NCBI RefSeq assembly: GCF_003334385.1
Contig: NZ_QOWN01000064.1
Reading direction: 5' to 3' (one strand)
Source of the DNA: Escherichia coli
GTDB lineage: Bacteria > Pseudomonadota > Gammaproteobacteria > Enterobacterales > Enterobacteriaceae
DNA length: 16,737 bases
The notes beneath the pieces are model-generated. The model did not search any database, was not told the DNA's origin, and worked only from the letters and a program-made list of their open reading frames with translations. Positions 1 through 16,737 of the stretch are shown piece by piece. The stretch's first letter is position 1, and each line of letters begins with the position of its first letter. A program made the translations under genes and the position numbers.

Positions 1-119
1 TTACAGAAAAAATACCGCTCACCGCCCTGTACCGTCAGGTCGATTTCCCAGAGCACCACCCGCGGTGACTGCTCTGATTTAACCGACTCGTTCAGACTTT
101 CTTCGTGAATATCCTGCAT
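1..119 (-). CDS. L: Minor tail protein L, N-terminal part only (gene continues beyond window start)
   Basis: Reverse-complement translation from ATG at 117-119 gives MQDIHEESLNESVKSEQSPRVVLWEIDLTVQGGERYFFC, closely matching the remembered N-terminus of lambda gpL; start overlaps M stop (ATGA). Truncated by window edge. Confidence 0.8.
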   Translation of the reverse strand, partial: MQDIHEESLNESVKSEQSPRVVLWEIDLTVQGGERYFFC

Positions 120-448
120 CAGTTCACCACCTGCTTAAACTCCGCGCTGAACTCAACGCGCAACATCCCGACCCGCGCAGACCACCCGGCACAGGTCACC
201 TTTATCTGCCGGTATGCATAGGGTGGCTTCCACAAAAATGCCTTCCAGCCACCGTGCTCTGCCAGAAACGCTTCCAGATGCCGGGCCTCCTCCCGGGTCA
301 CGGAAAGCATCACCCGGTATGTTTTCAGGTCAGCATTCAGCCCTGCCGCCATACGCTGTGAGTACCCGTCACCAAAACGCACTTCACGCACCGATGGCTG
401 CGAGTTCACCTCCATATCCGGCTTCACTTTCCAGCGAAATGTTTTCAT
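119..448 (-). CDS. M: Minor tail protein M
   Basis: 109-aa ORF, MKTFRWKVKP...LRVEFSAEFKQVVN, near-collinear with remembered lambda gpM (109 aa). ATG start at 446-448 overlaps H stop. Confidence 0.9.
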   Translation of the reverse strand: MKTFRWKVKPDMEVNSQPSVREVRFGDGYSQRMAAGLNADLKTYRVMLSVTREEARHLEAFLAEHGGWKAFLWKPPYAYRQIKVTCAGWSARVGMLRVEFSAEFKQVVN

Positions 449-3018
449 CGCCCGCTCCCCGATAACAGACCGCCATCACGCAACTGCAGCCGGAGCTCAT
501 CCTGCGCACCTTTACGGGCCATCTCATACACCGCTTTCATCAGCTGCGGCCCGGCCTGTCCGTTGATGCCGTCGTTCTGAATCACCACGTGATTGTTCTG
601 ATTAAAATTAATGCCTTCGGCCCGCCGCATCTGCGCCGGACTTCCGGCAGCACCCACATACCCCCCTTCCGCATAGCCCCGCATCAGGCGGTACAGGTTC
701 CCGACACCAATCCGGCTGGTTGCCTCCTTCGTGAAGACAAACTCCCCGCGGTGGACAATCCCCGCTGGCTCATATTTGCCACCGGTTCCCGTAAATCCCC
801 CGGTCGCGAAATGGAAGTTCGCCGCCGCAGCCTGAATGGCCGTCCCCGTGGAAGCGGATGCGCCACCACCGAAAGCACCACCAATGGCGCTGCCGATACG
901 CCCGACAATCCCCACCATCGCCTGCTTCAGAAAAATCTCTGTCAGCATGGAGAGCACGGAACGGGTGAAACCACGCCAGTTCTGTTCGCTGCCGGTCAGC
1001 ATCGCTGCCATATTCTGTGCAATACCGTCAAAGGTCTGCGTGGCCGCGCTTTTAACCTGCGAAAAACTGTCCGTCGCACTTTCCGCCCACTCGCCCCAGC
1101 CGGACTTCAGACCCGCCATCCAGCTTCCACGAAGCTGCTCCTCCGCAGACCAGGTGTTCTTCAGTGCAGATGTGGCCTTCGCCAGCGCATCCGGATTATC
1201 ACCGTACACGTCACGAAGGCGCTGCTCTTCCGACTCCCGCTGCGCCTGACGGTCGGTGAGGCCGCGGGCTTTTGCGCTGATGGCGGCCTGCTTCGCGCTC
1301 TGCTGCTGTTCAAACCGCGCCGCCTGCTGTGCCAGCTCATTCAGCCGTTTCTGGTGTTCAACCTTGTCGCCCAGGTCAGCCAGCTGGCGTTTGTACTCCA
1401 GCGTCTCTTTCTCATGGGCCAGCAGGGATTTTTCCTGCTCAGATAACTGCCGTTTCGTGGCGGCCTCTTTCAGGACCACATACTGATTTTCCGCTTCCCA
1501 TAAATCCCGGCGCTGCTGGCTGATTTTCTCATTCACACCGCTGTGTTTTTCCAGCGTCCTGAGCTCGGTTTCAAGCGCCAGCATGGCTGCATGCGCCCGG
1601 TCTTCCTGGCGCTCACCGGCAGACACCTTCACACCGGACGGCTTTTTCTGCGTCGACTCATAATCCTTTTTTGCCGACGCCATCAGCGTGTTGTAATCCG
1701 CCTGCAGGATTTTCCCGTCTTTCAGGGCCTTATTCAGCTCTTCCTGCCGGGCGGTATATTTCTCCAGTGGCGTCAGCAGGCGCTCATACGCCTTCTGCGC
1801 CTCTCCGGTATACTTCAGCTGTGACGACTCACGCTCAGCCCTGTCCCTTGCCGCCAGTTCACCGGCTTTTTCCATATCCGACTGCAGCGTTGCCGCTGCC
1901 AGACCCAGACGGGCATTTTCCCGGTCATCCCATGCGCCCTGAAGGTTGGCCCGGAAAGAGGAGGTTTTACCGCGGCGCTGGCTCCGGCTCTGGTACCACT
2001 GCCATTTTTTATCCGCCTCATCAAATGCCTTCTGCGCACTGGCGAGCATATCCGCTGAGGATTCCGGACGACCGATATCCAGAATGGCATCCCACATCGA
2101 TTTGAATGCCTTCCCTGTTTTATCCGCCCAGGTCTCCAGTGTTCCCATGTTTTCTTTCAGGCGACGGGTCTGCTCATCAAAGCCTTTCGTGGCGATATCG
2201 TTCGCCGCCTGTAAGGCCCCGGCCTCGTCTCCGGAACGCTGCAGTTGTGCAACATACGCAATCTGCTCTGCCGTCACGTTACGGAACTGGCGCGCCATCG
2301 CCATCAGTCCCGACGTCGGGTCGGTGGTCAGTTTTCCGAAAGCCTCTGCAACCTTGTCCACTTCAACACCGGATGCAGACGCAAAACGCGCGACACTCTG
2401 GTTAATGGCATCAAACTGTTCACCACCACGCACACCGGCATTCACCAGGGCTGCCAGTGACTCTCTCGCCTGGTTAAACGTCAGCCCTGCTGCCTGCCCG
2501 GCTCTTGAGAGCGTCAGCATACGATCGGCAGTCAGTCCGGCCTGATTGCCGGAAAGGACCAGCGTTTTATTAAATTCTGAAAGCGTGGAATCCCCCTGGT
2601 ACCAGGCGTACGCCAGCGCACCTGTCGCCACCGCCAGCGAGGTGACCCCGACCATCGGCAGGGTGATCGCACCGGCAAGCCCCCTGAACATGGGGATCAT
2701 CCCGCCGAAGGAGTCCTTCACCTGACCGCCCTGTTGCAGCAGGATCAGCCAGGGATTCTGACCACCGGCAAGCTGCGTGGCGATATCCGTAAACTGTGCG
2801 GGCAGGGTTCGCATGGCCGCTTTATACTGCCCGACGGAAATCCCGGCTTTTTGTGCGGCCAGCGCCTGACGGTTCAGACTCTGCTCAACGGCACCGGCGG
2901 TTTTTCTGGCATCATTCTCCAGTCCTGAAAAATGACGCCTTACCCGGCTCATCTGCTCATCGAAACGGACAGCATCCAGACTCAGGTCAATAACAAGATC
3001 ACCAACCGGCTGGGACAT
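445..3018 (-). CDS. H: Tail tape measure protein
   Basis: 857-aa ORF, size and position match lambda gpH (853 aa); long coiled-coil/Ala-Gln-rich central region and Gly-rich C-terminal part typical of tape measure proteins. ATG at 3016-3018. Confidence 0.9.
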   Translation of the reverse strand: MSQPVGDLVIDLSLDAVRFDEQMSRVRRHFSGLENDARKTAGAVEQSLNRQALAAQKAGISVGQYKAAMRTLPAQFTDIATQLAGGQNPWLILLQQGGQVKDSFGGMIPMFRGLAGAITLPMVGVTSLAVATGALAYAWYQGDSTLSEFNKTLVLSGNQAGLTADRMLTLSRAGQAAGLTFNQARESLAALVNAGVRGGEQFDAINQSVARFASASGVEVDKVAEAFGKLTTDPTSGLMAMARQFRNVTAEQIAYVAQLQRSGDEAGALQAANDIATKGFDEQTRRLKENMGTLETWADKTGKAFKSMWDAILDIGRPESSADMLASAQKAFDEADKKWQWYQSRSQRRGKTSSFRANLQGAWDDRENARLGLAAATLQSDMEKAGELAARDRAERESSQLKYTGEAQKAYERLLTPLEKYTARQEELNKALKDGKILQADYNTLMASAKKDYESTQKKPSGVKVSAGERQEDRAHAAMLALETELRTLEKHSGVNEKISQQRRDLWEAENQYVVLKEAATKRQLSEQEKSLLAHEKETLEYKRQLADLGDKVEHQKRLNELAQQAARFEQQQSAKQAAISAKARGLTDRQAQRESEEQRLRDVYGDNPDALAKATSALKNTWSAEEQLRGSWMAGLKSGWGEWAESATDSFSQVKSAATQTFDGIAQNMAAMLTGSEQNWRGFTRSVLSMLTEIFLKQAMVGIVGRIGSAIGGAFGGGASASTGTAIQAAAANFHFATGGFTGTGGKYEPAGIVHRGEFVFTKEATSRIGVGNLYRLMRGYAEGGYVGAAGSPAQMRRAEGINFNQNNHVVIQNDGINGQAGPQLMKAVYEMARKGAQDELRLQLRDGGLLSGSGR

Positions 3019-3870
3019 ATCTCACACCTCCGGAAATCCCCGCTGAAGCCATCATTAATGCAACATCATCCTCGCTGACATCCACCACATCTGCAGAAGG
3101 TGAAATATCGCCCCCTCCCTCCCCACCGAACCGGACGCCTCCGGCAAGTCCTGCCGCTTTCTGCATCAGCATGTCTTCCTCATCCGGCATCTCCGTCTGC
3201 GCTTCCTCTCGCCGGGGAGCCAGCAGACTGAAATCCGAGGGATGCATATCCGGATCGCAAAAAAACAGGCTGAGTACGGCGTACATCAGCCCGGAAAAAT
3301 GCATATCCAGTTGGGTATCCTGAAAATAATGCGTGCGGTAAAAATGTCGCCAGTCGGCATATTCGGTGGATGTCATCCCGGCAAGCATGGCGCGCCAGTC
3401 AGGCCTCCCCATCTCACGCGCCAGTCTGAGGGCAAAATTCAGCTCGCCGTCGAAAACTTTCCCGCAGAAAAATCATCATCAGTCAGCGCGTTATTTTTCG
3501 CCACTTCGGTGCTGTCAGTATCCGCATGAACAGCCCCGCTCATCCCGGACAGACGTAACACCACCTCTTCCGCCCGGGCAATGGCATCAGCCGGCCAGGT
3601 CGTCAGCACATCCTGTTCGATCTGCATCACGGCCTCATTCATTGACAGCAGCTGCACTTTCTCCGGATGGTTATGCCACAGGGACATCGCCACCAGAAAC
3701 GCGCCGGTTCTGACAAGATCTTCCACACTCACCTGCAGGTTGCCGCTGGCTTCAGCCTCTTCTGCCCGCCGTTTCAGCAGGGCAAGATGCTCGATACGCT
3801 GCAGCGCAGACAGCTCCGAAAGCGTGACAGACACACCGTTATATTCAAATTGTTCTGTTTTAAGAAACAT
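2999..3870 (-). CDS. T: Tail assembly chaperone G-T fusion produced by programmed -1 ribosomal frameshift
   Basis: The -1 frame ORF (2999..3412) overlaps the 3' end of G. Slippery heptamer GGGAAAG (minus strand, plus coordinates 3457-3463) is in the G frame as G GGA AAG, and a -1 shift there enters the T frame (checked by codon phase). Same architecture as lambda G/GT. Confidence 0.75.
3439..3870 (-). CDS. G: Tail assembly chaperone G
   Basis: Translation from ATG at 3868-3870 (MFLKTEQFEYNGVSVTLSELSALQRIEHLALLKRRAEE...) matches remembered lambda gpG along its length. The track ORF starts 18 nt further upstream at an alternative start. Confidence 0.9.
   Translation of the reverse strand: MFLKTEQFEYNGVSVTLSELSALQRIEHLALLKRRAEEAEASGNLQVSVEDLVRTGAFLVAMSLWHNHPEKVQLLSMNEAVMQIEQDVLTTWPADAIARAEEVVLRLSGMSGAVHADTDSTEVAKNNALTDDDFSAGKFSTAS
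3457..3463 (-). promoter_or_regulatory. -1 programmed ribosomal frameshift slippery site (G GGA AAG)
   Basis: Heptamer read directly; it lies 5 codons before the G stop and is in the correct phase to join the G and T frames. Confidence 0.7.
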
Positions 3871-3891
3871 GCGTGTTCTCCTAAACACCCG

Positions 3892-4638
3892 TTACGCGGC
3901 AGGGACATTAACGGTTACTGTCGCCAGAGCAACAAAATTACCGTTATCACTCATGACCACGACCGACGTTGTTCCTTTCTCAAGTGCGTTTACCGTCACT
4001 GTGTTCTCCTTCAACGTGGCTGTGGCCACCGCACGATGCACGGTCGACACCCTTAATGAAGGATCAGACGCATTATCCGGCAACACAGCCACAGTAAGTG
4101 TGCCTGCCTTCCCTTTTTCTAGGGTCAGGGTTTCCGGTTTAATGGTCACACCGGAGACCGGCGTAATTTTAGTGAGATTTTCAGCCATCGACGGGCGTCC
4201 CACATTGGTAACTTTCACCGTTCTGGTGATCACTTCCTTCGCCGTCACGGCCTTACCGATACTGCTGACCCAGCCACTGAACACATCCACCGTACCATTC
4301 GGGAACCGGATTTTATAGGCCCGGACATCCCCGCTTTCAAACCATGCGATAAGCCCTTTCTGACCTTTCTCACCCGGTTTCCAGGCCAGCGTAAAACTGG
4401 TATCACCTGCAGATTTCTGTCCCTGCCCGGTCGCGGTCCAGTCCGCGTCTTCATCATCCAGGTAGTTATCATCGTAGGATTCAGCCGTCATCTCGCCCGG
4501 CGTCAGATCCTTCACCTTAGCCAGTCGCTGCCAGTCATCGTCTGACAACGGGTTTGCATAAGCATCAGCCTTGCCGTTGTAAACCCACAGAGTGGTACCG
4601 GCACCTTTTACCGGCTCCAGGGGATTTGGTGTTGCCAT
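3892..4638 (-). CDS. V: Major tail protein V (with C-terminal Ig-like domain)
   Basis: 248-aa ORF; N-terminal two thirds ([16 protein letters not shown]...[32 protein letters not shown]...[43 protein letters not shown]) closely matches remembered lambda gpV; C-terminal ~80 aa is a Thr/Val-rich Ig-like extension. Confidence 0.92.
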
Positions 4639-4645
4639 ATCGTCC

Positions 4646-5041
4646 TCACATCTCGTATGTAATGGAATAAGTCAGATCCGCAGAGCTCCATAACGCCATA
4701 TCGTCATCACGATGATACTCATAGCCCTGCGTAACCATCGTGGTAATCAGTCCTGCCAGTGCCGGGATCGCAGTCATCGCCGGATAAATCCGGCTTTCCA
4801 TCCACTGATCGAGCTCCGAATCAGGTACCTGTGCCGGTAAAAACACCTCAATATGCAGCGTGGCCCGCCATGTATCTGCATCCAGCTCTTCACCGGTATA
4901 CTCTGCATCCGTCAGATAAACCGCGATCGCAGGAAAATCCTCTTCGTCAAAAACAACGGGGCGACCATCAAACAGCGTCGCCCCGTGTTCATGCTGCTCG
5001 AGTGCATCCAGCACTGCGGCACGAATGTCAGTGTGTTTCAT
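4646..5041 (-). CDS. U: Tail terminator protein U
   Basis: 131-aa [57 protein letters not shown]..., near-identical in pattern to remembered lambda gpU (131 aa). Start ATG overlaps Z stop. Confidence 0.9.
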
Positions 5042-5571
5042 CGTTTTATTGCAATCCTCAGTTGTTGTTTCAGCGCGTATGCCAGTTCTTTAGGCAGGCG
5101 TTCACGCCGGATACGGTCAACATTCTCATCAAATGCCTGTTTCAGTGGGGCCGCCATCGGGATTTTCACCACATCAATGGGGTAACGGTTTTTCCCGGCC
5201 ACACGCTGCATGACATGCCAGCGACCATTTTTTAATCGCTGAATAAATGCCCGCTGATACCGATGCTGACCGGCTTTAAGTATGCTGTCCGGGCGACGCC
5301 CCAGCATCCTGATCCCCAGCTTAATCACAGGGAGATCACCGCGGTTAACGATAATTCTGGCATTCGGATTTCTGACCGTCGCCCGTTTCAGTCTGGACCG
5401 TTCCTTTACCAGTTTCCGTCTCACCCTGATTTCCCGGGCAACCTGTGACGAAGACTGATTAATCGCCGTTGTGGCCACGCGGTTAATCGTCATTGCTGAA
5501 GCCGCCGGAATGGCGTTTTTACGAACCCGGCTCAGATTATCAATCGCCTGATCAAGCCCTTTTATCGCCAT
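5038..5571 (-). CDS. Z: Minor tail protein Z (tail completion)
   Basis: 177-aa ORF, MAIKGLDQAIDNLSRVRKNAIPAASAMTINRVATTAINQSSSQVAREIRVRRKLVKER..., matches remembered lambda gpZ. Confidence 0.9.
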   Translation of the reverse strand: MAIKGLDQAIDNLSRVRKNAIPAASAMTINRVATTAINQSSSQVAREIRVRRKLVKERSRLKRATVRNPNARIIVNRGDLPVIKLGIRMLGRRPDSILKAGQHRYQRAFIQRLKNGRWHVMQRVAGKNRYPIDVVKIPMAAPLKQAFDENVDRIRRERLPKELAYALKQQLRIAIKR

Positions 5572-5586
5572 AATTTCACCCTGCGT

Positions 5587-5940
5587 TTATCGTCGCCGGT
5601 TAACAGCGGGTGGTTGCCCACGGTTGAGCCAGAGATAACAGCTTCCCCCGTCATCCGGAGAAACACGATCCACCCAGAACATCTCGCCGTTAATGGTCAG
5701 CGTGTCACCACGCCGCACGGCACGCACCGTATCCGTCCGCACAAATAATGACGGGCTGCTTCCTTCAATACGGACCCCGCCACCGGCAAAACCCAGCGAC
5801 TCCGGATCGTCAAAAACCCCCTGAACTTCGCCGCCACGTTGTGCTCCGGAGGTGAACTGCGCACGGATCCCCATCACTTCAACGATCGTACTGTCCACCC
5901 CGGCGAGGGCAGCATCAAAGGCATTCTGAAAATCACGCAT
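5587..5940 (-). CDS. FII: Head-tail connector protein FII
   Basis: 117-aa ORF ending ...FWVDRVSPDDGGSCYLWLNRGQPPAVNRRR, matching remembered lambda gpFII (117 aa). Confidence 0.9.
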   Translation of the reverse strand: MRDFQNAFDAALAGVDSTIVEVMGIRAQFTSGAQRGGEVQGVFDDPESLGFAGGGVRIEGSSPSLFVRTDTVRAVRRGDTLTINGEMFWVDRVSPDDGGSCYLWLNRGQPPAVNRRR

Positions 5941-6316
5941 ATTCAGCCGTTCCGTGCTGTATCATGGCCGTTGCCAGTGATGATGGCACCAGAACACGCA
6001 TACCCCGTAACGCCAGCTCAACGGGACGACCTGTCTCCGGGCAATACCCCATTACTTGCAGGCACTTCCGTACCCGGACGGCTTTAACATCATCCGGAGC
6101 ATCCGTGTTGTTCAACTGCTCACCATCGTCTGTGTGATTTTGATCAGCCCCGCTCTCATCAGAGTGCATAATGCCCTCCGGGGAAACAGCAAGCTCCTCT
6201 TCCCACTCAGACACACGTTGAGCAATATCCGCAGCACTCCCCGACATATCCGCCTCGCGCCCCAGCAGGCCAGCCAGTTGACGAAGACGATTCAGATTTT
6301 CTTCTTTTGTTGCCAT
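5933..6316 (-). CDS. FI: DNA packaging / head assembly protein FI
   Basis: Position between E and FII and an acidic central region are typical of gpFI. Start chosen at ATG 6314-6316 (MATKEENLNRLRQLAGLL...), which has an AGGAGG 6 nt upstream; the track ORF extends to 6364 from a non-ATG start. Sequence similarity to lambda FI is weaker than for neighbours. Confidence 0.75.
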   Translation of the reverse strand: MATKEENLNRLRQLAGLLGREADMSGSAADIAQRVSEWEEELAVSPEGIMHSDESGADQNHTDDGEQLNNTDAPDDVKAVRVRKCLQVMGYCPETGRPVELALRGMRVLVPSSLATAMIQHGTAEYA

Positions 6317-6330
6317 CTCAGCCTCCTGTG

Positions 6331-6360
6331 AAAAAAGACACGGGGGCATTTCGCCCCCGC
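6331..6360 (-). terminator. Intrinsic terminator-like hairpin immediately downstream of major capsid gene E
   Basis: Plus-strand CGGGGGC-atttc-GCCCCCG (stem 6341-6347 / 6353-6359), followed on the minus (transcribed) strand by TCTTTTTTC. Likely a partial terminator/attenuator or mRNA stabiliser. Confidence 0.4.
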
Positions 6361-6367
6361 TCACGGA

Positions 6368-7396
6368 TTATTTCACCTGTACCACCACAAACTCATCCGG
6401 ATCCGGCAGCACCATCAGCGGAGCGGACTGCGTCATGGTGAATTCACGGGCCGGATCGCCCACAGTCAGCCAGTGTTTCGGATAACGGGAAGAGGCCACC
6501 ACACCTTCGGACAACGCCTGCGCATCCTGAATGGCACCATAGCAACGAATGCCCTCTGCTGCCGTATTCCCCAGGACCAGTGTGCCCTCCGGCAGATAAC
6601 GTTTTTCGGTACCGTCCTCTGCCACATAAGACGTTTTCGCCACCACAATGGCCAGATCGCCGTAATACCCCTTGAAGGACACCACCGCCCCCAGGTCTTT
6701 CACTGCCGTTTCGAGTTGTGAATTTGAGCCGCGACGGGTATCCAGTTTTTCGCGGAACAGCTTAAAGCCATTCAGCAGACGCCAGACCGTACCGTCCATA
6801 ATGGCGATATTCACAAGGCCGCTGGCCTGATCGCAGTAGAGGTCAATATCATGCGTCGGATCAAACGTATCACGGTCCTGCTCAGACCATTTTTTACCGT
6901 CAGCCTGCTCAATGTTATTTCCTTCAGAGCGCCCGAAATCCACCTCGACAGTATCAAACTGATCCCCTTCCATGGTGTATTTGCCATACAGCACGGCATT
7001 CACCGCCTGCATTTCTTCCACCTGGACAATGGCGTGCTCTTCCTGTTTGAGGTTATCGGTAATGATACGCAGACGACGGTAGGCCGGGTCATTCAGCTGA
7101 GCCGGATCTTCACCAGGAAGGCGCTCAACCGCCTGCTGGTAATTAAATTCGTGTTTGGGCTTGACGTAGCCCGGACGTAACACGCGGGTTTCACCACCGC
7201 GATGGCGAAGCACTTTTCCTTCAACAACCGGGGAGACATAGGCTGCCACCGGCGTTTTTCCGGTAATTTTGTCCAGCATCACCTCTTCGGTGTGGAAATT
7301 CACCGTACGGCGGAAAAACAGCTCCAGAAACAGCGCACGGAATTTCACTTTTTGTTCGGTATAACCGAGTAACTGGCGGGTCGTAAACAATCCCAT
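6368..7396 (-). CDS. E: Major capsid protein E
   Basis: 342-aa ORF with long collinear matches to remembered lambda gpE (341 aa), e.g. VKPKHE, DPAYRRLRII, QVEEMQAV, YGKYTM, DTRRGSNS, LETAVKDLG, YPKHWLTVGDPAREFTMTQSAPLM. Confidence 0.93.
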   Translation of the reverse strand: MGLFTTRQLLGYTEQKVKFRALFLELFFRRTVNFHTEEVMLDKITGKTPVAAYVSPVVEGKVLRHRGGETRVLRPGYVKPKHEFNYQQAVERLPGEDPAQLNDPAYRRLRIITDNLKQEEHAIVQVEEMQAVNAVLYGKYTMEGDQFDTVEVDFGRSEGNNIEQADGKKWSEQDRDTFDPTHDIDLYCDQASGLVNIAIMDGTVWRLLNGFKLFREKLDTRRGSNSQLETAVKDLGAVVSFKGYYGDLAIVVAKTSYVAEDGTEKRYLPEGTLVLGNTAAEGIRCYGAIQDAQALSEGVVASSRYPKHWLTVGDPAREFTMTQSAPLMVLPDPDEFVVVQVK

Positions 7397-7424
7397 AAAT
7401 CAGTTCCTTTCATTCAGAAATCAG

Positions 7425-7446
7425 TCAGGCCACCATGGTGGCCTGA
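7425..7446. promoter_or_regulatory. Perfect palindrome CAGGCCACCATGGTGGCCTG in the D-E intergenic region
   Basis: 20-bp perfect inverted repeat at 7426-7445 (extendable by one pair), between the D stop (7454) and E start (7396). Could be an RNA hairpin or a protein-binding site. Confidence 0.35.
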
Positions 7447-7453
7447 TAACGTG

Positions 7454-7801
7454 TTACGGCAGAGCCGCGTGACTCAGGGCTGTACCGGCAAAGGCATTTG
7501 CCTTTTTGTGTTCATCCACACTGTCAGGCCAGCGGATTGCCTCCGTCGCAAAGGTCCCCGACTTGTAATAGGTCAGCACCGTCTCTGTGCCTTCAAGCGG
7601 CAGTACCAGTATGCCAGCCGCACTACCGGCTTTCTGTCCATCCCAGACCACCAGTTTCCCGCTGGCTTCATCCAGCATCAGGGGCGTCAGAGCCGGTGTT
7701 GCCTGAGAAATCCCGCTGCTGCCTGTGGCGGTATGAGCCGGATCATTACCGGCAAAAATACGTACTTCCGCACGTTGTTCAGTGATGGTTTTCGTCACCA
7801 T
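7454..7801 (-). CDS. D: Head decoration protein D
   Basis: 115-aa ORF with DPAHTAT, TPLMLD, KLVVWDG, YKSGTF, KKANAFAGTA motifs matching remembered lambda gpD (110 aa). Confidence 0.9.
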   Translation of the reverse strand: MVTKTITEQRAEVRIFAGNDPAHTATGSSGISQATPALTPLMLDEASGKLVVWDGQKAGSAAGILVLPLEGTETVLTYYKSGTFATEAIRWPDSVDEHKKANAFAGTALSHAALP

Positions 7802-7837
7802 TTTGTTAAAACCTCATATTGATGGTCAGCACTGACT

Positions 7838-16737: not shown

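What the first reader, a model, noticed from the sequence alone, without database searches (positions are those of the whole stretch)
6331..6360. Terminator-like hairpin immediately after the major capsid gene
A 7-bp GC stem with a 5-nt loop followed by a T-run on the transcribed strand lies in the 50-nt gap between the E stop and the FI start. Such elements after capsid genes commonly attenuate or stabilise mRNA to over-produce capsid protein relative to downstream genes.
Basis: partly seen in the sequence, partly recalled or inferred. Interest (0 to 1): 0.3.

Follow-up and report, generated by a model that had tools for sequence, protein, structure and literature searches.

The report
Terminator hairpin after capsid gene E
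A short, stable RNA hairpin followed by a run of U sits between the major capsid gene and the next gene of a lambda/phage-21-like prophage; relatives almost always have one there, and it is an ordinary terminator-like signal whose exact job is untested.

Summary
On the minus (coding) strand, RNA 5'-GCGGGGGC GAAAU GCCCCCGU-3' (window 6360..6340; -16.8 kcal/mol) is followed by GUC and six U (6336..6331). It lies in the 51-nt gap between the stop of capsid gene E (6370..6368) and the start of FI (6316). It is the top terminator-like site in the window.

Selection is evident. Among 23 distinct close variants the stem changes only by C-to-U, which keeps G.U pairs in this strand's RNA. In 23 of 23 E-family lineages with a gap of 37 nt or more after the capsid gene, an unrelated GC-rich hairpin sits at the same place. 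U-rich tails are enriched. Phage N15's hairpin is annotated as a putative rho-independent terminator. The D-E gap carries a second such hairpin.

Best reading: a leaky intrinsic terminator inside a Q-antiterminated late operon, whose hairpin also gives a protected RNA 3' end, favouring D/E message over downstream genes. Termination, read-through and stabilisation are inferred, not shown; the literature calls the roles of such intra-operon terminators unknown. This is a new member of a known kind, of low interest.

The parts
6340..6360 (-). Core RNA hairpin GCGGGGGC-GAAAU-GCCCCCGU: seven G-C pairs (6359-6353 with 6347-6341), a closing G6360.U6340 wobble and a 5-nt loop (6352..6348).
   Evidence: Sequence. 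Energy -16.8 kcal/mol. Top terminator-like site in the window. All cells paired in 23 distinct variants, and the only stem changes are C-to-U.
6331..6336 (-). Run of six U. It starts 3 nt after the stem (spacer GUC); the last U is 9 nt from the stem base.
   Evidence: Mostly conserved in variants, with a few interruptions.
6368..7396 (-). Major capsid gene E (342 aa); stop codon TAA at 6370..6368, 7 nt before the hairpin.
   Evidence: ORF. PHROG phrog_2353/phrog_29, major head protein. Annotated as E in PhiR12 phages and as gene 7 in phage 21.
5933..6316 (-). Gene FI (DNA packaging chaperone, 127 aa); ATG at 6316..6314.
   Evidence: phrog_92; annotation in relatives.
6322..6327 (-). Shine-Dalgarno AGGAGG of FI, 5 nt before the ATG and 12 nt after the hairpin.
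   Evidence: Sequence. Ribosome binding site annotated at the equivalent place in phage 21 record M81255.
6361..6367 (-). 5' arm (UCCGUGA) of a predicted outer helix. It pairs with U6331-C6328 and G6326-A6324, so it would enclose the U-run and cover part of the FI Shine-Dalgarno. Not conserved.
   Evidence: Predicted pair probabilities 0.86-0.99. In the variants, 5 of its 7 pairs contain unpaired cells with no compensation, and it is absent in the Citrobacter relative L219.
7425..7446 (-). Companion terminator-like hairpin in the D-E gap: UCAGGCCACC-AUGG-UGGCCUGA, then CUGAUUUCUG.
   Evidence: 9 pairs, 6 of them G-C. Gap fold z = -3.18. 11 of 12 intermediate relatives have a hairpin at the same place.

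Best explanation
The element is a leaky intrinsic (Rho-independent) terminator inside the late operon of a lambda/phage-21-like prophage, placed directly after the major capsid gene.

Proposed mechanism:
- RNA polymerase that started at the late promoter and carries the Q antiterminator mostly reads through it, so FI, FII and the tail genes are still expressed.
- A minority of transcripts end at the U-run.
- Transcripts that were cut downstream are trimmed back by 3' exonucleases to the GC hairpin.
- Both routes leave E-coding (and, with the twin hairpin after D, D-coding) RNA with a protected 3' end. These messages therefore accumulate above the messages for downstream, lower-copy proteins.
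- The same signal stops any polymerase that lacks Q.

Shown here: the structure, its stability, its position, its conservation, the strand-specific substitution pattern and the enrichment of U tails.

Inferred: termination, read-through by Q-modified polymerase, protection from exonucleases, and any effect on protein ratios.
For: 1. Canonical anatomy: 7-8 bp GC stem, 5-nt loop, -16.8 kcal/mol, six U whose last residue is 9 nt from the stem base, on the sense strand in an intergenic gap.

2. Close variants: among 23 distinct variants from IMG/VR contigs, every stem cell stays paired. All five variable stem sites are C-to-U, giving G.U, which pairs only in the minus-strand RNA. If transitions hit G and C alike, the chance that all five fall on C is 21/3003 = 0.007. 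One variant (L125) lost one G and one C together and keeps a perfect stem. Loop, spacer, U-run and Shine-Dalgarno positions vary freely, including by transversion.

3. Position is conserved but sequence is not: lambda, N15, phi80, Gifsy-1, 12 enterobacterial relatives at 65-93% E identity and 7 distant E-family phages (Aeromonas, Chi, Sphingomonas, Vibrio, Pseudomonas, Rhizobium, Ruegeria) each carry a different GC hairpin right after the capsid stop. In the quantified set (phi80 seen only), that is 23 of 23 lineages with a gap of at least 37 nt, and 20 of 23 beat their own shuffles at p <= 0.05. The three phages without a hairpin have no gap.

4. U tails are enriched: 10 of 23 lineages have at least 5 U in the 10 nt after the GC core, against 5.4% expected (binomial P about 1e-7). 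Three more have U-runs paired to upstream A-runs. This points to a terminator rather than a mere hairpin.

5. N15's equivalent hairpin is annotated 'putative rho-indep. transcription terminator'.

6. The same arrangement is reported after capsid genes elsewhere: phage L/P22 (PMC8022706), SPP1 gene 13 (PMC6316719) and LUZ100/T7 (PMC10134795).

7. The D-E and E-FI gaps are the only gaps over 40 nt among 15 packed late genes, and both hold such hairpins.

8. The closest complete phage has antiterminator Q upstream on the same strand.
Against: - There is no transcript or half-life data for this element or for lambda's counterpart. The lambda ribosome-profiling/RNA-seq paper and the 1988 Sampson et al. 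paper were not held in the library.
- The title of Sampson et al. [quoted passage not shown] That leaves less for RNA-level control to explain.
- The U-run is offset from the stem by GUC, which should weaken termination (general knowledge of intrinsic terminators).
- Ten of 23 lineages have a hairpin without a U-rich tail, so termination cannot be the shared function in all of them.
- Q-modified polymerase is expected to bypass intrinsic terminators, so the terminated fraction may be negligible.
- No pair shows a compensatory change on both sides within the homologous set. The support comes from wobble-only changes and from non-homologous replacement.
Confidence: 0.55

Rival explanations
1. 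It is purely a post-transcriptional 3'-end barrier. The hairpin does not terminate Q-modified polymerase to any useful extent. It only blocks 3'-to-5' exonucleases after downstream endonuclease cuts, which lengthens the life of the E (and D) segments of the long late transcript.
For: Ten of 23 lineages have a stable hairpin with no U-rich tail, so the hairpin is the universal feature. The element lies deep in a Q-dependent operon, and Q factors bypass intrinsic terminators. The U-run here is offset by 3 nt.
Against: U-rich tails are strongly enriched (P about 1e-7), which an exonuclease barrier does not need. There are no decay data.
Confidence: 0.2
2. It is an insulator that enforces Q dependence. 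The terminator stops polymerases that did not load Q at the late promoter, such as spurious or read-in transcription in the lysogen. Tail and downstream genes then stay silent unless the lytic programme is on.
For: This possibility is raised explicitly for intra-late-operon terminators in PMC8022706. Several other terminator-like hairpins lie along the same strand of the late region, at 16137..16102, 15088..15056 and 7446..7425.
Against: It does not explain why the hairpins sit specifically after the two highest-copy head genes D and E in nearly every lineage, rather than anywhere in the operon.
Confidence: 0.12
3. It has a translational role. The structure between the E stop and the FI ribosome binding site keeps the heavy ribosome traffic on E from re-initiating on FI, or masks the FI Shine-Dalgarno through the outer helix. 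FI translation is then set independently and kept low.
For: The predicted outer helix UCCGUGA/UCAC-A-GGA covers AGGA of the Shine-Dalgarno with pair probabilities of 0.86-0.99. Similar UCC...GGA closures appear in N15 and SS2019XI. The hairpins lie a median of 9 nt from the stop and close to the next ribosome binding site. The title of Sampson et al. attributes late-gene ratios to translation initiation.
Against: The outer helix is broken without compensation in several natural variants and is absent in the Citrobacter relative. Distances from hairpin to ATG vary from 6 to 31 nt. The enrichment of U tails is unexplained.
Confidence: 0.08
4. It is a chance hairpin with no function.
For: GC-rich coding sequence in this window folds as well or better in many 36-nt windows.
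Against: 23 of 23 lineages carry one at the same place with unrelated sequences, stem changes are pair-preserving only, and U tails are enriched.
Confidence: 0.03

Closest known systems
Phage N15 stem_loop 7053..7073, annotated 'putative rho-indep. transcription terminator', between gene 8 (major capsid) and gene 9 (FI) (NC_001901.1)
   Same: Same position between orthologous genes, same strand, and a GC stem-loop of similar size (GUGGCCC-AUUC-GGGCCAC).
   Different: No sequence similarity to the window's hairpin. Its tail CUUUCUGG is poorer in U. It is also untested experimentally, as far as the record shows.
Phage lambda E-FI intergenic hairpin (AUGGCCC-UUCG-GGGCCAU, tail UGUUUCUCU)
   Same: Same genes, same gap (41 nt), hairpin 2 nt after the stop and a U-rich tail.
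   Different: DNA similarity to the window ends at the 3' end of E. It is weaker (-12.3 kcal/mol) and no feature is annotated in the record I read.
Intra-late-operon terminator at the end of the procapsid gene module of phages L and P22 (PMC8022706)
   Same: A predicted intrinsic terminator inside a single-promoter, antiterminator-driven late operon, right after the capsid assembly genes. The authors propose partial termination or blocking of spurious transcription.
   Different: Unrelated capsid gene family and unrelated sequence. The authors state that the roles are not known.
Terminators directly after the major capsid gene in T7-like phages (T7, LUZ100) and in SPP1 (after gene 13)
   Same: A stem-loop terminator immediately downstream of the most highly expressed structural gene (PMC10134795; PMC6316719 Tables 2 and 3).
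   Different: T7-like phages use their own RNA polymerase and a local promoter. No Q-type antitermination is involved, and the sequences are unrelated.
Intercistronic stabiliser hairpins of bacterial operons (for example REP elements between malE and malF); cited from my own knowledge, not checked here
   Same: A stable stem-loop after an abundantly needed upstream cistron protects the upstream mRNA from 3' exonucleases.
   Different: REP elements are a dispersed repeat family of the host chromosome. This hairpin is specific to the E-FI junction of one prophage lineage.

Membership tests
Intrinsic (Rho-independent) terminator | Compact G+C-rich stem (about 5-14 bp) with a short loop (3-8 nt). 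| tested here: met
   Seven G-C pairs plus one G.U pair, a 5-nt loop, and -16.8 kcal/mol.
Intrinsic (Rho-independent) terminator | U-rich tract immediately 3' of the stem on the transcribed RNA. | tested here: met
   Six consecutive U at 6336..6331. They begin 3 nt after the stem (GUC spacer), so the fit is imperfect; the last U is 9 nt from the stem base. Across lineages U tails are enriched, P about 1e-7.
Intrinsic (Rho-independent) terminator | Sense orientation, downstream of a stop codon, in non-coding sequence. | tested here: met
   It is on the minus strand, like all the late genes, starts 7 nt after the E stop, and lies inside the 51-nt gap.
Intrinsic (Rho-independent) terminator | RNA-level pairing maintained in evolution. 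| tested here: met
   All cells are paired in 23 variants, and the only changes are C-to-U, giving G.U (P = 0.007). Non-homologous hairpins sit at the same site in 23 of 23 lineages. No compensatory change on both sides was seen.
Intrinsic (Rho-independent) terminator | Transcripts actually end at the U tract, in vivo or in vitro. | not testable with these tools
   No transcript data were available. The relevant lambda papers were not held.
Any curated Rfam RNA family | Match at or above the family's gathering score. | tested here: not met
   No hit in the whole window at gathering thresholds. The only sub-threshold hit is the ylbH leader at 17.4 bits against 50 required, E = 0.6.
RNase III processing site | Roughly 20 bp or more of near-continuous double-stranded RNA (from my own knowledge). 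| tested here: not met
   The core stem has 8 pairs. Even with the non-conserved outer helix there are 15 pairs, interrupted by an 8-nt internal loop.
Programmed stop-codon read-through signal (E-FI fusion) | A leaky stop context and a conserved in-frame downstream ORF, with fusion products found in relatives. | tested here: not met
   E and FI are in frame here with an open spacer. However, the gap length is not a multiple of 3 in lambda (41), Chi (61), K243 (55) and others. E-FI fusion proteins in the database are singletons. UAAU is an efficient stop context (my own knowledge).

The most novel reading that the evidence does not exclude
The paired hairpins after D and after E may not be working terminators at all in the Q-antiterminated operon. 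They could instead be a conserved RNA punctuation system that carves the 20-kb-plus late transcript into long-lived D and E message segments. Because the hairpin sits a median of only 9 nt from the stop codon, terminating ribosomes on the heavily translated capsid message could occlude it. The signal would then act only on poorly translated or Q-less transcripts. That would make it a general, translation-gated device for setting capsid stoichiometry across the E family.
Probability: 0.15. Interest if true: 0.4.

Novelty: new member of a known kind. Interest (0 to 1): 0.2.

Why it matters
On its own it matters little. Terminator-like hairpins after major capsid genes are a familiar feature of phage genomes, and this one is present at 90% identity or better in 1544 of 5426 complete E. 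coli genomes.

The modest value lies in the comparison. A hairpin after E was found in every sampled E-family lineage that has room for one. A second hairpin after D was found in 11 of 12 intermediate relatives. Sequence turns over freely while position and pairing are kept.

That makes lambda-like late operons a clean system for a question the literature still calls open (PMC8022706): what do intrinsic terminators do inside operons transcribed by terminator-resistant polymerase?

Tried and rejected
1. Generic folding-energy ranking. The hairpin is in the top 0.6% of 36-nt minus-strand windows but not among the 12 best, because GC-rich coding sequence folds well by chance. Raw energy is therefore not the discriminating criterion.

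2. The larger structure. The predicted outer helix that would bury the U-run and part of the FI Shine-Dalgarno looked attractive. Natural variants break it without compensation, and the Citrobacter relative lacks it. I rejected it as a conserved feature.

3. E-FI read-through or fusion. The shared reading frame, the open spacer and a PHROG profile spanning both proteins raised the idea. The frame is not conserved across lineages and database fusions are singletons, so I rejected it.

4. Known RNA families. Rfam gave nothing.

5. True covariation. No pair changes on both sides within the homologous set, so the support rests on wobble-only changes and on non-homologous replacement.

6. Literature on transcript ends in lambda late RNA. 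The lambda ribosome-profiling paper, a lambda review and Sampson et al. 1988 were not held.

7. My early impression that U tracts are generally poor in relatives (after) was overturned by the larger sample.

Full report
**What is in the sequence**

All sizeable ORFs in the window lie on the minus strand. They form a lambda-like late gene row running Nu1, A, W, B, C, D, E, FI, FII, Z, U, V, G/T, H, M. PHROG searches identify 6368..7396 as a major head protein of the lambda E family, 5933..6316 as the DNA packaging chaperone FI, 7454..7801 as the head decoration protein, and further genes as protease/scaffold, terminase, endolysin and spanin.

The closest records are the E. coli phages PhiR12_1 to PhiR12_5 (99-99.4% identity over 1.55 kb). 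Phage 21 follows at about 90%.

On the minus strand the gap between the E stop (TAA, 6370..6368) and the FI start (ATG, 6316..6314) is 51 nt. It reads UCCGUGA GCGGGGGC GAAAU GCCCCCGU GUC UUUUUU CAC AGGAGG CUGAG.

**Is it more than chance?**

- The hairpin folds at -14.8 kcal/mol (7 bp) or -16.8 kcal/mol with the closing G.U pair.
- It is the best of 36 terminator-like sites in the window scan.
- No dinucleotide shuffle of the gap (0 of 40) gives a hairpin this stable.
- The 56-nt context has z = -2.98.
- Generic 36-nt folding energy puts it only in the top 0.6% of the strand, because GC-rich coding sequence folds well. The specific combination of features matters, not energy alone.
- Rfam has no family for it.

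**Variation among close relatives**

Two scans of viral contigs returned 28 distinct versions of the E-FI spacer. After setting aside the five versions with homopolymer length changes, 23 aligned variants show every stem cell paired. Five of the eight pairs vary, and each variation is C-to-U, producing G.U. G.U pairs exist only in the RNA of this strand; on the other strand they would be A-C mismatches.

The stem has 8 G and 7 C. If transitions fell on G and C alike, all five landing on C has probability 21/3003 = 0.007. One variant lost one G from the 5' arm and one C from the 3' arm and keeps a perfect, shorter stem (L125).

Positions outside the stem (loop, spacer, U-run, Shine-Dalgarno) change more freely, including by transversion. 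There is no compensatory change on both sides of any pair, so this is not classical covariation.

**Same place, different sequence, in every lineage with room for it**

DNA similarity between the window and lambda-type phages stops at the end of E. Even so, lambda, N15, phi80 and Gifsy-1 each have their own GC hairpin a few bases after the capsid stop.

Twelve enterobacterial relatives with 65-93% E identity each have yet another hairpin there. They were fetched through the protein database and come from Citrobacter, Salmonella, Klebsiella, Edwardsiella, E. coli and others.

Among ten distant E-family phages, all seven with a gap of 46 nt or more have one: Aeromonas PhAER-5, Chi, Sphingomonas Carli, Vibrio K243, Pseudomonas SS2019XI, Rhizobium PPF1 and Ruegeria DSS3-P1. 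The three without a hairpin have no gap at all.

Totals:
- 23 of 23 lineages with a gap of at least 37 nt carry a hairpin of -11 to -24 kcal/mol.
- 20 of 23 beat their own shuffles at p <= 0.05.
- U-rich tails are enriched. Ten of 23 lineages have at least 5 U in the 10 nt after the GC core, against 5.4% expected (P about 1e-7). Three more have U-runs paired with upstream A-runs. Ten have no U-rich tail.

**Context in the operon**

Among the 15 tightly packed late genes, only the D-E gap (57 nt) and the E-FI gap (51 nt) exceed 40 nt. Both contain terminator-like hairpins. Eleven of the 12 intermediate relatives also have a hairpin with a U-rich tail in their D-E gap. D and E encode the two most abundant head proteins (established lambda biology).

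In the closest complete phage, PhiR12_1, an antitermination protein Q gene lies about 13.7 kb upstream on the same strand. It is followed by the lysis and head genes. The hairpin therefore sits deep inside a Q-dependent late operon.

**What is known**

- N15's record annotates its equivalent hairpin as a putative rho-independent terminator.
- A genome paper on phage L/P22 notes a predicted terminator at the end of the procapsid module inside the single-promoter late operon. [quoted passage not shown]
- SPP1 has a predicted terminator at 8775-8815, right after capsid gene 13, which ends at 8777 (PMC6316719).
- LUZ100, 'similar to T7', has a strong terminator immediately after its capsid gene (PMC10134795).
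- Q21 and Q-lambda are described as processive antiterminators that bypass intrinsic terminators (text quoted).
- I could not obtain transcript-level data for lambda late RNA. The title of Sampson et al. 1988 (seen) attributes late-gene expression ratios to translation initiation.

**Most likely mechanism**

I read the element as a leaky intrinsic terminator (confidence about 0.55). Q-modified polymerase mostly passes it. A minority of transcripts end in the U-run. Transcripts cut downstream are trimmed back to the hairpin. Both routes leave E-coding RNA (and D-coding RNA, through the twin hairpin) with a protected 3' end, so it accumulates relative to downstream message. Polymerases without Q stop there.

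The structure, position, conservation, strand-specific substitution pattern and U-tail enrichment are shown. Every step involving polymerase, nucleases or protein ratios is inferred.

Rivals, which are not mutually exclusive:
- An exonuclease barrier with no real termination (0.2). It is favoured by the ten lineages without U tails and by Q.
- An insulator against Q-less transcription (0.12).
- A translational role on FI (0.08). It is weakened because the outer helix that would mask the FI Shine-Dalgarno is broken in natural variants.
- Chance (0.03).

**Side issue checked and dropped**

E and FI share a reading frame here, with an open 17-codon spacer, and PHROG phrog_2353 spans both proteins. 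However, the frame is not conserved across lineages, and E-FI fusions in the protein database are single-member, single-contig entries. Programmed read-through is unlikely.

**Verdict**

It is a new, unannotated member of a well-known kind, very common in E. coli prophages (1544 of 5426 complete genomes). Interest is low. The one point of wider use is that the regular pair of hairpins after D and after E offers a clean test bed for the still-open question of what terminators do inside antiterminated operons.

Noticed in passing
window 7425-7446 (minus strand): A second terminator-like hairpin lies in the 57-nt D-E gap. It is a perfect palindrome, UCAGGCCACC-AUGG-UGGCCUGA, followed by CUGAUUUCUG. 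Eleven of 12 intermediate relatives have a GGCC-rich hairpin with a U-rich tail at the same place, so the capsid gene is bracketed by hairpins.
   Followed up: partly
window 5933-6370 (minus strand): E and FI are in the same reading frame, separated by a single TAA and an open 17-codon spacer. PHROG phrog_2353 (481 positions) spans E plus FI. Rare singleton E-FI fusion proteins (PF03864 + PF14000: P0005, P0103, P0108, P0114) exist in the large protein database and are probably errors.
   Followed up: partly
window 15056-15088 and 16102-16137 (minus strand): Two further strong hairpins with U-rich tails lie in the lysis-gene part of the late region. One (AAAACCCCG...CGGGGUUUU) is downstream of the endolysin gene. 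The other has an A-run, a hairpin and a U-run, and so looks bidirectional.
   Followed up: no
window 7153-7397; hit H21, MT713136.1 250152-250396: The 254-kb Aeromonas phage AP1 record holds an unannotated 245-nt stretch, close to its end, that is 96% identical to the 5' end of this E. coli prophage capsid gene. It looks like contamination or a chimeric assembly.
   Followed up: no
L005 (phi80, JX871397.1) 713-760: The phi80 record sets the FI start 9 nt after the E stop, so its post-capsid hairpin GUGGCCC-UGUC-GGGCCAC lies inside the annotated coding sequence. The start is probably set too far upstream.
   Followed up: no
L092 (Vibrio phage K243) 337-398: The gap upstream of this phage's capsid gene also holds a canonical terminator, AAAAGAGCC-UUUAU-GGCUCUUUUUU. 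The capsid gene is thus bracketed by hairpins here too, although this phage is only about 31% identical in E.
   Followed up: no
window 6296-6395: This exact junction (at 90% identity or better) is present in 1544 of 5426 complete E. coli genomes, with up to 5 copies per genome and almost always on the chromosome.
   Followed up: yes

What the first reader, a model, noticed from the sequence alone, without database searches (positions are those of the whole stretch)
7425..7446. Perfect 20-bp palindrome between decoration gene D and capsid gene E
CAGGCCACCATGGTGGCCTG is a perfect inverted repeat in a 57-bp intergenic gap. It could form an RNA stem-loop affecting D/E differential expression (a stem this long could stall exonuclease or ribosomes) or be a protein recognition site. 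It is too perfect to be incidental in so short an interval.
Basis: seen in the sequence. Interest (0 to 1): 0.3.

Follow-up and report, generated by a model that had tools for sequence, protein, structure and literature searches.

The report
Hairpin between phage head genes D/E
The palindrome is real. It is the phage-21-lineage version of a stem-loop that sits between the head-decoration and major-capsid genes in most lambda-like phages, so it is ordinary and its perfection is not conserved.

Summary
TCAGGCCACCATGGTGGCCTGA (7425-7446) is a perfect 22-bp palindrome in the 57-nt gap between a D/shp-type decoration gene (7454-7801, minus strand) and an E-type major capsid gene (6368-7396, minus strand). 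Only 3 of 1000 dinucleotide shuffles of the window give one as long.

The module is a phage-21-type prophage head operon, present in 1883 of 5426 complete E. coli genomes.

Among 117 distinct relatives only 61 keep the perfect palindrome. The 8-9 bp stem is almost invariant, while the central bases vary (AT, GC, AC, G14T). One relative has deleted the element.

Every lambda-like head module examined with a D-E gap of 36 nt or more carries a hairpin there on the coding strand. These include lambda, N15, phi80, Vibrio K243 and about 20 enterobacterial prophages. All but the Trabulsiella guamensis hairpin are followed by a U-run, and N15's record annotates its hairpin as a putative rho-independent terminator. 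The window's stem aligns in register with these, and a Cedecea prophage has the same stem plus U6.

The 21-type has lost the U-run. It is most likely an intercistronic mRNA hairpin, acting as a decay barrier or at most a weak terminator. No function has been tested. Low novelty.

The parts
7425..7446 (-). Perfect 22-bp palindrome. In the late mRNA (minus strand) it forms a hairpin with a 9-bp stem (UCAGGCCAC/GUGGCCUGA) and a 4-nt loop (CAUG).
   Evidence: I9; -17.1 kcal/mol, z -4.2; 3 of 1000 shuffles. The stem is nearly invariant and the loop polymorphic in 103 aligned haplotypes.
7397..7453 (-). The 57-nt D-E intercistronic gap that holds the hairpin and the ribosome-binding site of E.
   Evidence: Same length and layout in phage 21 M81255.
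7404..7410 (-). Shine-Dalgarno AAAGGAA of the major capsid gene, 7 nt before the AUG and 14 nt after the hairpin.
   Evidence: The phage 21 record annotates a putative ribosome-binding site at the equivalent position.
7454..7801 (-). Head decoration gene (lambda D / phage 21 shp homologue, 115 aa). Its stop codon UAA lies 7 nt upstream of the hairpin.
   Evidence: PHROG 49, E 7e-30.
6368..7396 (-). Major capsid gene (lambda E / phage 21 gene 7 homologue, 342 aa).
   Evidence: E 3.5e-189.
6331..6360 (-). Second hairpin, terminator-like (GCGGGGGCGAAAUGCCCCCGU followed by GUCUUUUUUC), in the E-FI gap. The capsid gene is therefore bracketed by stem-loops.
   Evidence: The equivalent hairpin after N15 gene 8 is annotated as a putative rho-independent terminator. 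Hairpins follow E in lambda, PhAER-5, Chi and K243.

Best explanation
The palindrome is the phage-21-lineage copy of an intercistronic stem-loop found in the late head operon of lambda-like phages, between the decoration gene and the major capsid gene.

It acts at the RNA level, on the coding (minus) strand. The late polycistronic transcript folds into a GC-rich hairpin of 8-9 bp. The hairpin starts 7 nt after the D stop codon, far enough that a terminating ribosome should leave it mostly intact. It ends 28 nt before the E start codon, upstream of an unstructured A/U-rich ribosome-binding site.

In most relatives the homologous hairpin is followed by a U-run and looks like an intrinsic terminator, which the phage's late antiterminator would read through. 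In the 21 lineage the U-run has been replaced by CUGACUGAUUUCUG and the stem extended by UCA/UGA. Termination is therefore probably weak or absent.

The most likely remaining activity is that of a stable hairpin. It would block 3'-to-5' exonucleolytic decay of the upstream D-containing message after endonucleolytic cleavage. It would also insulate the E ribosome-binding site from upstream structure.

The perfection of the palindrome through its centre is incidental. The central bases lie in the loop and vary among relatives. The two perfect alleles (centre AT and centre GC) may reflect hairpin-templated (quasipalindrome) mutation rather than selection.

Shown: the structure, its position, homology to the terminator-like hairpins, stem conservation, and the lack of a U-run. 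Inferred: the RNA-level role and the decay-barrier mechanism.
For: **Position.** A coding-strand hairpin is present in every lambda-like head module examined whose D-E gap is 36 nt or more. These are lambda, ev245, N15, phi80 and Vibrio K243, and about 20 species-representative genomes including Pluralibacter, Phytobacter, Trabulsiella, Citrobacter, Kluyvera, Klebsiella, Leclercia, Buttiauxella, Cedecea, Erwinia, Hafnia and Methylorubrum. All but the Trabulsiella guamensis hairpin are followed by a U-run, which is strand-specific and so argues for an RNA-level feature.

**Annotation.** The N15 record annotates its copy as 'stem_loop, putative rho-indep. transcription terminator', and annotates another one after the capsid gene.

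**Homology.**
- MAFFT and RNAalifold place the window's stem in register with the GCCGC/GCGGC stems of the others. One pair changes G-C to A-U in a compensatory way in 3 sequences.
- Cedecea L229/L230 have TAATCAGGCCAC-TCA-GTGGCC-TTTTTT. The window has TTATCAGGCCAC-CATG-GTGGCC-TGACTG.

**Population data.** In 103 aligned haplotypes, 3 of 18 stem positions are polymorphic against 221 of 446 third-codon positions of D and E (Fisher p = 0.007). In the loop, 3 of 4 positions are polymorphic.

**Stability.** -17.1 kcal/mol, z -4.2.

**U-run.** The U-tract score is 1.1 here against 4.3-5.0 for the lambda, N15, phi80 and K243 hairpins.

**Literature.** Intra-operon terminators in lambdoid late operons are described as common, with roles not known (PMC8022706).
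Against: - No transcript, half-life or protein data were available, so the function is inference.
- Within the 21-type population no compensatory double change was seen in the stem. There are only single changes. Some keep pairing by wobble (A8>G, C6>U) and some break it (U15>C, G17>A, G14>U/C).
- The 10 nt on the 5' side of the stem are also invariant. Stem conservation therefore cannot be separated from conservation of the whole gap.
- Providencia prophages with an 81%-identical capsid protein have a 26-nt gap and no hairpin. Chi and PhAER-5 have none either. The element is therefore dispensable in some lineages.
- One 21-type relative (L044) has deleted it.
- The haplotypes are phylogenetically related, so the Fisher test overstates independence.
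Confidence: 0.55

Rival explanations
1. It is still a working, partial intrinsic terminator. RNA polymerase that has not been modified by the late antiterminator stops here. This limits spurious expression of the capsid and tail genes in the lysogen, or attenuates downstream mRNA. Antiterminated polymerase reads through.
For: - The simple terminator scan lists it: 9 pairs, 6 of them G-C, tail CTGATTTCTG.
- Its homologues in other lineages have canonical U-runs, and the N15 copy is annotated as a putative terminator.
- This role has been proposed for intra-operon terminators in P22-like late operons (PMC8022706).
Against: - The three residues after the stem are C-U-G, and the U-tract score is 1.1 against 4.3-5.0 for the relatives.
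- The d'Aubenton-Carafa-type discriminant is negative, -23 to -40. The formula was recalled from memory and modern energy parameters were used, so this is indicative only.
- The 21 lineage has kept the stem for a long time without a U-run.
Confidence: 0.2
2. It is a relic with little or no present function: a former terminator hairpin drifting neutrally. Its perfect symmetry is produced by intrastrand template-switch (quasipalindrome) mutation, which tends to perfect inverted repeats.
For: - Perfection is found in only 61 of 117 haplotypes.
- There are mismatch variants and one complete deletion.
- The hairpin is absent from Providencia, Chi and PhAER-5 relatives.
- The two perfect alleles differ by a symmetric double change (AT versus GC), with one AC intermediate.
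- Quasipalindrome correction is an established mutational mechanism in E. coli (my own knowledge, not checked here).
Against: - The stem is markedly less polymorphic than synonymous sites in the flanking genes (p = 0.007).
- The same stem sequence is shared with Cedecea prophages whose capsid protein is only 57-58% identical.
- A hairpin is kept at this position across many genera with different stem sequences.
Confidence: 0.15
3. It tunes translation. The hairpin would stall or release ribosomes finishing D. Alternatively, it would nucleate a three-way fold in which the 3' end of D pairs with the E start region, so that translation of D opens E and keeps the two proteins near 1:1.
For: - The MFE fold of the 101-nt and 150-nt contexts pairs GCCCUGAGUCA (the end of D) with UGAUUUAUGGG (the start of E) around the hairpin.
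- The mean unpaired probability of the E ribosome-binding site is 0.39 here.
- D and E are needed in roughly equimolar amounts in lambda capsids (established knowledge).
Against: - The long-range pairing is G-U rich and is not predicted in lambda, N15, phi80, L220, L228, L230 or L226, where the unpaired probability is 0.50-0.68.
- No variation was available to test covariation.
- The hairpin lies outside the ribosome footprint at both the D stop and the E start.
Confidence: 0.07
4. It is a DNA-level site: a binding site for a dimeric protein, or a recombination or integration target.
For: - It has perfect dyad symmetry.
- Both common perfect alleles preserve symmetry at the centre.
- Half-site matches with one mismatch or fewer number 6 against 1.3 expected, but 2 of the 6 are the palindrome itself.
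Against: - There is no second copy of the full site, even allowing 3 mismatches.
- Half of the relatives are asymmetric.
- The homologues in other lineages are not dyad-symmetric through the loop and carry a strand-specific U-run.
- No regulator is known or expected in the middle of a late head operon.
Confidence: 0.03

Closest known systems
Stem-loop in the gene 7 - gene 8 gap of phage N15, annotated 'putative rho-indep. transcription terminator' (NC_001901.1 5980-6004), and the equivalent hairpin in the lambda D-E gap (NC_001416.1, about 6098-6124)
   Same: - It sits in the same gap, between the decoration and major capsid genes, on the coding strand.
- It is a GC-rich hairpin ending 22-28 nt before the capsid start codon.
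- The stems align in register, with one compensatory pair.
- A second hairpin follows the capsid gene.

   Different: - The lambda and N15 hairpins have a 5-bp GC core (6 bp in some lambda-type folds) plus A/U extension, followed at once by U7.
- The window's hairpin has a 9-bp stem, is a perfect DNA palindrome, and is followed by CUGACUGAUUUCUG with no U-run.
- About 12 extra nucleotides separate it from the Shine-Dalgarno sequence.
D-E gap hairpin of Cedecea-type prophages (L229, L230)
   Same: The 5' flank and stem are almost identical: T(A/T)ATCAGGCCAC ... GTGGCCT.
   Different: The Cedecea copy has a 3-nt loop and a U6 tail, which makes it a canonical terminator shape. It is not a perfect palindrome.
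Intra-operon intrinsic terminators of lambdoid late operons (for example at the end of the procapsid module in P22 and L)
   Same: These are hairpins inside a single antiterminated late operon, next to highly expressed capsid genes. Their function is unsettled (PMC8022706).
   Different: Those were predicted as full terminators with U-runs, and they lie in different, unrelated head modules.
Intercistronic stabiliser hairpins of polycistronic mRNAs (for example REP hairpins in the malE-malF gap; my own knowledge)
   Same: A stable stem-loop just 3' of a highly expressed cistron, without a terminator U-run. This is the proposed mode of action: a 3' exonuclease barrier.
   Different: There was no hit to any Rfam family. 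It is a single copy and phage-borne. The stabilising effect is not demonstrated here.

Membership tests
Lambda-like D-E intercistronic hairpin | Located in the gap between the head-decoration gene and the major capsid gene, on the coding strand | tested here: met
   The same position is occupied in lambda, N15, phi80, K243 and about 20 genera.
Lambda-like D-E intercistronic hairpin | Stem alignable with those of other members, with pairing kept through sequence change | tested here: met
   the stems align in register. Pair 21/28 is G-C in 15 sequences and A-U in 3 (window, phage 21, Cedecea). The stem is near-identical to Cedecea L229/L230.
Lambda-like D-E intercistronic hairpin | U-run immediately 3' of the stem, abutting the capsid-gene Shine-Dalgarno | tested here: not met
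   The tail is CUGACUGAUUUCUG, with a U-tract score of 1.1 against 4.3-5.0 in relatives. About 12 extra nt are present in the alignment.
Intrinsic (rho-independent) terminator | GC-rich stem-loop of 5-14 bp with a short loop | tested here: met
   9 pairs, 6 of them G-C, 4-nt loop.
Intrinsic (rho-independent) terminator | Run of U residues directly after the stem | tested here: not met
   the discriminant is negative on both stem definitions. There is no T-run on the + strand either.
Intrinsic (rho-independent) terminator | RNA 3' ends generated at the site in vivo or in vitro | not testable with these tools
   No transcript data were available. Term-seq for E. coli O157 Sakai exists (GEO accession cited in PMC7547250) but cannot be read here.
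Curated RNA families (Rfam 15) | Match at or above a family's gathering score | tested here: not met
   No hit in the window at gathering threshold. Only chance-level hits appear at E <= 10 around the site.
Dyad-symmetric protein operator | Symmetry conserved among relatives, and/or repeated sites | tested here: not met
   56 of 117 haplotypes are asymmetric or have lost the site. There is no second full site. Half-site matches are at most marginal.

The most novel reading that the evidence does not exclude
The 21-lineage hairpin may have been converted from a terminator into a different device. One possibility is a U-less, extended, perfectly symmetric stem kept for a specific interaction, such as an RNA-binding or processing factor that sets the D:E ratio. 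Another is a duplex or cruciform DNA site recognised by a host or phage protein. On this reading the palindrome-preserving AT/GC alleles reflect selection for symmetry rather than mutational bias.
Probability: 0.05. Interest if true: 0.4.

Novelty: new member of a known kind. Interest (0 to 1): 0.15.

Why it matters
It matters little on its own. The analysis shows that an eye-catching perfect palindrome is a lineage-specific form of a widespread hairpin that brackets the major capsid gene in lambda-like head operons.

The modest wider point is this. These intra-operon hairpins are conserved across many genera, yet their role has never been settled. Candidate roles are termination of non-antiterminated transcription, mRNA stabilisation, and insulation of the ribosome-binding site.

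The 21-type module is carried by about a third of complete E. coli genomes. It offers a natural variant that keeps the stem but lacks the U-run. Together with natural variants that lack the hairpin altogether (Providencia relatives and the L044 deletion), it could be used to separate the terminator role from the hairpin role.

Tried and rejected
- **Rfam.** At gathering threshold on the whole window, and at E <= 10 around the site, only chance-level matches appeared.
- **Prophage-encoded Pas sRNAs.** These are encoded in phage-like operons, with conserved neighbours such as RusA, TerB, antiterminator Q, LpxR and holin/lysozyme. The paper does not mention a decoration or head gene. Lead dropped.
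- **Translational-coupling fold.** A fold pairing the 3' end of D with the E start is predicted only in this lineage, not in seven other lineages. It is kept only as a low-probability rival.
- **Operator idea.** There are no further full sites, and the half-site excess is marginal.
- **Covariation within the 21-type population.** There was too little variation and no compensatory doubles.
- **Literature on the lambda or phage 21 D-E gap.** Searches found no experimental study. Three id look-ups for older work returned nothing: my guessed PMC ids for the Casjens & Hendrix lambda review, Sampson et al. 1988 and Liu et al. 2013. The EHEC Term-seq paper has no supplements held.
- **Strand check.** The opposite (+) strand has no T-run after the palindrome, so it is not a terminator for antisense transcription.

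Full report
**1. The observation**

The + strand at 7425-7446 reads TCAGGCCACCATGGTGGCCTGA. This is a perfect reverse-complement palindrome of 22 bp, not 20, with two 11-nt arms and no spacer (I9). It is the longest perfect palindrome in the window by a wide margin; the next have arms of 6. Arms of 11 or more arose in 3 of 1000 dinucleotide-preserving shuffles, and the naive expectation is 0.004 per window.

**2. Context**

All the genes here are on the minus strand.
- The ORF at 7454-7801 is a head-decoration protein (PHROG 49, E 7e-30).
- The ORF at 6368-7396 is an E-type major capsid protein (E 3.5e-189).
- They are flanked by the protease/scaffold gene upstream and FI downstream.
- The D-E stretch is 92% identical to phage 21 shp and gene 7 (M81255), and 98% identical to several recently deposited E. 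coli phages.
- A 261-nt piece centred on the gap is found in 1883 of 5426 complete E. coli genomes, at 2950 places, under 'head decoration protein | major capsid protein'. This is a very common phage-21-type (Jouyvirus-like) prophage head module.

On the mRNA the order is: D stop UAA, 7 nt, hairpin, 14 nt, AAAGGAA, 7 nt, AUG of E. As RNA the element folds into a 9-bp stem with a 4-nt loop, at -17.1 kcal/mol and z = -4.2 against shuffles.

**3. Close relatives**

I collected the module from IMG/VR in two ways. One was by capsid-protein similarity. The other was by a DNA pattern taken only from the segment downstream of the palindrome, so that the palindrome itself was not selected for. This gave 117 distinct D-to-E haplotypes.

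| Variant of the palindrome | Haplotypes |
|---|---|
| Perfect, centre GC (as in phage 21) | 40 |
| Perfect, centre AT (as in the window) | 21 |
| G14>T, breaking the top pair (8-bp stem, 6-nt loop) | 42 |
| Other single changes | the remaining few |
| 45-bp deletion (L044) | 1 |

- Among the other single changes, A8>G and C6>U keep pairing as G-U. U15>C and G17>A break a pair. There is also one 1-nt deletion and one AC centre.
- L044 lost the whole element, together with the last codons of D, by a deletion between CCTGA direct repeats.

In 103 haplotypes alignable without gaps:
- 3 of 18 stem positions are polymorphic, against 221 of 446 third-codon positions in D and E (Fisher p = 0.007).
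- 3 of 4 loop positions are polymorphic.
- The 10 nt on the 5' side of the stem are invariant too.

So the stem, and indeed the gap as a whole, is under constraint. Perfection through the centre is not. No compensatory double change was seen at this depth, and the haplotypes are not independent, so this is supportive rather than decisive.

**4. Distant relatives**

The phage N15 record annotates a 'stem_loop, putative rho-indep. transcription terminator' in the gap between gene 7 (decoration) and gene 8 (major capsid). It annotates a second one just after gene 8.

Folding the equivalent gaps shows a coding-strand hairpin followed by a U-run in lambda (AAAGGCCGCCUGUGCGGCUUUUUUU), ev245, N15, phi80 and Vibrio phage K243. 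A scan of one genome per bacterial species with a profile of five capsid proteins returned 28 loci.

- Every locus whose D-E gap could be extracted and was 36 nt or more has such a hairpin. The genera include Pluralibacter, Phytobacter, Trabulsiella, Citrobacter, Kluyvera, Klebsiella, Leclercia, Dryocola, Buttiauxella, Cedecea, Erwinia, Hafnia and Methylorubrum.
- Stems vary in sequence, and all but one are followed by a U-run. The exception is Trabulsiella guamensis, which has a different hairpin followed by a broken U-rich tail (CAGGTTTGTTTTC).
- The lineages without a hairpin have short or no gaps: Providencia (26 nt, although the capsid protein is 81% identical), Chi (12 nt) and PhAER-5 (overlapping genes).

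An alignment of 20 gaps puts the window's stem in register with the GCCGC/GCGGC stems of the others. Pair 21/28 is G-C in 15 sequences and A-U in 3. The Cedecea-type prophages have TAATCAGGCCAC-TCA-GTGGCC-TTTTTT, which is essentially the window's stem with a proper U-run.

The palindrome is therefore a homologue of the terminator-like D-E hairpin of lambda-like phages.

**5. What differs in the 21 lineage**

After the stem the window has CUGACUGAUUUCUG instead of U6-8. The UGA pairs with UCA and lengthens the stem. About 12 extra nucleotides separate the stem from the Shine-Dalgarno sequence.

I used a d'Aubenton-Carafa-type score. The formula was recalled from memory and applied with modern energy parameters, so it is indicative only.

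| Hairpin | U-tract score | Discriminant |
|---|---|---|
| Window and 21-type variants | 1.1 | -23 to -40 |
| Lambda, N15, phi80, K243 | 4.3-5.0 | +17 to +28 |

The tool's permissive scan does list the palindrome as terminator-like. The + strand has no T-run after it.

**6. Mechanism**

What is shown:
- a stable coding-strand hairpin at a conserved position;
- homology to terminator-like hairpins;
- a conserved stem and a free loop;
- no U-run;
- a second, more terminator-like hairpin right after the capsid gene (6331-6360), so that E is bracketed by stem-loops.

What is inferred:
- The element works in the late mRNA.
- Termination is at best weak, so the likeliest activity is that of a stable hairpin. 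It would act as a barrier to 3' exonucleases, protecting the D-containing message after cleavage. It would also insulate the unstructured E ribosome-binding site.
- In relatives with a U-run, it could additionally stop polymerase that has not been antiterminated.

The phage L genome paper notes that intra-operon terminators are common in lambdoid late operons, that 'their roles are not known', and offers the same two ideas (PMC8022706).

The symmetric AT/GC alleles, with one AC intermediate, fit either two transitions in an unconstrained loop or hairpin-templated correction. I cannot distinguish the two.

**7. Rivals**

- A still-active partial terminator: 0.2.
- A drifting relic perfected by template switching: 0.15.
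- Translational coupling through a three-way fold: 0.07. The fold is not seen in other lineages.
- A DNA-level protein site: 0.03. There are no other sites, half the relatives are asymmetric, and the homologues are asymmetric with a U-run.

**8. Novelty and verdict**

The kind of element is already annotated in N15 and is visible in lambda. The 21-type copy is not annotated in the records I retrieved, and I found no paper on it. It is a new member, a U-less and extended variant, of a known kind.

The claim that its perfection is meaningful, and the protein-site idea, are not supported. Interest is low at 0.15.

The most useful follow-up is transcript 3'-end mapping, plus arm-swap mutants in an inducible 21-type lysogen.

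Noticed in passing
window 13562-13667: AACCGGACATG occurs three times exactly, plus one near copy, in mixed orientation. It lies just upstream (in mRNA sense) of the terminase small-subunit ORF at 13012-13521(-). These are probably the cosB terminase-binding repeats of a phage-21-type cos site (I4/I10, 64).
   Followed up: partly
window 6331-6360 (minus strand): A terminator-like hairpin, GCGGGGGCGAAATGCCCCCGT followed by GTCTTTTTTC, sits in the E-FI gap. With the palindrome it brackets the major capsid gene. The equivalent hairpin is annotated in N15, and hairpins follow E in lambda, Chi, K243 and PhAER-5.
   Followed up: partly
L044 (IMGVR_UViG_2634166457_000005), D-E junction: A natural 45-bp deletion between CCTGA direct repeats removes the palindrome. 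It rewrites the D C-terminus (...ALSHAALP* becomes ...ALTDF*) and leaves the E ribosome-binding site intact. Whether that prophage is viable is unknown.
   Followed up: partly
Aeromonas phage AP1 MT713136.1 250152-250396: A 254-kb Aeromonas phage record holds 245 bp that are 96% identical to the first 245 nt of this E. coli capsid gene. The match starts one base before the ATG, and nothing is annotated there. It looks like an assembly chimera or contamination.
   Followed up: no
L212 (Collinsella sp. MAG contig) and L230 (Chryseobacterium sp. 18061 contig): Enterobacterial lambda-like head modules appear in assemblies labelled as an actinobacterial MAG (capsid 99% identical) and as a Chryseobacterium genome. 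The likely cause is binning error or contamination.
   Followed up: no
window 7408-7427 (minus strand mRNA: CCUGACUGAUUUCUGAAUGA): The 20 nt starting in the 3' arm of the hairpin contain UGA in all three reading frames (read directly).
   Followed up: no
window 7427-7440: The window allele contains GCCACCATGG, which matches the eukaryotic Kozak consensus, and a loop mini-ORF AUG-GUG-GCC-UGA. Both are absent from the equally common GC allele (CCGCGG), so they are coincidental.
   Followed up: yes
L214-L216 (Providencia alcalifaciens) and L232 (Trabulsiella guamensis): These prophages have capsid proteins 81% identical to the window's but differ in the D-E gap. Providencia has a 26-nt gap with no hairpin. 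Trabulsiella has an unrelated hairpin (AAUCGGGUC...GACCUGAUU). The gap element therefore turns over faster than the flanking genes.
   Followed up: partly
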